Position numbers and translations under genes: made by a program. The notes below the pieces were generated by a model. The model worked only from the letters and a program-made list of their open reading frames with translations. It was not told where the DNA came from and made no database searches. From a virus (lineage: Duplodnaviria > Caudoviricetes): a stretch of DNA of 62,116 nucleotides. The number at the start of each line of letters is the position of its first letter. Position 1 is the first letter of the stretch. Shown here piece by piece: positions 1 to 62,116 of this stretch. The stretch lies in IMG/VR virus record IMGVR_UViG_3300035180_002081, positions 1-62,116 of that record. One strand, written 5' to 3'.

Positions 1-360
1 GGCACGGCGACCGCTGGCGACGCGGGCACGGCGACCGCTGGCTACGCGGGCACGGCGACCGCTGGCTACGCGGGCACGGCGACCGCTGGCGTCAGGGGCA
101 CGGCGACCGCTGGCGACACGGGCACGGCGACCGCTGGCTACGCGGGCACGGCGACCGCTGGCGACACGGGCACGGCGACCGCTGGCGTCAGGGGCACGGC
201 GACCGCTGGCGACACGGGCACGGCGACCGCTGGCGTCAGGGGCACGGCGACCGCTGGCTACGCGGGCACGGCGACCGCTGGCTACGCGGGCACGGCGACC
301 GCTGGCTACGCGGGCACGGCGACCGCTGGCGTCAGGGGCACGGCGACCGCTGGCGAAAAT
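1..360 (+). repeat. 24-nt coding tandem repeat, 15 units (GGCACGGCGACCGCTGGC + 6 variable nt)
   Basis: Units end in DA,YA,YA,VR,DT,YA,DT,VR,DT,VR,YA,YA,YA,VR,EN. Confidence 0.98.
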
Positions 361-528
361 GGCGTGATCTCGATCCTGTGGTGGGACGGCTCGAAGCAGA
401 AGTACCGCAAGGCCATCGCCGTCATCGGCGAGGGCGACGTCAAGGCCAACGTCCGCTACCGCCTCGACGCCGCCGGCAAGTTCGTCATCAACGAGACGCA
501 GCCCGCCACTGCGAAGGCGGCAGCGTAA
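1..528 (+). CDS. C-terminal part of ice-nucleation-protein-like repeat protein (continues from 61534..62116 across the junction)
   Basis: Frame 1 is open from base 1: 15 x GTATAGxx, then GVISILWWDGSKQKYRKAIAVIGEGDVKANVRYRLDAAGKFVINETQPATAKAAA, TAA at 526-528. Not in the ORF track because it has no start codon here. Confidence 0.85.
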   Translation, partial: GTATAGDAGTATAGYAGTATAGYAGTATAGVRGTATAGDTGTATAGYAGTATAGDTGTATAGVRGTATAGDTGTATAGVRGTATAGYAGTATAGYAGTATAGYAGTATAGVRGTATAGENGVISILWWDGSKQKYRKAIAVIGEGDVKANVRYRLDAAGKFVINETQPATAKAAA

Positions 529-1001
529 TGCGCCTCGTCACCAACGACCCCACGCACGGCGAGTTGACCGAGCGGGTCGACACGTTCGCGGCAGCGCTCA
601 AGGCCGGCATCGAGGAGGCCGACGGGTCGACGATCCTGCAGCGCCAGGTCGATGCCGTCGTCGAGGACATCGGCCACGCCATCCGCACCGCGCTCGGCGC
701 CCCGTGCCAGGTCACGCTCGATAGGCACGGCGAACTGCGCGTGCGCTTCGACGCGGCCAACACCGCAGCGATCGCCCAACTCGACACGTCACCGTCGGTG
801 TTCCCCATCGACGTCATCGTCGAGCAGCGCTCGACCCGCTGCACCGACCTCGCCGCGCTCAAGACCGCGATGGTCGCCGCGCTCGGCAACCCCGCCGTCG
901 CCGCGCGCATCCGCAACGCCGCGAAGCGCAACGGCCCCGCGCTCCGCGTCGCGCCGAAGTCCTACACGGGCGTGCTCACCTCGGGAGGCGTGACGGCATG
1001 A
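528..1001 (+). CDS. Hypothetical protein (MRLVTNDPT...)
   Basis: ATG overlaps the upstream TAA (TAATG); stop overlaps the next ATG. Confidence 0.75.
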   Translation: MRLVTNDPTHGELTERVDTFAAALKAGIEEADGSTILQRQVDAVVEDIGHAIRTALGAPCQVTLDRHGELRVRFDAANTAAIAQLDTSPSVFPIDVIVEQRSTRCTDLAALKTAMVAALGNPAVAARIRNAAKRNGPALRVAPKSYTGVLTSGGVTA

Positions 1002-1540
1002 GCGACCTCGAGTTCAAGCCCTTCGCGAAGATCGCGCGCCTGAAGCGCGACGTGGTCGTCACGGAGAAGATCGACGGCACCAACGCGCTCGTGTGCATCG
1101 CGGACGACGGCGAGACGATTCGCTTCGGCTCGCGCACCCGGTGGATCACGCCGGCCGACGACAACGCCGGGTTCGCTCGGTGGGGCGAGGAGCACCGCGC
1201 AGAGCTGCTGCAGCTCGGCCCCGGCTACCACTACGGCGAGTGGTGGGGCCAGGGCATCCAGCGGCGCTACGGCCTGACGGGGAAGCGCTTCTCGCTGTTC
1301 AACACGGGCCGGTGGAGCGGCGATAAGCAGCCCGCGTGCTGCCACGTCGTGCCCATCCTCGGCATCGGGCCGATGAACGAGACCGTCGACGCCGCGCTCG
1401 CGAAGCTCTGCACCGACGGAAGCGTCGCTGCGCCCGGGTTCGCGCGCCCCGAGGGCGTCGTCGTCTACCACATGGCGAGCCACATGCTGTTCAAGGTGCT
1501 GCTCGAGAACGACGGCGTGCCGAAGGGGGTGGCTGCGTGA
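998..1540 (+). CDS. RNA ligase family nucleotidyltransferase (stand-alone adenylation domain)
   Basis: Motif I TEKIDGTNA, FGSRTRW, YGEWWG, FSLFN, PEGVVV, C-terminal FK. Confidence 0.85.
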   Translation: MSDLEFKPFAKIARLKRDVVVTEKIDGTNALVCIADDGETIRFGSRTRWITPADDNAGFARWGEEHRAELLQLGPGYHYGEWWGQGIQRRYGLTGKRFSLFNTGRWSGDKQPACCHVVPILGIGPMNETVDAALAKLCTDGSVAAPGFARPEGVVVYHMASHMLFKVLLENDGVPKGVAA

Positions 1541-1821
1541 CCGCGATCGTCCTGTCGATCTTCCTGCTCGCCGCGTTCGTGGTCGCGCTCGAACGGCACC
1601 GCGAGGTCCAGCGCCTGCGCTCGCAGGTCGACGACCTCGCGTTCTTTACTTCGCTCGACTGCGACGCGTCGGTCGGCGGCTCTCCCCGCAAGATGGTGCC
1701 GTCCGACATCGAGGCGCTCGATCGCTTGTCGCGCAGGATCGGTGAAACGTGGGCCCCGGACAGCCAGTACAGCGCGTGGAAGAGGGCGTGCGACATGCTC
1801 GGAATCAGGGACTGGCGATGA
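1537..1821 (+). CDS. Small membrane-anchored hypothetical protein
   Basis: GTGA coupling; N-terminal hydrophobic helix AIVLSIFLLAAFVVAL. Confidence 0.6.
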   Translation: MTAIVLSIFLLAAFVVALERHREVQRLRSQVDDLAFFTSLDCDASVGGSPRKMVPSDIEALDRLSRRIGETWAPDSQYSAWKRACDMLGIRDWR

Positions 1822-1967
1822 CGTCCACCCGCTACCACGACCCCCTCGACCAACTCTCCGGCGCGCTCGGGATGCTGCTCGCGCTGCTCCTCGCCGGGTG
1901 CGCGTGGGCGGCCATCGTCGAGACCACCCACGGTGTCGACCGGGTGGCCGTCTGCGAGGCCACGTGA
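1818..1967 (+). CDS. Small membrane protein
   Basis: ATGA/GTGA coupling at both ends; one TM segment. Confidence 0.5.
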   Translation: MTSTRYHDPLDQLSGALGMLLALLLAGCAWAAIVETTHGVDRVAVCEAT

Positions 1968-2338
1968 CCGAGAGCGCCGAGAAGCCCGTCGACCTGCAGC
2001 ACTGGCTCATACAGCGCGAGCAGACCCGCAAGGACTATCGAGGCCGCATCATCGCGGGCAACGACATGGCAACAGGCGAGATCCTGTTCAGCGCGCGGGG
2101 CCTTGCCTGGCGCGTCCAGGCCGAGGGGCGCACCCGCGACGTCGTGCGCGCGTTCGAGGCCATCCGCGGCGACGGAGGCGCGCTCACCTTCAACTTCGCG
2201 CCGGACCCGCGCTGCACCTGGCACGAGTGCACCGCCCGCGCGACCACGGAACGCACGCAGCTCGGCGGCGCCGTGGCCCCCCTTTGCTCCACCCACAACG
2301 CCGAGGGCGACCGCCTCGGGTACTGGCTACCACAATGA
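1964..2338 (+). CDS. Hypothetical protein with C-terminal Cys/His cluster
   Basis: Coupled start and stop; CTWHEC...LCSTH. Confidence 0.6.
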   Translation: MTESAEKPVDLQHWLIQREQTRKDYRGRIIAGNDMATGEILFSARGLAWRVQAEGRTRDVVRAFEAIRGDGGALTFNFAPDPRCTWHECTARATTERTQLGGAVAPLCSTHNAEGDRLGYWLPQ

Positions 2339-2991
2339 TCATCGACCCCACGAACGCTGACGATCGCGCGCGGCTCGACCTGTACATCCACCAGATCGCG
2401 CGCGAGAACGAGAAGCTGCGCGCCGAGCTGGAGGCCACGAAGGTCAACGCTGGCAAGACGCGTGTCGGCCTGCAGCTCGTGCTGACCGAGAAGGAACGCG
2501 CCGAGCGTCAGCTCGCGAACCTGGAGGCGGCGTTCGAGAAGCAAGCCGACCAGCTCCGCGGGCTCGCGTCGCAGCGTGACGCCGCGGTCTCCCGCGCCGA
2601 CATCGCGACCAACTGGATGGGGCACTACATCGCCGAGGAGGAGGCCGCCGACGACGCCCTCGACGCGCTGCCCGAGACGCTTCGCCCCGCGCAAGGGCCG
2701 CTCGACCAGCGCGTGCGCAGCCTCGCCTCGAAGCTGCGCAACACCGGCCCGTTCGTGATGGCAGAGGAGCTGCAGCGCGTGAAGCAGGCGCTGGCGAAGG
2801 TGAACGAGGAGCGCCGCAACGCGCCGCACGTCTCCGTCGCGATGGCCCACGCAGCAATCGCGGACGCTGCCGCCGACGCGCGCCGCAACGCCCTCGCCGA
2901 GGTCGCGCAGTCGCTCGCGAAGATGCAGGAGACGCAGGCGCACGCCCGCGAGCAGCTCCGCGAGCCCAACAACGGCAAGAGCTACTCCTGA
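2335..2991 (+). CDS. Coiled-coil hypothetical protein
   Basis: ATGA coupling; heptad-rich helical sequence. Confidence 0.7.
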   Translation: MIIDPTNADDRARLDLYIHQIARENEKLRAELEATKVNAGKTRVGLQLVLTEKERAERQLANLEAAFEKQADQLRGLASQRDAAVSRADIATNWMGHYIAEEEAADDALDALPETLRPAQGPLDQRVRSLASKLRNTGPFVMAEELQRVKQALAKVNEERRNAPHVSVAMAHAAIADAAADARRNALAEVAQSLAKMQETQAHAREQLREPNNGKSYS

Positions 2992-2995
2992 CCGC

Positions 2996-3541
2996 ATGAA
3001 CCCGCGCGCGCCCTGCCCTCACGGTGGCGGGGCGCGCGCTGCCACTTCGAAAGCGAGTGCCCCCGTGGGACGCCCGACCAAGCTGACGCCCGAGATCCAC
3101 GCTGACATCGTCGAACGCCTCGGCAACGGCGAGTTCCGCGAGCAGGCCGCCGCCGCTGCCGGCATCGACTCGTCCACGTTCCGGCGCTGGATGCTGCGCG
3201 CCGAGGAAGGCGAGGAGCCCTACGCGCAGTTCGCGCACGACGTCGCCGTCGCTGACGCCAAGGCCGAGGGCGCCTCGGTCTCCGTCATCAAGCACGCGCA
3301 GTACGGCGTGGGCGAGGAGCCCGGCGACTGGAAGGCCGCCGCGTGGCTGCTCGAGCACAAGTTCCCGAAGCGATGGGGCCTGCGCCTGAAGGTCGAGGTG
3401 GCCGAGGAGCTGGGCGACTTCCTCGCGAAGCTGGAGAAGAGCATTGACCCCGAGACCTTCGAACGCGTCCTTTGCGCCGCGTCTGACGCTGCTGGCATCG
3501 AAAAGGCTGGCGGAGCTGCGCGCGTCGAGAGCGACGGCTGA
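2996..3541 (+). CDS. terS: Terminase small subunit (HTH)
   Basis: GRPTKLTPE, HTH AAAAAGIDSSTFRRW, WKAAAWLLE; directly upstream of TerL. Confidence 0.8.
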   Translation: MNPRAPCPHGGGARAATSKASAPVGRPTKLTPEIHADIVERLGNGEFREQAAAAAGIDSSTFRRWMLRAEEGEEPYAQFAHDVAVADAKAEGASVSVIKHAQYGVGEEPGDWKAAAWLLEHKFPKRWGLRLKVEVAEELGDFLAKLEKSIDPETFERVLCAASDAAGIEKAGGAARVESDG

Positions 3542-4844
3542 CGACGAGGAGGGGCTGCTCGAGTTCATCCCGCGGGTGACTCCGTGGTTCGAGAGCCCCT
3601 CCCATCTCAAGCCGATCACGGACGTATTCGAGCAGGCGGTCCACACGCCGCAGAACGTCGCGCTCAGCACACCACCGCAGCACGCGAAGACCGAGACGAT
3701 CTCGCACGCGATCGTGCAGCTCATGCGGCGGATGCCGCGCAAGCGTCACGTCTACGTCACCTACGAGGCGAACCGCGCACAGGAGGTCTCTGCCGCCGTT
3801 CAGCGCATTGCGCGCGACGCCGGGTTCGCTGTCGAGGGGACCAAGTCCCGATGGCACACGGACACCGGCGCGGCGCTACTCGCCACCGGCATCGGCGGCC
3901 CTCTCACAGGATACGCGGCCGACGGCTGCATCATCATCGACGACCCGCACAAGAACCGCGCGGAGGCCGAGAGCGCCACGATCCGCGGCTCCGTCGACGA
4001 CTGGTTCAAGAGCACCGCGCTGACGCGCCGGCACCCGTCCAGCTCCGTCGTCGTCGTCCACACGCGCTGGCACGAGGACGACCTGATCGGCCGGCTCGTG
4101 AAGCGCGGATGGCGGTGGATCAACCTCCCCGCCGTCGACGACCAGGGGCGCGCGCTGTGGCCGAAGCACCGCCCTCGCAGCTTCCTCGACGAGCAGCGCG
4201 GCCACCTCGGCGAGTACGAGTGGGCCTCGCTCTACATGGGGCAGCCGCGGCCGCGCGGGGGCGCCGTCTTCGGTGACGTCCACTTCTTCGAGACGCTCCC
4301 CGAGTCGTACCGCGTCGCGATCGGCGTCGACTTCGCCTACACCGCGAAGACCTCGAGCGACTACTCCGTGGCCGTCGTGCTCGCGAAGGGCCGCGAGAAG
4401 GACTCTCCGCTCTACGTGCTCGAGGTGGTGCGCGAGCAGGTCACCGCGCCGGACTTCGCGAAGCGGCTCGTCGAGCTGCGCAAGCGCTACTCGGGCGCGT
4501 CGCTCTACTCGTACATCGGCGGCACCGAGCAGGGCATCATCGACATGCTCGCGCGGCCCCCGCACGGCATCGTCGTCAACGCGTGGAGCGCGGTGGGGCG
4601 CGGCGACAAGTTCGTGCGTGCGCAGCCGACCGCCGCGACGTGGAACCGCGGGAAGATCCTCGTGCGTCAGGGCGCGTCGTGGGCCCCCACGTTCGTCGGC
4701 GAGGTGGCCGCGTTCACCGGCGTCAGCGACGCCTACGACGACGAGGTCGACGCGCTCGTTGCAGCGCACGACGCCCTCTCTACGGGAGTGAAGGTCGGCG
4801 TGCGCACCTCGGGCGACCGAATCGACGTCGCGGCCGGATTCTAG
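3444..4844 (+). CDS. terL: Terminase large subunit (start uncertain, overlaps terS)
   Basis: Walker A-like PPQHAKT, IIDDPHK, TRWHEDDLIGRL, nuclease motifs GVDFA..DYS and DDEVDA. Confidence 0.93.
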   Translation: MTPRPSNASFAPRLTLLASKRLAELRASRATADDEEGLLEFIPRVTPWFESPSHLKPITDVFEQAVHTPQNVALSTPPQHAKTETISHAIVQLMRRMPRKRHVYVTYEANRAQEVSAAVQRIARDAGFAVEGTKSRWHTDTGAALLATGIGGPLTGYAADGCIIIDDPHKNRAEAESATIRGSVDDWFKSTALTRRHPSSSVVVVHTRWHEDDLIGRLVKRGWRWINLPAVDDQGRALWPKHRPRSFLDEQRGHLGEYEWASLYMGQPRPRGGAVFGDVHFFETLPESYRVAIGVDFAYTAKTSSDYSVAVVLAKGREKDSPLYVLEVVREQVTAPDFAKRLVELRKRYSGASLYSYIGGTEQGIIDMLARPPHGIVVNAWSAVGRGDKFVRAQPTAATWNRGKILVRQGASWAPTFVGEVAAFTGVSDAYDDEVDALVAAHDALSTGVKVGVRTSGDRIDVAAGF

Positions 4845-4929
4845 CCAGCGCGCGACGTGCGCGAGGCCTGCGCTCTGACCACACGTCCGCGCCAAGTGAC
4901 GGCGAGTGACCTCGCACGAGGTAGGGTAG

Positions 4930-6429
4930 ATGGGCATCGTCGACAGGGCGATCGACCGCGCGCGCGGTCTCCTTGGCGAACAGGCCATGGCGCTCGCCAC
5001 GCGTGCGCTCGGTCCCCGCGGTGCTGCCCCCGCCGGTTCAGGCGTCGGCCCCGGCGCGCGTCCTCCCGCGAACATCTGGCGTGAGATCACGTCGCCCTCG
5101 CCGTACGCCGAGAAGCGCCCGTACACGTTCGGGCAGAACCTCACGCCCTCGGCCGTGTCGAGCGCGCTCCGCCTCGCCGAGCTGGGGTACATGCAGCGCC
5201 TGTCCGACCTCGAGTCGGAGCTGCGCGAGAAGCTGCCGCACCTCCAGGCCGTACTCGCAACGCGCGAGCTGGCCATCACCGCGTGCCTCCGTCGCGGCAA
5301 GTGGGCCGTGCTCCCCGCGGACGTGAAGGGCGCCGGCAAGACGCGCAAGGCCGCCGAGGTCGCGGACTACGTCCGTCGCCGCTTCCAGCGCCTTCCTGCC
5401 TTCGCCGACAGCGTCGGGCACCTCATGGGCGGTGTCTACTTCGGGCGCTCCGCCTGCGAGACGCTGTGGGCCCGTGACGCTGAGGGCATCTACCCCGGCC
5501 GGCTCGTCACCGTGCACCCGCGCCGCCTCTCGTACGCGACGAAGCACGACTGGGCGATCCACCTCTACGACGAGACTGGGAACGAGCACGACCCGAGCCT
5601 CGGGACGCTCCCCGGCCTCGATCTACGCAACGACCCACGCTCTCGCGACAAGTTCGTCATCCACGAGCCGAAGACCGTCGGCGCCGAGTACCCGACCCGC
5701 CAGGGCGTGGGCCGCTCGCTCGTGTTCACGGGCTGCTTCCTCCGCTGGACCTACGCGGAGTGGATGCAGTTCGCCGAGCTGTTCGCCCGCCCGTGGCGCA
5801 TCGGCAGCTTCGACAAGGTCATCGACGACGAAGACGACATCGCGACGCTCGAGACCGCGCTGAAACAGCTCGGGTCCGCGACCACCGCGGTGCTACCGAG
5901 CGGTGCGAAGGTCGAGATCCTGTCGCCGAAGGGCGAGCAGAAGACCCACGAGCAGCTGCGCACCGCCTTCAACGCGGAGATCAGCAAGGTCGTCCTCGGG
6001 CAGACCAGCACGACCGAGCTGGGCGACTCCGGCAGCTACGCCGCGACGAAGGTCCACGACACCGTTCGCCAGGACATCCTTACCGCCGACGGCGCCTCGA
6101 TCAGCGAGACCATCACGCGCGACCTCGTCATGCCGATGGTCCGCCGCACGTTCGGCGCGCTCGTCGCTGAGACGATGTGCCCGCGCTTCGAACTGGTCAC
6201 GCAGCCCGAGGAAGACCGCGACGCCGAGTTCACGCGCTTCGAGGGCCTCGCCGGCCTCGGCGTGTCGTTCGACGCGGACGAGGCGCGCGAGCGCTTCACC
6301 ACCCTCTCGAAGCCGGCCGAAGACGCCGTGCTCCTGAAGCCCCCGCCGAAGCCGGCCCCCGCGATGCCGCCGGGCGCACCGAGCGCAGACGCCGCAGCCA
6401 ACGCCGACCAGGCGGACGAGGCCGCATGA
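4930..6429 (+). CDS. Portal protein, Mu gp29/DUF935-like
   Basis: W..FAELFARPWRIG, NAEISKVVLGQT, GSYAATKVHDTVRQD; follows terL. Confidence 0.92.
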   Translation: MGIVDRAIDRARGLLGEQAMALATRALGPRGAAPAGSGVGPGARPPANIWREITSPSPYAEKRPYTFGQNLTPSAVSSALRLAELGYMQRLSDLESELREKLPHLQAVLATRELAITACLRRGKWAVLPADVKGAGKTRKAAEVADYVRRRFQRLPAFADSVGHLMGGVYFGRSACETLWARDAEGIYPGRLVTVHPRRLSYATKHDWAIHLYDETGNEHDPSLGTLPGLDLRNDPRSRDKFVIHEPKTVGAEYPTRQGVGRSLVFTGCFLRWTYAEWMQFAELFARPWRIGSFDKVIDDEDDIATLETALKQLGSATTAVLPSGAKVEILSPKGEQKTHEQLRTAFNAEISKVVLGQTSTTELGDSGSYAATKVHDTVRQDILTADGASISETITRDLVMPMVRRTFGALVAETMCPRFELVTQPEEDRDAEFTRFEGLAGLGVSFDADEARERFTTLSKPAEDAVLLKPPPKPAPAMPPGAPSADAAANADQADEAA

Positions 6430-7670
6430 TCGACGACCTCCTCCTCCGACCGATCGACCGCTGCGCCATCTCCGACGAGGTGCGCACGCTGCTCGCGCAG
6501 CCGACGCAGGGCGAAGCGCTGACCACCGCACGCGAGTCGTGGGTGCAGATCGCGCGGTCTGGCACGTGGAGCGGGCACTCGGCCGGCGAGTTCACCTTCG
6601 ACGAGAAGGTCTACGCGCAGCTCGTCGCGAACTTCCGCGCCACGGCGAACCCGCTCCCGGTCGACTTCGAGCACGCCGCCGAGATGGGCCCGAAGGACGG
6701 CGTCAGCGCGTACGGCGCCCCCGCTCAGGCGTGGGTCACCGACCTCCGCTACACCGCCGACGGCCTCGAGGCCCTCTTCCGGTGGACCGATGGCCAGCCC
6801 GGCCGCGAGTACGTCCGACAGGGCGCCTACCGCTACACGAGTCCCGCCGTCTCGTTCAACGCCACCGACCGCAAGAGCGGCCAGCGAATCGGCGCGGAGC
6901 TGCACAGCGTCGCGCTCACCAACCGGCCATTTCTCGACGGCATGCGTGCTGTCGCGGCCAAAGACAATCGGGCCGCCACGCCCGAGGAGCCCTCCCGCAT
7001 GCCCCTCTCGAACGACATCCTCGCCAAGCTGCTCTCGTGCGACGTCACCGACGACGCAATCACCGCCAAGCTGACCGCCCTCGTCGACGACTCAGCGAAG
7101 CTCGTCACGCTCTCCGCGAACGCGAGCACCGTCCGGGCCCTCTCGCCCGAAGCGCACGCGATCCACGCGCTCACCTGCAAGTCGCTCGCGCTTCCCGAGA
7201 CCGCGACCGAGGCGGACGTGTCCGCGAAGCTCGTCATGCTCGCCGACCGCGCCAAGCTCGCAGACTCGCTCGAGCCGGAAGTGGTCGCCCTGCGCGCCGC
7301 GAACGCCGCGCACGAGAAGGCCGACGCCGAGGGCGAGGTCGACTTCATCCTCTCGAACGGCGGCACCTACGGCCGGAAGTTCGAGGCGACCGACCGCGAC
7401 TCGCTGCTCGCCCTGCGCGCCGCGAATCCGAAGGCCTTCGGCGCGACGTTCAAGGTTGTGCTCGATGCGCGCAAGCGTGGCGACACGCCGCACCTGTTCT
7501 CGCAGGTGACGCCGCCTGCCGAGCCTCCGAAGCCGCTGCCCGAAGGTTCGGACGGCTCCGGCGACGACATCACGAAGCTCGCCGCGCAGATCGCGAAGGA
7601 CGAGCAGGTCCCTCTCTCGCAGGCCATGAGCCTCGCGCATTCGCGCCTGCTCAAGTCCGCCAACACCTGA
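6426..7670 (+). CDS. Prohead protease/scaffold, Mu gpI-like
   Basis: LPVDFEHA, APAQAWV, YRYTSPA, LHSVALTNRPFLDGM; helical scaffold C-terminal half. Confidence 0.9.
   Translation: MIDDLLLRPIDRCAISDEVRTLLAQPTQGEALTTARESWVQIARSGTWSGHSAGEFTFDEKVYAQLVANFRATANPLPVDFEHAAEMGPKDGVSAYGAPAQAWVTDLRYTADGLEALFRWTDGQPGREYVRQGAYRYTSPAVSFNATDRKSGQRIGAELHSVALTNRPFLDGMRAVAAKDNRAATPEEPSRMPLSNDILAKLLSCDVTDDAITAKLTALVDDSAKLVTLSANASTVRALSPEAHAIHALTCKSLALPETATEADVSAKLVMLADRAKLADSLEPEVVALRAANAAHEKADAEGEVDFILSNGGTYGRKFEATDRDSLLALRAANPKAFGATFKVVLDARKRGDTPHLFSQVTPPAEPPKPLPEGSDGSGDDITKLAAQIAKDEQVPLSQAMSLAHSRLLKSANT
6999..7670 (+). CDS. Nested scaffolding protein (Mu gpZ-like internal start)
   Basis: GAGGAG at 6984-6989 precedes an in-frame ATG (MPLSNDIL) just after the protease domain. 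Confidence 0.55.
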   Translation: MPLSNDILAKLLSCDVTDDAITAKLTALVDDSAKLVTLSANASTVRALSPEAHAIHALTCKSLALPETATEADVSAKLVMLADRAKLADSLEPEVVALRAANAAHEKADAEGEVDFILSNGGTYGRKFEATDRDSLLALRAANPKAFGATFKVVLDARKRGDTPHLFSQVTPPAEPPKPLPEGSDGSGDDITKLAAQIAKDEQVPLSQAMSLAHSRLLKSANT

Positions 7671-7686
7671 TTCGAAGGAGCACGAC

Positions 7687-8112
7687 ATGGCAGGCAACTC
7701 CCCCAGCTGGAAGGTCGACAACGCCGGCATCACGGTCTTCGCCGTGTCGGCCGTCGCCGCGAACCTCTTCCTCGTCCCCGACGCGACCGCCACCAAGGGC
7801 GCGAAGATCCCCGTGACGGCGTCCACGCCGTTCATGCACAAGGGCGTCTCGCGAACCGCGATCGCCGCGGGCACCTACGGCACGACCTACTTCGAGCCCG
7901 GCTCGACGGTCGTCGTGAAGGCCTCGGGCTCCGTCACCAAGGGTGACCAGCTCTTCGTGGACACCACGTCGACGAAGGAAGGCCGCGCGAAGACGTACGT
8001 CAACTTCGCGACCAACGGCGTCGCCCTGCTCTGCGGCATCGCCGAGACCACGGGCGTCGACGGCGACCTGATCGAAGTGCTGCTCACGGTGCCGTCCGCC
8101 AAGACCGCGTGA
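7687..8112 (+). CDS. Capsid decoration/cement protein
   Basis: Lies between scaffold and MCP; GAAGGAG RBS; beta-rich with VTKGD and GIA...G.DGDLIEVLL. Confidence 0.75.
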   Translation: MAGNSPSWKVDNAGITVFAVSAVAANLFLVPDATATKGAKIPVTASTPFMHKGVSRTAIAAGTYGTTYFEPGSTVVVKASGSVTKGDQLFVDTTSTKEGRAKTYVNFATNGVALLCGIAETTGVDGDLIEVLLTVPSAKTA

Positions 8113-8201
8113 TCCATCGCGTGGTGGCGTGGCTCCGAGAGGGGCCGCGCGCCACGCGCGCTCGCTCTCCCCCTCGACTCTCACCACTCCAGTCCACCCC
8201 C

Positions 8202-8242
8202 ACGAAGGGGCCGCGCGCTCAATGCAGCGCCGGCCCCTTCGT
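8202..8242 (+). promoter_or_regulatory. 12-bp-stem RNA hairpin upstream of major capsid gene
   Basis: ACGAAGGGGCCG / CGGCCCCTTCGT. Confidence 0.6.
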
Positions 8243-8285
8243 CCGTTTTGCCGCCGCGACCACCGCAGGCGGAGGAGCCACGCCA

Positions 8286-9398
8286 ATGCTGCTCTCGCGC
8301 ATCTACGCGCACGCCAAGCGCGAAGACCTCGCGGCGAAGATCGCCGGCAAGCCCGCCGACGTCGACGTCGATCACTACCTCTCGAAGCAGTTCGCTGCCG
8401 CAGAGGCCGAGCAGAAGAAGACCCTGCTCGCGTACTCGAAGTCCGACGTTCACGTCGACCGCTTCGCGCCGAACTTCTCGATCGCGTACCGCGGTCAGGA
8501 GACGCTGATCGCGGACCTCGCGCTGCCGATCGTTCCGGTCGACGCCGCGAGCAACAAGTTCGTCGTGTGGGACCGCCGCATGGCGATGGCCATCACCGAC
8601 GACGAAGTCGGCCCGCTCGGCCGCGTCGGGCAGGTCTACCAGGACTTCAGCTCGAGCACCTACACGTGCATCGGCCGCGCGCTGATGTCGCAGGTCGCGA
8701 ACGACATCCTCGCCAACGCGGATGCGCCGCTCGATCTGCTCTCGGAGGCTGCGGCCGACGTGCGCGATCGCCTCGCTCGCAACCGCGAGGACCGCGCCGC
8801 GACGCTGCTCATGACGGCGGCGAACTACGCCGCGGCCAACTCGGTGGCGCTCTCGGGCACCAACCGCTGGGACGTCGTGTCGGGCAGCACCGCCGACCCG
8901 ATCAGCGACATCATGAACGCGATGGCGGCCGTCGGCGTCGCCGCGCCGATCAACGCGATCGTCATGTCGCTCCCGGTGTGGACGGCGTTCCGCAAGCACC
9001 CGAAGGTCGTCGCCGCGCTCGGCGGCTTCGTGCAGTCGACCACGAGCGGCGTGCCCCTCGGCGCGGTCGCGACGGTCGAGGCCGTGCGCCAGTTCTTCGG
9101 GCTCGACTACTTCCTGGTCGGCAACGCCAAGAAGGACACCGCGAACCCCGGCAACGCGACCGCGGCGTTCAACTTCATCTGGGGCAAGGGCTGCGCGCTC
9201 GTGCGCCTCAACCCCGGCGCCGGCATGAACCAGCTGGCGTTCGCGAAGACGTTCCGCCACCAGCTCCTGAACTTCACCAGCTGGTTCGACCCGAGCCCCG
9301 GTGTGAGCGGCGCGACGCTCATCAAGGGCGGGTTCAGCGACTCCGAGAAGGTGACCGCGGCCGACGCGGGCTACCTGATCGACACGGTGATCAGCTGA
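8286..9398 (+). CDS. Major capsid protein
   Basis: GGAGGAG RBS; VD...NFSIAY...IADLALPIVPV, W....ADPISDI, IWGK, AGYLIDTVIS. Confidence 0.9.
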   Translation: MLLSRIYAHAKREDLAAKIAGKPADVDVDHYLSKQFAAAEAEQKKTLLAYSKSDVHVDRFAPNFSIAYRGQETLIADLALPIVPVDAASNKFVVWDRRMAMAITDDEVGPLGRVGQVYQDFSSSTYTCIGRALMSQVANDILANADAPLDLLSEAAADVRDRLARNREDRAATLLMTAANYAAANSVALSGTNRWDVVSGSTADPISDIMNAMAAVGVAAPINAIVMSLPVWTAFRKHPKVVAALGGFVQSTTSGVPLGAVATVEAVRQFFGLDYFLVGNAKKDTANPGNATAAFNFIWGKGCALVRLNPGAGMNQLAFAKTFRHQLLNFTSWFDPSPGVSGATLIKGGFSDSEKVTAADAGYLIDTVIS

Positions 9399-9400
9399 TC

Positions 9401-9643
9401 ATGGCGCGCAAGCCCGACAGCGCACCGGCCGACAGTGCCGGCGCCGACGGAGCGAGCGCGCCGCCCGATGCGACGCAGGACGTGGCGGCTCCGGCCGCTG
9501 CGCCTGCTCGCAGGGCGATCGCCCTCGTGTGCGTGAGGTACGGCGTCGACGGGCACGATCTCACGATCGAGGCCGGCGGCGAACTCCCCGAGGCGGCTGC
9601 GAAGCAGCTCGTCGAGGGCGTGCACTTCCGCTTCGAGGAGTGA
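9401..9643 (+). CDS. Small head-associated protein (MARKPDSAP...)
   Basis: Fills the gap after MCP; Ala/Pro linker plus small domain. Confidence 0.65.
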   Translation: MARKPDSAPADSAGADGASAPPDATQDVAAPAAAPARRAIALVCVRYGVDGHDLTIEAGGELPEAAAKQLVEGVHFRFEE

Positions 9644-9649
9644 CCACCG

Positions 9650-10144
9650 ATGACGTGGACCGACACGTACGTGCAGCAGGCCGACCTCGAAGTGCGCTTC
9701 ACCGCGGAGCGTGTGGCGGAGGTCTTCTCTGTGCGTGCGTCGGACGGCTCGACCACCGGCGTCGCTGACGACGCGTCGATGCACGTCGCCGCGCTCGACG
9801 CGACCACCGAGGTCAACGAGAAGCTCGCGCCGGTCTACGCCACCCCGTTCGTTGCCCCCCTTCCCGCGTCCGTCGTGGAGATCGTCGCGATCATCACGAT
9901 GTGGCGCGGGATGGTGCGGCGCCCCGAGTTCCTCACCGAGAAGAACTCGAAGCCGTACGAGATGCAGTACCGCGACGCGAGAACGCGCCTGCAGGAACTG
10001 CACGACGGCACGAGCAAGCTCGACGAACGCTACCGGGCGGCCAACAGCGGCGGCGCGGTGGTGAACGAGAACGTCGAGACCGCTCGCCCTTTCTACTTCA
10101 CCGCCAACCCCGACGACGGTTCGGGGGGCATGGGGCAGTTCTGA
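9650..10144 (+). CDS. Head-tail adaptor, Mu gp36/DUF1320-like
   Basis: Y....DLEVRF, DATTEVN..L..VY..P, YRDA...L. Confidence 0.8.
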   Translation: MTWTDTYVQQADLEVRFTAERVAEVFSVRASDGSTTGVADDASMHVAALDATTEVNEKLAPVYATPFVAPLPASVVEIVAIITMWRGMVRRPEFLTEKNSKPYEMQYRDARTRLQELHDGTSKLDERYRAANSGGAVVNENVETARPFYFTANPDDGSGGMGQF

Positions 10145-10581
10145 TGCCCTGGGACACGACCGACGTCGATACGAAGGACTACGCGCTCTGCGGCGCGCTC
10201 CTCGACATGACGGCGCCGATGCAGCTCTCGACGGAGATCGTCGCGGCGGGCATCGACCAAAACTTCGACCGCGAGTCCGCGGCGGGTGACGCGTGGGCCG
10301 AACTCGAGGACTCGACCATCGAGGACCGCGAGCGACGCGGCTACGACGGCGAACACCCCATCCTCGAGCGCACCCGGCGCCTTCGCGAGGGCGCGAGCGC
10401 GCACCGCGAGGTCACCGCGTCGAGCGCGGAGGTCGGCCCCGCCGAGGGCGACCGGATCGCCGCCTACCACCTCGAAGGCACGAGCCGCATGCCGGCGCGC
10501 GACTTCCTCGTGCAGAGCGACCGGACCGAAGACGTCATCGAGATCGCGATCCTCGACCACCTCACGCACGCGAGCGGGTGA
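10144..10581 (+). CDS. Virion morphogenesis/neck protein, Mu gpG-like
   Basis: NFDRE....WA.L..STI, IL.RT..L, AAYHLEGTSRMPARDFL. Confidence 0.82.
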   Translation: MPWDTTDVDTKDYALCGALLDMTAPMQLSTEIVAAGIDQNFDRESAAGDAWAELEDSTIEDRERRGYDGEHPILERTRRLREGASAHREVTASSAEVGPAEGDRIAAYHLEGTSRMPARDFLVQSDRTEDVIEIAILDHLTHASG

Positions 10582-10584
10582 CGC

Positions 10585-11481
10585 ATGTCGTCGGTTCAAG
10601 CCGCGCTCTCGGCGCAGCTCCTCGATCGCGCCGCCGAGGCGGTGAACGGGCCGGTGCTCGGCGTCGTGACCGCGACGTCCACCGTCGACGGCACGCCGAT
10701 CAACCGCGGCCAGCTCGGCACGCTGCCTGACGGCCGTGTCGTGCGGTGCGTGAAGGGCGTCCGAGTCTACTCGATCGGCACGCCGGTGCTCGTGCGGCTG
10801 CTGCACCTCTCTCCGACGGTCCCCGCGAAGGCGAACTTCCTCCCCGTCACGGCCGGCACGGTCGTCACGTGGGGCTCTGCGCTGGTTGATGCGGGCGCGC
10901 TGAACGTTGTTCCGACGGGCATCGTTGCGACCGGCACCGTCGCCGCCAACTTCGCCGCCGACGCAGGCGCCGCGCTCTCGGCGCTCGTGGAGTTCGAGCA
11001 GCTCGGCGTCGATGCCGACGCGTTCAGTTCCGGCGCGCAGGGCGACACCGCCGCGATCATCATGCCGCCCGACGCCGCGCTGCTGTCCGGGATGGGCAGC
11101 GGGCACGGCGGTCGACACGCGGTGATTCAGACGTCGTGGACGATCCGCGTGAACGTCTCCGGTCTCTCGTCGTCGGCGCTCCGCAGCACGCGCTCGAAAG
11201 AAGCGTTCGACGCGCTGTTCAACTCCATCCACGGCTCGCGCATCGGCTCCGGCCCCGCGTGGTTCACGTCGTGGAAGCTCGCGAAGTCCAGCGGCGCGGT
11301 GTCGTCGTGGGAGTTCAAGTTCACGACGAAGCACGTGGGCCGCGGACATCCGCTGCAGGCGTGGCCGGCGCTCGCTGCGCCTCCCGCGCTCGGCCCCGTC
11401 GGCGTCGTCATCCCGTTCAACGTCACGGGGCAGACGCCGGCTGAGCAGATCGCCGCCGACATCGCCATTCCCACCAGCTGA
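10585..11481 (+). CDS. Putative tail terminator/neck protein
   Basis: Position between gpG-like gene and sheath; no diagnostic motif. Confidence 0.5.
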   Translation: MSSVQAALSAQLLDRAAEAVNGPVLGVVTATSTVDGTPINRGQLGTLPDGRVVRCVKGVRVYSIGTPVLVRLLHLSPTVPAKANFLPVTAGTVVTWGSALVDAGALNVVPTGIVATGTVAANFAADAGAALSALVEFEQLGVDADAFSSGAQGDTAAIIMPPDAALLSGMGSGHGGRHAVIQTSWTIRVNVSGLSSSALRSTRSKEAFDALFNSIHGSRIGSGPAWFTSWKLAKSSGAVSSWEFKFTTKHVGRGHPLQAWPALAAPPALGPVGVVIPFNVTGQTPAEQIAADIAIPTS

Positions 11482-11510
11482 CAGCGCGGTCGCCGCGCGC
11501 AGGAGAACGC

Positions 11511-11936
11511 ATGCCCAAGGGCTTCCGCGTCGCCCCCGTCGAGGGGCGCATGATCGTCGATCCGTTCACGATCGGCTCGCAGCATCGTCGCCTCGGGTAC
11601 TCCCGCGCGATCGAGGGCGAGACCATCGACCCGCTCAGCGGCGAGCGCGTCCCGCGCGTCGTCTGGAACTGGAACGGCGACACCGAGATCGTCGTCGAGA
11701 CCACCGACCAGTACATCCGCAAGGCCATCGAGTGCGGTGACCTCGACTACGTCGGCACCGTCACGATCGGCTCCGCCGGCATCCAGGACGAGCCGCTCGA
11801 TGCGGCCCTCGTGAAGCGGACGCTCGAGAACGTGAGCGCGCGCATCGGCGCCGTTACGCCCCCCGCGAAGGCGCTCGGGCCGTTCCCCACGCTCCCCGCC
11901 GCGAACCTCACCGACACCACCGCTTCGGCGGCCTGA
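11511..11936 (+). CDS. Hypothetical tail-module protein (Mu gp38-like position)
   Basis: AGGAG RBS; VAPVEGRMIVDP...YIRKAIECGDL. Confidence 0.6.
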   Translation: MPKGFRVAPVEGRMIVDPFTIGSQHRRLGYSRAIEGETIDPLSGERVPRVVWNWNGDTEIVVETTDQYIRKAIECGDLDYVGTVTIGSAGIQDEPLDAALVKRTLENVSARIGAVTPPAKALGPFPTLPAANLTDTTASAA

Positions 11937-11957
11937 TCCGAAGGGAGATCCGACACC

Positions 11958-13466
11958 ATGCCGAGCATCTCGACGGGCGCCGCTGGCGTCTCCGTCTACT
12001 ACAAGCTCCCGAAGGTCATGCTGCAGGTGCTTCTCGGCGCCGCAGTCGCCAGCGCTGGCGGCCGCGCCCGCAAGCTCCTCCTGATGGGCAACAAGACGTC
12101 GGCGGGCACGCTGACGGCCGACACCCAAATCTACGCGCCTACGTCCATCGAGGACGGAGCGGCCGCGGGCGGCACCGGCGCCGAGGTCTCGCTGATGTTC
12201 GCCGCGGCTCGCACCGCGGAGCCGAACGTCAGCGCGTACATGATGGCGATCACGGAAGCGGCCGGCACGAAGGCGACCGGCACGTTCACCTTCACCGGCA
12301 CCACGTCGACCGGCTCGGGTGACGCGCGCTTCTGGATTCACGGCGTGCTCGTGACGCTCGCGGTCTCCGCTGGCCTCACCCCGACGCAGCTCGCCACCGC
12401 GCTCGCCTCCGCCATCAACGGCAAGGGCACGTACCTCTGCGCCACGGCGACCTCGTCGCTCGGCGTCGTCACGGTCACGTACCGCCACAACGGCCTGCGC
12501 GGGAACTTCTGCGCCATCCGCTGCGAGATGGACGCGTCGGTGACCGGCATGACGCTCGCGGCCTCCGCGGCGTACCTCTCGGGCGGCGCCGGCCAGGACG
12601 ACCTGACCGCCGGCCTCGCGACGGCGCAGGCCAGCGTCTACCACCGCATCACCCCGGCGAACTTCGACGCGGCGGCGCTCACCCTCGTCAACACGCACGT
12701 CGGCTCGATGGGCGGCCCCCTCGTCGGTCGCTACGAGCAGGTCATCGCCTGCCTCGACGCGAAGCAGACGCTCGGCACCGCGACGACCATCGCGACGGGC
12801 ATCAACGACGGCCTGTCGCAGCACCTGTTCTACCCGAGCGCCGAGACGCTCCCGATGGTCACCGCGGCCGCGTGGGCTGCGACGCGCGCCATCGCCGAGG
12901 AGGAGCCGTCGACCAACCTCTCGTCCATGAACATGGACGTGGTCGACCAGTACCCGGTGGTGCTGCCGCCTCCGCTGCAGTCGTCCTACCTGACCGACTC
13001 GCAGGCTGCGGCCGCCCTCGACGTCGGGCTGACCCCCATCCAGGTCACCGCGAACGGGCACCCGTACATCGCGCGCTCGATCACCACGCACTCGAGGGAC
13101 AGCGGCGGCAACCCCGACACGCGCGTCCTCGACACGAACAACCCGACGGTCACCCAGGCCTTCGCCGAGGAACTGCAGACCAGCATCCCCGACGAGTTCA
13201 AGGGCCGCGTGCTCGTCGACGACCCGGTCGACAGCGACGACGAGCTGCCGCCGAACGCGACGACCCCGCAGCGCCTCAAGAGCCACTGCGTCGGCCGCGC
13301 GGTCGCCTGGGGGAAGGCGGGGCGCCTGACGCAGGTCGACGCCGACGTCGCCACCTGGGTCTTCTCGCTCGCGCCGAACGCGCCGGGACGCGCGAACGCC
13401 ACGATGCCGATTCACCCGGCCCCCTGGTTCGTCCAGTTCTCGGCGCAGATTCGGCAGCTGAGCTGA
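11958..13466 (+). CDS. Tail sheath protein, Mu gpL-like
   Basis: LLLMGNK, KATGTFTFTGT, VTVTYRHNGLRGN, ALDVGLTPI, IARSITT. Confidence 0.92.
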   Translation: MPSISTGAAGVSVYYKLPKVMLQVLLGAAVASAGGRARKLLLMGNKTSAGTLTADTQIYAPTSIEDGAAAGGTGAEVSLMFAAARTAEPNVSAYMMAITEAAGTKATGTFTFTGTTSTGSGDARFWIHGVLVTLAVSAGLTPTQLATALASAINGKGTYLCATATSSLGVVTVTYRHNGLRGNFCAIRCEMDASVTGMTLAASAAYLSGGAGQDDLTAGLATAQASVYHRITPANFDAAALTLVNTHVGSMGGPLVGRYEQVIACLDAKQTLGTATTIATGINDGLSQHLFYPSAETLPMVTAAAWAATRAIAEEEPSTNLSSMNMDVVDQYPVVLPPPLQSSYLTDSQAAAALDVGLTPIQVTANGHPYIARSITTHSRDSGGNPDTRVLDTNNPTVTQAFAEELQTSIPDEFKGRVLVDDPVDSDDELPPNATTPQRLKSHCVGRAVAWGKAGRLTQVDADVATWVFSLAPNAPGRANATMPIHPAPWFVQFSAQIRQLS

Positions 13467-13493
13467 CCGACTCGCCACCACCAACAACCCACT

Positions 13494-13533
13494 CGAAGGG
13501 CGCCGCTGCATGACCTGCAGCCGGCGCCCTTCG
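13494..13533 (+). promoter_or_regulatory. RNA hairpin upstream of tail tube gene (near-copy of the hairpin before MCP)
   Basis: CGAAGGGCGCCG / CGGCGCCCTTCG. Confidence 0.6.
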
Positions 13534-13549
13534 CGTTTCCGGAGGCTGC

Positions 13550-13927
13550 ATGGCCGACGATTTCGACGAGTTCGGGCGCGGGGATCTCATCTACAAGGGC
13601 GGTTCGCTCGGCGAGGCCATCTCGGGCCGCGCGCACCTCGAGAACGGCAGCAGCATCGTCAAGACGCTGCGGCGCGGCGTCGCGGGCTCGCACAAGGGGT
13701 CGCTCGTCGGCACCGTGTCGTTCTCGCAGGCCGTGCTCAAGGCCGGCATGCGCGAAGACTTCGTGGACCTCATCCTGAAGCAGCGCAAGGCCACCATCAC
13801 CGCGGTGCTGTCGGACGACGTCCGCATCCAGGTGAAGGGGATCATGCAGGGCGGCGACTTCGCGTTCGGCGAGAACTCGATGGTCACCGGTGATTTCGCC
13901 ATCACCGGCAAGGTCACCAGGGTCTGA
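13550..13927 (+). CDS. Tail tube protein
   Basis: 125 aa beta-rich ORF right after the sheath; GGAGG RBS. Confidence 0.8.
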   Translation: MADDFDEFGRGDLIYKGGSLGEAISGRAHLENGSSIVKTLRRGVAGSHKGSLVGTVSFSQAVLKAGMREDFVDLILKQRKATITAVLSDDVRIQVKGIMQGGDFAFGENSMVTGDFAITGKVTRV

Positions 13928-14562
13928 TGGCCAAGCTCGAAGCACTCAAGCTCGGCAAGACCGCCGGCAAGCGCTTCACGTTCACGCGCAAGACCTCCAC
14001 GGGTGACGCTGTCCCCGTCGAGGTCTTGATCGTGCCGCTCTCGCCGACGGACATCGACCGGGCACGCATCGACGCGGAGAACTACTTCGAGTCGCTGCCC
14101 GACGCGAAGACGATGCCGCAGACGACGCGCGACGAGATCGTCACCGACGCGCGCGAGGTGGAGACGCTCTCGCGAGCGCTCCGCGACGTGGACGCGCCGG
14201 AGGACATCTTCGCGGGCCCCGCGGCGCTGCGCTCGCTGCTCACGACCAACGAACTCGGCGTGCTGCTCAAGGCCTACGTCCACCACCAGGACGACGTCGG
14301 CCCGCTCATGTCGAAGCTCACGAATGAACGGCTGGAAGGGATCATCGAGGCGGTCGCGAAGACCGGTGAACTCGACCCTTTTGTGTTCTTCGACTCGCCC
14401 ACGCAGAAGGCATGCATCATTTCTATGGCGCGCCTGCTGTGGAACTCACGGACGGACAGGTCATCTACTACCTCGGACTCCTGCGAGCCCGGGAGCGGAT
14501 CCTTGAGCGCCGCCGGTCCAGTGAGAAGCGACGAGTCGAGCAACGAAACGCTGGCGGCCTAG
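13927..14562 (+). CDS. Tail assembly chaperone (G-type)
   Basis: Between tube and tape measure; contains a slippery site. Confidence 0.78.
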   Translation: MAKLEALKLGKTAGKRFTFTRKTSTGDAVPVEVLIVPLSPTDIDRARIDAENYFESLPDAKTMPQTTRDEIVTDAREVETLSRALRDVDAPEDIFAGPAALRSLLTTNELGVLLKAYVHHQDDVGPLMSKLTNERLEGIIEAVAKTGELDPFVFFDSPTQKACIISMARLLWNSRTDRSSTTSDSCEPGSGSLSAAGPVRSDESSNETLAA

Positions 14563-14648
14563 CGAGCAAGCTGCCGCGCGCGAATAGGGCCCAACAGGCC
14601 GCGCGCGCGGGCATCGCCGCACCGAGCACGAAGGGCACCACCCGATGA
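14376..14648 (+). other. Programmed -1 frameshift site (C CCT TTT) and GT-type extension frame
   Basis: In-frame X XXY YYZ heptamer at 14376-14382; the -1 frame is open to TGA 14646-14648, which overlaps the TMP ATG. Confidence 0.7.
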
Positions 14649-17215
14649 CTGAGCGCAGCCTCGTCTACAAGATCAGCGTCCGCGGCCAGGCCGAGGGCGT
14701 GAGCGCGATCCGCTCGATCGCGGACGCGGCTGCGCGTGCGTCACGTGAGGAGGCCAAAGCCGCGCAGACCGTGGCGCGCGACACGAGCGACGCACGCCGA
14801 CGCTCGACCGACGCCTCGAAGAAAAGCGTCGACGAGCAGGGTAAGCACGCCTCGATGCTCTCGCGGCTGAACACGAAGCTGGAGGTCCAGCGCGTGAAGG
14901 AAGCCGAGAAGGGCGCGAAGGACCGCGAGAAGGCAGCGATCAAGGCCGGCGACAACATCGTCAAGGCCCTCGGCAAGGAGGTGCGCGAGCACGAGAAGAG
15001 CGAGGCCGCGAAGACGAGGGCGACCGAGAAGGAAGCTCGCGAGAGGCAGCGCTTCGTCGAGAAGGCCGAGGCCGCGACGTCCGCGCACATGATGGCCGAG
15101 CGGCGAGCGGCTCAGAACCAGATGGCGCGCGACGCTCAGAAGGCCATGCGCGAGCAAGCGGCTTCGGAACGGCGGCTCTACAGCGGCCTGGCGCGCGGGG
15201 CTGGGGGCGCCTTCGGCGGCGCGCTCAGCTACGGCGCCGGCCTCGTCTCGCGCGGAGCGCACCAAGTCGCGGCGGGGGCTGGGCTGAATCGAGCCACGGA
15301 CATCAGCGATGTCGTCGCAGAACGCATGCTCGTGCACCGGACGATCCGGCGCATTGCGATCGAGAACCGGGGCGTCGGCGGCGTCTTGGGTGGAGCTGGA
15401 TCGTTCGACGAGAAGGCAGCTATCGCGGGTGTCGCAGCTGCGGCGAAGGCAACCGGCACGTCGCAGGGCAGCCTCGTCGACGCGCTGAACGTGTTCTCGG
15501 AGAAGGGCAAGGGCGCGCAGGGGGTGCAGAGCCTCGGGCGCGTCGCGCAAGAGGCGCTCGCGATGGGCGTCGATCCCGCCGTCGTGGCCAAGCTCCGCGC
15601 GCAGATGCTCGTCAGCTCCGAAGCGACCGGCAAGACGATGTCGGAGAAGGATCTGCAGGTCGCCGTCGGGAAGCTCTCGCTCGTCGGCAAGTCCGGCGTG
15701 TTCCGCGCTGGCGCGATGGCCGAGCAGTCGGAAGCGCTCTTCTCGCGCGCTGCAGCGAGCGGCGTCGACTTCAACACGGAGCTGACGCGCTACGCGGCGT
15801 TCGCGAACGAAGCGCGCAAGTCGACCGGTAGCGCCGCGACGGCGCGCACCTCGATCAACTCGATCCAAGACGCGATCGTGAAGAAAGAGGGGAAGATCAA
15901 CGCGCTCGGAATCGAGACCCGTGACGAGCACGGAGAGCGCAACTTCATCGACGTCGTCGAGGACGTCATCGTCAAGACGGGCGGCAAGGGCAAGGAGTTC
16001 AATCAGATCATCGACCCCTCTCGATCGGGGAAGGCGATTCAGACGATGCTCACCGCCTACAACAACTCGAGCGGCACCGACGCGGAGCGCCGCGCCGCGA
16101 TGGAGTCGTACCTCACGAAGAACACCGCCGACATCTCGAACATGACCGACGACCAGGTCGTCAAGGAGATGGACACGGATATCGGCTCGATGCTCGACGA
16201 AGAGAGCACGAAGATGCAGCAGGGCGTCGAGTCGATCCGGCAGACGCTCGCGGAGCAGCTCGAACCCGCCCTCGTGAAGCTCGCGAAGACGATGCCGGAG
16301 CTGACCGAGGGCTTCGCGAAGGTGATCGACTTCGTGAAGAAGCACCCCGTGCTCGCGGCCGTGCCGGTCGCGCTTCCGCTCGTCGAGAACCTGGCCAAGA
16401 CGGGCTTGAGCCAGGGGGCGCAGTTCCTCGCCAACAAGATCCGCAGGGCCCTTCCTGGCGCGACGGGTGCGGCCGGCGGCGGTGTAGTCGACGCGATCGG
16501 CAACGCTGGCTCCATGCCCGTCTACGTGACGAACTGGCCGGGCGGCGGTGTTGGAATCCCGGGCGGACCCGGCGGGCCCGATCTCGGTGGGGACAAGCTG
16601 ACCGGCTGGAAAGGCAAGCTCGCGCAGCTCGGTACGTGGGCGACCGTCATCCTGACCGCGGCGGAGGTCGGCGGCTATATCGGCGACAAGATCCACGACA
16701 ACATGCGCCACGGCAGCGTCACCTCACACGGATTCACATTCGGTCGCGACGACGGCGGCCACAGTGGCGCCGGGGGCGCGAACGACTGGCGCGGAAACGT
16801 AGGCGGTCGCGATGCGACTCCCGAGGACAAGGCGGAGCTGAATGCGGGTCGCGCTGCCAACAAGCAGAAGAACGACACGATCATGAGCTACCTCGACGCC
16901 GACATGTACAACGCGTTCGCGCCCGATCTCCCGGGTGACAGCGTGCGGTCGAACGACGCGTGGGCGGGACGAAAGGGTCAGCGTCTCGACAACAAGATGA
17001 ACGGCACGAACACGCCGCTCGGCGTTCCCGAATGGCTGCTCGCGGACGGCGGCGGCGGCGGTGGCTCGTCTGGCACCGGTGGTTCCGGAGGCAACAAGAG
17101 CCTGGTCGCAATGGAGACGAAGATCGATTCGGTGACCGCGGGACTCGAGAAGCTCGATCGCGCCGTGCGGTCGCTCGGTTCGTCGTTCTCCGTCTACAAG
17201 GGGCCGGGTCTCTGA
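14645..17215 (+). CDS. Tape measure protein
   Basis: 856 aa Ala/Lys-rich helical protein with the PVYVTNWPGG motif. Confidence 0.9.
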   Translation: MTERSLVYKISVRGQAEGVSAIRSIADAAARASREEAKAAQTVARDTSDARRRSTDASKKSVDEQGKHASMLSRLNTKLEVQRVKEAEKGAKDREKAAIKAGDNIVKALGKEVREHEKSEAAKTRATEKEARERQRFVEKAEAATSAHMMAERRAAQNQMARDAQKAMREQAASERRLYSGLARGAGGAFGGALSYGAGLVSRGAHQVAAGAGLNRATDISDVVAERMLVHRTIRRIAIENRGVGGVLGGAGSFDEKAAIAGVAAAAKATGTSQGSLVDALNVFSEKGKGAQGVQSLGRVAQEALAMGVDPAVVAKLRAQMLVSSEATGKTMSEKDLQVAVGKLSLVGKSGVFRAGAMAEQSEALFSRAAASGVDFNTELTRYAAFANEARKSTGSAATARTSINSIQDAIVKKEGKINALGIETRDEHGERNFIDVVEDVIVKTGGKGKEFNQIIDPSRSGKAIQTMLTAYNNSSGTDAERRAAMESYLTKNTADISNMTDDQVVKEMDTDIGSMLDEESTKMQQGVESIRQTLAEQLEPALVKLAKTMPELTEGFAKVIDFVKKHPVLAAVPVALPLVENLAKTGLSQGAQFLANKIRRALPGATGAAGGGVVDAIGNAGSMPVYVTNWPGGGVGIPGGPGGPDLGGDKLTGWKGKLAQLGTWATVILTAAEVGGYIGDKIHDNMRHGSVTSHGFTFGRDDGGHSGAGGANDWRGNVGGRDATPEDKAELNAGRAANKQKNDTIMSYLDADMYNAFAPDLPGDSVRSNDAWAGRKGQRLDNKMNGTNTPLGVPEWLLADGGGGGGSSGTGGSGGNKSLVAMETKIDSVTAGLEKLDRAVRSLGSSFSVYKGPGL

Positions 17216-17637
17216 TGCCGTACTATCGAGCCTACTTCGCGTCGCGGGCGCTCGCTGAGGCGGCGGAATCGGTCGCCATCGCCAACATCCGCGCCGACTA
17301 CGCCGCGATCGCGCTGCTCGATCCGGACATCGCGGGTGGCCTCGCGGTGGCGACTGACGCGCCGACATCGCGCTTCGAGTGCACGAGCGTCACGCCGCTT
17401 CCCGCGGGAGCGGTGCCGGCTGGGACGCAGACGTACAGCACCGTCACGTGGCTGGTGACGACGCCGGACGGTGTTCCGTCGACGTCCTGCTCGATCATGC
17501 CGGACACGAACGCGCCCACGGTCGGCGGCGTCGAGTACCACGCCGTCGGGGCTCCACTCGACTGGCAGACGCGCGTCGCGGCAGCTGGTGACGGGCGCTG
17601 GCTCGTCGAGCTGTACACGACGCCGCTGGGGAGCTGA
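17215..17637 (+). CDS. Hypothetical protein
   Basis: TGATG coupling to TMP; ends 2 nt before the next gene. Confidence 0.65.
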   Translation: MPYYRAYFASRALAEAAESVAIANIRADYAAIALLDPDIAGGLAVATDAPTSRFECTSVTPLPAGAVPAGTQTYSTVTWLVTTPDGVPSTSCSIMPDTNAPTVGGVEYHAVGAPLDWQTRVAAAGDGRWLVELYTTPLGS

Positions 17638-17639
17638 GC

Positions 17640-18551
17640 ATGGCCGACGAGACCATCTTCGAGACGCTGCAGGAGGGGAGCTACGACGGCATCGTCATCC
17701 CCGTGCAGAGCGTCAAGCTCTCGACCGGGACGCGCCAGGTGTTCCACGAGTACGTGTTCCGACCTGGTGCCGACATCGAGCCCACGGGCCGAGAGCCGGT
17801 CACCGGGATGCTCACGGCCACGTACGTGAACGACCTCGAAGACGTCGGCGCGACGAACGACCTGTGGCCGGGCGCGCTGACCCTACTGCGGGCGCGCGCG
17901 CAGGAGCAGAAGGCCGGCCCGCTCGTCATCCCCACGCTCGGCACGCTCCCCTTCGCGTTCATCCACGTTGAGGAGAACTACACCGAGGGCCTCGTCGACG
18001 GCGCCACGGTCGTCATCACGTTCGCCGAGGACTCGTCCGCGCAGTTCAGCAACCTCGGCGTGAAGAGTGCGCGCTCGAAGCTGCCATCGTCTGCCGAGAA
18101 GGCCGACGCGTCGGTCCCATCGAGCGCCCTCGCAAGCGCGCTGAGCGGCCTCGACGACGGCGGCAGTGGCTCGATGTCGTTCACGTCGGCCGTCGCGAAC
18201 GTCCTCGGGCAGCTCGAGCAGGCGCAGGACAGCATTGCCCGGCCGATCCGACAGCTGCAGCAGATCGCGCAGGCGGTCGACGACGTGATCGGCGCCGTCT
18301 CGTCGCTGATGTCCCCGAGCAGCTGGGAAGCCTTCGAGGCGCTCCGCGACCTCAAGTCGACGGCGCTCGCCGCGGCTGACGAGGTCTCGCGCGCGCAGGA
18401 TCTCAAGAGCTACCGCACGCCCGTGACGACGAACATCGCCGCGATCGCGCTGGCGACGAAGAACACGATCGACGAGCTGCTCGCGATCAACGTCTTCGAG
18501 GACGCGAACGACATCGACGCTGGCACATCGCTGCTCGTCTTCGTCCGCTGA
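17640..18551 (+). CDS. DNA circularisation/tail tube initiator protein, Mu gpN-like
   Basis: LQEGSYDGI, HEY.FRPGADIE..GR, G.LVIPTLG, ITFAED; LysM-like C-terminus. Confidence 0.85.
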   Translation: MADETIFETLQEGSYDGIVIPVQSVKLSTGTRQVFHEYVFRPGADIEPTGREPVTGMLTATYVNDLEDVGATNDLWPGALTLLRARAQEQKAGPLVIPTLGTLPFAFIHVEENYTEGLVDGATVVITFAEDSSAQFSNLGVKSARSKLPSSAEKADASVPSSALASALSGLDDGGSGSMSFTSAVANVLGQLEQAQDSIARPIRQLQQIAQAVDDVIGAVSSLMSPSSWEAFEALRDLKSTALAAADEVSRAQDLKSYRTPVTTNIAAIALATKNTIDELLAINVFEDANDIDAGTSLLVFVR

Positions 18552-18608
18552 CCCGTCGACATCTCCCCCTCACCGCGAGGCGCCCGCGCGCACTCGTGAC
18601 GGTGGCGC

Positions 18609-19787
18609 ATGCCCATCGACTGGAAGAGCCCGAACGCGACCAACGTCGTGGTCGAGATCGACGGCGTGGTCTTCGACTTCTTCCACGACTACCACGTGGG
18701 GATCGACCTCCTGAACCCGGGCGGGGAGTTCCATTTCGTCGCGTCGCAAATTCCAGGCAAGCGAGGCGTGCGCGAGAACCTCGGGCCGAAGGGCCTTTCG
18801 CCCGGCCGCAAGGCGCGCGTGTCCGTCGTCACGCAGTACGCGACGACGCTGCAGCACACGGGCCGCATCTACGACGTCACCTACGAGGCCGCGCCGAAGC
18901 AGGGTTCGCTCGTGCGCGTCATCGTGCGCGACCACATGCACGCGCTCGTGCAGGCCGATGCGATGCCAAGCCTGTCTCTCGACAACGCCTCGCTCGCGGA
19001 CGTCATCAAGTCCGTGGCCGCGCCGTTCGGGTTCTCGTCGTCCACCATCTCGATCGACACCGACGCGAGCCGCTCGATCCTGACCGGGAAGGCCGTCGGC
19101 GGGGCCAGGCTCTCCGCCCAGGCGCCGGTGGACCTCGAGTCGTACAAGGTCGACCAGGCACTTCCGAACGCGGGCGAGAGCGGCTTCAGCTTCATCACGC
19201 GCCACGCGCGCCGGTTCGGCCTGCTCGTGTGGGGCACGCCAGATGGGAAGCTCGTCGTGGGGCGCCCGAACTACACGCAGAAGCCGCTCTACGAGTTCGT
19301 GCTGAAGCAGGGGAACAAGGGCGTCGCGAACAACGTGAAGCGCGGCTCGCGGCACCTGTCGTTCGCGCAGCGGCCGAGCGAGATCCACGTCTACGGCAAG
19401 ACGTTCGGCGGCGACTTCTCGCGCTCGCACGTGCACGAAGTCGTCTACGACGAGGAGGTCCGTGCGGCCGGAATCTACGCGCCGATCACGGTCCACGACC
19501 ACAACGCGCGCGACTCCGCGCAGGCGCGCGAGCGCGGGGCGTACGAGCTGGGAAAGCGGAAGCAGACCAGCGACGTCGTGCAGATGACGATGCGCGGGCA
19601 CTGCGGGATCGACGGCGCGGTCTACGCGATCGACACGATCGGTAACGTGCAGTTCGACTCCGCCAACGTCGACGCCGGCATGTACCTGACCAAGCGCACA
19701 TTCACGGGTGGCAAGGCGAGCGGGCGCGAGACGACCGTCATGCTCGTGCCGAAGAACTCGATCGTGCTCGGAGAGGGCGCCCGATGA
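18609..19787 (+). CDS. Baseplate hub protein, Mu gpP-like
   Basis: GES.FSFI.R.ARR.GLLVW.TPDGKLVV, RPSEI.V.G. Confidence 0.85.
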   Translation: MPIDWKSPNATNVVVEIDGVVFDFFHDYHVGIDLLNPGGEFHFVASQIPGKRGVRENLGPKGLSPGRKARVSVVTQYATTLQHTGRIYDVTYEAAPKQGSLVRVIVRDHMHALVQADAMPSLSLDNASLADVIKSVAAPFGFSSSTISIDTDASRSILTGKAVGGARLSAQAPVDLESYKVDQALPNAGESGFSFITRHARRFGLLVWGTPDGKLVVGRPNYTQKPLYEFVLKQGNKGVANNVKRGSRHLSFAQRPSEIHVYGKTFGGDFSRSHVHEVVYDEEVRAAGIYAPITVHDHNARDSAQARERGAYELGKRKQTSDVVQMTMRGHCGIDGAVYAIDTIGNVQFDSANVDAGMYLTKRTFTGGKASGRETTVMLVPKNSIVLGEGAR

Positions 19788-20569
19788 AGCTCGAATTTGC
19801 GACGGCGTACGGCCACCGCTTCACGGCGACGAACAAGGCGCTGCAGCTCCAGTGCGTGACCGACGTCACGGGCGGCAAGGCCAGCGCGTCGCGCGGGGCA
19901 TACGGCGACTGCATGGCCGGCTCGTGGTGCCTGATCGCCCCGCCGGCCGCACCCACCGTCGACACGGCCGGCAACGTCACCTCGGCGTGCGAGGTCGCAG
20001 GCGTTCAGGTCGGCGACCAGATCGTCGCGCTCGGCCAGCGAGACGTCCGGTGGAGCAAGTTCGGGCAGGACGCGAAGCCGGGCGAGGTCGCGCTCTTCAA
20101 CGCGTGGGGCGCGCGGCTCTTCCTCGGGCAGAACGCGATGGCCATCAACGCGCGCGGCGCGTTCATCTCGTTCGACTACGCCAACAAGAAGGTCGGGATC
20201 GCGGGCTACGCGGCGAGCCCCGGCGCGGGCGCCCCATACTTCACGATGGACACGCTGTCCGCCGGCATGGTCTCCGCGACGGGCGGCGCCTCGGTCAACG
20301 TCAAGGACGACCAGGCCACGCTGAGCGGGGCGAGCGTCTCGCTGAACGGCGGCACCGTCGTCATCGGCACCGGCGCGACCGACTTCGTCGCGCTCGCGTC
20401 GCTCATCCTGGCCGAGCTGAACGTGATCAAGTTCTGGCTGAACTCGCACTACCACACGGTCGGCGCGCCTGGCCCAAGCTCGACGGGTCTCGCGATGGTC
20501 CTCGGCGCCCCGGTGCCCGTCACGTACAACCCGGGCTCGGTGGCCTCGACGCGGGCGAAGTGCGCCTAA
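19784..20569 (+). CDS. Baseplate spike (Mu gp45/gpV-like)
   Basis: PGEVALFN, beta-helix repeats, C-terminal HxH (SHYHT). Confidence 0.8.
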   Translation: MKLEFATAYGHRFTATNKALQLQCVTDVTGGKASASRGAYGDCMAGSWCLIAPPAAPTVDTAGNVTSACEVAGVQVGDQIVALGQRDVRWSKFGQDAKPGEVALFNAWGARLFLGQNAMAINARGAFISFDYANKKVGIAGYAASPGAGAPYFTMDTLSAGMVSATGGASVNVKDDQATLSGASVSLNGGTVVIGTGATDFVALASLILAELNVIKFWLNSHYHTVGAPGPSSTGLAMVLGAPVPVTYNPGSVASTRAKCA

Positions 20570-21342
20570 AGCGACGTCGCAACGAACGATGACGCGGGCA
20601 CTTCCTCGAGCGCCGCGAACGTCATGTTGCTCGGCGTCGACCATCCGACGTAGGACCCCATCGCCACCGAGCAGACGCCGAGGCTCAACAAGTAGAACGA
20701 GCCGGACACGGGCGTCTTGACCGAGCGTCCGCGCCGCACGTGCGCGCCAGTGGCTTCGTCGACGATGCCGAGCATGGGCAGGTTGAAGTCGGCGCCCGGT
20801 GGCAGCGATGGGACGGCCACGAACGTCGCGTTCGGCGAGCACGCCGCGCTCGAGTAGGCGACGACGGGGCCGCGCGAGACGGGCATGCACCGAGTCGTGC
20901 CGTCGGCGTGGCGCGCGAACGTGCACGGCGCAGGCGAGACGAGCACCCCTGCGGGCGGCGACGAGTCGAAACAGCCGTTGCCGGGCATCCAGTACAGGCG
21001 CGGGGCGCCCGCCTCGCACCGCTGCTGCTCGAGCACGAGCGGGTCGACGGGCGTCTCGGGGGCGGCATCGACCGCGCCGGCCTCGCGCGCATCGGCGCTC
21101 GTCTCGGCGCTGTCGTTCGCAGCCTCTGGCACAGCATCAACGGCGGTGTCGGCGAGCGCATCGCCTGCGCCGGCATCGCTCGTGTCGGCGTTGCCTTCGG
21201 CGTCTGGCGCCGTCGCGGTGTCGGCGATGTGCGCGTCATCGGCCGCGTCTGGTGCGGCGGGCAGGCCGAGCGCGCTGGACGAGCAGCCGCTGCAAGTGAC
21301 GGCAAGTAACGCGGCGGCGAGCGTTCTACGAGAGAGCATCAC
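20566..21342 (-). CDS. Lipoprotein on the opposite strand (moron)
   Basis: Signal peptide with lipobox-like CSGC, Asp/Ala/Pro linker, Cys-rich domain. Confidence 0.8.
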   Translation of the reverse strand: MMLSRRTLAAALLAVTCSGCSSSALGLPAAPDAADDAHIADTATAPDAEGNADTSDAGAGDALADTAVDAVPEAANDSAETSADAREAGAVDAAPETPVDPLVLEQQRCEAGAPRLYWMPGNGCFDSSPPAGVLVSPAPCTFARHADGTTRCMPVSRGPVVAYSSAACSPNATFVAVPSLPPGADFNLPMLGIVDEATGAHVRRGRSVKTPVSGSFYLLSLGVCSVAMGSYVGWSTPSNMTFAALEEVPASSFVATSL

Positions 21343-21348
21343 CGCTGA

Positions 21349-21375
21349 ACCTTACCAGGCGCAGCGCGCCGTCAA
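21349..21375 (-). promoter_or_regulatory. Putative promoter for the moron (TTGACG ... TGG-TAAGGT), possibly leaderless
   Basis: Extended -10 ends 7 nt before the start at 21342; the spacer is only 15 nt. Confidence 0.45.
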
Positions 21376-21387
21376 GGGGATGCTCCA

Positions 21388-21723
21388 ATGAGCTGCGGAT
21401 TTGCGCTGCTGGCGATGCCCATCGGCGGGCTCACGCTGCCGAGCGTTCCGGTGCCGGCGTTGCCGCCTGTGCCGAGCGCGCCGGCCATCCCGTTCCCGGG
21501 AGTCGACCCGCCGCCACCGACGCTCGCGAACCCCATCGCCGGCCTTGGTGTGCCTGGGACGCCACTGCCAGCCATCCCCACGCTTCCGACGGCGCCACCC
21601 ATCCCTTTCCCCGGCGCTGACGTCTCGTCGCTCCTGGGGGCGATTCCGGGGCTCTCGCTGCCCGGCGTGCCGGTGCCGGCGCTCCCCGTCGTGCCGTCCG
21701 TTCCGACCTGCCCCATCCCATGA
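21388..21723 (+). CDS. Proline-rich protein in baseplate module
   Basis: 111 aa of P-x-hydrophobic-P units with one Cys at each end; ATGA-coupled to the next gene. Confidence 0.7.
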   Translation: MSCGFALLAMPIGGLTLPSVPVPALPPVPSAPAIPFPGVDPPPPTLANPIAGLGVPGTPLPAIPTLPTAPPIPFPGADVSSLLGAIPGLSLPGVPVPALPVVPSVPTCPIP

Positions 21724-22160
21724 GCTTCGGCCTCGACCCCTTCGGAACCGACCCGCTCGGCTCGGTGTTCGACGCCACGTCTGCGTCCGCAGACACGATC
21801 GCCGCGACCGCTGCCGCGTGCCGCGTCCTCGGGGTCAATGGCGACTACGAGCGTGCGGACGACGGCGTGAACCTGCGCGACGCAGCGGACCCCATCGGCG
21901 AGGAGGTCTACTTCCGACTGGCGACCGCGCTGGGCTCCTACTCCGCCGACGTGACGCTCGGCAACAGCGTCGCGACGATCCGGGTCGCCTCGTCGTCCTC
22001 GACGGTGGCCATCCGCGACGCCGTGCTCCGGGCGCTCGAGCCGATGCGCGCGCGCGGCGTCATCTCCACGATCACGGTCGACGTCGCGACGAACACGCAG
22101 CAGGGCACTACGCGCGGCGAGTACCGCGTCTCGTACCAGAAGACCGGCGTCCGCCGGTGA
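21720..22160 (+). CDS. Baseplate wedge/sheath initiator (gp25/Mu gp46-like)
   Basis: L.T..GSY..D..LG, ALEPM...G.I..I.V; upstream of J-like gene. Confidence 0.75.
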   Translation: MSFGLDPFGTDPLGSVFDATSASADTIAATAAACRVLGVNGDYERADDGVNLRDAADPIGEEVYFRLATALGSYSADVTLGNSVATIRVASSSSTVAIRDAVLRALEPMRARGVISTITVDVATNTQQGTTRGEYRVSYQKTGVRR

Positions 22161-22170
22161 TTGGGGCGCG

Positions 22171-23742
22171 ATGACGACCTCGGAGTTCTACACCCCGACG
22201 CGCGACAAGATCGTCGCCGACTACCTGCGGGACATCGCGCTCGAGATCCCCGATGCGGTCACCGGCGACGGCTCCGACTACCTCGGGACCGGGAACGCGC
22301 TCGGCAACGCACTGCTGCCCATCTACGCGAACGGCGAGTTCAACGCACGCGAGTCGATGCCCGACCTCGCGACGGACAAGGGCCTGACGCGATGGTCGCG
22401 CGCGACCGGGATGCCGAAGCTCGGGGAGCAGTTCTCCGAGGGGACCGTCATCGTCAGCGCGTCCTTCGGGACGAGCGTGCAGGACGGGGCGCAGCTGCGG
22501 AACCCCGCGACGCGCGCGCTCTACAAGACGGTCGGCGACACGGCGATCTCGCCGATCACGCTGCAGGGGCGTGCGTACGTCGTCGCCCTCTCGACTGGCC
22601 CAGCCAGCGACCTCGTATCGCCGGCCATGCTCGAGTTCATCTCCGTTCCGCCCGGCGTCTCCCCGACGGCGACCGTCGAAGCGATCTCGGGCGGCGCCGC
22701 CGCGTGGAGCACGCCCCGCTGGGCGACCGAGATCATGCGATCGATGCGGGCGCGCGCAGCCGCCGGCAACGTGGCGCACATCCAGGCGCTCGCGATGGCC
22801 GTCCCTGGCGTCGAGCAGGCCTTCGTCTACCCGGCACTCCGCGGGTCCGGGACGAACGACGTCGTCATCACCACGACGGCCGCCGCGGGCACGCGCATCG
22901 CCGGCCGGTCGCTGCTGATGAAGGTGAGCGCGGCGATCCGCTTCGGCATCCGCTCGCCAGGCGGGGACCTCATCCCTGGCCTGCCGGCGCACACGTTCAA
23001 CCGCACGACGGTCTCTGCCGTCATCCAGCTGCCGACGAACCTGCTGCTGCGACTGAAGGCCTCGAAGGCCAACCCGTTCACGGTGTGGCCGCCCGCTCCG
23101 CCGGTCGGCGCCGATCCGCTGCTGTACCTCTACACGGTCACCGCCTCGACCTCCCCGACGAGCTTCACCGTCGCGGCCCCAGGCGTCGGCTCGCCCGTGA
23201 AGCCTGCCGTTGGAACGACGGTGTGCCTGTTCTTCCCGTCCGTCGGGTTCGTGCGGTCGACGATCACATCGATCAGCGCGGGCGCGTCGCCGTGGACGAT
23301 CACCACCGCCGCATGGTCAACGCCGCCAACCACCGAGACGACCGTCCCGGGCGGGTCGTCGATCATGCCGTGGAGCCCGATGCTCGCGCAGCTCGTCGCG
23401 CCGCCGGTGCTCGGTTCGGCCGGGGCCTCGGGCGTCATCTCCGACTACTTCGCATCGCTTGGCCCTGGCGAGATGGTGCCGCTGCTCGCGAGCGACATCA
23501 CGCGGCGCTGCCGCTGGCCTCGGCAGAGCGACAAGAACCCCGTGTCGGGCGTCGTCGAGTGGCCCACCGATGTGGGTGGCCGGCTCGCCTCGGCCATCTT
23601 CGACGGCACCGACGCGCAGGACGTCTCGGTCGCGGCGATGGCGGGTTCCGTGCTGACGCCGCCCGTCCCGCTCGCCTCGTACATCGGCACGCCGCCCACC
23701 GTTCTGCGCGTGGGGCAGCTGACGGTCTCCCCGCTCCCGTGA
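22171..23742 (+). CDS. Baseplate J-like protein (Mu gp47)
   Basis: P.LATDKGL.RW, AGN..HI..LA..VPGVEQAFVYP...G.GT.DVVI. Confidence 0.9.
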   Translation: MTTSEFYTPTRDKIVADYLRDIALEIPDAVTGDGSDYLGTGNALGNALLPIYANGEFNARESMPDLATDKGLTRWSRATGMPKLGEQFSEGTVIVSASFGTSVQDGAQLRNPATRALYKTVGDTAISPITLQGRAYVVALSTGPASDLVSPAMLEFISVPPGVSPTATVEAISGGAAAWSTPRWATEIMRSMRARAAAGNVAHIQALAMAVPGVEQAFVYPALRGSGTNDVVITTTAAAGTRIAGRSLLMKVSAAIRFGIRSPGGDLIPGLPAHTFNRTTVSAVIQLPTNLLLRLKASKANPFTVWPPAPPVGADPLLYLYTVTASTSPTSFTVAAPGVGSPVKPAVGTTVCLFFPSVGFVRSTITSISAGASPWTITTAAWSTPPTTETTVPGGSSIMPWSPMLAQLVAPPVLGSAGASGVISDYFASLGPGEMVPLLASDITRRCRWPRQSDKNPVSGVVEWPTDVGGRLASAIFDGTDAQDVSVAAMAGSVLTPPVPLASYIGTPPTVLRVGQLTVSPLP

Positions 23743-23749
23743 GGCACGA

Positions 23750-24193
23750 ATGACGACGCCGTCTCTCCCGTACTCGCGCCCCACGTCGGACACCTACGGG
23801 CCCGACCTGTCGAACGATGGCCTCGTCACGCGCCCGACGTACGAGCTGGACGCGACGTCGTGGAACCGGGCGAAGGCAGACCTGGCAGCCGCGGCGCTGA
23901 TGGTCCACCTTGTGCGCGCTCGCATCACGAACGCAGGGACCGCAGCGGTTGCCGACGCCACGCCGATCGCGCCCGCGTCGATCACGGCGACGCGCACTGG
24001 CGCAGGGCACGTGCAGGTGACGATGCCGAACGGCCTCGTGCCTCGGTTCGCGTCGTTCAGCTGCCCCGTCGCGAACACGGTCTGCACCTGGAGCTACGCC
24101 ATCACGGGCCAGGTGATCGACGTCTACACCTTCGTCAGCAGCGGCGGCCCGATCGCGCTGACGGACGTGGACTTCGTGATCGAGGTCTCGTGA
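23750..24193 (+). CDS. Putative baseplate/tail protein
   Basis: Beta-rich; TRTGAGHVQVT; position in module. Confidence 0.6.
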   Translation: MTTPSLPYSRPTSDTYGPDLSNDGLVTRPTYELDATSWNRAKADLAAAALMVHLVRARITNAGTAAVADATPIAPASITATRTGAGHVQVTMPNGLVPRFASFSCPVANTVCTWSYAITGQVIDVYTFVSSGGPIALTDVDFVIEVS

Positions 24194-25119
24194 CCGCGCT
24201 GGGCCGGTGGGGCGGCATGCCGTTGCGCATGGGCGGCGGGCGCTCCGACGCGTGCGCCATCTACGAGACGCTCCGCGACTCGATGGGCTCCGCGCACAGC
24301 AAGGACGACTCGACGCTCGCCAACCGGGAGCGGCGCTGCATGGCGCTCGCGATCGCGCGGGCCAAGGCGCACCAGACGCGCGGCGCGATGCAGTCGCTCC
24401 CCGAGACCGCCACCGACTACCTCCCGCGCTGGGAGCGGTGGCTGCAGGTCCCGGTCGACACCACCTCGCCCGCGCACCTCCGCCGCGCCGTCTGCACGGG
24501 GGCGCTCGCAGGCAACCTCCCGCCGACCGAGGACAACATCGCCTCGGCCTGCTCCACTGCGCTCGGCGGCGAGTCGGTGCGCGTGACGACGGGCCGCGTC
24601 CCGGTCGCGCAGATGTGGGCCGCCAGCTTCTTCCGACCAGCGCTCAGCGAGGTACTCGGCGCCGGGCAGCTCCGCGCTGGGCTCCATTACGTCTACGGCG
24701 TGAACGAGGTCCCGATGGACCCGTCGACCGGCTACGACGTGGCGATCTACGTCGACGCGCCACTGTCGATCACGCTTGCGGCGGACGGCTCTGCGATCTC
24801 GGTAGGCGGCTACGGAATCCCGCTGACCTTCCGCTACTACCTGTCGCACGCACCTGGCTCGACGGATGCCTCGTGGGTCGCGGACGGGAACGGCGGGCCG
24901 ATCACCCTCGGTGCGTACCCGACCGAGCGGCCTGATCGGAACCAGCAGCACTACGCGATCATCGTCAGCGACTCGACAGCCGCGAACGACGCGAGCCTCG
25001 CGAAGCTGCACACGGTGCTCGGCCCGATGCTTCCGGCCGAAGCCACCTACGACATCGTTGGCTCGCAACCGTTCGTGCTCGGGCCTGCAGGCTCGCCGCT
25101 CGGGCGCGGAGGACTCTGA
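24190..25119 (+). CDS. Baseplate wedge protein (Mu gp48/DUF2313-like)
   Basis: P.TATDYLPRWERWL, RR, C-terminal MLPAEA. Confidence 0.78.
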   Translation: MTALGRWGGMPLRMGGGRSDACAIYETLRDSMGSAHSKDDSTLANRERRCMALAIARAKAHQTRGAMQSLPETATDYLPRWERWLQVPVDTTSPAHLRRAVCTGALAGNLPPTEDNIASACSTALGGESVRVTTGRVPVAQMWAASFFRPALSEVLGAGQLRAGLHYVYGVNEVPMDPSTGYDVAIYVDAPLSITLAADGSAISVGGYGIPLTFRYYLSHAPGSTDASWVADGNGGPITLGAYPTERPDRNQQHYAIIVSDSTAANDASLAKLHTVLGPMLPAEATYDIVGSQPFVLGPAGSPLGRGGL

Positions 25120-25122
25120 TCG

Positions 25123-26376
25123 ATGGCGACCGGGACCAGCAACCTGAAGTCGGCGCTCGTCGCGGGCTCGACGCTCGCCGCGGAGCAGGTCGACGACCTG
25201 ACGACGCTGCTCGCGCGCGCCGACGACGAGACGATCTACGACCTCTACGACCTCGAGCCGCCGGCAGCCGCCACGGCCACGTTCGTCAACACGGGGTACA
25301 TCCCGCTCCACTCGGGCGCGCTCGTCACCGAGGACGCGTTCTCGCGGCTCGTGTGGATCGCCCCCGCGCGGTGGTGCCGCTCCTCGACGAGCACGACGAC
25401 GCCACGCCGCATCCTGTCGGCGACCGTCGATGCGCTGTCGGCCTTCGCGCTCCCCACGATTGCGCCGGCCGGGAAGTGGCGCATCGAGCTGCTCTACGCG
25501 CAGCTGTCGTACATCGATGCGTCGGAGCCGACGAAGGGCACGCAGGTCACGTACTTCTGGGCGACGTCCCCGGCCGACGCGAACATCGGCTCTCCGGCCA
25601 ACGTCGCAACGCTGCCGGCGAACACGTCGACGACGTGGAACATCCCGGTCCGCTACGTGAAGAACGTGGCGGCCGCGACGCGGACGTACCAATCGGACAT
25701 CCTGTCTCCGACGCCGACCGCGGCCGGCGGGCTCGACGGGCGACTCCGGCGGCGCGCCGGGGCGGGCAGCATCGACGCGCAGCGCAGCTACTCGTCGATC
25801 GCGCAGTCGCTCGCAACGCTGGTCGCCGCGAACACCATCACGTCCACGGTCACCCCGGCGCGCGTGCACAAGGGCGATTCGGACGTCGTGTTCCGCGTCT
25901 TCAAAGTCATCGCAGGATCGACGGGCGGCACGAGCGGCGCCACCGTCGCGATCGACCTCGACGACACGCGCGACTGGCGTAACGCCGACTTCCTGACTCT
26001 CTGGAACGTCCCGTTCTACACGGGGTGGGAGTTCGGCGAAGAGCCCACCACGGTCAACACCGCGGCGTCCCGACAGATGCCGTCACTGTTCACGTCGATT
26101 GCCAACATCAGCGGCGCGCTCTTCATCCAGTTCGGGCAGTCGTTCGAGCCGTGGGGCGGGTCCGGCACGCAGGCCTTCGCCGCGAAGCTCGTCCTCAACG
26201 ACACGCACGGCCTCGCGCAGCTCGTGGGCACTCCGTACCTCGCGGCGGGCGACCACGTCGAACTCGTCGTCGACATGACGACCGGCAAGCTGCAGCTGCA
26301 GCGCACCATCGCCGGAGCGGCAACCGGCGTGCCGATCACCGTCTTTCTCTTCGCCGCATTCCCCAACAGCCGCTGA
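25123..26376 (+). CDS. Tail fibre/baseplate attachment protein
   Basis: Position after gp48-like gene; Thr/Ala-rich beta sequence. Confidence 0.6.
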   Translation: MATGTSNLKSALVAGSTLAAEQVDDLTTLLARADDETIYDLYDLEPPAAATATFVNTGYIPLHSGALVTEDAFSRLVWIAPARWCRSSTSTTTPRRILSATVDALSAFALPTIAPAGKWRIELLYAQLSYIDASEPTKGTQVTYFWATSPADANIGSPANVATLPANTSTTWNIPVRYVKNVAAATRTYQSDILSPTPTAAGGLDGRLRRRAGAGSIDAQRSYSSIAQSLATLVAANTITSTVTPARVHKGDSDVVFRVFKVIAGSTGGTSGATVAIDLDDTRDWRNADFLTLWNVPFYTGWEFGEEPTTVNTAASRQMPSLFTSIANISGALFIQFGQSFEPWGGSGTQAFAAKLVLNDTHGLAQLVGTPYLAAGDHVELVVDMTTGKLQLQRTIAGAATGVPITVFLFAAFPNSR

Positions 26377-26395
26377 TACGAGAGGAAAAGCACCG

Positions 26396-28198
26396 ATGAG
26401 CATCGAACGCAACGGGCCTTTCCCGGACAACGTACTTGCGGAACACGCGCTTGCGGTTCAGAACGTGCCGAATGCAGGCGCCAAACTCGGGGCCCTCGCC
26501 TCGACCCTCGACGCGTCGGGGCGGGTGACGGCGGCGTCCGACTCGCGCAATACGCCGACGCTGACCGTTCGCCTCGACGGCGACTCGCGATTCGCGGGCG
26601 GCGCGTCGGCGATGGACGACACGACCGACTCCGTGCGAGACGCGTTCTGGTCGGCGATCCGAGCCAAGCGCGGCGGCGTCAGGCTCCTCGGCGAGTCCAT
26701 CTCGGGCCGCTACATCGTCAACAGCGGCACGCCGATCCCGCAGGTTCCGCTGCTCGGCGACTGGCACGTCAGCGCGACGGGCGGCTACACGGTCGCACAG
26801 ATCGACGCTGCTGCGACGGCGAGCGAGGCGGCAAGCGGCGCGGCGGACGTCGTCTGCTTCACGGGCGCCGAGAACGATGCCGCTGCGGGCACGACCGGCG
26901 CCGCGATCCTCGCACTGATCTCGACGTACGTCGCGAATCGCAAAGCCGCAAAGCCGGACGGGATCGTCATCCTCTGCACGCAGATGGTCGACTCCCCCGC
27001 GCTCGCAGGGTACGCGGCGCGCAATGCGATCCTCGCGGTCGTGAACGCGGGGCTCCCAGCGCTCGCCGCGACGTTCAAGGGCGTCTACGTGCTCGACGTC
27101 GCGTCGCTGCTCGGCCTCGCCGACGTGAACAGCAGCGGCAACCACCCGAACGGCGGAGGGTACGCGAAGTGGGGCGCAGCGCTCGCGGCGCTCGTGCTCG
27201 CGAATACCGGGCAGGGCGGGAGCGCGTTCCCTCGCGCCGTGCAGTCTCGCGTTGCGCGCGCGCGGCTCGTGACGGTGACCGAGGGCGCCGACACGGCATA
27301 CGTGCTCGACGACGGGACGAAGGGGATTCTACCACAGCAGGATGCGTCGTTTTCGTTCGGTCGGCTCTACCGGCCCACGACGGCCACGCCCGCATACCAG
27401 CGGGTGGTGATGGCACTCGGGAACAACGCCGGGCTCGCTGGGAACGTCGTGCTTCTGGAGGGGCCTCCCTACGCAGGGTGCAAGCACGCGACGCTTCAAC
27501 TCTACATCAACGGCGTTCTGCGCAGCGTGCACAGCGATTCGATCGTGATCGGCCGCGCACACCTGATCGGGGTGAACGTCGACCGGACGCGCGGCGAGGC
27601 GTCGATCTTCTGCCTGCGCGAGGGCGATGACGGCAAGCCGTGCACCACGCTCGTTTCGCAGGTCTCCGGCGTCGTCACGTGGACGTACACCTTTGGCCGC
27701 GTCACGCTCGCGGGCACCGGGTGCGTAATCAACGGATCGCCCGGCGTCCACGGCGACGCGTGGGTCAACCCGACGGGGCTGGTCACGATCGACCAGATGG
27801 AGGCGTGGTACCACGAAGACGCGCTTCCGGCGGGAGCCGTCCACTACCCGCTGAACGACGGCAGTGGCACTACGCCTGCGCCGGCGCCATCGTTCGCGAG
27901 CTACCCCGCTGGCGCCACCAATGCGTCGTGGTCGGCCGCGGGAGTCGTTCGCGAGCCGTGGCATCGCATCGGGCAGAGCGCGAATACTTCGGGCGCGTTC
28001 GCGGTCAACGGTGCGACTCCAGTGGTGGTCTCGTGCCCCGGCATGTGCGTGGGCGACGAGGCGGGGATCACGCTCACCCGGTCGGTGAACGGCGGCACCG
28101 TCGGCCCCGTGCCGGCCATCGTGTGCGCGGCGGACCAGTTCACCGCAACGGGCACGGCGGCTGACACGTCGACGTACGCGTGGCGCTTCCGCCCGTGA
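26396..28198 (+). CDS. SGNH/GDSL hydrolase + LamG/ConA-like domain, virion-associated protein
   Basis: LLGESIS, FTGAEND, NHPNGGGYAKWG; LYING, HLIGV, HYPLNDGSG. Confidence 0.75.
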   Translation: MSIERNGPFPDNVLAEHALAVQNVPNAGAKLGALASTLDASGRVTAASDSRNTPTLTVRLDGDSRFAGGASAMDDTTDSVRDAFWSAIRAKRGGVRLLGESISGRYIVNSGTPIPQVPLLGDWHVSATGGYTVAQIDAAATASEAASGAADVVCFTGAENDAAAGTTGAAILALISTYVANRKAAKPDGIVILCTQMVDSPALAGYAARNAILAVVNAGLPALAATFKGVYVLDVASLLGLADVNSSGNHPNGGGYAKWGAALAALVLANTGQGGSAFPRAVQSRVARARLVTVTEGADTAYVLDDGTKGILPQQDASFSFGRLYRPTTATPAYQRVVMALGNNAGLAGNVVLLEGPPYAGCKHATLQLYINGVLRSVHSDSIVIGRAHLIGVNVDRTRGEASIFCLREGDDGKPCTTLVSQVSGVVTWTYTFGRVTLAGTGCVINGSPGVHGDAWVNPTGLVTIDQMEAWYHEDALPAGAVHYPLNDGSGTTPAPAPSFASYPAGATNASWSAAGVVREPWHRIGQSANTSGAFAVNGATPVVVSCPGMCVGDEAGITLTRSVNGGTVGPVPAIVCAADQFTATGTAADTSTYAWRFRP

Positions 28199-28324
28199 CC
28201 CCCTCCCGCCTCCCGCGCCGGCGGGGTGGGGGAGGCGAGCGACCGAGATGCTGAGACGAGAAACGGCCGCGCCGCGCGCGCCGAATGGCTACTACCGCGA
28301 GCCTCACGCTCGCTTGGGTGATGC

Positions 28325-29350
28325 ATGCCTGTTCCTGTGATTCTCATCGATGGGCTGCAGCCTCCTCCGCTCGGCACGAAAGCAGACGGCACGAAGGCGC
28401 TGAACAGCAACGTCACGATTTCGCTGCAGTCGACGGCGGGGATCGATTCGATCGAGTACCGCCTAGTGACGCCGAGCGGCGCGACGACGGCTTTGGGTAG
28501 TTCCACGCCGTCGCGGCCGTTCACGACGACGCTCGGCCCGTTCGACAAGGCGGGCACGTACCGACTGACGGCGATCGCGAACGCGTCGGCCTCGCAGACG
28601 TCGCAGATCGCGATCACGGTGCTGTCGGCGGTCGCGGGGCTGCGCATCCCCGGAGCGCGCGAGCAGTCGCAGTGGGACCCGGTCAACGGCTGGTTCCCCG
28701 ACATCGAGTCGCTCTACCTGTTCGTCGACGGCATGGGCTACGGGCGCACGCCGGGCTACGCGTCGCTGGTCACTCCACCGCTCGCCTCGACGTTCACCGC
28801 GAACCCGTCGAACGGCGCGGGCGCAGCGCTCGTCGACATCTCGGGCGGCGGGCTGCTGCTCAGCGGCGCGAAGGGCGCCTCCGACGACAGCAAGAGCGCG
28901 GGGTTCTACCGGGCCAAGAGCGGCACGAAGACGCTGACGGTGTGCCTCCGCCAGGCGCTCACCGACACGGGCGGAGTGGCCGGCGCGAACGCCGCGGTGG
29001 GGCTCTACTTCGGCGAATCCGCGACGGGGCGGATCAAGACCTTCCGCAGCTTCGCGGGCGCCCTGCCGACGCAGCTCTTCTTCAACTCGTACACGAACCC
29101 CGCGACTGCGGTCGGCGGCGGTGCGGTGCTGGGCGTCGCGCTCGGCAGCACGTACTGGCTGCGACTCGTCGACGACGGCACGAACATCGTCGGCTCGTAC
29201 TCGATGAACGGGAAGAACTGGACGCAGGCGTGCACCGAAGCGCGCGGCACATTCCTGACCACGACGCCGGGCGGCGACCGAATGGGCCTGTTCGTCTTCG
29301 GTTTCTCGAGTGCGGTGCAGGCCGAGATTCTCAGCTACTCCGAGACCTGA
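28325..29350 (+). CDS. Ig/PKD-like + lectin-like (ConA fold) tail protein
   Basis: FDKAGTYRLT.....QIAITV; YWLRLVDDGTNIVGSYSMNGKNWT, MGLF. Confidence 0.65.
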   Translation: MPVPVILIDGLQPPPLGTKADGTKALNSNVTISLQSTAGIDSIEYRLVTPSGATTALGSSTPSRPFTTTLGPFDKAGTYRLTAIANASASQTSQIAITVLSAVAGLRIPGAREQSQWDPVNGWFPDIESLYLFVDGMGYGRTPGYASLVTPPLASTFTANPSNGAGAALVDISGGGLLLSGAKGASDDSKSAGFYRAKSGTKTLTVCLRQALTDTGGVAGANAAVGLYFGESATGRIKTFRSFAGALPTQLFFNSYTNPATAVGGGAVLGVALGSTYWLRLVDDGTNIVGSYSMNGKNWTQACTEARGTFLTTTPGGDRMGLFVFGFSSAVQAEILSYSET

Positions 29351-29415
29351 TTCGCGCCACGGCGCGCACGTGACGGCTGCCCCGCGGAGGGCGCGGCCTG
29401 GGAGAGATTCGCCCC

Positions 29416-30057
29416 ATGTCGACCAAGCAGCTCTACTCGCTCTTCGCCGTCCTCGTGCTCGCCGTCTGCGCGATCCCGCAGGCGCAGCCGTACGTGGTCA
29501 CCGTCGCGACCGCGCTCGGGGGACTGACCATGCTGTTCACCGCGCTCGCTGCGCTCCCCGGCAAGGTGGGGGAGTTCTTCGCGAAGGTCGGGCACGACGT
29601 CGATGGCGTGCGCGCGCTGCTGCCGAAGCCTCCGCCCGACAGCGACGAGCCTCCCACCGCGGGGGCCGTCAACACGTCGCGCCTCTTGCTGGCCGGCGCG
29701 GCCGCGATGCTCGCCATGTCTCTCACGACCGGGTGCGGCTCGATGCGCTTCGCTCCCCCGGTATCCGCGGGCGGCGTGCCGGGCGCTGCGATCGAGGTCT
29801 CGACGCCGGAGCGGTGCTCGCAGCTCGACGACCGGCACACGACCTACGGCATCGTCGCGGCTGGCTCGGGTGCGGGCGCGGGCGTTGCTGGCCTCGCCGC
29901 GGGGCTCTCCGCGAATGGCCGGCTGGGCCTCGGCGTCGTCGCGCTCGCCGTCGGCATCGTCTCCGCCGCGACCGCGAAGGGCGCGCAGGACACCGCCGCG
30001 ACGTTCGTTCGCGAGGGCTGCGGCTCGATGGCCGCGCTGCCGAAGGCAGGCAAGTGA
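29416..30057 (+). CDS. Multi-TM lysis-region membrane protein (holin/spanin candidate)
   Basis: Two N-terminal TMs, internal lipobox-like SLTTGC, C-terminal hydrophobic helices. Confidence 0.6.
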   Translation: MSTKQLYSLFAVLVLAVCAIPQAQPYVVTVATALGGLTMLFTALAALPGKVGEFFAKVGHDVDGVRALLPKPPPDSDEPPTAGAVNTSRLLLAGAAAMLAMSLTTGCGSMRFAPPVSAGGVPGAAIEVSTPERCSQLDDRHTTYGIVAAGSGAGAGVAGLAAGLSANGRLGLGVVALAVGIVSAATAKGAQDTAATFVREGCGSMAALPKAGK

Positions 30058-30374
30058 TGCGCGCGCTAATCCACACCGCCTACGCGCTCGTTCTGGCCGC
30101 AACGCTCGCCGCGGGCGCGACGGTCGGCGTCTCAGCGTGCGCGCCGAAGTGCCAGGGCTGCGGCGTCGCCCACCCCGAGGAGCCCGTCACCGATGCCGAG
30201 GCCGTGACCGCGTGCGCGTCGGCCGGCGCCAAGATGGAGCAGCTCCATTGCCGCGAGGCGCGCCCGGACTACTCGGAGTGGTGCACCTACGAGATCGCCC
30301 ACGGTGTGCCTCTGCGCCCCGTGTGCGTGTCGAAGGTCACCGACTGCTCGCAGGTCGACGGGGTGTGCCGATGA
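30057..30374 (+). CDS. Cys-rich lipoprotein
   Basis: TGATG coupling; signal peptide ending VSAC; multiple Cys. Confidence 0.7.
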   Translation: MRALIHTAYALVLAATLAAGATVGVSACAPKCQGCGVAHPEEPVTDAEAVTACASAGAKMEQLHCREARPDYSEWCTYEIAHGVPLRPVCVSKVTDCSQVDGVCR

Positions 30375-31120
30375 CGAAGTTCGGACATCGCATCTCGGGC
30401 CCCGAGCTGATGGCCGCGGCGTTCGCGCGCTTCCCGGAACGCCCTGCGCTTCTGCTCATGCACGACGGTACGCGCGTCGAGTTGGACGAGCGCACGCCCA
30501 TCAAGGACCAGGGCCAGGCCGGTTCGTGCGTCGCGCACGCGGGCTGCACCTCGATGGAGCACGTCATGGCGGAGCCGACTCCGCTCGCGTGCCTCCAGGC
30601 GTACTACGACTGCCGGCTGCAGTTCGGCGAGCAGTGCGTCGATGAAGGGTCGTGGCCGCATGTTTTCGTGCAGGTCGCGAGCAACATCGGCGTGTGCGCC
30701 GAGGCCGAGTACCCCTACGATCTCACGCAGCTCTTCACGCGCCCGACCGACTACAGCTACCAGCGCGCCTACGATCACCGCGTCCTGACGGGGCAGGCGC
30801 TCGGCATCGAGGGCGACATCGTCGACGACATCGAGCGCCACGTCCGCGCCGACACGAAGCCGTTCGGCGGGTGGCCGGTGGACGACGCGTTCCTCGAGTG
30901 GGTCGGCGACGGCATCTACGACGGGCCGCGCGGTCCGAGCCGCGGCGGGCACTCGATGGCGGTCGCAGGGCTCGAGGTCCGCAGCGACGGCACGCGCGCG
31001 TTCAAGCTGCAGTCCTCGTGGCGCCGCTCGTTCGGCGCGAACGGGTACGTGTGGGTCTCGGAGAAGTTCTTCCGACAGGGCAGCGACTTCGCCGTCTTCA
31101 CGAAGATCGGGGCGCCGTAA
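30371..31120 (+). CDS. Papain-like (C1 family) cysteine peptidase
   Basis: IKDQGQAGSCVAHA, GVCAEAEYPY, GGHSMAVAG, QSSW...FGANGYVWV. Confidence 0.9.
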   Translation: MTKFGHRISGPELMAAAFARFPERPALLLMHDGTRVELDERTPIKDQGQAGSCVAHAGCTSMEHVMAEPTPLACLQAYYDCRLQFGEQCVDEGSWPHVFVQVASNIGVCAEAEYPYDLTQLFTRPTDYSYQRAYDHRVLTGQALGIEGDIVDDIERHVRADTKPFGGWPVDDAFLEWVGDGIYDGPRGPSRGGHSMAVAGLEVRSDGTRAFKLQSSWRRSFGANGYVWVSEKFFRQGSDFAVFTKIGAP

Positions 31121-31121
31121 C

Positions 31122-31373
31122 GTGGCCCTCGCCTCGTCCGCCGCCTACGCCTGCCAGTTCGTCGCCGAGGCGTCGGACTTGCCGCACCTCGCGCGTTGCC
31201 TGCGGGCACACCGCGACGTCGTAGCCGAGTCGGTGTGCGAGGTGCCCGAGAGCCATCGCGTCCTCTACTCGCTCGACGAGACGCTCGTCTCCAGCGCGGA
31301 GGTGGCCGCGGCCGACCTCGGCGTGCGGATGGAACTCGGGCGCGTGGCGAGCGCGCACAGGTGGCCGGCGTGA
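31122..31373 (+). CDS. Hypothetical protein
   Basis: Fills the gap between peptidase and lysin; GTGA-coupled. Confidence 0.45.
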   Translation: MALASSAAYACQFVAEASDLPHLARCLRAHRDVVAESVCEVPESHRVLYSLDETLVSSAEVAAADLGVRMELGRVASAHRWPA

Positions 31374-32122
31374 CCCCCCCCCGCGACGCCGCAGCCACGC
31401 TCGACCGCCGCATCCAGCCACGATGGCTGCGCGGCTTCGACGTGTCGAAGTTCCAGCTCGAGATCGACTTCGCTGCCGCGCGCGCGGGCGGCATTCGCTT
31501 CGGATGGATCCGCGAGGGCGAGTCGAACTGGTCGACGCCCGACGACAAGTGGTCGCGCAACTGGCCCGCGTGCCACGCGGCGGGCATCCCTTGCGGCCCC
31601 TACCACCCGGTGCACGGTGACGCGCCCGGCGCGGTGCAGGCGCGCATCTTCCGCGACCGCTGCAAGGATTGGGAGCACGGGCTCGCCCTTCGCCCCGCGA
31701 TCGATCTCGAGACGCGCGGCGGCGCGCCGTTGCACGAAGCCGAGGCGATGGCCGAGGAGACGGAGCGCCTCTTCGGAGTCGCGCCGATCCTGTACGTCGG
31801 CCGGTACTTCGCTCGCGAGATCGGGCTGACGCGCAAGTCGCCGCTCGCGCGCCTGCTGCTGTGGCTACCGGCCTACGACACGGATGCGCCGCAGCTCCCC
31901 GACGCGTGGGACCGCTGGCACGTGTGGCAGCTGTCCGGCAACGGCACGGCGCCCGGCGTGTCGACCGCGTGCGACCTGAACGTCGTGCAGTCGGAAGCCG
32001 ACCTCGACGAGATCCTCGACGTCTCGCGACGTGGCCCCGTTGAAGTTCCCCGCGCCGACGCCGTCACCGCGCCGTTGGCTACCAGCCTGCTCGCCGACCC
32101 CGCAAAGGAGCCGACGCCGTGA
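31370..32122 (+). CDS. Endolysin, GH25 muramidase
   Basis: GFDVSKFQ..IDF, GPYH, PAIDLE, PILY, LWL.AY, WQLS..G..PGV...CDLN. Confidence 0.92.
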   Translation: MTPPRDAAATLDRRIQPRWLRGFDVSKFQLEIDFAAARAGGIRFGWIREGESNWSTPDDKWSRNWPACHAAGIPCGPYHPVHGDAPGAVQARIFRDRCKDWEHGLALRPAIDLETRGGAPLHEAEAMAEETERLFGVAPILYVGRYFAREIGLTRKSPLARLLLWLPAYDTDAPQLPDAWDRWHVWQLSGNGTAPGVSTACDLNVVQSEADLDEILDVSRRGPVEVPRADAVTAPLATSLLADPAKEPTP

Positions 32123-32379
32123 CTCTTCACGATTGGATGTACGTCGTCGTCACGTTCCTCGGATGGGCCGGCGTTCTCGCCGTGATCGTGTTCAAGGGCG
32201 GCGGGATTTCTTCTGAGGTGAAGGCCACGCACGTGCTGGTCTCGGAGATGCGCGCCGACGCAAAGGAGCACGTGCAGATCACCAACGCGCACGGCGAACG
32301 CATCGCCAAGCTCGAAGCCAAGGACGACGTCGCGGACCGCATCGCCGACGCGCTCACCCGCAACAGCCGGGCGGCCTGA
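32119..32379 (+). CDS. Single-TM holin-like protein
   Basis: N-terminal TM plus coiled coil HGERIAKLE; follows lysin. Confidence 0.6.
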   Translation: MTLHDWMYVVVTFLGWAGVLAVIVFKGGGISSEVKATHVLVSEMRADAKEHVQITNAHGERIAKLEAKDDVADRIADALTRNSRAA

Positions 32380-32381
32380 CC

Positions 32382-33578
32382 GTGCCGGCGATCCTGGCGT
32401 GGACGCCTGAGCGAGTCGCGGAGGCCGCGTCGGTCGCAGCGCAGCGCGGGAACGCGTGGCGCGCCATCGCAGGCATCCTGAGCGACAGGTGGGGCGAGCA
32501 GGTCACGCACAAGGCGGTCAAGTCGAAGCTCGAACGCGAGAATGCGCGCGAGCCTGCGGCGGCCGCGCATCGGCCCGCGGTCGTCTCGAACGTCGGCAGC
32601 GACCCTGCGATCGCGCAGCTCGTCGAGGTGGCCAAACGCCACGCGCGGCGCGGCGGCCTGACGCTCGAGACCCTCGCCGACGCGCTCGACATGCCGCCCG
32701 GCAAGGCGCGCGCGCTGGTCGACCGTGCGCGCACGAGCGGGTACACCGTCGACGTCGTGCACGGCGAGTTGGCGTTCAAGCCCGCCGAGCCGTCGCGCGA
32801 GGTCGCGCATGTGGACGCTGGCACGCGCCCCGGCGCCGAGCAGGCGATCTGCGTCATCTCCGACCTGCACCACGGCTCCGCGTACAGCCTCGGCGCGCAG
32901 CAGCGCGCGTTCGTCGAGCACGCGTACAGCCTCGGCATCCGTGACGTGTTCTGCCCCGGCGACGTGCTGGAGGGGTGCTACCGCCACGCGCAGTGGGAGC
33001 TTTCGCACCGCGCGTGGCACGAGCAGGCGCAAGCATTCCTCGACTCGCTGCCGAGCCTTCCAGGCCTACGGTTCCACTTCATCGACGGGAACCACGACTG
33101 GACCTGGACGGAGCGAGACGGGTACGAGAGCGGGCGCAAGCTCGTGTCTCTCGCGCGCGACCAGGGACGCAACGACCTGCACTACTACGGCTCGCGCGGC
33201 GCCCTGATCGACTACGGCGGCACGAAGATCGAGCTGTTCCACCCCAAGAAGGGCGCGGCCTACGCGCTCTCCTACCAGCTGCAGAACAAGATCCGCGACA
33301 CCGCGCCGGAGCGGCTCCCCGACATCCTGCTGTGCGGCCACGTGCACCAGTACGTGAAGTTCCGCCGGCAGAACGTGTGGGCGTTCTACTGCGGCACGTT
33401 CCAGCACGGCGACGGCCCCTACGGACGCTCGCTCGGCGGCGACACGGCGACGGGGGGGCTCATCATCCGATGGCGCAAGGATGCCGACGGCGTGGTGCGG
33501 ACGCTCTCCGACGCGTTCCACGTCGCCGACCACGTCGCGCCGACGTACGCGGTACAGGCCGGCAAGGCGGCCGCCTGA
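32382..33578 (+). CDS. Calcineurin-like metallophosphoesterase with N-terminal HTH region
   Basis: ISDLHHGS, PGDVLEG, DGNHD, LFHP, CGHVH. Confidence 0.9.
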   Translation: MPAILAWTPERVAEAASVAAQRGNAWRAIAGILSDRWGEQVTHKAVKSKLERENAREPAAAAHRPAVVSNVGSDPAIAQLVEVAKRHARRGGLTLETLADALDMPPGKARALVDRARTSGYTVDVVHGELAFKPAEPSREVAHVDAGTRPGAEQAICVISDLHHGSAYSLGAQQRAFVEHAYSLGIRDVFCPGDVLEGCYRHAQWELSHRAWHEQAQAFLDSLPSLPGLRFHFIDGNHDWTWTERDGYESGRKLVSLARDQGRNDLHYYGSRGALIDYGGTKIELFHPKKGAAYALSYQLQNKIRDTAPERLPDILLCGHVHQYVKFRRQNVWAFYCGTFQHGDGPYGRSLGGDTATGGLIIRWRKDADGVVRTLSDAFHVADHVAPTYAVQAGKAAA

Positions 33579-33964
33579 TGGCGCGCCGCAAGGCGCCCTC
33601 GCCCACTCCGCCCGCGTGGCCGGTCGAGTGGTACCGCTTCAAGCTCGGGACGTCGGAGTGGCGCGTGCTGCTCTCGACGCCAGAGCATTCGCCGCAGCTC
33701 GTCGACGCCGAGGGCTACTGCCAGCAGAGCAAGTCGACGATCTGGCTCGACGCGACGTTGCCGGCGGATCGGCTCGCCGACGTCGCGTTCCATGAGAAGC
33801 TCCACGCGGTGCTGTTTCACTTCGGCATCGCGAAGGCGCAGCGCTGGGACGACGACGCGGAGGAGCGCTTCATCTCGCACCTCGCGCCGAACCTGACCGC
33901 GGCGCTCGCATCGGCGGGGCTGCTGGCGATGCCGCCTCTCCCCGCGCTACCAGGTGCAGCATGA
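33578..33964 (+). CDS. Small HExxH zincin-like protein
   Basis: GYC......IWLD...AFHEKLHAV...EE. Confidence 0.75.
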   Translation: MARRKAPSPTPPAWPVEWYRFKLGTSEWRVLLSTPEHSPQLVDAEGYCQQSKSTIWLDATLPADRLADVAFHEKLHAVLFHFGIAKAQRWDDDAEERFISHLAPNLTAALASAGLLAMPPLPALPGAA

Positions 33965-34269
33965 GCGACGAGCACAGAATCACCGAGTGGCTCGAGGCGC
34001 ACTGCGTGGCGAGCGACGTCGTGGCGCTGAACGCGGCGAGGCTCGACCACGGGCGCGAGACGTACGGGCCCTTCGCGATCGACACCGACCCGCGCGACTT
34101 CATGCGCGAGGCCGGAGAGGAGGCGGTCGACGCGCTCGCGTACCTCGCGGCCCGATCGATTCAGCTCGAGCGCGCAGGCGTCACCGACGCGCGGGCCTAC
34201 CCGTCCGCCGGGCTCCTCGCCGAGCTGTCCGCGCTCGCCGCCTACGCCGCGCCGCACGCGCGCGACTGA
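33961..34269 (+). CDS. MazG-like/all-alpha NTP pyrophosphatase-like protein
   Basis: G.ETYG...REAGEEAVDALAYL (ExxEExxD). Confidence 0.55.
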   Translation: MSDEHRITEWLEAHCVASDVVALNAARLDHGRETYGPFAIDTDPRDFMREAGEEAVDALAYLAARSIQLERAGVTDARAYPSAGLLAELSALAAYAAPHARD

Positions 34270-34279
34270 CGAGCCTCCG

Positions 34280-34333
34280 ACGAACGAACGCGCCCGCTCG
34301 GCCTCACGGCTGGGCGGGCGCTTCGTCGTTTTG
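34280..34333 (+). terminator. Intrinsic terminator ending the late operon, at the convergence with the leftward operon
   Basis: GCGCCCGCTCGGCC / GGCTGGGCGGGCGC stem followed by TTCGTCGTTTT. Confidence 0.7.
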
Positions 34334-34609
34334 TGCGGCCGCTCGCCAGAGCTTCGACGCCACGCACCCGAGCGCCGTGCACCACGCGCGGTCGCCGCTG
34401 TCGTCGGCGCTGTTCGCGCCTTCGGTGACGGCCGCCGCGAAGCTCCGCGCTTCCTCGGCGCCGCGCACAGCGAGCGTCCGCCCCTCGAGCGCGTCACGGA
34501 TCGCACACACCGTCGCGGCCTCGTCGTCGTCGGCCTCGCAGTGGCACGGGTCGGTCACGTACATGTGCACCGCCTCGAGCTGCGCGGTCGTCAGCCGCAC
34601 CGATGTCAC
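34304..34609 (-). CDS. Hypothetical protein
   Basis: GTGA-coupled to the upstream gene (VTSVRLTTAQLEAV...). Confidence 0.55.
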   Translation of the reverse strand: MTSVRLTTAQLEAVHMYVTDPCHCEADDDEAATVCAIRDALEGRTLAVRGAEEARSFAAAVTEGANSADDSGDRAWCTALGCVASKLWRAAAQNDEAPAQP

Positions 34610-35391
34610 GCCGGCTCGAACGCGTCCCACGCCTCGCGAGCCTTGCGCGGGTTGTTCTGCTTCGCGGCGATCGCGAACTTGCCGCGGACGTAGAAGGTCC
34701 CCACCGCCAGCTCGTTCTCGTCCTCGGCGGGCTCGAGCACGAAGAAGCGGTGCTTGCCCTCCCCGCCCGCGATGATGGCGACCCGCGACCAGCGCAGCAG
34801 CTCCGCCTCGACGACGTTCGGCGCGGGCCGCTCCTCGCGCGAGAGGCCCCCGAGCGCCTTGATCCGGAAGCCGTACCCGTCGACGTTGCCGATCCGGACC
34901 TTCAACGGCTCGCCCGACCCCGCCGGCTTCGGCCCGCGGTTGCCGACCTTGAACGCCTCGACGGCGTCGGGCCGCAGGTAGTGCTTCCCGTCCTTGACCC
35001 ACGACGGCAGCCGCCTCGCGGCGATGGCCTGGCGGATGGCGCTCTCGTGCACACCGAGACGCTCTGCCGCGTCGCCGACGGTGACCGTGTGCTCGTCTGC
35101 GATCTTGGCGACGTCGACGCCACGGGCCCGCGCGTGCTTCCTGGCCAGCATGTCGGCCATGACGTGGTAGAGCGGGTCGGAGAGCGTCTCGCGGGTGACC
35201 CCGCCGCGGCCGGCGAAGAGCGTGTGGTCGAGCAGCGGGTTCTCGGGCCCGTAGGCGCACCCGATCATGGCCTGCTCGTCGACGGCGTCGTCTTCGAGCA
35301 TCGCGCGCAGCCGGTCGAGGAACGCGGCGACGGCGGGCGCGGGGGTCTCGTGCGCGATCTCGTGGCCCGAGAGCGTGATGTACTTCGGCAT
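34606..35391 (-). CDS. Protein with central excisionase/MerR-like HTH
   Basis: TVGDAAERLGVHESAIRQAIAARRLPS..DGK.YL....VEAF; GGAG RBS. Confidence 0.8.
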   Translation of the reverse strand: MPKYITLSGHEIAHETPAPAVAAFLDRLRAMLEDDAVDEQAMIGCAYGPENPLLDHTLFAGRGGVTRETLSDPLYHVMADMLARKHARARGVDVAKIADEHTVTVGDAAERLGVHESAIRQAIAARRLPSWVKDGKHYLRPDAVEAFKVGNRGPKPAGSGEPLKVRIGNVDGYGFRIKALGGLSREERPAPNVVEAELLRWSRVAIIAGGEGKHRFFVLEPAEDENELAVGTFYVRGKFAIAAKQNNPRKAREAWDAFEPA

Positions 35392-35450
35392 GGTGAACGT
35401 CTCCGAAGGGAGAGAGGGGCCCCGCATCTCCGCGGGGCCCCCGTCTCGGG

Positions 35451-35759
35451 CTAGAGGATCTCGGCGAGGCCGAGGTAGCGGAGGTACATGGCCTCCTGGC
35501 GGTAGTGCGACTTCGCGAAGGCGACGACTTCGCCGACCTTCGCGCCGTCGACGAGCGACTTCACCGCGAACGCGTACACGCGCGTGTGGTCGTCGTAGCG
35601 CTTGCCGCCGTCGACCCAGGAGCCGACCGCCTGCGCGGGGTAGAGGGTGACGCCGCCGAAGCGGTCGATCACGAACGCCTCGAAGGCGACGTGGTCGTCA
35701 GCGGTGAACGCGACGTTCGCGTTGTCGACCACCGGGATGAGAATCTGCAGTTCGAACAC
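35451..35759 (-). CDS. Small ferredoxin/PII-like fold protein (DUF3574-like)
   Basis: IP..DN....F, FGGVT, GSW, YRQEAMY; GAGGAG RBS. Confidence 0.6.
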   Translation of the reverse strand: MFELQILIPVVDNANVAFTADDHVAFEAFVIDRFGGVTLYPAQAVGSWVDGGKRYDDHTRVYAFAVKSLVDGAKVGEVVAFAKSHYRQEAMYLRYLGLAEIL

Positions 35760-35826
35760 GCTGCTCTCCTCGTTGGAGCTGCTCGGGTCCGCCGAGCCGG
35801 GTCAGTCGTTCCCGACCGATGAATCC

Positions 35827-35886
35827 ACTCTACAGGATCCCTCCGACCGAGCAACAGTTTTTATCTGTCGCGCGGTCGATTGTCAG
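35827..35886 (-). promoter_or_regulatory. Putative promoter region for the 35759-34304 operon
   Basis: AT-richer intergenic segment with TTGCTC-16-TAGAGT and CTGACA-17-TAAAAA candidates. Confidence 0.4.
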
Positions 35887-35905
35887 AAACGGCGAGGATT
35901 CTCAG

Positions 35906-36103
35906 CTACGGGCTGGGATGCGACGTCCAGCGCAGCACGCGCGGGCCATGCTCGACGTTGTTGCCGTCCACGTCTTCAACGACAACGGCAACGTTCGGCC
36001 GCTCGCTGTGCTCTCTCCGTGCCCGCGCGATCGCGTAGCGAAGCGTCGTGTACGACCCGTCGCGCAGCCGCGCGCCATCCACGCTGACCACGTACGTCAG
36101 CAC
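35906..36103 (-). CDS. Hypothetical protein
   Basis: Short ORF overlapping the upstream stop. Confidence 0.45.
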   Translation of the reverse strand: MLTYVVSVDGARLRDGSYTTLRYAIARARREHSERPNVAVVVEDVDGNNVEHGPRVLRWTSHPSP

Positions 36104-36468
36104 CGGCCCACCCACTCCGCGGTGGTCGCGAACCGCGGCCCCCACTCGCTCGCGTCGCCTCCAGCGCCGGTGTCGGCGTCGGCGTCGTCGTGCCAGTACC
36201 ACCAGCCGCCGCACCGTTCGTGCAGGAGCCGGAGCGCGTCGACCGTCTCCGGCTTGACGCTGCCGTCGCTCGAGCCGTTCTCGCCCTGCCCGTAGCGCCG
36301 CGAGCCGCCGGCCAGCATGTCCCACAGCGCATCTTCGAGGCCGCTCATCCAGCCCGCGCAGTAGCACTCCTCGCTGATGCTCCGCATGAGCAACACGAGC
36401 GCGCGCGCCGCTTTGGGGTCGGACGAACGGGCCGCTTGCGCATGCTCGTCGGTGTAGCTCCGGCTCAT
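36097..36468 (-). CDS. Hypothetical phage protein (MRSISEECYCAGWMSGLE...GGWW)
   Basis: ATGA coupling; Trp-rich conserved-looking sequence. Confidence 0.7.
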   Translation of the reverse strand: MSRSYTDEHAQAARSSDPKAARALVLLMRSISEECYCAGWMSGLEDALWDMLAGGSRRYGQGENGSSDGSVKPETVDALRLLHERCGGWWYWHDDADADTGAGGDASEWGPRFATTAEWVGRC

Positions 36469-37007
36469 TCTGCCGCCTCGTCTGCGTCGAGGTCGACGCT
36501 CCAGTCCACCGCACGCCCTTCGAGCATCGCACCGATGCGCGCGCTCATGGTGAGCGGCCCCGCGGCGAGCGGCATCGACCCGATCGGCTCCGTCCGCGCG
36601 ATGTCGATGTTCGCCTCGCCCGCGTTGTCGGTGATGACGAGCACGCGATCGAACGGCGGCTCGCGCGGGGTGGCGCGCACCTCGTCTTCGGTGACCAACA
36701 AGAGCCGCCACCCGAGGCACGCGACGACGGTGCGCCAGTCGACCGCGGCGAAGTCGCTGCGCGTCGCTGGGGGCGACGTGGCGGCGTCGAGGAACGCTTC
36801 CGCGCACGACTCCGCCAGGACGGGGGCAACGCGCGCCTGAGCAACGCGCAGGGCCCGCACGGCGTCGTCGTAGCCGAGGGGGCGCACGTCGTCCCTCGCC
36901 CACGCCGCGCGCATCTCGTCGAGGCGGTGGACGCTCGTGCGCCAGGCGCCCAGCTCGTCGATCGCGTCGCTGGCGAGCGTGACGGTGCGGGTCTCAGCCA
37001 CGGCCAC
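36465..37007 (-). CDS. Hypothetical protein
   Basis: Chain of coupled ORFs. Confidence 0.6.
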   Translation of the reverse strand: MAVAETRTVTLASDAIDELGAWRTSVHRLDEMRAAWARDDVRPLGYDDAVRALRVAQARVAPVLAESCAEAFLDAATSPPATRSDFAAVDWRTVVACLGWRLLLVTEDEVRATPREPPFDRVLVITDNAGEANIDIARTEPIGSMPLAAGPLTMSARIGAMLEGRAVDWSVDLDADEAAE

Positions 37008-37614
37008 CCCCTTCCTCGATGCACACGTTGAAGCCGTCGATCAGCGCTGCGGCGATGCGTTTCTGTACGCTCTCTGCGATGCCAGCGAGTCGTCCGGCGG
37101 CTTTGATTCCGTCAACGACTCCAGATTCGTAACCTTCACTTCGCGCCATCGAGACGGCTGCGAAGGCCATGGTGCTCCTTCGCTCGGCCTCGTCGCGCAG
37201 CATCGCCATCGTCTTGCCGTGCTGCCGGCGAACCTCGACGATCACGCCGTCGCCCTTATGGTCGGTCAGCCTGCACTCGATCGTGTTCGGCGCCTTCGCG
37301 CTGTCGAGCATGTGCATGAGCGCGTCCGCCATCTGCGTGACGACCCAGTCGCCGCGGAGCACAACCTCGAAGCCACCGTCCGCCGGACCCATGCGCTCGA
37401 TGAAGAGCGAGCCGTCGCCGTCGAAGCCGCCCGCGACGCGCTGCCGGCGCCACTTGCCGAAGTACTCGCGGGCGAGCGCGTGCCATCGGGCAGACCACGC
37501 CCGCGCCTCGGCGAGAGTACCGCGAAGGGCATCGGCCTCGCACGCGTCGCACCGCCACCCATTGAGCGCAGGCACGTCGTAGCCGCAGCCGCAGTCGGGA
37601 CAGGTCGCGCTCAT
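36994..37614 (-). CDS. Zn-ribbon-containing hypothetical protein
   Basis: CPDCG...CDACE at N-terminus; ATGA coupling. Confidence 0.65.
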   Translation of the reverse strand: MSATCPDCGCGYDVPALNGWRCDACEADALRGTLAEARAWSARWHALAREYFGKWRRQRVAGGFDGDGSLFIERMGPADGGFEVVLRGDWVVTQMADALMHMLDSAKAPNTIECRLTDHKGDGVIVEVRRQHGKTMAMLRDEAERRSTMAFAAVSMARSEGYESGVVDGIKAAGRLAGIAESVQKRIAAALIDGFNVCIEEGGGRG

Positions 37615-38066
37615 TTCGACACCTTCGCCGCTGCGCGTTCGATCCGCTGCGCCCACGCGTCGTGCGCGGCTTGGTCCTGCTTCACGGCGTTCGCCTCGCC
37701 AGCATCGGCCGGCGGCCACGGCTTGCCCTGCGCGCGCTGCGAGTCCTGCAGCGCGCCGGTGAGGTCGTTCCAGTGGCGCGACTCGCAGACCTCGTTGACC
37801 TCGGCCTCGTACAGCGCCAGCGCAGCGCGTTCGACCCGCGCCGCGTGCGCGAGCGTCCCCGCCACGTCGACGGGCGTGCCCTGCACCACAGGGCGCACGG
37901 GGGCGGCGAGCACCAGGTCGGCGAGGGCGCACTTGGTCTCCGACTGCCATCGCGTCGCCTGGCCCCACACGGCGCTCCCACGCTGCGCGGTGGTCACGCC
38001 CGTTCGCGCCTTCCGCGCGCGATCGATCGCCTGCTCGATCTCCTCGGTGACCTCGATCGCCTTCAC
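37611..38066 (-). CDS. Hypothetical protein
   Basis: GTGA coupling. Confidence 0.6.
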   Translation of the reverse strand: MKAIEVTEEIEQAIDRARKARTGVTTAQRGSAVWGQATRWQSETKCALADLVLAAPVRPVVQGTPVDVAGTLAHAARVERAALALYEAEVNEVCESRHWNDLTGALQDSQRAQGKPWPPADAGEANAVKQDQAAHDAWAQRIERAAAKVSK

Positions 38067-38398
38067 TTCGTCCTCCGCCTCTCGGCCTTCACGTTGGCCA
38101 TCGTGACGCTCCCGTCGATGCGCACGCGGACCGTGTAGCCGTCCGCGTCGAGCGAGATCGGCCACGGGATCGGGACGTCCTCCTCGAGCAGCTCGAAGGT
38201 CGCGGCCCACCCGGGCGAGTCGCCGCGGGCGTACGCGAAGACGACGCGCACGCCTCCGCTGGCCTCGTTCCCGACGGTGAACACGAAGTCGTCGCCACGC
38301 GCGCAGTCGTCGAGCGAGTCGCCGCGCATGATCGGGAAGCCGCCCGCGTCCGTCCATGCGACCGTGTCGTCGCTGTGGCCCTCGAAGTAGAGCGTCAC
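38063..38398 (-). CDS. Hypothetical phage protein (F.GHSDD motif)
   Basis: GTGA coupling. Confidence 0.65.
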   Translation of the reverse strand: MTLYFEGHSDDTVAWTDAGGFPIMRGDSLDDCARGDDFVFTVGNEASGGVRVVFAYARGDSPGWAATFELLEEDVPIPWPISLDADGYTVRVRIDGSVTMANVKAERRRTK

Positions 38399-38676
38399 GA
38401 CGCGCTCTCCGCGGCGTCGACGGGGACCCACTCGGTGACCACGACGGCCTTCTCGACGGCGCGCACCTCGGTCACGCGGTACGGCGCGCGGTCCTGGTCG
38501 CCCTCTTCGTGGTGCACCGACACGTTCAGCCGGTAGTGCTTCCCCTCGAACGGGACGACGCGCGTCTCGTGGTGCCCGTGTCTCCACGGCTGCCGATCGG
38601 TCACGATCGCGTCTTCCATCGCCTCGATGAAGGCCTCGGTCTCGTCGGTGTTGGCCTCGAACGTTCTCTTCGCCAT
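38395..38676 (-). CDS. Hypothetical protein
   Basis: GAGGAGG RBS. Confidence 0.7.
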   Translation of the reverse strand: MAKRTFEANTDETEAFIEAMEDAIVTDRQPWRHGHHETRVVPFEGKHYRLNVSVHHEEGDQDRAPYRVTEVRAVEKAVVVTEWVPVDAAESAS

Positions 38677-38695
38677 CGTCGATTCCTCCTCGCGC

Positions 38696-39169
38696 CTACG
38701 CGGCGCGCCGTGCCTTCCGAATCGCCACCATCGCCGCGAGGCAGTCCGGCTGCGCGCCCGTGGGTCGCCCCATGTGCGAGCCGAACTCGGCGCCCGGGTG
38801 CCATGCGCGGTGGTAGCTGCACCAACTAAGACCGCACTCGACGTGCGCCATGTAGTCGTCCGGCGAGCAGCCGATGCGGCGCGCGGCCGCTGCGATAGCC
38901 CCCGGCACGCCGACCACCGCGAGCTTCACGCGCCCCAGGTCCACGCCGTGCCGCGAGCCGCAACGCGTCTTGCGCCCGCTGCGCAGCTCGGTCGCCTTCG
39001 CCACCGCCGAGCGCCCGCAGTCGCACGTGCAGAGCCAGTAGAGCCGCGACTCGCGCCCGGCACCGCGCCGCACGGGGCCGCCCGAGACGACGAGCGAGCC
39101 GAAGCGCTGGCCGATCATGCTGGCCGGCGTCGCGGCGCGCATCCGCTCGTGCACGCGCTTCGGCCACAT
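38696..39169 (-). CDS. HNH/AP2-associated N-terminal domain protein
   Basis: IGQRFGSLVV...WLCTCDCG...LRSG...CG. Confidence 0.7.
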   Translation of the reverse strand: MWPKRVHERMRAATPASMIGQRFGSLVVSGGPVRRGAGRESRLYWLCTCDCGRSAVAKATELRSGRKTRCGSRHGVDLGRVKLAVVGVPGAIAAAARRIGCSPDDYMAHVECGLSWCSYHRAWHPGAEFGSHMGRPTGAQPDCLAAMVAIRKARRAA

Positions 39170-39516
39170 CACACGCCGCCCTTCGCCAGCTCGACGAGCT
39201 TCCGAAGCAGCCGGTCCTCGGCGTCGCTTGCCGCCTCGCACGTCGGGCAGAAGATCGGGATGTTGCCGTGCGCGCAGAACGGCCCGTTCCCATGCGCGTC
39301 GAACGCGATCGTCACGGGCCCCGCGGCCTTGCGCTTCGCCTCCGCCAGCGTGACGAGTGCGAGCAGCGAGTAGGGCGCACCCCACCCGAGCGCCTTCACG
39401 TCGACGAGGGCCGCGGAGAGGAGCCCGTCGGAGACGATCGTCTCCATCGGATTCGAGATGTCGATCCCGCGCGCCATCTCGGCGAGGCGCGGCAGCTTGG
39501 TGGCGAAGTCCTTCAC
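39169..39516 (-). CDS. Hypothetical protein with CxH...CxxC
   Basis: Coupled ORF; CAHG..IFCPTC. Confidence 0.6.
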   Translation of the reverse strand: MKDFATKLPRLAEMARGIDISNPMETIVSDGLLSAALVDVKALGWGAPYSLLALVTLAEAKRKAAGPVTIAFDAHGNGPFCAHGNIPIFCPTCEAASDAEDRLLRKLVELAKGGV

Positions 39517-39731
39517 GCGGCCTCCATGCAGCGCAGCAGGAACCGAAGAGCCTTCACGCTCGCGGGGTCGTCGACGTAGCCCGACTCGCAGGGCTCCGGG
39601 ACGCACATCTGGCAGCCGTCGTTCGCGATCGATTCCATGAGGTTCTCGAGCAGCCTGTCGCCGGTCAGGTGGCGAAGCTTCGGGCGCACGCCGTGAACGC
39701 GCGCGACGATGACGGATTGAAGTGCTCCCAT
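39513..39731 (-). CDS. Hypothetical protein
   Basis: ATG immediately downstream of the tRNA-like element; coupled stop. Confidence 0.45.
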   Translation of the reverse strand: MGALQSVIVARVHGVRPKLRHLTGDRLLENLMESIANDGCQMCVPEPCESGYVDDPASVKALRFLLRCMEAA

Positions 39732-39733
39732 AG

Positions 39734-39805
39734 CGCCCACGCGACGAATCGAACGTCGCCTCCCCACGCCAGCTATCGCGCGGGTCCTCGCCAGAAGTCG
39801 CAGGC
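39734..39805 (-). ncRNA. tRNA-like element with non-canonical anticodon loop
   Basis: GCCTGCG/CGTGGGC acceptor, TTCT-GGCG-AGGA D-arm, CCGCGC/GCGTGG stem with 8-nt loop, CGACG-TTCGATT-CGTCG T-arm; 72 nt. Confidence 0.55.
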
Positions 39806-39860
39806 AGTGCCGGTCTGCCCCCGGCTGTGTCTCACTGACTGGCAGTTACACGCAAGCAGG

Positions 39861-40343
39861 CTAGAAGGGGATCTGATCGTCCTCGTAGCCGCCCGGCATG
39901 TCGTCGCCGAAGTCCATGCCTCCGCCGCCTTGCGGGGCGCTCTGCGGGCGCGCGCCCCCACCGCTCGGCTGCGTGCCGTTCGACGCCGGCCGCTGCTGCC
40001 CCGTCGCAGCCGCGCCGTTCAGGATGACGTTCGTGGCGATGACGTCGGTGCGGTAGTGCTTCTGCCCATCCTTGTCGTAGCTCGACGTCGACAGCCGCCC
40101 CTCGATGAAGACGCGCGACCCCTTCGATAACAGCTTCTGCAACGCCTCGGCGCGCTTCCCGAAGATGACGACGCTGTGCCAGTCGGTGCGCTCCTTGCGC
40201 TCGTTGATGCGCTTGTCGAAGTAGCTCTCCGTCGTCGCGAGGCGGAGTTTCAGCACCGCGGTGTCGGGCCCCTGTCCGAAGCGCAGCTCCGGATCGGCTC
40301 CGAGGTTCCCGAGCAACAGCACACGATTCAGTCCTTCGGCCAT
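39861..40343 (-). CDS. ssb: Single-stranded DNA-binding protein
   Basis: LNRVLLLGNLGADPELR...WHSVV...IEGRL; acidic tail DDQIPF. Confidence 0.97.
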   Translation of the reverse strand: MAEGLNRVLLLGNLGADPELRFGQGPDTAVLKLRLATTESYFDKRINERKERTDWHSVVIFGKRAEALQKLLSKGSRVFIEGRLSTSSYDKDGQKHYRTDVIATNVILNGAAATGQQRPASNGTQPSGGGARPQSAPQGGGGMDFGDDMPGGYEDDQIPF

Positions 40344-40358
40344 CGGTCCTATCTCCTC

Positions 40359-41258
40359 TCAGATCACTACGGCAGCGTTGGCGCGCGCTCGCGCCGCTTT
40401 GGAGCTGGTCTTCTCGACTGCGGGCGCCGCGGCGGCGGCTTCGGCCTTGAGCGCCTCTGCGCGCTCCACGGCACTCGCGCGCCCCGGCATGCACTCGGCG
40501 AGGAAGGCGCACGGTTCGCCCCACGTCGAGCACGCCGTCGGGTTGCGCGGGTAGTCGCCGCGCTCGGTGGCGGCGGCGATGAAGCGCACCGCGGCGCGCG
40601 CGGCATCGGCCTCGGCGGCCAGCTCGTCGGCGTCGAGGATGATGGGCAGGTGCCGCACCTCGCGGCCGCGCGCCTTCGTCTCGCTCATGACGAGCGTGTC
40701 GATGGCCCCCTCGAGCGGGCGGGCCGTCATCGGCTGCCGCACGACGGCGTACATGCCGAGCTGCAGCCGCTCCGCCGGCTCACCCCACGCGCTCCCCGCG
40801 CGCATCTTCGTCTTCGTCTCGCGCACTCCGATGGTCTCGACAAGGTCGATGCGGCCGCGGACGATGACGCCCTCGATGTTCGCCTCGAACGGTTCCTCGA
40901 CGGCGGCCACCGAGAGGAGCGGCACGACGTCGCGCAGGTACGCTTCGCCGATGGCAGCGCCGCGCACCGCGAGCAACGCGCGGTCCTCGTCTTCATCCTT
41001 CGCCCACGCGACCTCCGGCATGATGCCCTCGGCGAACGACGTGGCGACATCTCGGATCTCCTCGCTCGTCGGCAGTGGGAGCCCAGCGAGGATGCGACGG
41101 GGGCCCAACTCGGTGACGGCGTGGCCGACGCGTCCGAGCGCCATGCGGTGCACCATCGGCGTCCTGCGGCGGTCCACGTAGCGGAACGCGGCCTGCTTCG
41201 GGCACGTGAGGTACGCGCGCACCGAGGTGTGCGAGAACTGGAACCCGGAGCCGCTCAC
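40359..41258 (-). CDS. PD-(D/E)XK exonuclease (RecB/Cas4-like)
   Basis: SHTSV..YLTCP, GRIDLV, ETKT, QLGMY, C-terminal C....CAF...C. Confidence 0.88.
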   Translation of the reverse strand: MSGSGFQFSHTSVRAYLTCPKQAAFRYVDRRRTPMVHRMALGRVGHAVTELGPRRILAGLPLPTSEEIRDVATSFAEGIMPEVAWAKDEDEDRALLAVRGAAIGEAYLRDVVPLLSVAAVEEPFEANIEGVIVRGRIDLVETIGVRETKTKMRAGSAWGEPAERLQLGMYAVVRQPMTARPLEGAIDTLVMSETKARGREVRHLPIILDADELAAEADAARAAVRFIAAATERGDYPRNPTACSTWGEPCAFLAECMPGRASAVERAEALKAEAAAAAPAVEKTSSKAARARANAAVVI

Positions 41259-42268
41259 AGCCGAACCTCCGCGTTCGGGTCGGCGACAGCGGGCGGGGAC
41301 GCGAGCGGCGGGATCGGGGTCGGCACCGTGGCGCCGTTCGTCGGCGCGCTGGCGGCGGCCGCACGGGCCTTCGCGGCCTCCACAAGCTCAGACTTGCGCC
41401 GCTTCCACGCCGACTCGAACTTCGCGCACTCGTCCGCGCTCATCTCTTTCCGCGCGCTCACGTACTTCGACCACGTGTCCTCGCAGTCGGCCTTCGACGA
41501 CATCGACGCGGCGAGGTCCATCAGGAACGGCGCGGGAGACACCGGGGCGACTGGCTTTTCCTCGGGCGCGCCGTCCATTAGCCAGGCGCTCAGCGTGTCC
41601 GCGACGTCCTTGCCGGGCTTCGGGATGACGGCGCCTGTGAGCGCCTTGCAGCGCGTCTTCTCGACGACCATCGTGTTGTCGTTCAGCATCGAGGCGAAGA
41701 GCGTGAACTCGTACTCGAGGTCGTCGCGCTGAATCACCTTCATGCCGACCTTGCGGACGACTGTCTTGTTCGTGCGCTCGTCCTTCTCCTGGACGTGCTC
41801 CATCTTCGACCGCATCGTCACGATGACGTGGCACTTCGACCGCGTGATCGCCTCAACGAGCTGGTCCTGCAGCTTGCCCGCCTCGCCCCAGGCCGTGTAG
41901 CTGTTGGCGTTTCGGTCGCGCTTCGTGATCTTGTCCTTCTCATCGAGGACGCCGTCCTTCCCCGCCCATGCGTGCGAGAGCGAGTCGATGATGATGACGT
42001 CGTAGCCCTCTGCCTCGGCCGCGTGGATGGCGTCGACGTATTCCGTCGGGTGGAACGAATCGAGGGCGAGCGTGTCGAAGTTGAACTCGTCGGCGTAGAG
42101 CGAGGCCGACTCGCGCTCCGTGTCGATGACGGCGACGCGGCCGCCGGGCACGAGGAACGAGGCGATCTTCAGCGCCGTGTACGTCTTGCCGCCGCCGGAC
42201 ACGCCGGCCAGCGCGAGGCGCAGCTTCAGTTGGTGTTTCGTCGCCTTCTTGAAAGTCTTCGGGGCCAT
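41255..42268 (-). CDS. AAA_24/Sak4-like ATPase (recombinase)
   Basis: GVSGGGKT, IDTE, IIDSLSHAW, TMRSK, QRDDLEYEF. Confidence 0.9.
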   Translation of the reverse strand: MAPKTFKKATKHQLKLRLALAGVSGGGKTYTALKIASFLVPGGRVAVIDTERESASLYADEFNFDTLALDSFHPTEYVDAIHAAEAEGYDVIIIDSLSHAWAGKDGVLDEKDKITKRDRNANSYTAWGEAGKLQDQLVEAITRSKCHVIVTMRSKMEHVQEKDERTNKTVVRKVGMKVIQRDDLEYEFTLFASMLNDNTMVVEKTRCKALTGAVIPKPGKDVADTLSAWLMDGAPEEKPVAPVSPAPFLMDLAASMSSKADCEDTWSKYVSARKEMSADECAKFESAWKRRKSELVEAAKARAAAASAPTNGATVPTPIPPLASPPAVADPNAEVRL

Positions 42269-42296
42269 GTCGTCCTCCTAAAAGTTGCGGAACACG

Positions 42297-43859
42297 TCAC
42301 TCGGCGGCAGCTGCGTCGTCTTCGACGAACTCGATCGCGGTGATGACGAGCTGGTCGTCGTCCGTGGTCTCGGAGACGAAGAGTTGCCAACCACCCGCGC
42401 CAGCCTCGCGAAGGAACGAGTCCCGACGCTTCGGGGGCAGGTGCTCCAGGTGGTCGATGATCATGAACGGCGTCTTGTTCAGGCGCTTCGCCAACTTGGT
42501 GGAGAAGATCAGCGCCTCGCCGGACGACAGCGAGTCGATCGAGACGCCGTCGAGCCGGATAGTGTCGCCGTCGATCTCGATGCCGTCGATTCCGCCCGAC
42601 TCGGCCAGGAGTGCCTTCGGCGCGTCGTTCGCGAGCGCCTTGACGATGACGTCGTATCGGTCGGCCTCGGCTTGCGCGGTGAACTGCTTCGACGCGGCGG
42701 TGTCGCGCGCCTTGTTGGCGAGGTCGGCGGCACGTGCACGTTCGGCAGCTTCGACGCCAGCGCGAGCGGTCGCGACCTCACGAGCGGCGTCTTCGAGGGC
42801 CGCATCCGACGGGGCGCCAGGGGCCGTGGCGGTCAGCGTCGCCTGCAGTTCGTCGGCTTGCTGGTAGAGCTTCGTCGCTTCCGAGCGGGCGCTCTCGATG
42901 GATCGCAGGGCCTGCTCGGCCGCATACACTCGCCGCTCGTCAGCAGCGAGGCTCTCACGCGCTGCCGCGAGTTTCGCTTCGAGGTCCCTGACGAGCGCCG
43001 TTCGCTCGCCGATGGTCTCACGCGCCACGTCGAGGGCGGCGCTCGCGGCGATCAGCTCATCCTCGGACCGCGCCGCGGCGCGCCCGTCGGTGCGGAGCTG
43101 GGCGATCTTGGCGCGCACCGCGGTGGTGCGGGTCTCGTAGGCGGCCGCAGCAGCGATCGCCGCGCGCACCCCCGAGAGCTTCCGCTCGGCATCGGCCACG
43201 CGGGCCGTCGCGTCGTCGACGCTCGCCGCGTTGGGGTCGACACCCTCGCTCGCCAGGGCCGCCGCGGTCGTCGCGCGCTCGAGGTCGCCCTGCGCAGCCT
43301 TCGCCGTGGCGTTCGCCGGCGCGCGCCGGTCGTACGCGATCTTGTGCAGCTTCTTCAGGACGTCGAGGCCGTGGCCGCTGCAGTCGAAGGCATCGAGGTT
43401 TGGCACCCACTCGCGTAGCCGCTCGAGCGTGACCGTGCAGGGCATCGCCTTCTGCAGAAGCCGCACGCGCTCGGCCGGCTCGGTCGCCGAGATGAAGGCG
43501 ATCACGTCAAAGGCGGCGAGGCCGAGCATCTTGTCGAGCTGCTCCTGCGGCTTCTCGATTCCGCGGGTACCCGGCGGCTTCACCTCGCAACGCGTGACGC
43601 CGTCGCGGGTGACCGTGCGCTTCGCACGCGTCCCGTCGTTGAAGGTCAGGACGGAGACGCCCTTCTCTGAGCCGTTGCGGATGATCTCGGCGCCGAGGCC
43701 CATCTTGCGGAGGCCCGACGAAACGGCGTCGAGGATCGACGTCTTGCCGACGCCGATGTCCCCGCTGAATCGGAGTCCGCCCGGCGGGACGTCAATCGAC
43801 CACTCGGTGATGCCGCGGATGTTTTCGACGGAGATGTGTGAGATGTAACGGATGGCCAT
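42297..43859 (-). CDS. SMC/SbcC-like ABC ATPase
   Basis: ENIRGI, GDIGVGKTSILDA, coiled coil, LSSGE signature, IIDHLEHL. Confidence 0.9.
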   Translation of the reverse strand: MAIRYISHISVENIRGITEWSIDVPPGGLRFSGDIGVGKTSILDAVSSGLRKMGLGAEIIRNGSEKGVSVLTFNDGTRAKRTVTRDGVTRCEVKPPGTRGIEKPQEQLDKMLGLAAFDVIAFISATEPAERVRLLQKAMPCTVTLERLREWVPNLDAFDCSGHGLDVLKKLHKIAYDRRAPANATAKAAQGDLERATTAAALASEGVDPNAASVDDATARVADAERKLSGVRAAIAAAAAYETRTTAVRAKIAQLRTDGRAAARSEDELIAASAALDVARETIGERTALVRDLEAKLAAARESLAADERRVYAAEQALRSIESARSEATKLYQQADELQATLTATAPGAPSDAALEDAAREVATARAGVEAAERARAADLANKARDTAASKQFTAQAEADRYDVIVKALANDAPKALLAESGGIDGIEIDGDTIRLDGVSIDSLSSGEALIFSTKLAKRLNKTPFMIIDHLEHLPPKRRDSFLREAGAGGWQLFVSETTDDDQLVITAIEFVEDDAAAAE

Positions 43860-43871
43860 TGGGTCTCCTGG

Positions 43872-44027
43872 TCAGGCAGCGCGGCGGATGCGCGCGAAAA
43901 GGGTCGAAAAGGCGCGCTCGGGGTCGCGTCCGAGTCCCGACGCGCAGGTGCGAGCCGAGAAGCTCCCGCGCGAAATCTTCCAGACGCCGTTGATTCGAGA
44001 GCCGCACACGAACGTGTCGGCGGTCAC
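43872..44027 (-). CDS. Small hypothetical protein
   Basis: GTGA coupling. Confidence 0.45.
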   Translation of the reverse strand: MTADTFVCGSRINGVWKISRGSFSARTCASGLGRDPERAFSTLFARIRRAA

Positions 44028-44428
44028 GCCGTCACCGCTGCGGCGTCGTGCTCGAGCTTGTCGGCCATACCGAGCGCGGCCTCTCGCCACGGCCCCGCGG
44101 GGTACGTGTCGGCGACGGAGCGGTAGACCTTGGCGGCGCCGAGCAGCTTCGCCTTCGCGGCGCACTTGGGGCAGCGGCCGTCGTCGTCGTAGTCGGCGTT
44201 CAGGACCAGCGCGGAGCACTCGTCGCAGAGCGCGCGGGCTTCGCGGCAGCCGTTGCAGAGCATCCGGCCGCCCATCTCTTCGATGGTGATCAGGACGCGT
44301 AGGCCGGGGTGGTAGCGATCCTGCGCGACCTCCCCGCACTCGTCGCACTCGGGGCCACGCTCGACCTCAGGCTCGCGCTTGCCGTAGCAGGCGTCGCAGT
44401 CCGTCGCGCCGCACATGCAGCGGCTCAT
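44024..44428 (-). CDS. Multi-CxxC zinc-finger protein
   Basis: CMCG..DCDAC, CDEC, CNGC, CDEC, CPKC. Confidence 0.7.
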   Translation of the reverse strand: MSRCMCGATDCDACYGKREPEVERGPECDECGEVAQDRYHPGLRVLITIEEMGGRMLCNGCREARALCDECSALVLNADYDDDGRCPKCAAKAKLLGAAKVYRSVADTYPAGPWREAALGMADKLEHDAAAVTA

Positions 44429-44757
44429 GAGGCCCTCGCGGGGAGCGCGAAGAGGCGCGCGGAGAAGGCCTCGCGCTCGCGGAGCACGGCGAACGCGTGA
44501 CGGATGGCGCGCACCACGTCGGGGCTGCGCGCGGCGCGGACGTTCTTGGCGATCCACTTCAGCTCGTCCCCCATGAACGAGCGATCGCGGCCGTCGGTGG
44601 CGTCGAGGCGGAACAGCTCCGCGGCCTCCTTCGACGCGCCGACGTAGCGGAGGCGGATGCACACGGCGTCGATCGCGCCGGCCACAACGTCGTCGAGCCC
44701 GACGGACAGGTGCGCGGCGTACGCCTCGCGGACGGGCGCCTCGGCGGGGGCGTTCAC
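44425..44757 (-). CDS. Hypothetical protein
   Basis: Coupled at both ends. Confidence 0.55.
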   Translation of the reverse strand: MNAPAEAPVREAYAAHLSVGLDDVVAGAIDAVCIRLRYVGASKEAAELFRLDATDGRDRSFMGDELKWIAKNVRAARSPDVVRAIRHAFAVLREREAFSARLFALPARAS

Positions 44758-44981
44758 GAGAACGGCTCCGCGTGGCAGTCGTCGCAGACGCTGAGCGTGC
44801 CGCCGCAGCCGTCGTCGTGGCCGTGCACGCGCTTGAGGCGGTTGCAGAGGTCGCACGTCGTGGTCGGCGGCTCGCAGTTGTCGCAGCCGTCGTCGCAGTC
44901 ACAGCCGGCGTCCGGCGGCGACATCGCGTCGTAGCGGCGCTGCGCGGCGTTCATTCGGCGCTGGCGGGTTGCGTGGTCCAT
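44754..44981 (-). CDS. Small Cys-rich protein, first gene of the leftward operon
   Basis: GAGGAGG RBS; AQRRYDAMSPP, multiple CxxC. Confidence 0.7.
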   Translation of the reverse strand: MDHATRQRRMNAAQRRYDAMSPPDAGCDCDDGCDNCEPPTTTCDLCNRLKRVHGHDDGCGGTLSVCDDCHAEPFS

Positions 44982-45009
44982 CGGGGTCCTCCTCGCTGCT
45001 GACCAACCA

Positions 45010-45044
45010 AACATACCATCCGATATGCGCATGTCAACTGGTAT
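45010..45044 (-). promoter_or_regulatory. PL-like promoter (TTGACA-16-TATGTT) overlapped by two 14-bp operators
   Basis: ATACCATCCGATAT 45013-45026 and ATGTCAACTGGTAT 45031-45044. Confidence 0.75.
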
Positions 45045-45113
45045 GCGAGAGCCCGGCAAAAGAATGTCCGTCCGGGGGGTGACGGCATCCCAGCTCGGGA
45101 CGAATCTGGAACC

Positions 45114-45758
45114 TTGCCGATCAACCTCGACGACGCCGAAGCCTTCGCGCAGCGAAACCTCCGCATCGCAGCCCTCGACGGGCACGACTCGCCGCCGTGG
45201 CGTACGGGCCTCTCGCGGCTCGGCGTGCGGCTCGCCACCTACGACGCCCGCTCGCCCATCTACGCGCGCTCAGGCGTCGGCACCTTCGGCATCGTGAACG
45301 ACGCGCCGACCGTCTACGTCTTCGATGGGATGTGCGACCAGGACATGGCTCTCACCGCCTGGCACGAGCACAGCCACCACATGATTCGCAGCGAGGGGCT
45401 CGTGCTCGCGTGCCACGCCGAGGCCTTCTGCACGCGCTACGCGGCGGCGATGCTCGCGCCGGCCGACTCGGTGCGCCGCGCATGGAAGCAGACGCGCGAC
45501 CTCGTCGAGCTGCACGCGCTCCGTCCAGCGACGTCGGCGAGCGTGATCCTGCTCCGCATCGGGGATCTCGAGCTGGCGCCTGTCGCGCTGTACGACCGCA
45601 AGGGCCCGCGGCGCGCGATGCCCGATCGGCCCATGCCGCGCGGCATCGGGAAGCTCGTCGACCTCGCGCGGCGGGAAGGCTTCGCGCAGAACGAGAACGG
45701 CCGCGCGTGGCGCCTCCCCGACAACACGTCGCGCGTCGGCGTTGTGCTCGCGGCGTAG
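45114..45758 (+). CDS. ImmA/IrrE family metallopeptidase (antirepressor)
   Basis: T.WHEHSH, E.FC..YAAAMLAP; near CI. Confidence 0.85.
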   Translation: MPINLDDAEAFAQRNLRIAALDGHDSPPWRTGLSRLGVRLATYDARSPIYARSGVGTFGIVNDAPTVYVFDGMCDQDMALTAWHEHSHHMIRSEGLVLACHAEAFCTRYAAAMLAPADSVRRAWKQTRDLVELHALRPATSASVILLRIGDLELAPVALYDRKGPRRAMPDRPMPRGIGKLVDLARREGFAQNENGRAWRLPDNTSRVGVVLAA

Positions 45759-46547
45759 CTACTTCTTCGCGGTGTGGTTCGACGGAAGGTCGAACATGCC
45801 GATCGCGAGCACCGCCTGATTCGTCCCGCCGAAGTTCGTCTTGTACTCGTTCCGGCCACTGACGATGCCGCAGAACCGAGCGTCGCTGTGCGCGACCAGC
45901 GAGCCCGTATCACCCGCCGCGAAGAAGTAGATCGTGGTCCCGGCGTACGTCAGGAGAAGGCCGCCGTAGATCCTGCCGAAGTTGCCGCGCTGCGCTTCGA
46001 TCTGAACGATCGAGCCCGACGCGCAGATGCGCTTCCCGCGCTCAGCCTCCGAGTCCTTCATCACCAGCGCGGGCTCGGTTTCCTGCACCGACTGCAGATC
46101 CTCCCAGGTGAGGCTCCGCGCTGCCCAGCGAGCAAACGAGAGATCCGCCTCGCTCGGTTGATCGATCGTGTCGCCCAAGAGCGGCCTCACGACCTCCAGT
46201 GCGACGGCGAGTTGGCGGCCAGCGAGCCGTTGGTCGAGCGATAGCGGTTTCGGCGGAGGTGGGTCGGCTCGCTTCTGCTCGACGCGCGGCTCGTCGGTTG
46301 TAGCAACGGCTGGAGAGGGCGCAGGCTGCGACTGCGATGGCTTTGACGACGACGAGTAGAACCACACGCCCGAGGCGAGAAGTAGCAGCACGCCGAACGT
46401 CGAGAGCGGCATCGTCGCGCCCCTCGGCGTCGGCCTGGCGGGGGCCGTGGGGTCGTCGGTGCACACCACGCATGGGCACCGGCAGACGCGCCCGTCCCCG
46501 TCGTCGTCGGTCGTCTCGGTGCACGTGGCACGGTTGCAATGCGGCAC
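45759..46547 (-). CDS. Membrane-anchored protein co-transcribed with repressor
   Basis: Cys-rich N-terminus, one TM, Pro linker, OB-fold-like ERGKRIC.SG.IVQI. Confidence 0.75.
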   Translation of the reverse strand: MPHCNRATCTETTDDDGDGRVCRCPCVVCTDDPTAPARPTPRGATMPLSTFGVLLLLASGVWFYSSSSKPSQSQPAPSPAVATTDEPRVEQKRADPPPPKPLSLDQRLAGRQLAVALEVVRPLLGDTIDQPSEADLSFARWAARSLTWEDLQSVQETEPALVMKDSEAERGKRICASGSIVQIEAQRGNFGRIYGGLLLTYAGTTIYFFAAGDTGSLVAHSDARFCGIVSGRNEYKTNFGGTNQAVLAIGMFDLPSNHTAKK

Positions 46548-46550
46548 GCG

Positions 46551-47090
46551 TCACCGCTTCCGGGCCGGCGCGTCCGGGTCCGGCTCGTCCGGCTGCATCG
46601 TCGAGCCTTCAAGTTGCGTACCTGGCTCCGACAGCGCCCCGGCATCGAAGTCCGCCCAGATCGCTTCGAGCCGTCGTTGGTACGCGCGAACCGTGAGCTT
46701 CGAGATGTCCTTGCCTGCAGTGAACGAGTCGTCGTGGTCGAACCAGTACCGAACCGTGGGCGGGGCGCTCTGGTAGACGCTCTCGCGCCGGACCTGTTCC
46801 TTCGGGTCGAGACCGTCGAACTCCGACGACTCGGGCGCGTGGTCCGCCGTCTCGTCGATCGGTCCGTGGCCCATGAGCTGCTCGTCCGTGATCCGTAGCG
46901 CGCGCAGCACACCGCCGAGCGTGTCGCCGTGCATCCATTTGTGGCCGTTCTCGTAGGTGGACCAGTTGGACTGGTTCACGCCGGCCGCGAGCGCCACGTC
47001 CTCCTGCTTGAGGCCACGAAGATCGCGCCACCTCTTCAGCCGAATACCTCGACGCTTCAGCTCGTCCGGGTCGATTCGTTTCGATGCCAC
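46551..47090 (-). CDS. cI: CI-like XRE family repressor
   Basis: RLKRWRDLRGLKQEDVALAAGVNQSNWSTYENG; divergent from cro. Confidence 0.88.
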   Translation of the reverse strand: MASKRIDPDELKRRGIRLKRWRDLRGLKQEDVALAAGVNQSNWSTYENGHKWMHGDTLGGVLRALRITDEQLMGHGPIDETADHAPESSEFDGLDPKEQVRRESVYQSAPPTVRYWFDHDDSFTAGKDISKLTVRAYQRRLEAIWADFDAGALSEPGTQLEGSTMQPDEPDPDAPARKR

Positions 47091-47096
47091 GCGAGA

Positions 47097-47180
47097 AACA
47101 TAGGGGAATCGAGCGCTTCTGTGGGCGCCTACCGATGACCCCTTGCGCACTGATTCCATCTGGTATATTCCTTCTGGTAT
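47097..47180. promoter_or_regulatory. Divergent PRM/PR switch with two tandem operators
   Basis: Minus-strand -10 TATGTT at 47097-47102; plus-strand TTGCGC...TGG-TATATT; operators ATTCCATCTGGTAT 47153-47166 and ATTCCTTCTGGTAT 47167-47180. Confidence 0.7.
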
Positions 47181-47385
47181 GGCATCACCGAACGAACGTC
47201 TGGCTGCGTGGCGCTTGGGCGAGGGTCTGACGCTCGTCGCGGCGGCGGAGTTGCTCGGCACGAAGTGGTGGAGGCTGCGCCGGTACGAGAACGGCGAGCG
47301 GTCGCCCGACATCTCGTTCGCCGTCGCGGCGCAGCGCGTGGTGGGCATCCCGGTCGAGGCGTGGGCGAAGTCGGAGGCCGCCTGA
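47179..47385 (+). CDS. cro: Cro-like HTH regulator
   Basis: LAAWR...GLTL..AAELLG......RYENGER.P. Confidence 0.85.
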   Translation: MASPNERLAAWRLGEGLTLVAAAELLGTKWWRLRRYENGERSPDISFAVAAQRVVGIPVEAWAKSEAA

Positions 47386-47744
47386 TGCCCCCCGCGCTCA
47401 CGCTCCCCGCGTTGCGCTCGCGCGTGTCGGAGCTGCCGCCGCTGCTGCTGGTGGTGCGTCCGCCGCCGCAAACGAGTGACCGCAAGTTGCGGTCGGCGAC
47501 GGTTTTTTGCCGATTGGAGGAAGCGTTGGCGCCTGTTGCCGACGCGAAGGAGCCGCACTCGATGTTGACGACCTCGGAAGCCATGCAGTTGTTGGGTGTG
47601 AGTCGTAGCGCGCTGATGAGCGCGATCAAGCTGGGGTCGATCCCGGCGGTGAAGGTGGGCACGCGGATCTGGCGTATTCCGCGGGAGGCGATCGATCGGA
47701 TGCTGACGGGCAAGCCGGCGGTTCCGGCCGAGGTGTCGAAGTGA
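47385..47744 (+). CDS. Excisionase-like HTH DNA-binding protein
   Basis: LTTSEAMQLLGVSRS.L...IK.GSIPAVKVG..WRIPRE. Confidence 0.85.
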   Translation: MPPALTLPALRSRVSELPPLLLVVRPPPQTSDRKLRSATVFCRLEEALAPVADAKEPHSMLTTSEAMQLLGVSRSALMSAIKLGSIPAVKVGTRIWRIPREAIDRMLTGKPAVPAEVSK

Positions 47745-48571
47745 GCGCCGCGAAGCCGCGGGCTGTGGCGAGCGGTACGCTCGTCGAGGGCAGCAACGTC
47801 GACTGCTACGTGCTGGACGACGGCCGATGCGTGCTCTCGCAGCGCGGAACGCTTGCCGCTTTGCGCGGGAAAAATAGCGGCGCCGGTTCGGCCGATTTGG
47901 GCCGCTACATCGCACGAATCTCCACGGATTCCAGCCCGATCGAAGTGGTCCCGGTTTCGTTCGACGGCCCTACTGGTCCTGCGAACGGAATCACCACCGA
48001 CGCGTTCGTCGCCATCCTCCGTGCCTACGTCGACGCGCTCGCTTCCGGTCGACTGCACACGCAGCAGACCGCGACCGCCATCCGCTGCGCGACGCTCCTC
48101 GGAGCGTTCGCCACGGCCGGACTGGAGTCGCTCATTCACGAGCGGACTGGCTACCAGGACCGGCGTCCGCGCAACGCCATCGAGCGGCGCATTGCTTCGT
48201 TGCTCCGCGAGGAGCCGAGCGAGTGGGAGATTCGGTTCCGCCCGTCTCTCGTGCGTGCGCTCGCTCCGTTGTGGGGCATCACGTGGACGCATGGGCGGTA
48301 CCCGAAGCAGCTCCGCAGCATCTTCGGCGAAATCTACAACATGCTGCTCGGCGACTCCGAGGCCGCGGAGCTGCGGCGCCGAAACGCCACCCCGGAAGCG
48401 CACCGTCACCACGTGTGGCTTCAGGAGCCGGCGGCCCGCGCCTTCTCTGACGAGCTGCAGATCGTTGAGTTGATGGCGCAACAGAGCCGGACGAAGACGC
48501 AGCTTCGCAACAAGTTGAACGCGCACTACCGCGGCGACGCGTTCCAGACCGACATCAGCGAGGCTGCGTAA
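47741..48571 (+). CDS. P63C-domain antirepressor-like protein
   Basis: CYVLDDGRCVLSQRG, A..GL..LIHERTGYQ, WEIRF, RHHVWL. Confidence 0.85.
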   Translation: MSAAKPRAVASGTLVEGSNVDCYVLDDGRCVLSQRGTLAALRGKNSGAGSADLGRYIARISTDSSPIEVVPVSFDGPTGPANGITTDAFVAILRAYVDALASGRLHTQQTATAIRCATLLGAFATAGLESLIHERTGYQDRRPRNAIERRIASLLREEPSEWEIRFRPSLVRALAPLWGITWTHGRYPKQLRSIFGEIYNMLLGDSEAAELRRRNATPEAHRHHVWLQEPAARAFSDELQIVELMAQQSRTKTQLRNKLNAHYRGDAFQTDISEAA

Positions 48572-48829
48572 CCCCATGGCGATCCCGCTCCCGTTCGTCA
48601 GCGCCCGCGTTCGGGGGCGGGTCGCCGTGGTCCTGCTGCAGCTCGGCCTCCGCGCGGTGACGGCTGCCACGTCGCGGCCTCTGCTCGTCGTCGGCGACGC
48701 GCTCGTGCGAGCTGCGCGCGTTGTCTGGCACTCAGGGCCCATCGTCGAAACGTGACCACGCCACTGCACCCGCGCAACTGCGGGTCAGGCGTGCAGCGCC
48801 GACTCATCCACTGAACAGATTCTGTCGAG

Positions 48830-49138
48830 GTGCGGAAAATGGCGAATCCGAACGATGTGACCGATGATGCCAGCCTGCTGCAGCGTGCCGGTTGGACCTC
48901 GCGCGAGGTCGCTGGCGAGCGCTGGTGGCGCATGCCGATGCTGCGGTGGGTCCGCTGGTGGAGCGAGCGGGAGGCCGCGCGCATCGTCCGGGTGCAGGCC
49001 GCGAACGCTGCGGAGCGCGAGGCCCAGCGCCGCAGCTTCGCCTACGGCAACGTCGCGGTCGGCAACCCGAACGTCACGCGCGCGATGGTCGACGCGGCGG
49101 CGGACCGGATGGCTGCGGAAGCCGCGGAGGTGCCGTGA
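48830..49138 (+). CDS. Hypothetical protein
   Basis: EREAQRRSFAYGN....NP.VTR.MVD motif. Confidence 0.6.
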   Translation: MRKMANPNDVTDDASLLQRAGWTSREVAGERWWRMPMLRWVRWWSEREAARIVRVQAANAAEREAQRRSFAYGNVAVGNPNVTRAMVDAAADRMAAEAAEVP

Positions 49139-49377
49139 TGGACACCGCGAAGATCCGCGAGAGCATCGCGACGGCCCGCGCGATGGGCGTCGGGATGGTC
49201 AAGGTCGACGTGCGCGACCTCGACGCCGCCGCCGACGCCATCGGGGAGCGCTGCTACAGGGCATCCTCGCTCGAGGACGCCAGGGCGCTGTGCGACCTGC
49301 TGATGCTCGTCGGGCACCACGTGTTCCCCGTGCGGCGGGGCGAGACGACGACGGCAGCTGTGGAGGTGGCGCAATGA
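49138..49377 (+). CDS. Hypothetical protein
   Basis: Coupled at both ends. Confidence 0.6.
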   Translation: MDTAKIRESIATARAMGVGMVKVDVRDLDAAADAIGERCYRASSLEDARALCDLLMLVGHHVFPVRRGETTTAAVEVAQ

Positions 49378-50258
49378 GCGTGCCCCGCAGCGTCATCGAC
49401 ATCGTGCGCTCCGCCTCGGTGGCATCCGCGACGGTGCGCGCCGCGCGCGAGCAAGAGGCGGCGATCGACAAGCTGGCGCGCGAGGTCGCGAAGTCGAAGA
49501 AGCGCACGCGCAAGGGCGAACAGAAGCACCCGGTCGTCAAGGTGTTCGGCGAGGAACTCGCGGCCGTCGTTGAGCAAGTGGTCGAACAGACCGACACCGC
49601 CGCATCGAATCGGAAGATCCGCACCCACTCCGGGCGCGAGGTCCCGCTCTCGGCGCTCCGCGAGGGCGTGCTCAAGTACGCAGAGGCCGTGTTCGGCGCG
49701 GACAAGCCGCTGCACATCGTCTGCGCGCACTGCGGCGTGGTGTTCTTGGTGCCGGCGGGAACCAAAGCGCAGAACGTACCGAAGACCTGTGCGCGCGGGT
49801 GCAGGTGCGTGTGCGGTCGGCGCATCGGCAGGATAGGGGCTAGGCGCGCCGTGAATGAAGGCCGGCGATCAAAGTGTAGGGGATGCGCCAGCCACGAAAA
49901 CATGGCGAAGGTAACGACCGAGCAACGTCACGCGAACATCGCGGTTTGCAATGCGGCGCTGACGCCTGATCAACGCCGAGCATATGCCAAGAATGCCGGC
50001 GCTGCGGCCGCCGCCAAGCAGACGCCAGAGCAGCGCAGTGAGCGCGCCCGGAAGGCGGTTGCCACACGCGGTGCAAAGTCTGTGCAGGCGAGCGCGATGA
50101 AGGGCCGCGCCTCCATTGCCAAAATGACGCCTGATCAGAAACGCGCTCGCGCTATCAAAGGCAATTCCGCGCAGACGACAGAGCAGCGCCGCGCCCGCCA
50201 AGTCAAGGGCTGGGCCACCCGCCGCGCCAAATCCGCATTGAAGTCGGAGGCCGCATGA
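49374..50258 (+). CDS. Zn-finger plus basic T(P/T)(E/D)Q(R/K) repeat protein (putative DNA binding)
   Basis: CAHCG, CRCVCG, CRGC, five helical repeats. Confidence 0.7.
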   Translation: MSVPRSVIDIVRSASVASATVRAAREQEAAIDKLAREVAKSKKRTRKGEQKHPVVKVFGEELAAVVEQVVEQTDTAASNRKIRTHSGREVPLSALREGVLKYAEAVFGADKPLHIVCAHCGVVFLVPAGTKAQNVPKTCARGCRCVCGRRIGRIGARRAVNEGRRSKCRGCASHENMAKVTTEQRHANIAVCNAALTPDQRRAYAKNAGAAAAAKQTPEQRSERARKAVATRGAKSVQASAMKGRASIAKMTPDQKRARAIKGNSAQTTEQRRARQVKGWATRRAKSALKSEAA

Positions 50259-50443
50259 GCGCCGTCGTCTTCGTCATCCGCGCGCCGTGCGGCTGCTCGT
50301 CGCACGTCGAGGAGCGCGGCGGACGGCTCGCGGTCGTCGTGGATCGGTGGTGTCGCACGAAGGGGCACCGGCGCCGCCTCGGGCGTACGCGCTCGTGGAC
50401 GTTCATCGAGGTCGAAGGGGACAGGAGGGTCGCGCAGTCATGA
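50255..50443 (+). CDS. Small hypothetical protein
   Basis: ATGA coupling. Confidence 0.5.
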   Translation: MSAVVFVIRAPCGCSSHVEERGGRLAVVVDRWCRTKGHRRRLGRTRSWTFIEVEGDRRVAQS

Positions 50444-50516
50444 GCACGATCGTCGTCGGTGTGCTGCTGGCGGTTGCGTCGCTCGGCGTGGTTGTGTGGG
50501 CCGCGGAGAGTGCCAG

Positions 50517-50864
50517 ATGAGCGAAGACCTTTCGGCCGTTGCAGAAGCGTTCGCACGAGTCGTCCGTTCGAGCATGCCGCAGACGCCGGCCTGCTACTCG
50601 TCGAGCGCCCTGCCGCCCGGCTACCGCACCTCCGCCGGCTTCGCCCGCGCGTGCCGGCAGGGGCGCGTTCCCGGCGCCGTGAAGCGCGGGCGCGCCTGGG
50701 TCGTGACCGTCGAGAGCTACCTCCGTCGAGACGCGGTCGAGGTCGTGCCGCGCAAGCGCAGCGCCCGGCCGAGCGCGAAGGCTGAACAGCGCGTGCTCGC
50801 GAACCTCGCCTCCCGCGGACTCACCATCGCCGAACCGGCAGTCGAGCAGGCCAATGCCGCGTAA
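50517..50864 (+). CDS. Putative excisionase/recombination directionality factor
   Basis: CRQGRVPGAVKRGRAWVV winged HTH; overlaps int start. Confidence 0.65.
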   Translation: MSEDLSAVAEAFARVVRSSMPQTPACYSSSALPPGYRTSAGFARACRQGRVPGAVKRGRAWVVTVESYLRRDAVEVVPRKRSARPSAKAEQRVLANLASRGLTIAEPAVEQANAA

Positions 50865-52356
50865 GGCAACTGGCCAGATCGTCGAGCGCGGTGGGAAGCC
50901 CTACGTGCGCGCGACATTCCCTAACAAGCAGCGGCGCCTATTGCCGCTGACGATTGGAGCGAGCGCCGAACAGTTGGCGATGGAAGCGCGCATCCTCGCG
51001 CGTGCCGCGCGTGCCGGTCAGATCAAGCTCGTCGCCGTGCCGGAGCCGGCGCCCGCGTTCGAGACGGTGTCGAAGTGGTGGGCGCGCATGCTCACGATGA
51101 AGGAGGGCAGGGGGCTCAAGACGGTGGGGGACATGCGCGGCCGGTTCAAGAACTGGATCGAGCCTGTCATCGGCAGCCTTCCGATCCACGCCGTCACGGC
51201 GGACGAGCTGCGGCGCGTCGTCACGAAGCTGGACGCCGCGATCGAGGGCGAGAGCATCACGGCCAAGACCGCGTCGAACGTGTGGGGCGAGGTGACCGGC
51301 GCGTTCCGCGAGGCGTGCGCGTCGAAGCATGACGACCTGCGCGTGCGAACCGACAACCCGACGGAGAAGGTGACCGGTCCCGAGGACGGTGCCGAGCGCG
51401 AGGGCCCCGTGCTCTACCCCGACGAGTTCCTGCAGCTCGTCGCGTGCGAGGCGGTGCCGCTCGCCCGACGCCGGTACTACGTCGCCGCCGTCTACGTTGG
51501 GCCGCGGTCGAACGAGATCGCCGCCATCACGGCCGCGTCTCTCGACCTCGCGCACCTGACGCTGACGATCGACAAGCAGCGCGACCGCAAGACGAACGCG
51601 GACCGCGCGACGAAGACGAAGCGCACGCGCACGTTCCCGATTGAGCCTGCGGCCGTGCCGTTCTTCCGGATGCTCGCCGCCGAGCGTCCCGAGGGGCGCC
51701 TCTTCGACATGCCGCCGGACGAGCTGCGCGCGAAGCTCCTGCGCGAAGACCTGCGCACCGCGAAGCTCGAGCGGCCGGCGCTCTACCACGACGACGCGAC
51801 CCGCCACGGCCTGTGGCTCCACGACCTGCGGCACACGTCGCTGGTGTGGATGGCGATGCGCGGCGACGACCACCTACGCATCCAGTTCCGTGGAGGACAT
51901 AGCGACATGACCACGACGCAGCGCTACATCGCGCACGCGCGCAACCTGCCGGGCGGCATCGGAGGGCCCTTTCCGGCCCTTCCTGACACCGTCGAAAAGG
52001 CACCGGAAAAGGCACCGTCAGTGGTCGAGCCGCAGGAAGGCCAGGTCTTTCCTGCGGTGTTGGGTGGCGTCCCCAACGGGATTCGAACCCTTGACTCGGC
52101 TTGCCCCGTCGCCTTTGAGCACGTTTCGCAGCCTGACGCAGATGTTACGGGGGGTCCAGACGGCTCTAAAGGCACCGGAAAAGGCACCGGGAATGTGCCT
52201 ATTCAGCCCCTCCGGCTGACGCCCAGCGCCATCAGGAACGCGCTCGACGCTGGCGCCGTGCTGGAGGCCGTCGACCGAGCCAAGGCTGGTGACGAGCCCG
52301 CTGTGCTCGCCATCCTGACCGACCTCGCGCGCCGACATGTAGGAGGTGCGTCGTGA
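50854..52356 (+). CDS. int: Tyrosine integrase containing attP
   Basis: GPRSNEI (R), TKT (K), HDLRHT (HxxR), GHSD..TTQRY (H,Y). Confidence 0.95.
   Translation: MPRKATGQIVERGGKPYVRATFPNKQRRLLPLTIGASAEQLAMEARILARAARAGQIKLVAVPEPAPAFETVSKWWARMLTMKEGRGLKTVGDMRGRFKNWIEPVIGSLPIHAVTADELRRVVTKLDAAIEGESITAKTASNVWGEVTGAFREACASKHDDLRVRTDNPTEKVTGPEDGAEREGPVLYPDEFLQLVACEAVPLARRRYYVAAVYVGPRSNEIAAITAASLDLAHLTLTIDKQRDRKTNADRATKTKRTRTFPIEPAAVPFFRMLAAERPEGRLFDMPPDELRAKLLREDLRTAKLERPALYHDDATRHGLWLHDLRHTSLVWMAMRGDDHLRIQFRGGHSDMTTTQRYIAHARNLPGGIGGPFPALPDTVEKAPEKAPSVVEPQEGQVFPAVLGGVPNGIRTLDSACPVAFEHVSQPDADVTGGPDGSKGTGKGTGNVPIQPLRLTPSAIRNALDAGAVLEAVDRAKAGDEPAVLAILTDLARRHVGGAS
51995..52190 (+). repeat. Integrase arm-type sites: tandem AAAGGCACCG pairs flanking the core
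   Basis: AAAAGGCACCGGAAAAGGCACCG at 51995-52017 and AAAGGCACCGGAAAAGGCACCGG at 52168-52190. Confidence 0.8.
52065..52090 (-). other. attP: attP core identical to the 3' end of a tRNA-Glu-type gene
   Basis: Minus strand reads GGGTTCGAATCCCGTTGGGGACGCCA (T-arm, acceptor 3' strand, CCA). Confidence 0.85.
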
Positions 52357-52982
52357 CCTGCGCACCGTCACCGGGCGCGCGCCTCCTCGCGCAGACCGTC
52401 GACCCGGACGGCCAGCTCGGCGGTGTCCGTCGTGCGGTCCTCGCCGAGCGGCTCATCCGCATGTCCAACCCGGACGCGAACGGCTGCCGCATCTTCTCCG
52501 GCGCGGGGCGGGGGAGCGGGTACGGCGCGGTCAAGGTCGGCCGGCGAACGATGGACGCGCACCGGGCGGCGTTCCTCGTCTTCGTCGGCCCCATCCCTGA
52601 CGGCGAACTCGTCTGCCATACCTGCGACGTGCGGCGCTGCATCGAGCCCTCGCACCTGTTCCCAGGCACGCACAAGACCAACCACGACGACATGGTGGCG
52701 AAGGGCCGGCGCGTTCCCGGCGAGGCTATCTCGCGCCGCTGCATCGAGCGCGGGACGCGGCCGCCGGTGGTGCAGAAGCTGACCAACGAGCAGGTCGCGG
52801 AGGTCCGCGCCTCGGTCGCGCGCGGCGAGTCTCGCAAGGCCGTCGCTGAACGGTTCGGCGTCTGCGTATCGACCGTGACGAAGATCGCGAACGGGAAACA
52901 CCGGCCACCCGTCGACCACGCTGCGCTCGACGCAACCGCCGAACTGCACGCTGCCGACGCGCTCGGCAAGGGGGACGCGTGA
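52353..52982 (+). CDS. HNH endonuclease with C-terminal HTH
   Basis: AHRAAF...GPIPDG.LVCHTCDVRRCIEPSHL..GT...N..D. Confidence 0.92.
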   Translation: MTCAPSPGARLLAQTVDPDGQLGGVRRAVLAERLIRMSNPDANGCRIFSGAGRGSGYGAVKVGRRTMDAHRAAFLVFVGPIPDGELVCHTCDVRRCIEPSHLFPGTHKTNHDDMVAKGRRVPGEAISRRCIERGTRPPVVQKLTNEQVAEVRASVARGESRKAVAERFGVCVSTVTKIANGKHRPPVDHAALDATAELHAADALGKGDA

Positions 52983-53359
52983 GCCGCCGGTTCCGCGCGA
53001 GCGCCGCGCAGCTCAACCTTTGGGCCTGGCTGACCTCGCAGCCGCCCCCCGTGCTCGTCGTGGTCGCCGACGTGCCGCTCGAGCCGGTGGACCCGACGCG
53101 CTGCCCCTGCGGGCTCCTCGCGCTCGACTGCCCTCGGTGCCTCCCTGGCGGCGACACCGTCGAGGCCTTCATCGCCGCGCACCCCGACGGGGCGTCGCTC
53201 GAGGAGGTCGCCGCAGCCCTCGGCCTGACGCGCGAGCGGGTGCGGCAGATCGAGGTCGGCGCGCAGTACCGCATCCGCGAGGACGACTACGAGCCGGGCG
53301 ACGCGTTCCGCCGGGCGATGCGCGCGTCGCGCGAGACGAGCGTGGAGGCTGCCGAATGA
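52979..53359 (+). CDS. Sigma-70 region 4-like HTH protein with Cys cluster
   Basis: CPCG....CPRC; SLEEVAAALGLTRERVRQIE. Confidence 0.8.
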   Translation: MSRRFRASAAQLNLWAWLTSQPPPVLVVVADVPLEPVDPTRCPCGLLALDCPRCLPGGDTVEAFIAAHPDGASLEEVAAALGLTRERVRQIEVGAQYRIREDDYEPGDAFRRAMRASRETSVEAAE

Positions 53360-53982
53360 GCGCGCAGGCTCGGTTCGACTTCGCCGTGACGTTGCCCCGC
53401 CCGGTCTCCGCGGCGGCGCTGCGAGCGCTCGCCCTAGGCGCTCCGGACGGCGACACCCGCGCGCACATCGAGCGCGCTGCGCGCCTCGTCGAGATGGGCC
53501 GGGGGTCCGACGCCGTCGACTACATGCGCAAGCGGGCGCTCGGCGGCCTACAGCACGCGCGCGAGCTGAAGGGCCGGCAGGAGGCATGGTGCCGGTACGA
53601 GCGGGAGCGTGTGCTCGACCGGGCGCTCGTGTTCGTTCAGGCGGAGCGCCTCGCAGTGAAGGCCGCACCATCGGTCCGCGGTCGCCTCGACGTGCCGGTA
53701 CTCTACGAGACGCCCGAGTACGCCGGCCAGACCGTCGCCGAGTACGTCCGCGAGGTCACCAACCCGCACTGGCCGGAGCTGACGTCGCACGGCGTGTGGG
53801 TCCAGGTCGGCGGCTACCAGGCGCTCGGCAAGAAGTGGAAGGTCGAGCTGCAGTGCCTCCCGCCGGATGCGGAGCGCACGCAGCACGTCATCGTGCGGCT
53901 TGTCGCGACCCGCGAGGAGGCGATGCAGCTCGCACGTCGGTGGGCCGCGCTGGGCGAGGCGCTCATTGAGGCGACCTCGTGA
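53356..53982 (+). CDS. Hypothetical protein
   Basis: Coupled at both ends. Confidence 0.65.
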   Translation: MSAQARFDFAVTLPRPVSAAALRALALGAPDGDTRAHIERAARLVEMGRGSDAVDYMRKRALGGLQHARELKGRQEAWCRYERERVLDRALVFVQAERLAVKAAPSVRGRLDVPVLYETPEYAGQTVAEYVREVTNPHWPELTSHGVWVQVGGYQALGKKWKVELQCLPPDAERTQHVIVRLVATREEAMQLARRWAALGEALIEATS

Positions 53983-54374
53983 CCGCCGAGCGCTCGTCGG
54001 CCGAGGAGGTCGTCACGTTCCTTCGCCGCCGGCTCGAGCCGTACAGCCGCACGGCGCGCATCACCGTCCTGCAACAGCTCCTCGCCGAGGCGGAGGGCGT
54101 CTCGCGCGTCGCCGTGGCCGCGCGTCGCCGGCACGACGCGAACCGGGAGCGCATCCGGGCGCGCGCGCAGCAGGCCTTCGAGTTCATCTGCCTGCACGTC
54201 GAGCGCTACGGCTACACGCCGAACCGCGGGGCCATCGGCAAGGCGCTTGGCACCAGCTGCATGCGCACCGTCGGCGAGCTGGTCGCGATCCTCGTTGCGG
54301 ACGGGTGCATCTCCGTCGAGCCGACCGCCGGCCACCCGATCCGCCTCGTGGGCGATCGCAGCAAGGTGGCGTGA
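53979..54374 (+). CDS. LexA-type winged-helix DNA-binding protein
   Basis: FI...VERYGYTPN..AIGKALG......L..L...G.I. Confidence 0.7.
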   Translation: MTAERSSAEEVVTFLRRRLEPYSRTARITVLQQLLAEAEGVSRVAVAARRRHDANRERIRARAQQAFEFICLHVERYGYTPNRGAIGKALGTSCMRTVGELVAILVADGCISVEPTAGHPIRLVGDRSKVA

Positions 54375-54715
54375 TGGAGGAGGTGCGTTGCAGGACGTGC
54401 CAGCGCGTGCTGAGCGACGCCGCGAGCATCGCCCGGCAGCAGGGCCCGCAGTGCGCTGGCCTCGCGCGCGCGCGCTGCGGGCATGCCGTGAGTGACCTGC
54501 AGCTCGCGCTCGTGTGGGACGCCTTCGACTACGCCAATACGCCGTTCGAGCAGTGGCCGTGGGTTCGCGCGCACCGAGAGGCACGCGCAGGCGACCCGCG
54601 GCACGTCGAGGGGTGCGAGGGCTGCCAGGTCTACGGCGTCTGCGGCGCACACGACGGGCACGAGACGAGAGGCCGCAAGGCGACGACCGAAGCAGTGGTG
54701 ACTGAGGCGCGTTGA
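54374..54715 (+). CDS. DUF6011-like Zn-binding protein
   Basis: CRTCQRVLSDAASIARQQGPQC. Confidence 0.7.
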   Translation: MEEVRCRTCQRVLSDAASIARQQGPQCAGLARARCGHAVSDLQLALVWDAFDYANTPFEQWPWVRAHREARAGDPRHVEGCEGCQVYGVCGAHDGHETRGRKATTEAVVTEAR

Positions 54716-54917
54716 ACTGAGAGACGCGCGGCAACGGCGAGCGGCAGAAACAGCACGGCCCCGGCGGTTCCAAGCGCCGAGGCCGTGTGCCCGCAGCCCG
54801 AAGCCGCGGAATGGAGTTGAGACTCATGGACCATACGGATCGAAATCACACCCCGCAAGCTGAACGCCTGGTCTCGCTGCGTGCCCGCGTGTCGACGCGA
54901 GCGCGAGGGGCACGCTG

Positions 54918-56021
54918 ATGTCGTGGGCTCGCTTCGACGACGACGTGCTCGACCACCCGAAGCTGCTGATGGTCTCCGACCTCGCGGCGCATCTGTGGTT
55001 CAAAGCGATCGTCTGGTCGCGCAAGCAGAAGACCAACGGCGTCGTGCCGCGCCACGTCATCGCGACGCTCTTGCGCGTCAAGAAGACGGACGCGCTCGCG
55101 AAGGAACTCGTCGACGCGATCCCGCCAGGCAAGTCGGCTGGCCTGTTCGAGTCGATCGACGGCGGGTGGAAGATCCACGACTTCGATCATTTCGGGCCCC
55201 CGCAGCGCGAGGAACTCTCGGAAACGCGCGCCGAAGCAGGGCGCCGAGGGGCGGCGAAGCGATGGCAAACCGATGGCAAACCGGATGGCAAACGCGAGGA
55301 CGGAGATGGCAAGTTGCCATCCGCTTGCCATGCGGTGCCGATGGCAAACGATAGCTCACGTGCGGGCGCGCCTGCGCACCCGCTCCCGGGCGCACCTGCG
55401 TTCCCGTCCCGTCCCGTCCCGTCCCGTCCCGTGCTTGCTGACGCAAGCACGCAGGCTGCGGGCGAGCCGGCGAATGAGCATGGCCCTCGACCGTCGTTCG
55501 GGAAGGCCCCGCACGGCGGCAAGACCCTCGCCGAGAAGCAGCGCGACGTCGACGAGTGCGCTAGCTACCTGGCCTCGCGGATGGCGACGCTCGGCGTGCA
55601 GGACGAGCGCGACCTGCGCGGGTGGCTGACCGAGACGCTGCCCGAGTTCCCGATCCCTGCCGACACGCCGGTGCTCCCGCTCCTGCGGCTCGCCTTCGCC
55701 GCCGTGCGCGACTCCGCCGCGGCGACGCCGGGTATGCGCGCCGAATCGAAGCTCGCCCGGCTCCGAGCGCAGGTCGGGCTCAAGGCGGCCGACGACAAGG
55801 CCGACGGGTGGAGCTTCGCGCGGTCCGACGGGCAGGCAGGGAAGCTCGCCCCGAAGGCGCTCGAGCGAGGCGGCGTGGGCCCCGGCAGCGGCCTCGACAC
55901 GGCATCCGCGGTCGCCGACATGCAAGTGCTTGAGCGCGACCAGGAGCATGAGCGCGCGAAGCGGCGAGGCGGCGAAGCGAGCGCGACCCAGTTGTTCAGC
56001 GGCGTTCGGGGTGCAGCATGA
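54918..56021 (+). CDS. Replication initiator protein
   Basis: W.RFDD...DHPK, TNGVVP, GW.IHDF, RAEAGRRGA..RW; internal iterons; upstream of dnaB. Confidence 0.85.
   Translation: MSWARFDDDVLDHPKLLMVSDLAAHLWFKAIVWSRKQKTNGVVPRHVIATLLRVKKTDALAKELVDAIPPGKSAGLFESIDGGWKIHDFDHFGPPQREELSETRAEAGRRGAAKRWQTDGKPDGKREDGDGKLPSACHAVPMANDSSRAGAPAHPLPGAPAFPSRPVPSRPVLADASTQAAGEPANEHGPRPSFGKAPHGGKTLAEKQRDVDECASYLASRMATLGVQDERDLRGWLTETLPEFPIPADTPVLPLLRLAFAAVRDSAAATPGMRAESKLARLRAQVGLKAADDKADGWSFARSDGQAGKLAPKALERGGVGPGSGLDTASAVADMQVLERDQEHERAKRRGGEASATQLFSGVRGAA
55260..55350 (+). repeat. Replication origin iterons (GATGGCAA direct and TTGCCAT inverted copies)
   Basis: GATGGCAA at about 55261, 55272, 55284, 55305, 55340; TTGCCAT at 55314 and 55325. 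Confidence 0.75.
55403..55432 (+). repeat. (CCCGT)6 microsatellite in initiator gene
   Basis: Six perfect pentamers encoding PSRPVPSRPV. Confidence 0.9.
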
Positions 56022-57466
56022 CCACCCAGCGCAAGCCTTGGCGCCCGGCGGTCGAGGTAGTCGACCTCGGAGGCCGCGTCCCGCCCCACAACGACGCTGT
56101 GGAGGCCGCCGTGCTCGCGCACGTGCTCGCGCACGGGGGGACCGCCCTCGACGAGCTGGCGGACCTACTGGGCGTTCAGCACTGGTACGCCGACGGAAAC
56201 CGGCGCGTGTACGCCGCTGCGGTGGAGCTGCACCGCGAGGGGCGCGCCGTCGACCTGCAGACCGTGGCCGAGAGGCTCCGGGCGCGCGACGAGATCCAAG
56301 CGATCGGCGGCGTGTCCTTCCTCGCGACGCTGATCGACTCGACGCCCGCCGTCGCGAACCTTCGCGCCCACGCCGAGATCGTCGTCGACCTCGCGACCAA
56401 GCGCCGCGCGATCGATACGTGCCAGCTCGCGGCCGCCGAGGGCTTCGGCGACACCGGCCCCACCCTCGCGTGGCTCGATGGGGTCGAGCAGAAGATCCAC
56501 GACCTCGCGCCCGCACGGCAGACGCGGGGCGTCGTCGATGCGTACGACCTGATGAGCGACTTCGTTCGGCGGATGGGGGACCCGACGCCGCCAGGCATCT
56601 CCACGGGGCTCGTCGACGTCGACCGCCAGCTCGGTGGGGGGATGCGAGACGGCGAGCTGATCATCGTGGCCGCGCGCCCCGGCATGGGCAAGACGGCGTT
56701 CGTCACCGGGCTGCTGATGTCCGTCGCCAGCGCAGGCCCGCTCTACGACGGGGCGGACATGGTCCGGCCGAACCTCGGCGCGATGCTGTTCTCGCTCGAG
56801 ATGCCGGCTCAGCAGATGGGCGATCGAATCGCCTGCAGTGACGCGCGGGTGTCACTGTCCGCGCTTCGGTCGAAGTCGCTCACCCCGAACGCGGCGGACT
56901 CGCTCACTGAATCGGCCAGCAAACTCTCGCAGTTGCCGCTGTGGGTCGACGACACCCCTGCCATCACGATGATGGAGCTTCGCGCGAAGGCGCGTCGGAA
57001 GCAGCGCGAGTTCGACAAGGCCGGCCAGAAGCTCGCGCTCGTGATCGTCGACTACCTGCAGCTCATGAAGGGCAGCGGCGAGGACAATCGAGAGCAGGAA
57101 ATCAGCAGCATCTCGCGCGGCCTGAAGCAGATGGCGAAAGAGCTGAAGCTGCCCGTCGTCGCACTCTCGCAGCTGAACCGAGCCGTCGAGACGCGCAGCA
57201 CGAAGGACAAGCGCCCGCAGCTGTCGGACCTGCGCGAGTCGGGCGCCATCGAGCAAGACGCCGACGTGATCCTCTTCGTCTACCGGCCCGAATACTACAT
57301 CTCCGACAAAACTTCGGCCGACGCGCACAAACTCGCCGGGTACGCGGAAATCATCTTCGCGAAGCAGCGGAATGGGCCGACTGGACGAGTCCCCGTGACG
57401 TTCGTCGAGAGCTGCGCTCGGTTCGAGAACCGTAGTCGCGACTCGTACAGCGACAGCGACGAGTGA
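56018..57466 (+). CDS. dnaB: Replicative DNA helicase
   Basis: ARPGMGKT, FSLEM, VDYLQLM, LSQLNR, DLRESGAIEQDAD, KQRNGPTG. Confidence 0.98.
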   Translation: MTTQRKPWRPAVEVVDLGGRVPPHNDAVEAAVLAHVLAHGGTALDELADLLGVQHWYADGNRRVYAAAVELHREGRAVDLQTVAERLRARDEIQAIGGVSFLATLIDSTPAVANLRAHAEIVVDLATKRRAIDTCQLAAAEGFGDTGPTLAWLDGVEQKIHDLAPARQTRGVVDAYDLMSDFVRRMGDPTPPGISTGLVDVDRQLGGGMRDGELIIVAARPGMGKTAFVTGLLMSVASAGPLYDGADMVRPNLGAMLFSLEMPAQQMGDRIACSDARVSLSALRSKSLTPNAADSLTESASKLSQLPLWVDDTPAITMMELRAKARRKQREFDKAGQKLALVIVDYLQLMKGSGEDNREQEISSISRGLKQMAKELKLPVVALSQLNRAVETRSTKDKRPQLSDLRESGAIEQDADVILFVYRPEYYISDKTSADAHKLAGYAEIIFAKQRNGPTGRVPVTFVESCARFENRSRDSYSDSDE

Positions 57467-57531
57467 ATCGGCACCAACAATCGACGTGACGTGCTTGCGG
57501 CTCTCTCTCGCGACGTGAGAGGGAGATCGCA

Positions 57532-57987
57532 ATGGCCCCGCCGTGTGTGCGATTCACCGTCAGCGGATTGCGCTTGGTCTCCGAGGCCAACGCGCACGAG
57601 CACCATTGGTACCGGAAGCGGCGCGCTGAGCTGCAGCACGCCAAGACGGCGCCCGAGATGCGCGCTGCGCTCGCGAAGGAACGCGCACGCCTCGCCGTCG
57701 AAACGAACGACCGCCTGCCGAACAACGTCGGGGCGTGGCTCTCGGGCGCGCTGCTCGTCACGATCACACGCATCGCGCCGAGCCGAATCCGGGACAGCGA
57801 CAACTTGACCGGCTGCGCGAAGCACGTTCGCGACTGCATCGCCAAGGTGCTCGGCGTCGACGACTCGACGGACCGAATCGTCTGGCGCGTCGAGCAGCGG
57901 CGCGGAGGAGTCCGGGAGTACGGAGTGGAGGTCACGATCTCGACGCGCGAGATGTGCCCGCACTGCGGCGGCGTCATGGCCGCTTGA
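57532..57987 (+). CDS. RusA-like Holliday junction resolvase
   Basis: SEAN, ITR......DSDNL....KHVRD.IA..LGVDD. Confidence 0.8.
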   Translation: MAPPCVRFTVSGLRLVSEANAHEHHWYRKRRAELQHAKTAPEMRAALAKERARLAVETNDRLPNNVGAWLSGALLVTITRIAPSRIRDSDNLTGCAKHVRDCIAKVLGVDDSTDRIVWRVEQRRGGVREYGVEVTISTREMCPHCGGVMAA

Positions 57988-58009
57988 ACGAATCGAAGGG
58001 AGCGGCCGA

Positions 58010-58486
58010 ATGATGACGGGATTCGACACGAACCGTGACTGCGTGATCCTCGCGCGCGCAGCGTGCCTCGCGAAGCGACTGAACGCCGGCCACACCAGCC
58101 TGGTCGAGGAGTTCTCCGTCCTGCTCGCCGAGGTCAGGGTGCACGAACTCGTGCGCGACCAGCTCGTCGCCGACGCGGTCCACTCGATGGAGACGGCCGA
58201 GGGCGCGATGCTCGCCGGGCTCACCGAGTGCAACCGGCTGCGCGCGCTGGTCTCGGAGCTGTCGGGCGAAATCGAGCGGCTGCGCGTCATTGCGACCCGC
58301 GAGGCCCCGTTCGTCGCCGCCATCGAGGTCGCGCCGCGCGAGAACGGAACCCCGCTGCTCGTCATCTGCGCGCCGGACCGCGAGACCGAAGACCGCCTCG
58401 CCGCGCTCGCGTTCGCGACCATGTCCTGCGCTGGTGCGTCGATCGAGCCCAGCGCGCCGATCACGCGGATCGGGAATGCCGCGTGA
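58010..58486 (+). CDS. Hypothetical protein
   Basis: RBS present; coupled stop. Confidence 0.65.
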   Translation: MMTGFDTNRDCVILARAACLAKRLNAGHTSLVEEFSVLLAEVRVHELVRDQLVADAVHSMETAEGAMLAGLTECNRLRALVSELSGEIERLRVIATREAPFVAAIEVAPRENGTPLLVICAPDRETEDRLAALAFATMSCAGASIEPSAPITRIGNAA

Positions 58487-58734
58487 CGAGGTCCGTCATC
58501 TGCGCGCACGGGATCGCCGAGCTGCGGTGTCGCGACTGCACCGCCGTCGGCACCGTGAACGACTTCGTCGACGCGCACCCCGAGGGCGCTGACCTCGAAG
58601 AGGTCGCCGAAGCGCTCGGCATCTCGAAGCAAGGCGTGCTCCGCATCGAGCGGCACGCGATGGGCCGCATCCGACGCGAGCCCGGTCCCACGTTCGCGGT
58701 TTTTCGAGCCGTAGTGAAGGAGTTGGCCGCATGA
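58483..58734 (+). CDS. Sigma-70 region 4-like HTH protein (paralogue of 52979..53359)
   Basis: CAHG....CRDC; HPEGADLEEVAEALGISKQGVLRIE. Confidence 0.75.
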   Translation: MTRSVICAHGIAELRCRDCTAVGTVNDFVDAHPEGADLEEVAEALGISKQGVLRIERHAMGRIRREPGPTFAVFRAVVKELAA

Positions 58735-59018
58735 AACGGCACGTCAAGAAGAAGACGCAGGAGCAGGAGTCGCGCGAGATGCTCGCGACGGTGCACGCGA
58801 TCGTGCTGACCGCGACGCTCGCGAGCCCGAAGGTGCCGATCACCGCGATGGAGGCCGGCGTTCTCCGCCGCCAGCGCGCGCGCATCCGCAACGCCATCCA
58901 CTCGAGCGGCCGCCCCCGCTGGCGCGACCTGCACACCGCCGCGAAGAACTTCGCGCCGTTCGTCGGCATCGAGCGCCGTGCGGCCGAGACCGCGACGTAC
59001 GAGGAGGCTGCAGCGTGA
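58731..59018 (+). CDS. Hypothetical protein
   Basis: Coupled at both ends. Confidence 0.6.
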   Translation: MKRHVKKKTQEQESREMLATVHAIVLTATLASPKVPITAMEAGVLRRQRARIRNAIHSSGRPRWRDLHTAAKNFAPFVGIERRAAETATYEEAAA

Positions 59019-59359
59019 TCGCCCTCGCCACCGAGCCTCGCCCGATCCTCCCGCCGCACCCGCCCTCGCCCGAGGTCGGCCACCCGTCGGCCACGCCGAT
59101 CCACATCGTCGCCGCCATCGTGCAGTGCGGCGAGGACGCGTGCCGCTGCTACCACGGCGTCGTGCGCATCTACGACCGCGTGGCGTGGGTCTCGCGCACC
59201 TGGCCCCGCATCGGCGAGGACCCGCAGCGCCTGATCGCCGAGACCCGCGCGTACATCGCTGGGTGGCGCGCCGACGGGTACGCCATCGACGACTCGAGCC
59301 TCGAAGCGTTCGCGCGCGCCAACCCGCCGCCGAAGACCGACCGCAAGAACCTGCACTGA
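59015..59359 (+). CDS. Hypothetical protein
   Basis: Coupled start. Confidence 0.6.
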   Translation: MIALATEPRPILPPHPPSPEVGHPSATPIHIVAAIVQCGEDACRCYHGVVRIYDRVAWVSRTWPRIGEDPQRLIAETRAYIAGWRADGYAIDDSSLEAFARANPPPKTDRKNLH

Positions 59360-59387
59360 ATCGCGCCACGGCGCCGAGGAGACGAGC

Positions 59388-59921
59388 ATGGCCCGACGAC
59401 GTTGTTTCGACGATGACCTGGCGTGGTTCTACCGGGAGGCCGCGGGCGAGATGGGCGTGCGCGCCATCCCCATCGAGCCGTCCACCGGCAGCGGCACGCA
59501 GCGCGACGACGGGCCGAGCGATCGCATGGTCGCCGCTGCCACCCGCTACCGGCGCATCGCCGAGGCGCTGTGGTCGCTCCCGCACGAGCATCAGCGCGCG
59601 CTCCGGCTCGTGCACACGGGGCGTACCCCGGGGCAGGAGAAGCGCTTCGAGAAGCTCGGAGACGCCGCCCCCGTCGCCTTCGACCTCGTCGGGCACGACG
59701 CTGCCATCGCGCTCCTGAAGCTCTCCGGGAAGCGCGCGTGCCGCGACTACGACCAGGCGTGCGCCGCGCTCGCGAAGCTCCGGCAGCAGGCTGAGGCCGC
59801 CGTTGCGCAGGCGCTGAAGGAGTTCCACGCGGCCCGCAGCGTCGTCCAGGATCTCGAGAGCGCCCGGAAGTCCGCGCGGCGTCGTGACCGCGTCCTCGCT
59901 ATCCTCGGGGAAGCGGCGTGA
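59388..59921 (+). CDS. Putative late-gene regulator (antiterminator/sigma-like)
   Basis: I.EAL.SLP.EHQRALRL helix pattern; near the end of the early operon. Confidence 0.45.
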   Translation: MARRRCFDDDLAWFYREAAGEMGVRAIPIEPSTGSGTQRDDGPSDRMVAAATRYRRIAEALWSLPHEHQRALRLVHTGRTPGQEKRFEKLGDAAPVAFDLVGHDAAIALLKLSGKRACRDYDQACAALAKLRQQAEAAVAQALKEFHAARSVVQDLESARKSARRRDRVLAILGEAA

Positions 59922-60334
59922 CCACCAAGGCCCGGCCCGCACGCGATCGGAAGCCGCCTCGCATGTCGCGGCACCTGACGCTGCGCGAGGTCGCGGACAT
60001 GCTCGGCATGAAGGGGCCGACCGCCCCACGGCGCATCCGCGAGCAGCTCCTCCGGCTCGAGGAGCGCACCGGCAAGCGGTTCCTCGTCCGCATGGGCTCC
60101 GACGGGACGGGCACCCGCTACATGGTCACGCTCGCGACGCTTCGCGAGCACCACCCCGACTTCTTCTACCGGCGCGACGAGGCGGCCGAGACCCTGCGGA
60201 CCTACGTCGAGGGCATCGAGGAGCGCTTCGAAGACCTCGCCGATCGCATCGAGGTGCTCGCGAAGGAAGTCGCGAACCGCCTGCAGAACATCGGCGAGCG
60301 GGTCCAGGTGCTCGAGGGGAAGCGGGCCGCGTGA
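59918..60334 (+). CDS. HTH DNA-binding protein with coiled coil
   Basis: LTLREVADMLGM; C-terminal heptads. Confidence 0.7.
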   Translation: MTTKARPARDRKPPRMSRHLTLREVADMLGMKGPTAPRRIREQLLRLEERTGKRFLVRMGSDGTGTRYMVTLATLREHHPDFFYRRDEAAETLRTYVEGIEERFEDLADRIEVLAKEVANRLQNIGERVQVLEGKRAA

Positions 60335-60386
60335 CCAGTGCCGCCGAGTGACGGCAAGCGCCCGCCTGCGGGCTTCGAGTGAGTAC

Positions 60387-61059
60387 GGCGCGTGGATGGG
60401 CATGCCCACCGCGACGCCATCCGCCCCACGCGAGGACGCTCGCGACCACGGGGCAACACGCCACCAACCTGCGCGGCCCTGGGCAGCGGGAAGGGTGGCA
60501 GACGCGCGCCGACGTGCCGGTTCGACCGGAGTTACGGCCGCGTCACCTCTTCCGCGCAGGGAAGCCCGCTACTCCGCGAAACCGGGCTTCTTCAACGACC
60601 CAGCTAGGCGCCTGCGCGTTCGGCATCCATCGCAGCAGCCGACGTTCGCGTCGGTCGGGTAGTCGCCGCCCCGAACACGGGGTCGAGGTCGAGCGGAGTC
60701 GCCGCCGGGGTTACAGCCGGAATCGCCCGCTGACGCGACAATGCTGCCACCTGCGGACCCGCCACGTGTGGGCACCGTTACGGCCACGCCGCTGCACGCG
60801 CTGAGCAACAAGTATCAGCCGTCGACGTGAGCCAGCCACCCCCAAGCACGCCGGCAACGGAGGGGGCAGCGGGAAGCTGAATGTGCCAGGCGCCAGACCC
60901 GCACAGGGCGAGGCGCCGCCTAGCGGTGAGATGGCTCCGGCGAGCCTGTCGGAGTCATGATCCGACGCGGGTGGTTCGACTCCACCCACCGCTACCGAGT
61001 CCCCCCGTGCCGAGCCATGCGAATGGCCACCCAAAGCCGGCAGGGCGACGGGGAGACTC
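60387..61059 (+). ncRNA. Putative large structured non-coding RNA region
   Basis: No credible ORF; consecutive nested stems such as CCTGCGCGG/CCGCGCAGG (60468-60560) and GAAGCCCG/CGGGCTTC (60561-60590). Confidence 0.55.
60922..60996 (+). tRNA. Atypical tRNA with CAT anticodon (Met/Ile2-like)
   Basis: AGCGGTG/CACCGCT acceptor, GGCTC-CGGC-GAGCC D-arm, GTCGGA-GTCATGA-TCCGAC anticodon arm, GGTGG-TTCGACT-CCACC T-arm, 3' ACC(G). Confidence 0.7.
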
Positions 61060-61118
61060 GCTGTTGTCGTCGACTCGTTTCGCGCGCTGACGTGCGCGCG
61101 CGCGGAGAAGGATCTGGA

Positions 61119-61409
61119 ATGCCGAGCGAACAGAAGCCGTCGATCGGGCGCGTCGTGCACTACGTCATCGCGCTCGACCACGTGGGGGAGCCCGTCGTTC
61201 AGCCTGCGATGATCGTCCGGTGCTGGCCCGAGTCGGTGAACATGCAGGTGCTGCTCGACGGCGGGAACGTGAACCGATCTCGGTTCGCCGCGCCCTCGCC
61301 GTTCGCGCCGACGGATGCCGAGTGCGCCGCTGGCATGGCGTGGCGGACCTCGGTGCACCACTCCGACGCGCAGGATCCCGGCACGTGGCACTGGCCGCCG
61401 AGGGTGTGA
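61119..61409 (+). CDS. Conserved small phage protein (KPSIGRVVHY...TWHWPPRV)
   Basis: Recognisable phage motif set; AAGGA RBS. Confidence 0.8.
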   Translation: MPSEQKPSIGRVVHYVIALDHVGEPVVQPAMIVRCWPESVNMQVLLDGGNVNRSRFAAPSPFAPTDAECAAGMAWRTSVHHSDAQDPGTWHWPPRV

Positions 61410-61428
61410 CCACGCTCGACTGCCACTC

Positions 61429-61536
61429 TTCGGAATCGCCCTGAGCTGCTTGCTGGTTTCGCGCGGCGCATGCGAAACGCGGAGTGCGTCGGAGCCGTCG
61501 ACTCGACACGAGCCCGCGCAGGAGCGATTCCGAATG
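61429..61536 (+). promoter_or_regulatory. Structured 5' leader sequestering the RBS of the INP-like gene
   Basis: TTCGGAATCGC-CCTG pairs with CAGG-A-GCGATTCCGAA, covering AGGAG and the A of ATG. Confidence 0.65.
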
Positions 61537-62116
61537 GCCAAGTCCAAGCCTGCTCGCAAGTCCGTGGCGAAGAAGAAGCCCGCGCCCAAGTTCACCGCCG
61601 CCGCGCCGGTCTCGGCCACCTCGGCGAAGCCTGCGACCGTCCTCGTACTGCGCACGTGCATGGCCGACATGGGCGGCACCCACTCGAGCGCGCGGCGCTT
61701 CATCTGGCCCGCCAGCGGCCCCGTGGCGGCGCCCGATTGGGACCCGTCGCCCGTGTGCGGCCACGGCCTGCACGGCCTGCTGTGGGGCGCCGGTGACGCC
61801 GGGATGCTCCGCTGGCAGGCCGACTCGAAGTGGCTCGTGGTCGAGGTGGTGGCGAGCGACGTCGTCTCGCTCGACGACGGCGCCAAGGTGAAGTTCCCGC
61901 GCGGCGTCGTCGTGTTCTGCGGCGACCAGAAGGCCGCGAGCGACTACATCGCCGAGCACGCGCCGAAGGGAACGATCGTGCACGGCGCGACGGCGACCGC
62001 TGGCTACGCGGGCACGGCGACCGCTGGCTACGCGGGCACGGCGACCGCTGGCGACACGGGCACGGCGACCGCTGGCTACGCGGGCACGGCGACCGCTGGC
62101 TACGCGGGCACGGCGA
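61534..62116 (+). CDS. N-terminal part of ice-nucleation-protein-like repeat protein (continues at 1..528)
   Basis: LVLRTC, FIWPASG, GLHGLLWGAG, WLVVEV, KVKFPRG, then TATAGYAG repeats to the window end. Confidence 0.85.
   Translation, partial: MAKSKPARKSVAKKKPAPKFTAAAPVSATSAKPATVLVLRTCMADMGGTHSSARRFIWPASGPVAAPDWDPSPVCGHGLHGLLWGAGDAGMLRWQADSKWLVVEVVASDVVSLDDGAKVKFPRGVVVFCGDQKAASDYIAEHAPKGTIVHGATATAGYAGTATAGYAGTATAGDTGTATAGYAGTATAGYAGTA
61987..62116 (+). repeat. 24-nt coding tandem repeat, 5 units plus a partial (same family as 1..360)
   Basis: YA,YA,DT,YA,YA; last 10 nt equal the first 10 nt of the window. Confidence 0.97.

Follow-up and report, generated by a model that had tools for sequence, protein, structure and literature searches.

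What does a phage keep in the longest part of its genome that holds no gene? The stretch of DNA analyzed here, which we call the window, spans an entire IMG/VR virus record (62,116 nt), in which an interval of several hundred nucleotides separates the replication genes from the genes that lead to the terminase. An initial annotation had described this interval as densely structured and tiled with stems, with an embedded tRNA, and had proposed a large non-coding RNA or a late-operon antitermination leader. We asked how much of this interval behaves as RNA, and in what form. The features discussed below are collected in Table 1.

Table 1. Features in and around the gap, with positions in the window.
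Feature	Position	Strand	Description
P0001, 138 aa	59918-60334	+	Last gene before the gap; ORF and GC3 signal; start possibly 59963
Whole non-coding region (gap)	60335-61118 (784 nt)	+	No codon-position GC periodicity
Invariant block 1 (domain A)	60374-60561	+	2 substitutions in 188 nt vs. L034
Domain A, folding	60376-60595	+ and −	Window z −2.08 on +, −0.86 on −; L034 z −2.44 on +, −0.49 on −
Hairpin P1	60387-60418	+	13 pairs, invariant; minimum-energy and centroid folds
Hairpin P2	60422-60455	+	Predicted by folding; adjoins P1, 3 nt apart
Irregular rod	60468-60561	+	CCTGCGC/GCGCAGG closure; nested GACGCG/CGCGTC and CCGG-TTCGA-CCGG; invariant
Hairpin T1	60561-60590	+	8 pairs; compensatory change in three lineages
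Domain B, folding	60604-60900	+ and −	Window z −1.99 on +, +0.53 on −; L034 z −5.11 on +, −2.63 on −
Invariant block 2	60606-60691	+	87-column identical run vs. L034
Predicted long-range helix	60607-60629 with 60875-60897	+	5′ arm in block 2, 3′ arm in block 3
Variable interior	60692-60830	+	Substitutions and 13-15 nt indels vs. L034
Invariant block 3	60831-60901	+	71-nt identical run vs. L034
tRNA, anticodon CAT	60922-60996	+	ARAGORN in window and L034; cloverleaf, 7-nt anticodon loop
Hairpin T2	60996-61060	+	Directly 3′ of tRNA; base conserved, interior diverged
Invariant block 4	61068-61121	+	54-nt identical run; inverted repeat 61081-61100, Shine-Dalgarno GGAGAAGG 61104-61111, start codon 61119
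P0003, 96 aa	61119-61409	+	phrog_2293; function unknown
RNA-ligase-family protein, 180 aa	998-1540		PF09414, 51.4 bits; phrog_548; ~2 kb 3′ of the tRNA across the record ends
Sigma-70-type promoter match	45037-45010	−	TTGACA, 16 nt, TATGTT, upstream TG; only strong one in 32-51 kb
Iteron-like repeats	55260-55293		11-nt unit in 3 tandem copies, within the replication-initiator gene
Second long stretch with weak codon periodicity	about 49726-50985		Just 5′ of the integrase gene 50854-52356

The record is classed as linear, with a CheckV completeness of 80, and a 24-nt tandem repeat array occupies both of its ends (14.8 copies at 1-356 and 5.3 copies at 61990-62116). A DUF7666/phrog_18079 protein owes its TATAGYAG-type repeats to this array. 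With both record ends in one repeat array, the assembly must have broken inside the DUF7666 gene. Gene order can therefore be followed across the break, and the genome is likely to be circularly permuted or close to complete. Relatives of this repeat protein were also seen at many IMG/VR contig ends. On the 5′ side of the gap lie a replication initiator (54918), DnaB (56018), a RusA-like protein (57532), and then six small ORFs. On its 3′ side, continuing across the record ends, are P0003, the repeat protein, an RNA-ligase-family gene that may be linked to tRNA repair, TerS (2996), TerL (3444), the portal, a protease, and the major head protein. No INPHARED phage has a TerL more than 31% identical to this one, and thus no cultured relative is known. 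Elsewhere in the genome, a minus-strand block at 34.3-45 kb carries recombination genes and an integrase gene lies at 50854. The sigma-70-type promoter match heading this minus-strand operon is probably the early-left promoter, and the second stretch of weak codon periodicity may hold attP or low-GC3 genes.

The gap itself showed no sign of encoding protein. The codon-position GC plot showed strong third-position GC (0.9-1.0) on either side, ending at 60334 and resuming at about 61130, and no such signal in between. In addition, every ORF crossing the gap is broken by indels in L034, the one full-length relative that we found. Given the lack of a codon-position GC signal and of any ORF that survives the relative's indels, we conclude that the gap is non-coding and that no protein ORF covers the region. 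The description of this interval as the longest gene-free stretch also held across the whole record: 885 nt were flagged here as non-periodic, and the next longest was a 600-nt piece near 49.7-50.3 kb.

L034 was recovered by way of P0001, the gene immediately upstream. At E ≤ 0.001, a search of 5.8 billion proteins with P0001 returned only three, including the protein encoded in the window itself. An alignment of the three identified L034 among genome contigs; the same alignment gave no match among metagenome and viral contigs. L034 is an 11.2-kb contig binned in a 10.7-Mb high-GC MAG labelled uncultured delta proteobacterium. It shares 91% identity with the window over 5.4 kb on the upstream side, and 84% through the gap and the genes beyond it. 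Among the 10 sequencing runs returned as carrying the region, none was listed as RNA. Partial variants were obtained as Logan contigs of four public DNA runs. One of these (X3) is of the L034 type and another (X2) is a closer variant of the window, while X7 and X8 are from runs of different studies, with one contig each at a depth of about 5, spanning 60452-60656. Our comparison therefore comprises only two full-length sequences, the window and L034, together with partial, low-depth variants. Directly after its P0001 homologue, L034 carries an extra 151-aa Mom-family ORF (5414-5869; PF25680, 27.8 bits against a cutoff of 27.1), and the X2 contig departs from the window sequence at 60335 into different DNA. 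The junction after P0001 thus looks like a hot spot for gene insertion.

Wider searches returned no further copy. As single-protein queries, neither P0001 nor P0003 led to a syntenic relative, whether in viral, metagenome, or genome contigs; the only match to the P0003 query, L003, was set aside at 33% identity, with neither the gap nor the tRNA. P0004 (DUF7666) gave 30 loci. A tRNA was found in 0 of the 18 that were scanned (L004-L021), and apart from L017 the flanks of these loci shared no other gene with the window. When the gap was compared with 31 loci (L003-L033), blastn gave only short, weak matches and nhmmer gave none. Exact words from four blocks occurred in IMG/VR 0, 0, 0, and one time, and the single hit, a 21-mer in L065, lies inside a coding region and was dismissed as a chance match. 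DNA searches of genomes sampled from the host MAG's class (401) and order (401) returned, for the class, only GC-rich matches of 22-72 nt at up to 50.9 bits besides the MAG and, for the order, 1 of 401 genomes at E ≤ 1e-8, which was the MAG itself. The INPHARED phage collection held no match to the region, and no second copy was found in the host MAG.

The two genes that border the gap offered limited functional information. P0001 is predicted to form a winged helix followed by a long coiled coil (AlphaFold mean pLDDT 65.7), and Pfam gave a weak HTH hint below the cutoff. A Foldseek search of this model against the PDB returned 0 matches at E ≤ 0.001 and only generic MarR-type winged-helix rows at E ≥ 0.2, and the P0001 sequence matched only coiled-coil noise in the PDB. 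P0003 is 81-89% identical to its L034 counterpart at each codon position.

Comparison of the window with L034 divided the gap into four nearly invariant blocks and the segments between them, which differ by many substitutions and by indels of 8-15 nt. For reference, third-codon-position identity between the two sequences is 70.5% in P0001, 81% in P0003, and 69% to 94% in the other genes. The partial variants X2, X7, and X8 repeated this pattern: differences clustered at 60562-60589, and the adjoining blocks had hardly any. Over 60374-60618, X2 has one difference from the window, and the part of block 1 covered by X7 is unchanged. Block 2 of X2 carries a G>A change at 60659 and a 63-letter replacement at 60618-60623, where 4 nt were swapped out. 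Block 4 contains a perfect 7+6+7 inverted repeat adjoining the ribosome-binding site of P0003, and its fold was no better than that of shuffled sequences (z = +1.62).

Invariance of this kind need not reflect selection on RNA. The same two genomes share identical runs of 100-266 nt within coding genes as well (the rep gene and DnaB), and in such mosaic genomes part of the block invariance may stem from recent recombination instead of selection. A broader version of this explanation, which we consider unlikely, is that the blocks act as DNA (binding sites for the adjacent winged-helix protein or for other factors, a late promoter/operator array, or a site for replication or packaging) or are identical through recent recombination, leaving only the tRNA and the hairpins as RNA. 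The mosaic genomes, with their coding runs of up to 266 nt, would be expected under this explanation, as would a swap point after P0001, where L034 has the Mom-family gene and X2 a different sequence. The inverted repeat beside the ribosome-binding site and the modeled winged helix and coiled coil of P0001 are also consistent with it. However, identity toggles on a scale of 50-200 nt within 800 nt, and does so likewise in X7, X8, and X2, and 188 contiguous invariant bases are long for protein-binding sites. Moreover, no iterons or significant repeats were found in the gap: a 13-nt internal direct repeat was not significant (28 of 300 shuffles scored at least its local alignment value of 26), and the count of 15-mers was at chance level, so that a 15-nt direct repeat was also discarded. 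Iteron-like repeats instead lie within the rep gene. These may mark the replication origin, and this possible origin counts against one in the gap. Finally, the folding excess described below is specific to one strand, which also argues against blocks that act as DNA.

We next consider the structures that the gap could form as RNA. All of the stems named in the initial annotation are present in the sequence, and most of them also appear in minimum-energy folds of sub-segments. These include the hairpins at 60387-60418 and 60423-60454, the CCTGCGCGG/CCGCGCAGG closure with its nested GACGCG/CGCGTC and CCGG-TTCGA-CCGG elements, the GAAGCCCG/CGGGCTTC hairpin, and the GAGTC.../...GACTC hairpin. The exception was GCCAT-GCGA-ATGGC, put forward as a hairpin with a GNRA loop, which is absent from the minimum-energy fold and is not kept in L034.

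Block 1 opens with the hairpins P1 and P2, which together span 69 nt. The sole two substitutions in the block are the bases that flank P2, which read C/A in the window and T/G in L034, with X3 showing A>G at 60455. A change from C/A to U/G is suggestive of pairing, though as a signal it amounts to a single event. The rod that follows folded somewhat better than most shuffles (60462-60562, z = −1.81, 14 of 200 shuffles as good), and a C>A change at 60552 in X8 breaks one of its predicted pairs.

Immediately beyond lies T1, where the pairing was kept while the sequence changed. The pair 60562:60589 is A:U in the window, C:G in L034, and U:A in X7 and X8, and the pair 60563:60588 is A:U, U:A, and C:G, respectively. 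A third pair, 60565:60586, reads C:G in the window, U:G in L034, and C:A in X7 and X8. The T1 loop also differs in length: its 14 nt in the window compare with 6 nt in L034.

The embedded tRNA proved to be genuine as well. ARAGORN called it as tRNA-Met(CAT), the single tRNA in the whole window, and compared with L034 it carries compensatory changes at two acceptor pairs and one T-stem pair. In the ARAGORN drawing, the linker between the acceptor and D stems is A-G-A, a U-U stands at the base of the D stem, a G:A occupies loop positions 32/38, and a G follows on the 3′ side of the anticodon. We take the A-G-A linker, the D-stem U-U, and the G beside the anticodon to be unusual features. In X2, a T60932A change converts the U-U to A:U. 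At Rfam gathering thresholds, cmscan gave no match to the tRNA; its best match was tRNA-Sec at 36.8 bits, against a gathering threshold of 47. No near copy was found in the host MAG, where only T-arm-sized matches of up to 33.7 bits occurred. Directly 3′ of the tRNA, T2 folds as one long hairpin in both the window (z = −4.14, 0 of 200 shuffles as good) and L034 (z = −3.27, 1 of 200), even though only 21 of 38 aligned bases are identical in its interior (61000-61039).

Across all named stems, 5 of 54 pairs change on both sides between the window and L034: two in T1, two in the acceptor stem, and one in the T stem. When partners were slid by 1-3 columns as a control, 0-1 two-sided changes were counted. 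In a column-shuffle control, 62 of 500 shuffles matched the observed covariation, which is not significant with only two rows. Compensatory changes were seen only in T1 and the tRNA, and T2 is supported by the separate folds of its two versions; the long blocks are invariant and, with two full-length sequences, carry no covariation signal.

Folding energies added a modest excess above chance that was specific to the plus strand. In two runs over the whole region, plus-strand z was −2.73 and −2.91, with none of 20 and none of 60 shuffles, respectively, folding as well; the minus strand gave −1.64 and −0.81 in the same two runs. Sixteen coding control windows of 297 nt had a mean z of −0.08 (sd 0.86, minimum −1.84). 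Among 120-nt windows on the plus strand starting at 60320-61080, 4 of 20 reached z ≤ −2 (one at T1 and three at the tRNA and T2), compared with 2 of 40 of the other 120-nt windows scanned. From 60520 to 60800, by contrast, such windows had z between −0.1 and +2.1, and folding stayed at chance level through about 60840. The picture of a region densely tiled with stems is thus borne out only as a modest, strand-specific excess over the whole, since most 120-nt windows fold no better than chance.

Taken together, the sequence comparisons show a real, functional region in which at least three modules are under constraint as plus-strand RNA. With this many modules on one strand, transcription of the whole stretch is the most economical assumption. 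We weighed three RNA-based readings of what the transcript would be.

The first is that the gap holds two small genes, namely a trans-acting sRNA of about 215 nt, consisting of block 1 with T1 for a terminator, and a separate tRNA gene that would end at T2, with the rest being spacer or promoter DNA. Block 1 is indeed followed directly by T1, in which pairing but not sequence was kept, domain A folds better than shuffles in both full-length sequences on the plus strand only (z = −2.1 and −2.4), and T2 lies directly 3′ of the tRNA. Yet we detected no promoter 5′ of either block 1 or the tRNA, neither T1 nor T2 has a U tract, and the invariance of blocks 2, 3, and 4 would be left unexplained. 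We therefore regard this reading as improbable, more so than the DNA-based explanation above.

The second reading is one large, free-standing non-coding RNA of about 600-700 nt, from 60375 to about 61060, with the tRNA near its 3′ end. Here, core blocks would be joined by variable peripheral hairpins, and the predicted helix between blocks 2 and 3 would close a 290-nt domain. This helix is predicted at a pair probability of about 0.99 in both the window and L034, despite their different interiors, and with a duplex energy of −43.1 kcal/mol it stands 4th among some 3100 genome windows. The alternation of invariant blocks with variable, hairpin-forming segments (T1, T2, and in L034 the segment V3, at z = −4.3) and the plus-strand excess of the whole region (z = −2.9) also fit such an RNA. 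So does its setting, given that the phage and prophage RNAs GOLLD and ROOL are described as often lying near tRNA islands (10.1101/2024.12.08.627333). Several observations weigh on the other side. Both arms of the helix are invariant, and the 63-letter replacement in X2 interrupts the 5′ arm. Most 120-nt windows from 60520 to 60840 fold no better than shuffles, and in the window itself segments V2 and V3 are unexceptional (z = +0.15 and −1.16). No other copy appeared in four IMG/VR word scans or in the 401+401 genomes, so that a lineage-restricted element of this kind would be unlike the widespread ornate RNAs.

Searches for known RNA classes also gave this reading no help. Over the whole window, cmscan returned 0 Rfam matches at gathering scores, and at E ≤ 10 the intervals 60000-61600 of the window and 5380-6700 of L034 matched only tRNA-Sec and noise. 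Neither GOLLD (RF01998) nor ROOL (RF03087) gave a covariance-model match at E ≤ 10 in the window or L034, and 6S RNA, tmRNA, riboswitches, and known ribozymes likewise had no Rfam match, so the gap is none of these. The suggested link to GOLLD and ROOL accordingly fell away, as no Rfam family except tRNA was matched at this threshold. We consider a single large RNA unlikely, and it is similarly doubtful that 60375-61060 represents a new RNA class of a rare, high-GC phage lineage, linked to a non-canonical tRNA(CAU), in which a GOLLD-like arrangement arose independently.

The third reading, which we tentatively prefer, is that the gap is a transcribed, modular plus-strand leader between early and late genes that doubles as the precursor of tRNA(CAU) and contains cis-acting RNA control elements. 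A leader would be at home where the gap lies, with the replication/RusA genes before it and the terminase-proximal genes after it. In this part of the initial proposal, what stood was a functional non-coding region with plus-strand structure, a real tRNA, and a location suited to a leader.

Standard regulatory signals were sought in and around the gap. On the plus strand of the region, no sigma-70 promoter was found even at 7 of 12 matches, except for one inside the tRNA, and a sigma-54-like GG-N10-GC near 60770-60784, seen by eye, was rejected as a poor match. A terminator scan of 59800-61700 returned 0 hairpin-plus-U-tract sites: T1 and T2 have stems with T-poor tails. The genome does contain a strong sigma-70 promoter match and canonical terminators in other places. 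The neighboring proteins showed no match to a Q, N, or other antiterminator family.

Under the preferred leader reading, block 1 would be transcribed by RNA polymerase that either reads in from the upstream operon or starts at an unseen activator-dependent promoter. The P1-P2 pair of stem-loops and the rod could then act in cis on transcription or processing. Further along, T1 and T2 might be hairpins for termination, pausing, or RNase processing; in that role they would gate read-through toward P0003 and the late genes and could also release the tRNA. Finally, the inverted repeat and Shine-Dalgarno sequence of block 4 may control P0003 expression.

To our knowledge, temporal control in phages of high-GC, myxobacteria-related hosts is essentially unstudied, and the gap offers a compact, well-delimited candidate for an early-to-late switch, with three RNA modules whose pairing appears to be selected and four near-unchanging blocks. 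Should the blocks function as RNA, the gap could be a leader for protein-independent antitermination, or for processing, in a phage from outside the enterobacterial group; alternatively, it could be a large RNA of a new, tRNA-linked type. Blocks that function as DNA would instead make it an operator or promoter array of unusual length.

The closest parallel in layout may be the late-regulatory region of lambdoid phages, which lies between the nin/Q genes and the late operon and contains a promoter-proximal terminator and, in some phages, tRNA genes. The gap likewise follows replication and RusA-type genes, precedes the terminase-leading genes, and carries plus-strand hairpins and a tRNA. However, it comes without a detected Q-like protein, sigma-70 promoter, or U-tract terminator, and it is much longer (784 nt), with long invariant blocks. 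As in phage-encoded tRNAs generally, the tRNA of the gap forms a cloverleaf whose stems are kept by compensatory changes, but it scores below the Rfam tRNA gathering threshold and has an odd D arm and a G beside the anticodon.

A second point of comparison is the put RNAs of phage HK022, described as about 70 nt long with two stem-loops, located upstream of terminators, and acting in cis to bring about processive antitermination (PMC9378689). P1-P2 similarly comprises two adjacent, invariant stem-loops within 69 nt, 5′ of T1 and T2. Still, no promoter is seen upstream of P1-P2, no canonical terminator was detected, put does not appear among the Rfam results, and the host is a high-GC MAG labelled delta proteobacterium rather than an enterobacterium. 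Further hallmarks of put-type RNAs are homology to putL/putR and binding to the zinc-binding domain of the RNA polymerase beta-prime subunit. The likeness is one of layout, drawn by description, and we treat it as a lead only.

The gap can also be set beside GOLLD and ROOL, which one account presents as phage and prophage RNAs often found near tRNA islands, with tRNAs sometimes inside a GOLLD linker (10.1101/2024.12.08.627333). Like them, the gap is phage-borne, runs to several hundred nucleotides, and lies next to or around a tRNA. It differs in having its tRNA at the 3′ end, in its modest folding excess, in the two full copies known, and in the lack of a model match. Relative to the known early/late intergenic control regions of phages that include a tRNA, what is new here is the combination of unusually long invariant blocks with an atypical tRNA.

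What the first reader, a model, noticed from the sequence alone, without database searches (positions are those of the whole stretch)
61534..62116. Phage-encoded protein with ice-nucleation-protein architecture, split across the window ends
Seen: an ORF missed by the ORF track starts at ATG 61534, runs off the end in GTATAGxx repeats, and resumes at 1..528. From recalled knowledge of Pseudomonas InaZ: the N-domain has LVLRTC, IWPASG, GLxGLLWGAG, WxVxEV and VKFPR, all present here in order. The InaZ core is AGYGSTxT octapeptides (here AGYAGTAT), and its C-cap is roughly LWDGKRYR..A..GE.GV.A...Y (here WWDGSKQKYRKAIAVIGEGDVKANVRY). Inference: a beta-solenoid with TxT water-ordering ladders on both faces. 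With at least about 20 octamers it is much shorter than potent INPs, so it could be an ice-binding/antifreeze protein, a weak nucleator, or an ancestral form with another role. It heads the operon leading to the terminase. Relatives may exist in other phages, so novelty needs checking.
Basis: partly seen in the sequence, partly recalled or inferred. Interest (0 to 1): 0.85.

Follow-up and report, generated by a model that had tools for sequence, protein, structure and literature searches.

The report
Phage-borne miniature ice-nucleation-protein homologue
A temperate phage carries a short relative of bacterial ice nucleation proteins, one of a very large and unnamed phage family from which the bacterial ice nucleators may have arisen.

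Summary
ATG 61534 opens a frame that runs off the window in 24-bp repeats, and a repeat-plus-tail frame ends at 528. The window is a whole viral contig that broke inside its own repeat. A plain join is out of frame; the exact 10-nt terminal overlap restores it.

All three modules are homologous to a true ice nucleation protein (INP) fetched with a pattern built from the window's own motifs:
- N-domain: BLASTP 2e-27, 46% identity; hhalign 99.8%.
- Octapeptide repeats: 45-48% identity.
- C-cap: hhalign 98.7%.

AlphaFold2 gives a confident strand-every-8-residues repeat fold plus cap (pLDDT 95). Its nearest solved folds are beta-rolls and solenoids, some of them antifreeze proteins.

The protein belongs to a large family of phages and prophages in many phyla (phrog_18079, DUF7666 N-domain; 2029 representative clusters). 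Sources name it hypothetical, and none of my eight literature searches linked it to INPs.

Family genes usually lie among replication and recombination genes, not virion genes. The N-domain fold resembles T4 rIIB and, weakly, ADP-ribosyltransferases. I read the protein as an intracellular accessory protein. Ice binding in vitro is plausible but probably not the selected role. Function is inferred, not shown.

The parts
61410..61533 (+). Intergenic spacer upstream of the gene, after the 150-aa ORF 60957..61409 (phrog_2293, unknown function).
   Evidence: No sigma-70-like promoter or terminator was found in 60300-62116.
61534..61632 (+). Start codon and Lys/Ala/Pro-rich leader, residues 1-33. 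It holds no hydrophobic signal or transmembrane segment.
   Evidence: There are 9 K/R in the first 34 residues and the maximum Kyte-Doolittle 19-residue mean is 1.09. pLDDT is 71-80 with no secondary structure.
61633..61983 (+). N-domain, residues 34-150. It is DUF7666-type and homologous to the INP N-terminal domain. It has seven strands and one helix and abuts the repeats without a long linker.
   Evidence: - BLASTP to INP: E 2e-27, 46% identity. hhalign 99.8%.
- Pfam DUF7666: 20.7 bits, below the cut-off of 27.
- AF2 pLDDT is mostly 90-98, with strands 35-42, 62-65, 79-83, 99-106, 111-113, 118-121 and 123-130, and helix 132-142.
- Atlas TM 0.85 and 0.84 to clusters in which 98-100% of members carry PF00818.
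61984..62116 (+). First five octapeptide repeats (TATAGYAG, TATAGYAG, TATAGDTG, TATAGYAG, TATAGYAG). The contig ends inside the array.
   Evidence: (24-bp unit, 5.3 copies, 96% matches). Strands 153-156, 161-164, 169-172, 177-180 and 185-188.
1..354 (+). Continuation of the array: 15 octapeptides GTATAG + DA/YA/VR/DT/EN. The first 10 nt are identical to the last 10 nt of the window.
   Evidence: 14.8 copies, 92% matches; overlap of 10 nt exact, in frame. AF2 gives 4-residue strands every 8 residues with pLDDT 97-99.
355..492 (+). C-terminal cap (ENGVISILWWDG...YRLDAAGKFVI), homologous to the 41-residue INP cap.
   Evidence: - BLASTP to the INP cap: E 2e-6. Profile hhalign 98.7%, E 1.6e-16.
- Y in NVRY is the one invariant column of 44 caps.
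- Cap strands 122-129, 134-141, 153-155 and 161-163.
493..528 (+). Short disordered tail and stop codon TAA 526-528. The stop overlaps the ATG (528-530) of the next ORF, 528..1001.
   Evidence: pLDDT is below 50 for residues 169-175 of P0002.

Best explanation
The two window ends are the two halves of one phage gene. The assembler cut it inside its own 24-bp tandem repeat.

**What it encodes.** A protein of at least about 366 residues with four parts:
- a Lys-rich disordered leader;
- a roughly 115-residue alpha/beta N-domain (DUF7666-type);
- at least 20 octapeptides GTATAGxx, which fold as a thin two-sheet beta-solenoid of at least about 10 coils with Thr-x-Thr rows on both sheets;
- a roughly 45-residue C-terminal cap.

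N-domain, repeats and cap are each homologous to the corresponding modules of bacterial ice nucleation proteins (shown).

**Family.** The protein is one member of a very large, unnamed phage and prophage family (phrog_18079) spread over many bacterial phyla (shown). The gammaproteobacterial INPs look like an expanded offshoot of this family (inferred). In them a linker has been inserted, the repeat has differentiated into a 16-mer, and several residues invariant in the phage N-domain have been lost.

**How it most likely works (inferred, about 0.3).**
- It is made inside the infected or lysogenic cell from the replication/accessory gene block, and is not part of the virion.
- The N-domain, which shares its fold with T4 rIIB and weakly with ADP-ribosyltransferases, is the working or docking end, towards the membrane or a nucleotide-type ligand or host target.
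- The capped solenoid is a rigid rod whose length changes quickly by repeat slippage.
- A host-takeover or counter-defence role is my best guess.
- Ice binding is a likely in-vitro property of the TxT sheets, but not what selection acts on.
For: **One gene**
- Both halves hit one PHROG profile in order: N part at profile positions 9-178 (E 4.5e-37), C part at 140-249 of 251 (E 4.6e-45).
- 67 complete relatives with octapeptide repeats show N-domain, 2.1-35 units (median 10.9) and cap in a single ORF.
- The 10-nt exact end overlap joins the pieces in frame.
- 39 of 122 relatives' ORFs also run off their contig inside the repeat.

**Homology to INP**
-.
- The INP N-domain hits all 122 family N-domains at 42.7-96.7 bits.
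- 3 of 42 family C-parts hit Pfam Ice_nucleation at E<=0.01. One of them (L073) scores 29.9 bits, above the cut-off of 27.

**Fold**
- pLDDT 95.1 and pTM 0.88 for the C part; pLDDT 90.9 for the N part.

**Family size and range**
- 2029 representative clusters at E<=1e-3, 1447 at <=1e-10.
- 216 confirmed stretches in IMG/VR.
- 40 loci in genomes of a dozen or so phyla.

**Intracellular accessory role**
- No signal peptide or transmembrane segment.
- No conserved neighbour: the top cluster occurs in 10 of 119 loci. The recurring neighbours are Sak4, exonucleases, methyltransferase, helicase, RecT and integrase.
- In the window the gene follows DnaB and RusA and precedes RNA ligase and terminase.
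- Rare N-terminal fusions to Macro and DUF7831 domains.

**N-domain fold relatives**
- 11 of 50 BFVD rows carry rIIB-type names (E 1.9e-4 to 5e-2, rmsd about 3-4 A over about 105-115 columns). The Atlas gives the rIIB domain TM 0.62.
- About 30 of 50 VIA rows are ADP-ribosyltransferase-fold chains covering model residues 34-133.

**Direction of descent**
- The INP has lost F56, D68, C75, G76, H80 and K118, which are invariant or nearly so in 78 family members.
Against: **The join is not read directly**
- No read or contig spans the array. The Logan contigs of three runs shatter into 39-118-nt pieces in the repeat, so the join and the repeat number rest on relatives.
- IMG/VR classes the record as linear, and CheckV puts it at 80% complete.

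**Weak points in the homology and fold evidence**
- Pfam Ice_nucleation does not hit the window's own repeats at E<=1.
- DUF7666 is below its cut-off on the window's N-domain (20.7 against 27) and does not hit the INP at E<=0.01.
- Foldseek against the PDB found nothing at E<=1e-3. A profile search of PDB sequences found nothing at E<=10.
- The canonical catalytic Glu of that fold is not among the invariant columns.

**Descent and function**
- The tree does not place the INP with support, so the direction of descent is an argument from breadth and residue loss, not a rooted result.
- No expression or functional data exist. The counter-defence idea rests on position, fusions and fold resemblance only.

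**Search misses**
- Word-indexed searches with N-domains failed to list INPs, which I cannot explain.
- The family was not found in 50,697 isolated-phage records by tblastn.
Confidence: 0.8

Rival explanations
1. The protein is a working ice-active protein that the phage carries for that purpose. It would be an antifreeze or ice-binding protein, or a weak nucleator made of TxT-laddered sheets, that helps host or virion survive or exploit freezing.
For: - It is a true homologue of INPs in all modules.
- Every octapeptide has a T-A-T strand.
- One family member passes Pfam's Ice_nucleation cut-off.
- Phages are already reported to carry ice-binding-like genes of another family, PF11999 (PMC11515562, passages read).
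Against: - The family is spread over genomes of many phyla, including gut-unrelated, soil, sediment and mat MAGs. There is no sign of restriction to cold habitats.
- About 10 coils is far below the 50-100 coils of potent INPs (PMC12978214 and PMC10727499, passages read).
- There is no signal peptide. The genes lie in replication and recombination blocks.
- Repeat flavours without TxT (GHASATG, SSxAASSG, APAATTG) occur in the same family.
- Other phage proteins join the same N-domain fold to pentapeptide or YdcK-type solenoids that have no ice motif.
Confidence: 0.12
2. It is a virion or surface structure: a fibre, spike, decoration or adhesin built from a beta-roll. The N-domain would be the attachment piece.
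For: - In the window the gene lies about 3 kb upstream of the terminase genes.
Against: - Those matches have rmsd 6.5-11 A and are generic beta-roll hits.
- Recurring neighbours are recombination and replication genes, not tail or head genes.
- In the window an RNA ligase and other ORFs separate it from TerS. The structural block starts only after the portal gene.
- One copy lies on a plasmid between a recombination-type gene and a primase-type gene, as read from the ORF translations.
Confidence: 0.08
3. The two ends are not one gene. The record would be a truly linear genome or a fragment, and the window would hold a 3'-truncated gene at one end and an unrelated 5'-truncated repeat gene at the other.
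For: - IMG/VR classes the ends as linear, and CheckV estimates 80% completeness.
- Plain concatenation is out of frame.
- No contig of three runs bridges the array.
Against: - The same 24-bp unit lies on the same strand at both ends, with a 10-nt exact overlap that is in frame.
- The N half lacks a cap and the C half lacks an N-domain, while 67 complete relatives have both in one ORF.
- One PHROG profile is covered in order by the two halves.
- 39 of 122 relatives are cut in the same way.
- Gene order runs smoothly from the replication module across the join into the packaging module.
Confidence: 0.04
4. The likeness to INPs is convergence or low-complexity noise, not common descent.
For: - Gly/Thr/Ala octapeptides are low-complexity, and repeat-to-repeat E-values are inflated.
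- Pfam Ice_nucleation does not hit the window's repeats.
Against: The two non-repetitive modules match independently and in the same order:
- N-domain: 46% identity, E 2e-27, hhalign 99.8%.
- Cap: hhalign 98.7%. The equivalents of the three PbINP cap residues whose mutation abolishes activity (F1204, D1208, Y1230; PMC10727499 passages) are kept as I, D and Y.
Confidence: 0.01

Closest known systems
Bacterial ice nucleation proteins (InaZ and PbINP type; Pfam PF00818 repeat)
   Same: - Same order of three homologous modules.
- The N-terminal domain of about 105 residues is 46% identical.
- The tandem repeat has an 8-residue sub-period and an A-G-Y-x-G/S-T-x-T skeleton.
- The C-terminal cap has the W-D-G...R-Y-R...G-E-x-G-[VI]...Y pattern.
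- Predicted beta-solenoid.
   Different: - At least about 10 coils here, against 50-100 in INPs.
- No linker of about 50 residues or more: the repeats start about 10 residues after the N-domain helix.
- The repeat is a uniform octapeptide with TAT in every unit. INPs have a 16-mer that alternates a TxT half with an SxLT half.
- No Pfam PF00818 hit.
- The phage family keeps C75, H80, D68, K118 and F56, which the INP lacks.
- It is encoded by a phage, not by a gammaproteobacterial chromosome.
phrog_18079 / DUF7666-octapeptide proteins of phages and prophages (function unknown)
   Same: This is the family it belongs to. It covers the full PHROG profile, is 47-82% identical in the N-domain to relatives, and has the same cap.
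   Different: - Nothing essential differs.
- The window's copy has the YA/DT/VR flavour of the variable dipeptide, a Lys-rich leader, and more repeats than the family median (at least 20 against 10.9).
- Its N-domain scores below Pfam's DUF7666 cut-off.
T4-type rIIB proteins (Pfam PF26926)
   Same: Predicted fold of the N-domain. Foldseek against BFVD gives E 1.9e-4 to 5e-2 and rmsd about 2.7-4 A over about 100-117 columns for 11 rows with rIIB-type names. The Atlas gives TM 0.62. Both are early or accessory phage proteins.
   Different: - No sequence-level match.
- rIIB has no octapeptide solenoid or INP cap.
- This is fold resemblance between predicted models only. It shows no shared function.
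Beta-solenoid ice-binding proteins (Lolium perenne IBP 3ult, Marinomonas MpAFP 3p4g, Rhagium AFP 6xnr)
   Different: There is no homology of termini. The rmsd is 4-6.6 A, which is a generic beta-roll likeness. The coil lengths differ.
ADP-ribosyltransferase fold (PARP catalytic domains, Tpt1/KptA, Arr, TreTu, DarT, ParT)
   Same: About 30 of the 50 best VIA-align rows for the N-domain are such chains, all aligned to model residues 34-133. One relative carries a Macro domain.
   Different: - No sequence match to any PDB chain.
- No invariant acidic residue at the expected place.
- This is a lead, not a membership.

Membership tests
Bacterial ice nucleation proteins (InaZ family) | Folded N-terminal domain of about 100 residues, of the INP type | tested here: met
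   BLASTP 97.1 bits, E 2e-27, 46% identity over 107 residues against P0169. hhalign 99.8%. Atlas TM 0.85 and 0.84 to PF00818-bearing clusters.
Bacterial ice nucleation proteins (InaZ family) | Flexible linker of about 50 residues or more between the N-domain and the repeats | tested here: not met
   The first repeat strand (153-156) follows helix 132-142 by about 10 residues. In P0169 about 70 Pro/Thr/Ala-rich residues intervene.
Bacterial ice nucleation proteins (InaZ family) | Central 16-residue repeats that match Pfam PF00818 (a TxT half and an SxLT half) | tested here: not met
   No PF00818 hit at E<=1 on either half, nor in the six-frame search of the record. The unit is a uniform octapeptide. 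BLASTP still aligns the repeats at 45-48% identity. A relative, L073, does pass (29.9 against 27 bits).
Bacterial ice nucleation proteins (InaZ family) | 50-100 coils (protein of about 1000 residues or more) | tested here: not met
   At least 20 octapeptides, or about 10 coils, are assembled. The array is cut by the contig ends, so the number is a floor. Complete relatives have 2.1-35 units.
Bacterial ice nucleation proteins (InaZ family) | Arg-rich coils before the cap | tested here: inconclusive
   Four of the 20 units carry VR, and three of these lie in the second half. There is no distinct block like that of P0169.
Bacterial ice nucleation proteins (InaZ family) | Conserved C-terminal cap of about 41 residues | tested here: met
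   Cap-only BLASTP E 2e-6. Profile hhalign 98.7%, E 1.6e-16. The equivalents of PbINP F1204, D1208 and Y1230 are I, D and Y.
Bacterial ice nucleation proteins (InaZ family) | Ice nucleation activity and outer-membrane location | not testable with these tools
   This needs expression, droplet-freezing assays and cell fractionation.
phrog_18079 | Match to the family profile over its length | tested here: met
   N half E 4.5e-37 (profile positions 9-178). C half E 4.6e-45 (140-249 of 251).
Pfam DUF7666 (PF24703) | Score at or above the curated cut-off of 27 bits | tested here: not met
   The window scores 20.7 bits, E 6e-4. Relatives pass (L010 at 33.4 bits, P0012 at 32.2). The Atlas places the window's N-domain among DUF7666 clusters (score 0.91, TM 0.90). 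It is therefore a divergent member by homology, below the model's own line.
ADP-ribosyltransferase fold superfamily | Significant structural match and the H-Y-E or R-S-E type active-site residues | tested here: inconclusive
   [not shown]
T4 rIIB (PF26926) | Sequence match to the family model | tested here: not met
   It is not among the Pfam hits at E<=1. Only predicted-fold likeness was found.

The most novel reading that the evidence does not exclude
Bacterial, and through them fungal, ice nucleation proteins descend from a phage accessory protein. A short N-domain-solenoid-cap protein, common in temperate phages of many phyla, would have been captured by a gammaproteobacterium. It then gained a linker, expanded its octapeptides into 50-100 differentiated 16-residue coils, and lost the N-domain's conserved site.

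The N-domain would be the same module as in T4 rIIB. INP membrane anchoring and the membrane-linked anti-exclusion role of rII would then share an origin, and the phage proteins would act at the cell membrane against abortive-infection systems.
Probability: 0.3. Interest if true: 0.85.

Novelty: new variant of a known kind. Interest (0 to 1): 0.75.

Why it matters
**Known range of INPs.** In the passages I read, INPs are treated as a family of Pantoea, Pseudomonas and Xanthomonas plus one transfer to Mortierellaceae fungi (PMC12978214; 'phage' and 'virus' occur 0 times in that text). They are described by AlphaFold models.

**What changes if this holds.**
- The family of INP-type N-domains widens by orders of magnitude: 2029 representative clusters, across many phyla, mostly on phages.
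- It offers a concrete origin for INPs.
- It provides natural, small (about 190-450 residue) homologues without a signal peptide or membrane segment. They carry the same cap and repeat skeleton and should be far easier to crystallise than a 120-kDa INP.
- It ties the enigmatic INP N-domain to a phage domain family with conserved Cys, His, Asp and Lys residues, and to rIIB by predicted fold.

**Annotation.** These genes break short-read assemblies: 39 of 122 relatives are cut, and so is the window. Gene callers therefore miss or truncate them systematically.

Tried and rejected
**Isolated phages and plasmids**
- tblastn of the N half against 50,697 isolated-phage records found no match. The same search against 72,556 plasmids found no match.
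- Megablast of 20 kb of the window against phages found no match.

**Solved structures by sequence**
- phmmer of P0001 against PDB sequences gave only chance-level rows, E at least 0.13.
- A profile of A1 against PDB sequences gave 0 hits at E<=10.

**Routes to an INP that failed**
- NCBIfam: 0 families.
- The search for homologous proteins, 'longer' mode: P0001 gave 22 family members and no INP. P0012 region 130-250 gave 56 candidates, none at E<=10. I cannot explain why INPs were not listed.
- PF00818 in 401 genomes of the class of G001: 0 matches. The 14 control genomes were also silent.
- What worked was a degenerate pattern built from the window's own WPASG...GLLWGAG motifs.

**Synteny**
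- The downstream ORF 528-998 has no relatives in viral contigs. I therefore found no syntenic relative with the gene intact.

**Reads**
- Three runs hold the N part. They are kept as contigs, and these break into 39-118-nt pieces in the array. No joint and no bridging record was found, so the junction and copy number remain unresolved.

**Structure searches**
- Foldseek against the PDB found nothing at E<=1e-3 for either model.
- Complex prediction with two copies of the C part gave 'no answer' (score 0.01).

**Phylogeny**
- The tree of 123 N-domains gave no supported placement of the INP. I left out two near-identical INP rows, L125 and L126.

**Other checks**
- Pfam on the 121-residue N-extension of L054/P0005: 0 families at E<=10. 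BLASTP of it against P0012 found nothing.
- Pfam DUF4774, Prion_octapep, UspA1_rep and Gp5_trimer_C hits on the repeats are low-complexity matches. I disregard them.
- Cluster look-ups gave only 'hypothetical protein' or no name.
- Supplements of the papers were not seen. Tables of INP orthologues there might list short homologues.
Full report
**1. What is in the sequence**

The window is a whole IMG/VR virus record of 62,116 bases with about 70% G+C. It is classed as 'linear', and CheckV puts it at 80% complete.
- ATG 61534 opens a frame that is still open at the last base: 194 codons, stored as P0001.
- Frame 1 is open from base 1 and stops at TAA 526-528: 175 codons, stored as P0002.
- GC3 in these frames is 0.95 for the non-repeat N part and 0.91 for the tail.
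- Tandem Repeats Finder reports one 24-bp unit at both ends, on the same strand: 61990-62116 (5.3 copies, 96% matches) and 1-356 (14.8 copies, 92%). In protein these are 5 + 15 octapeptides GTATAG followed by YA, DT, DA, VR or EN.

Plain concatenation of the ends is out of frame. The last 10 nt equal the first 10 nt, and joining through that overlap is in frame. Overlaps of 34, 58 or 82 nt, with one mismatch each, are also in frame. The contig therefore most likely broke inside the array, and 20 units is a floor.

**2. One gene or two**

I could not read across the array. Three public runs hold the N part, but they are kept as contigs that fall into pieces of 39-118 nt in the repeat. No joint or bridging record was found. 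The downstream ORF has no relatives in viral contigs, so I have no syntenic relative with the gene intact.

The case for one gene rests on relatives:
- A single PHROG profile (phrog_18079, 251 positions) is covered in order. The N half matches positions 9-178 (E 4.5e-37) and the C half 140-249 (E 4.6e-45).
- Proteins of 341-533 residues from public data show N-domain, octapeptides and tail in one chain.
- A complete plasmid of Singulisphaera carries a 277-residue copy.
- In 120 fetched loci I found 122 ORFs with the N-domain, in 119 of the loci.
- Among those with octapeptide repeats, 67 are complete, with 2.1-35 units (median 10.9) followed by the same tail.
- 39 of the 122 ORFs run off their contig inside the repeat, as the window does.
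- The closest relative (82% identity, a deltaproteobacterial MAG, with the same upstream gene) is cut in the same place.

**3. Is it related to ice nucleation proteins**

Three routes failed:
- Word-indexed protein searches listed none.
- Pfam's INP repeat was silent in the 14 control genomes.
- It was also silent in 401 sampled genomes of one class.

A degenerate DNA pattern built from two motifs of the window's own protein (WPASG, 18 codons, GLLWGAG) found four metagenome loci. Three encode InaZ-type proteins and one a phage-family member. L127 holds a complete one, P0169 (1342 aa). Pfam Ice_nucleation scores it at 1257 bits in 54 stretches.

Against this INP:

| Module | Test | Result |
|---|---|---|
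| N-domain | BLASTP | 97.1 bits, E 2e-27, 46% identity over 107 residues |
| N-domain | hhalign, profile of 11 family N-domains | 99.8%, E 2.9e-29 |
| Repeats | BLASTP | 45-48% identity over 114-122 residues, E about 1e-16 (inflated by low complexity) |
| Tail, repeats removed | BLASTP | 26.2 bits, E 2e-6 |
| Tail | hhalign, profile of 44 family tails | 98.7%, E 1.6e-16 |

Three PbINP cap residues abolish activity when mutated together: F1204, D1208 and Y1230 (PMC10727499, passages read). They correspond to F, D and Y in P0169, and to I, D and Y in the window. That Y is the only invariant column of the 44 tails.

The INP N-domain hits all 122 family N-domains (42.7-96.7 bits, median 74.9). Of 42 family C-parts, 3 hit Pfam Ice_nucleation at E<=0.01. 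One viral copy with a GSTLTGG flavour (L073) passes the curated cut-off, at 29.9 against 27 bits.

The homology is therefore real and modular. Defining features of the INP family proper are nevertheless not met: there is no long linker, no PF00818 match in the window's own repeats, and about 10 coils rather than 50-100.

**4. Structure**

*C half.* AlphaFold2 on the C half with 42 aligned relatives gives pLDDT 95.1 and pTM 0.88.
- Four-residue strands fall on the TATA of every octapeptide.
- A tail of four strands follows: 122-129, 134-141, 153-155 and 161-163.

*N half.* With 78 relatives, the N half gives pLDDT 90.9.
- The leader is unstructured.
- The domain has seven strands and one helix (residues 35-142).
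- The solenoid strands start at residue 153, so the N-domain sits directly on the rod.

I had no coordinates. 'Two octapeptides per coil, Thr outward on both sheets, Ala inward' is inferred from the sequence and from published INP models.

*Comparison with solved structures.*
- Foldseek against the PDB found nothing at E<=1e-3 for either model.
- VIA-align places the C half among beta-rolls and solenoids:

**5. The N-domain**

*Pfam and the Atlas.*
- Pfam DUF7666 scores the window at 20.7 bits, below its cut-off of 27.
- It passes on relatives but does not hit the INP at E<=0.01. Pfam's DUF7666 model thus does not capture the link between it and the INP N-domain.
- The Atlas matches the window's N-domain to DUF7666 clusters (TM 0.90).
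- It also matches two clusters in which 98-100% of members carry PF00818 (TM 0.85 and 0.84).
- At TM about 0.6 it matches phage proteins that join this fold to pentapeptide or YdcK-type solenoids, and a T4 rIIB domain.

*BFVD.* After a DUF7666 fragment (E 2e-18), 11 of the 50 rows carry rIIB-type names. Their E-values run from 1.9e-4 to 5e-2, with rmsd about 2.7-4 A over about 100-117 columns.

*Solved chains.*
- About 30 of the 50 rows are ADP-ribosyltransferase-fold domains, going by their titles and my knowledge of these proteins.
- These include 14 PARP-type catalytic domains, three Tpt1, Arr, TreTu, TreX, DarT1, ParT, and the diphtheria, pertussis, CARDS and Scabin toxins.
- All align to model residues 34-133.
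- I keep this as a lead.

*Fusions and conserved residues.*
- One relative carries a Macro domain in front of the N-domain and another a DUF7831 domain.
- In 78 family members F56, C75, G76, G78, L79, G81, G85, K118 and K120 are invariant.
- R40, W58, P59, D68, W69 and H80 are nearly so.
- The INP keeps the core but has L, Y, H, E, V and M at F56, D68, C75, G76, H80 and K118.

**6. Family, range and context**

*Size and range.*
- The N-domain profile finds 2029 representative clusters (50% identity) at E<=1e-3, 1447 at <=1e-10 and 293 at <=1e-30.
- IMG/VR yields 216 confirmed stretches, of which 79 loci were kept.
- One genome per species yields 40 loci. By record title they come from:
  - Planctomycetota, Chloroflexota and Acidobacteriota;
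  - Bacteroidota, Verrucomicrobiota and Actinomycetota;
  - Gemmatimonadota, Armatimonadota and Pseudomonadota;
  - Saccharibacteria and others.
- None of 50,697 isolated-phage records matched.

*Context in relatives.*
- No neighbour is conserved: the commonest cluster occurs in 10 of 119 loci.
- The recurring ones are Sak4-like and RecT-like annealing proteins, exonucleases, a methyltransferase, a helicase and integrases.

*Context in the window.* The order is:
- integrase (50854-52356), HNH (52353-52982), DnaB (56018-57466) and RusA (57532-57987);
- small ORFs, then this gene, then an unknown ORF that overlaps its stop;
- RNA ligase (998-1540), TerS (2996-3541), TerL (3444-4844) and a Mu-type portal (4930-6429).

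The protein has no signal peptide or membrane segment. This points to an accessory protein made in the cell, not a virion part.

**7. Reading**

*Shown:*
- one gene, by relatives;
- modular homology to INPs;
- a confident repeat-plus-cap fold;
- a very large phage-borne family;
- a place among replication and accessory genes.

*Inferred:*
- INPs are an expanded offshoot. The grounds are breadth of the phage family against a few gammaproteobacterial genera, loss of conserved N-domain residues in the INP, and a bridging STLTGG flavour.
- The tree gives the INP a long end branch (0.71 against a median of 0.26) and no supported position, so the direction is not proven.

*Guessed (about 0.3):* the N-domain docks to the membrane or to a nucleotide-type ligand or target, the solenoid is a length-variable rod, and the role lies in host takeover or counter-defence.

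Ice binding by the TxT sheets is plausible in vitro. A selected ice function fits poorly with three things:
- the family's breadth;
- the members with other repeat flavours and 9-residue periods;
- the same N-domain fold on solenoids without ice motifs.

**8. Novelty**

Eight full-text searches found no paper that links phage proteins, DUF7666 or rIIB to INPs.
- 'DUF7666' occurs in 0 papers of the library.
- A 2026 paper on fungal INPs lists orthologues only in Pantoea, Pseudomonas, Xanthomonas and Mortierellaceae. It contains 'phage' 0 times (PMC12978214, passages read).
- Phage 'ice-binding-like' genes in print belong to another family, PF11999 (PMC11515562, passages read).
- The library lacks most subscription journals, and I could not see supplements.

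I file this as a new variant of a known kind.

Noticed in passing
L008, L019, L023, L024, L028, L031, L033, L037, L038, L041, L086, L098, L114, L116, L118, L119, L122, L123 (coordinates): A sub-group of the family has 9-residue repeats (GHASATGxx, SSxAASSGx, APAATTGxx, AHSSTTGxx). These often follow an extra helical-looking stretch after the N-domain, and they end in the same cap. My 8-period counter scored them as 'no repeat'.
   Followed up: partly
L091:4953-5513 and L091:5575-6978; L069:589-1488 and L069:4923-5894; L051:4941-5711 and L051:9778-10320; L059 and L069 lie on one 110-kb contig, L095 and L097 on one 163-kb contig: Some viral contigs carry two or more family genes. In L091 they lie side by side with different repeat flavours (STLTGG with 3 units next to GTATAG with 35 units).
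   Followed up: no
window 998-1540 (+): A 180-residue RNA ligase (phrog_548 E 7e-26; Pfam RNA_ligase E 1.9e-13) lies two genes downstream, just before the packaging genes.
   Followed up: partly
window 528-1001 (+): A 157-residue ORF whose ATG overlaps the stop of the INP-like gene (TAATG). It has no PHROG or Pfam family and no relatives in IMG/VR by the pattern scan.
   Followed up: partly
L045:5644-6894: In one family member the GTSTSG repeats change in mid-array to a run of GAPPPPATG-like units and back. This looks like the same DNA repeat read in another frame, from either a frameshift or an assembly error inside the array.
   Followed up: no
L054:4196-4558 (= P0005 residues 1-121); P0003 residues 45-157; P0012 residues 19-123: Rare N-terminal additions sit in front of the N-domain. 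They are a Macro domain (E 1.5e-42), DUF7831 (E 7.3e-26) and a 121-residue domain with no Pfam family.
   Followed up: partly
window 61843-61883 and 62007-62088: In all three public runs the summed contig depth jumps from about 5 to 55-98 over the VKFPR-coding stretch and the repeats. Many related genes from other organisms in those samples probably share these words. This is not a copy number.
   Followed up: no
L013, L027, L034: Three genome loci have runs of N (read as X) inside or next to the repeat array, so those copies could not be scored.
   Followed up: no
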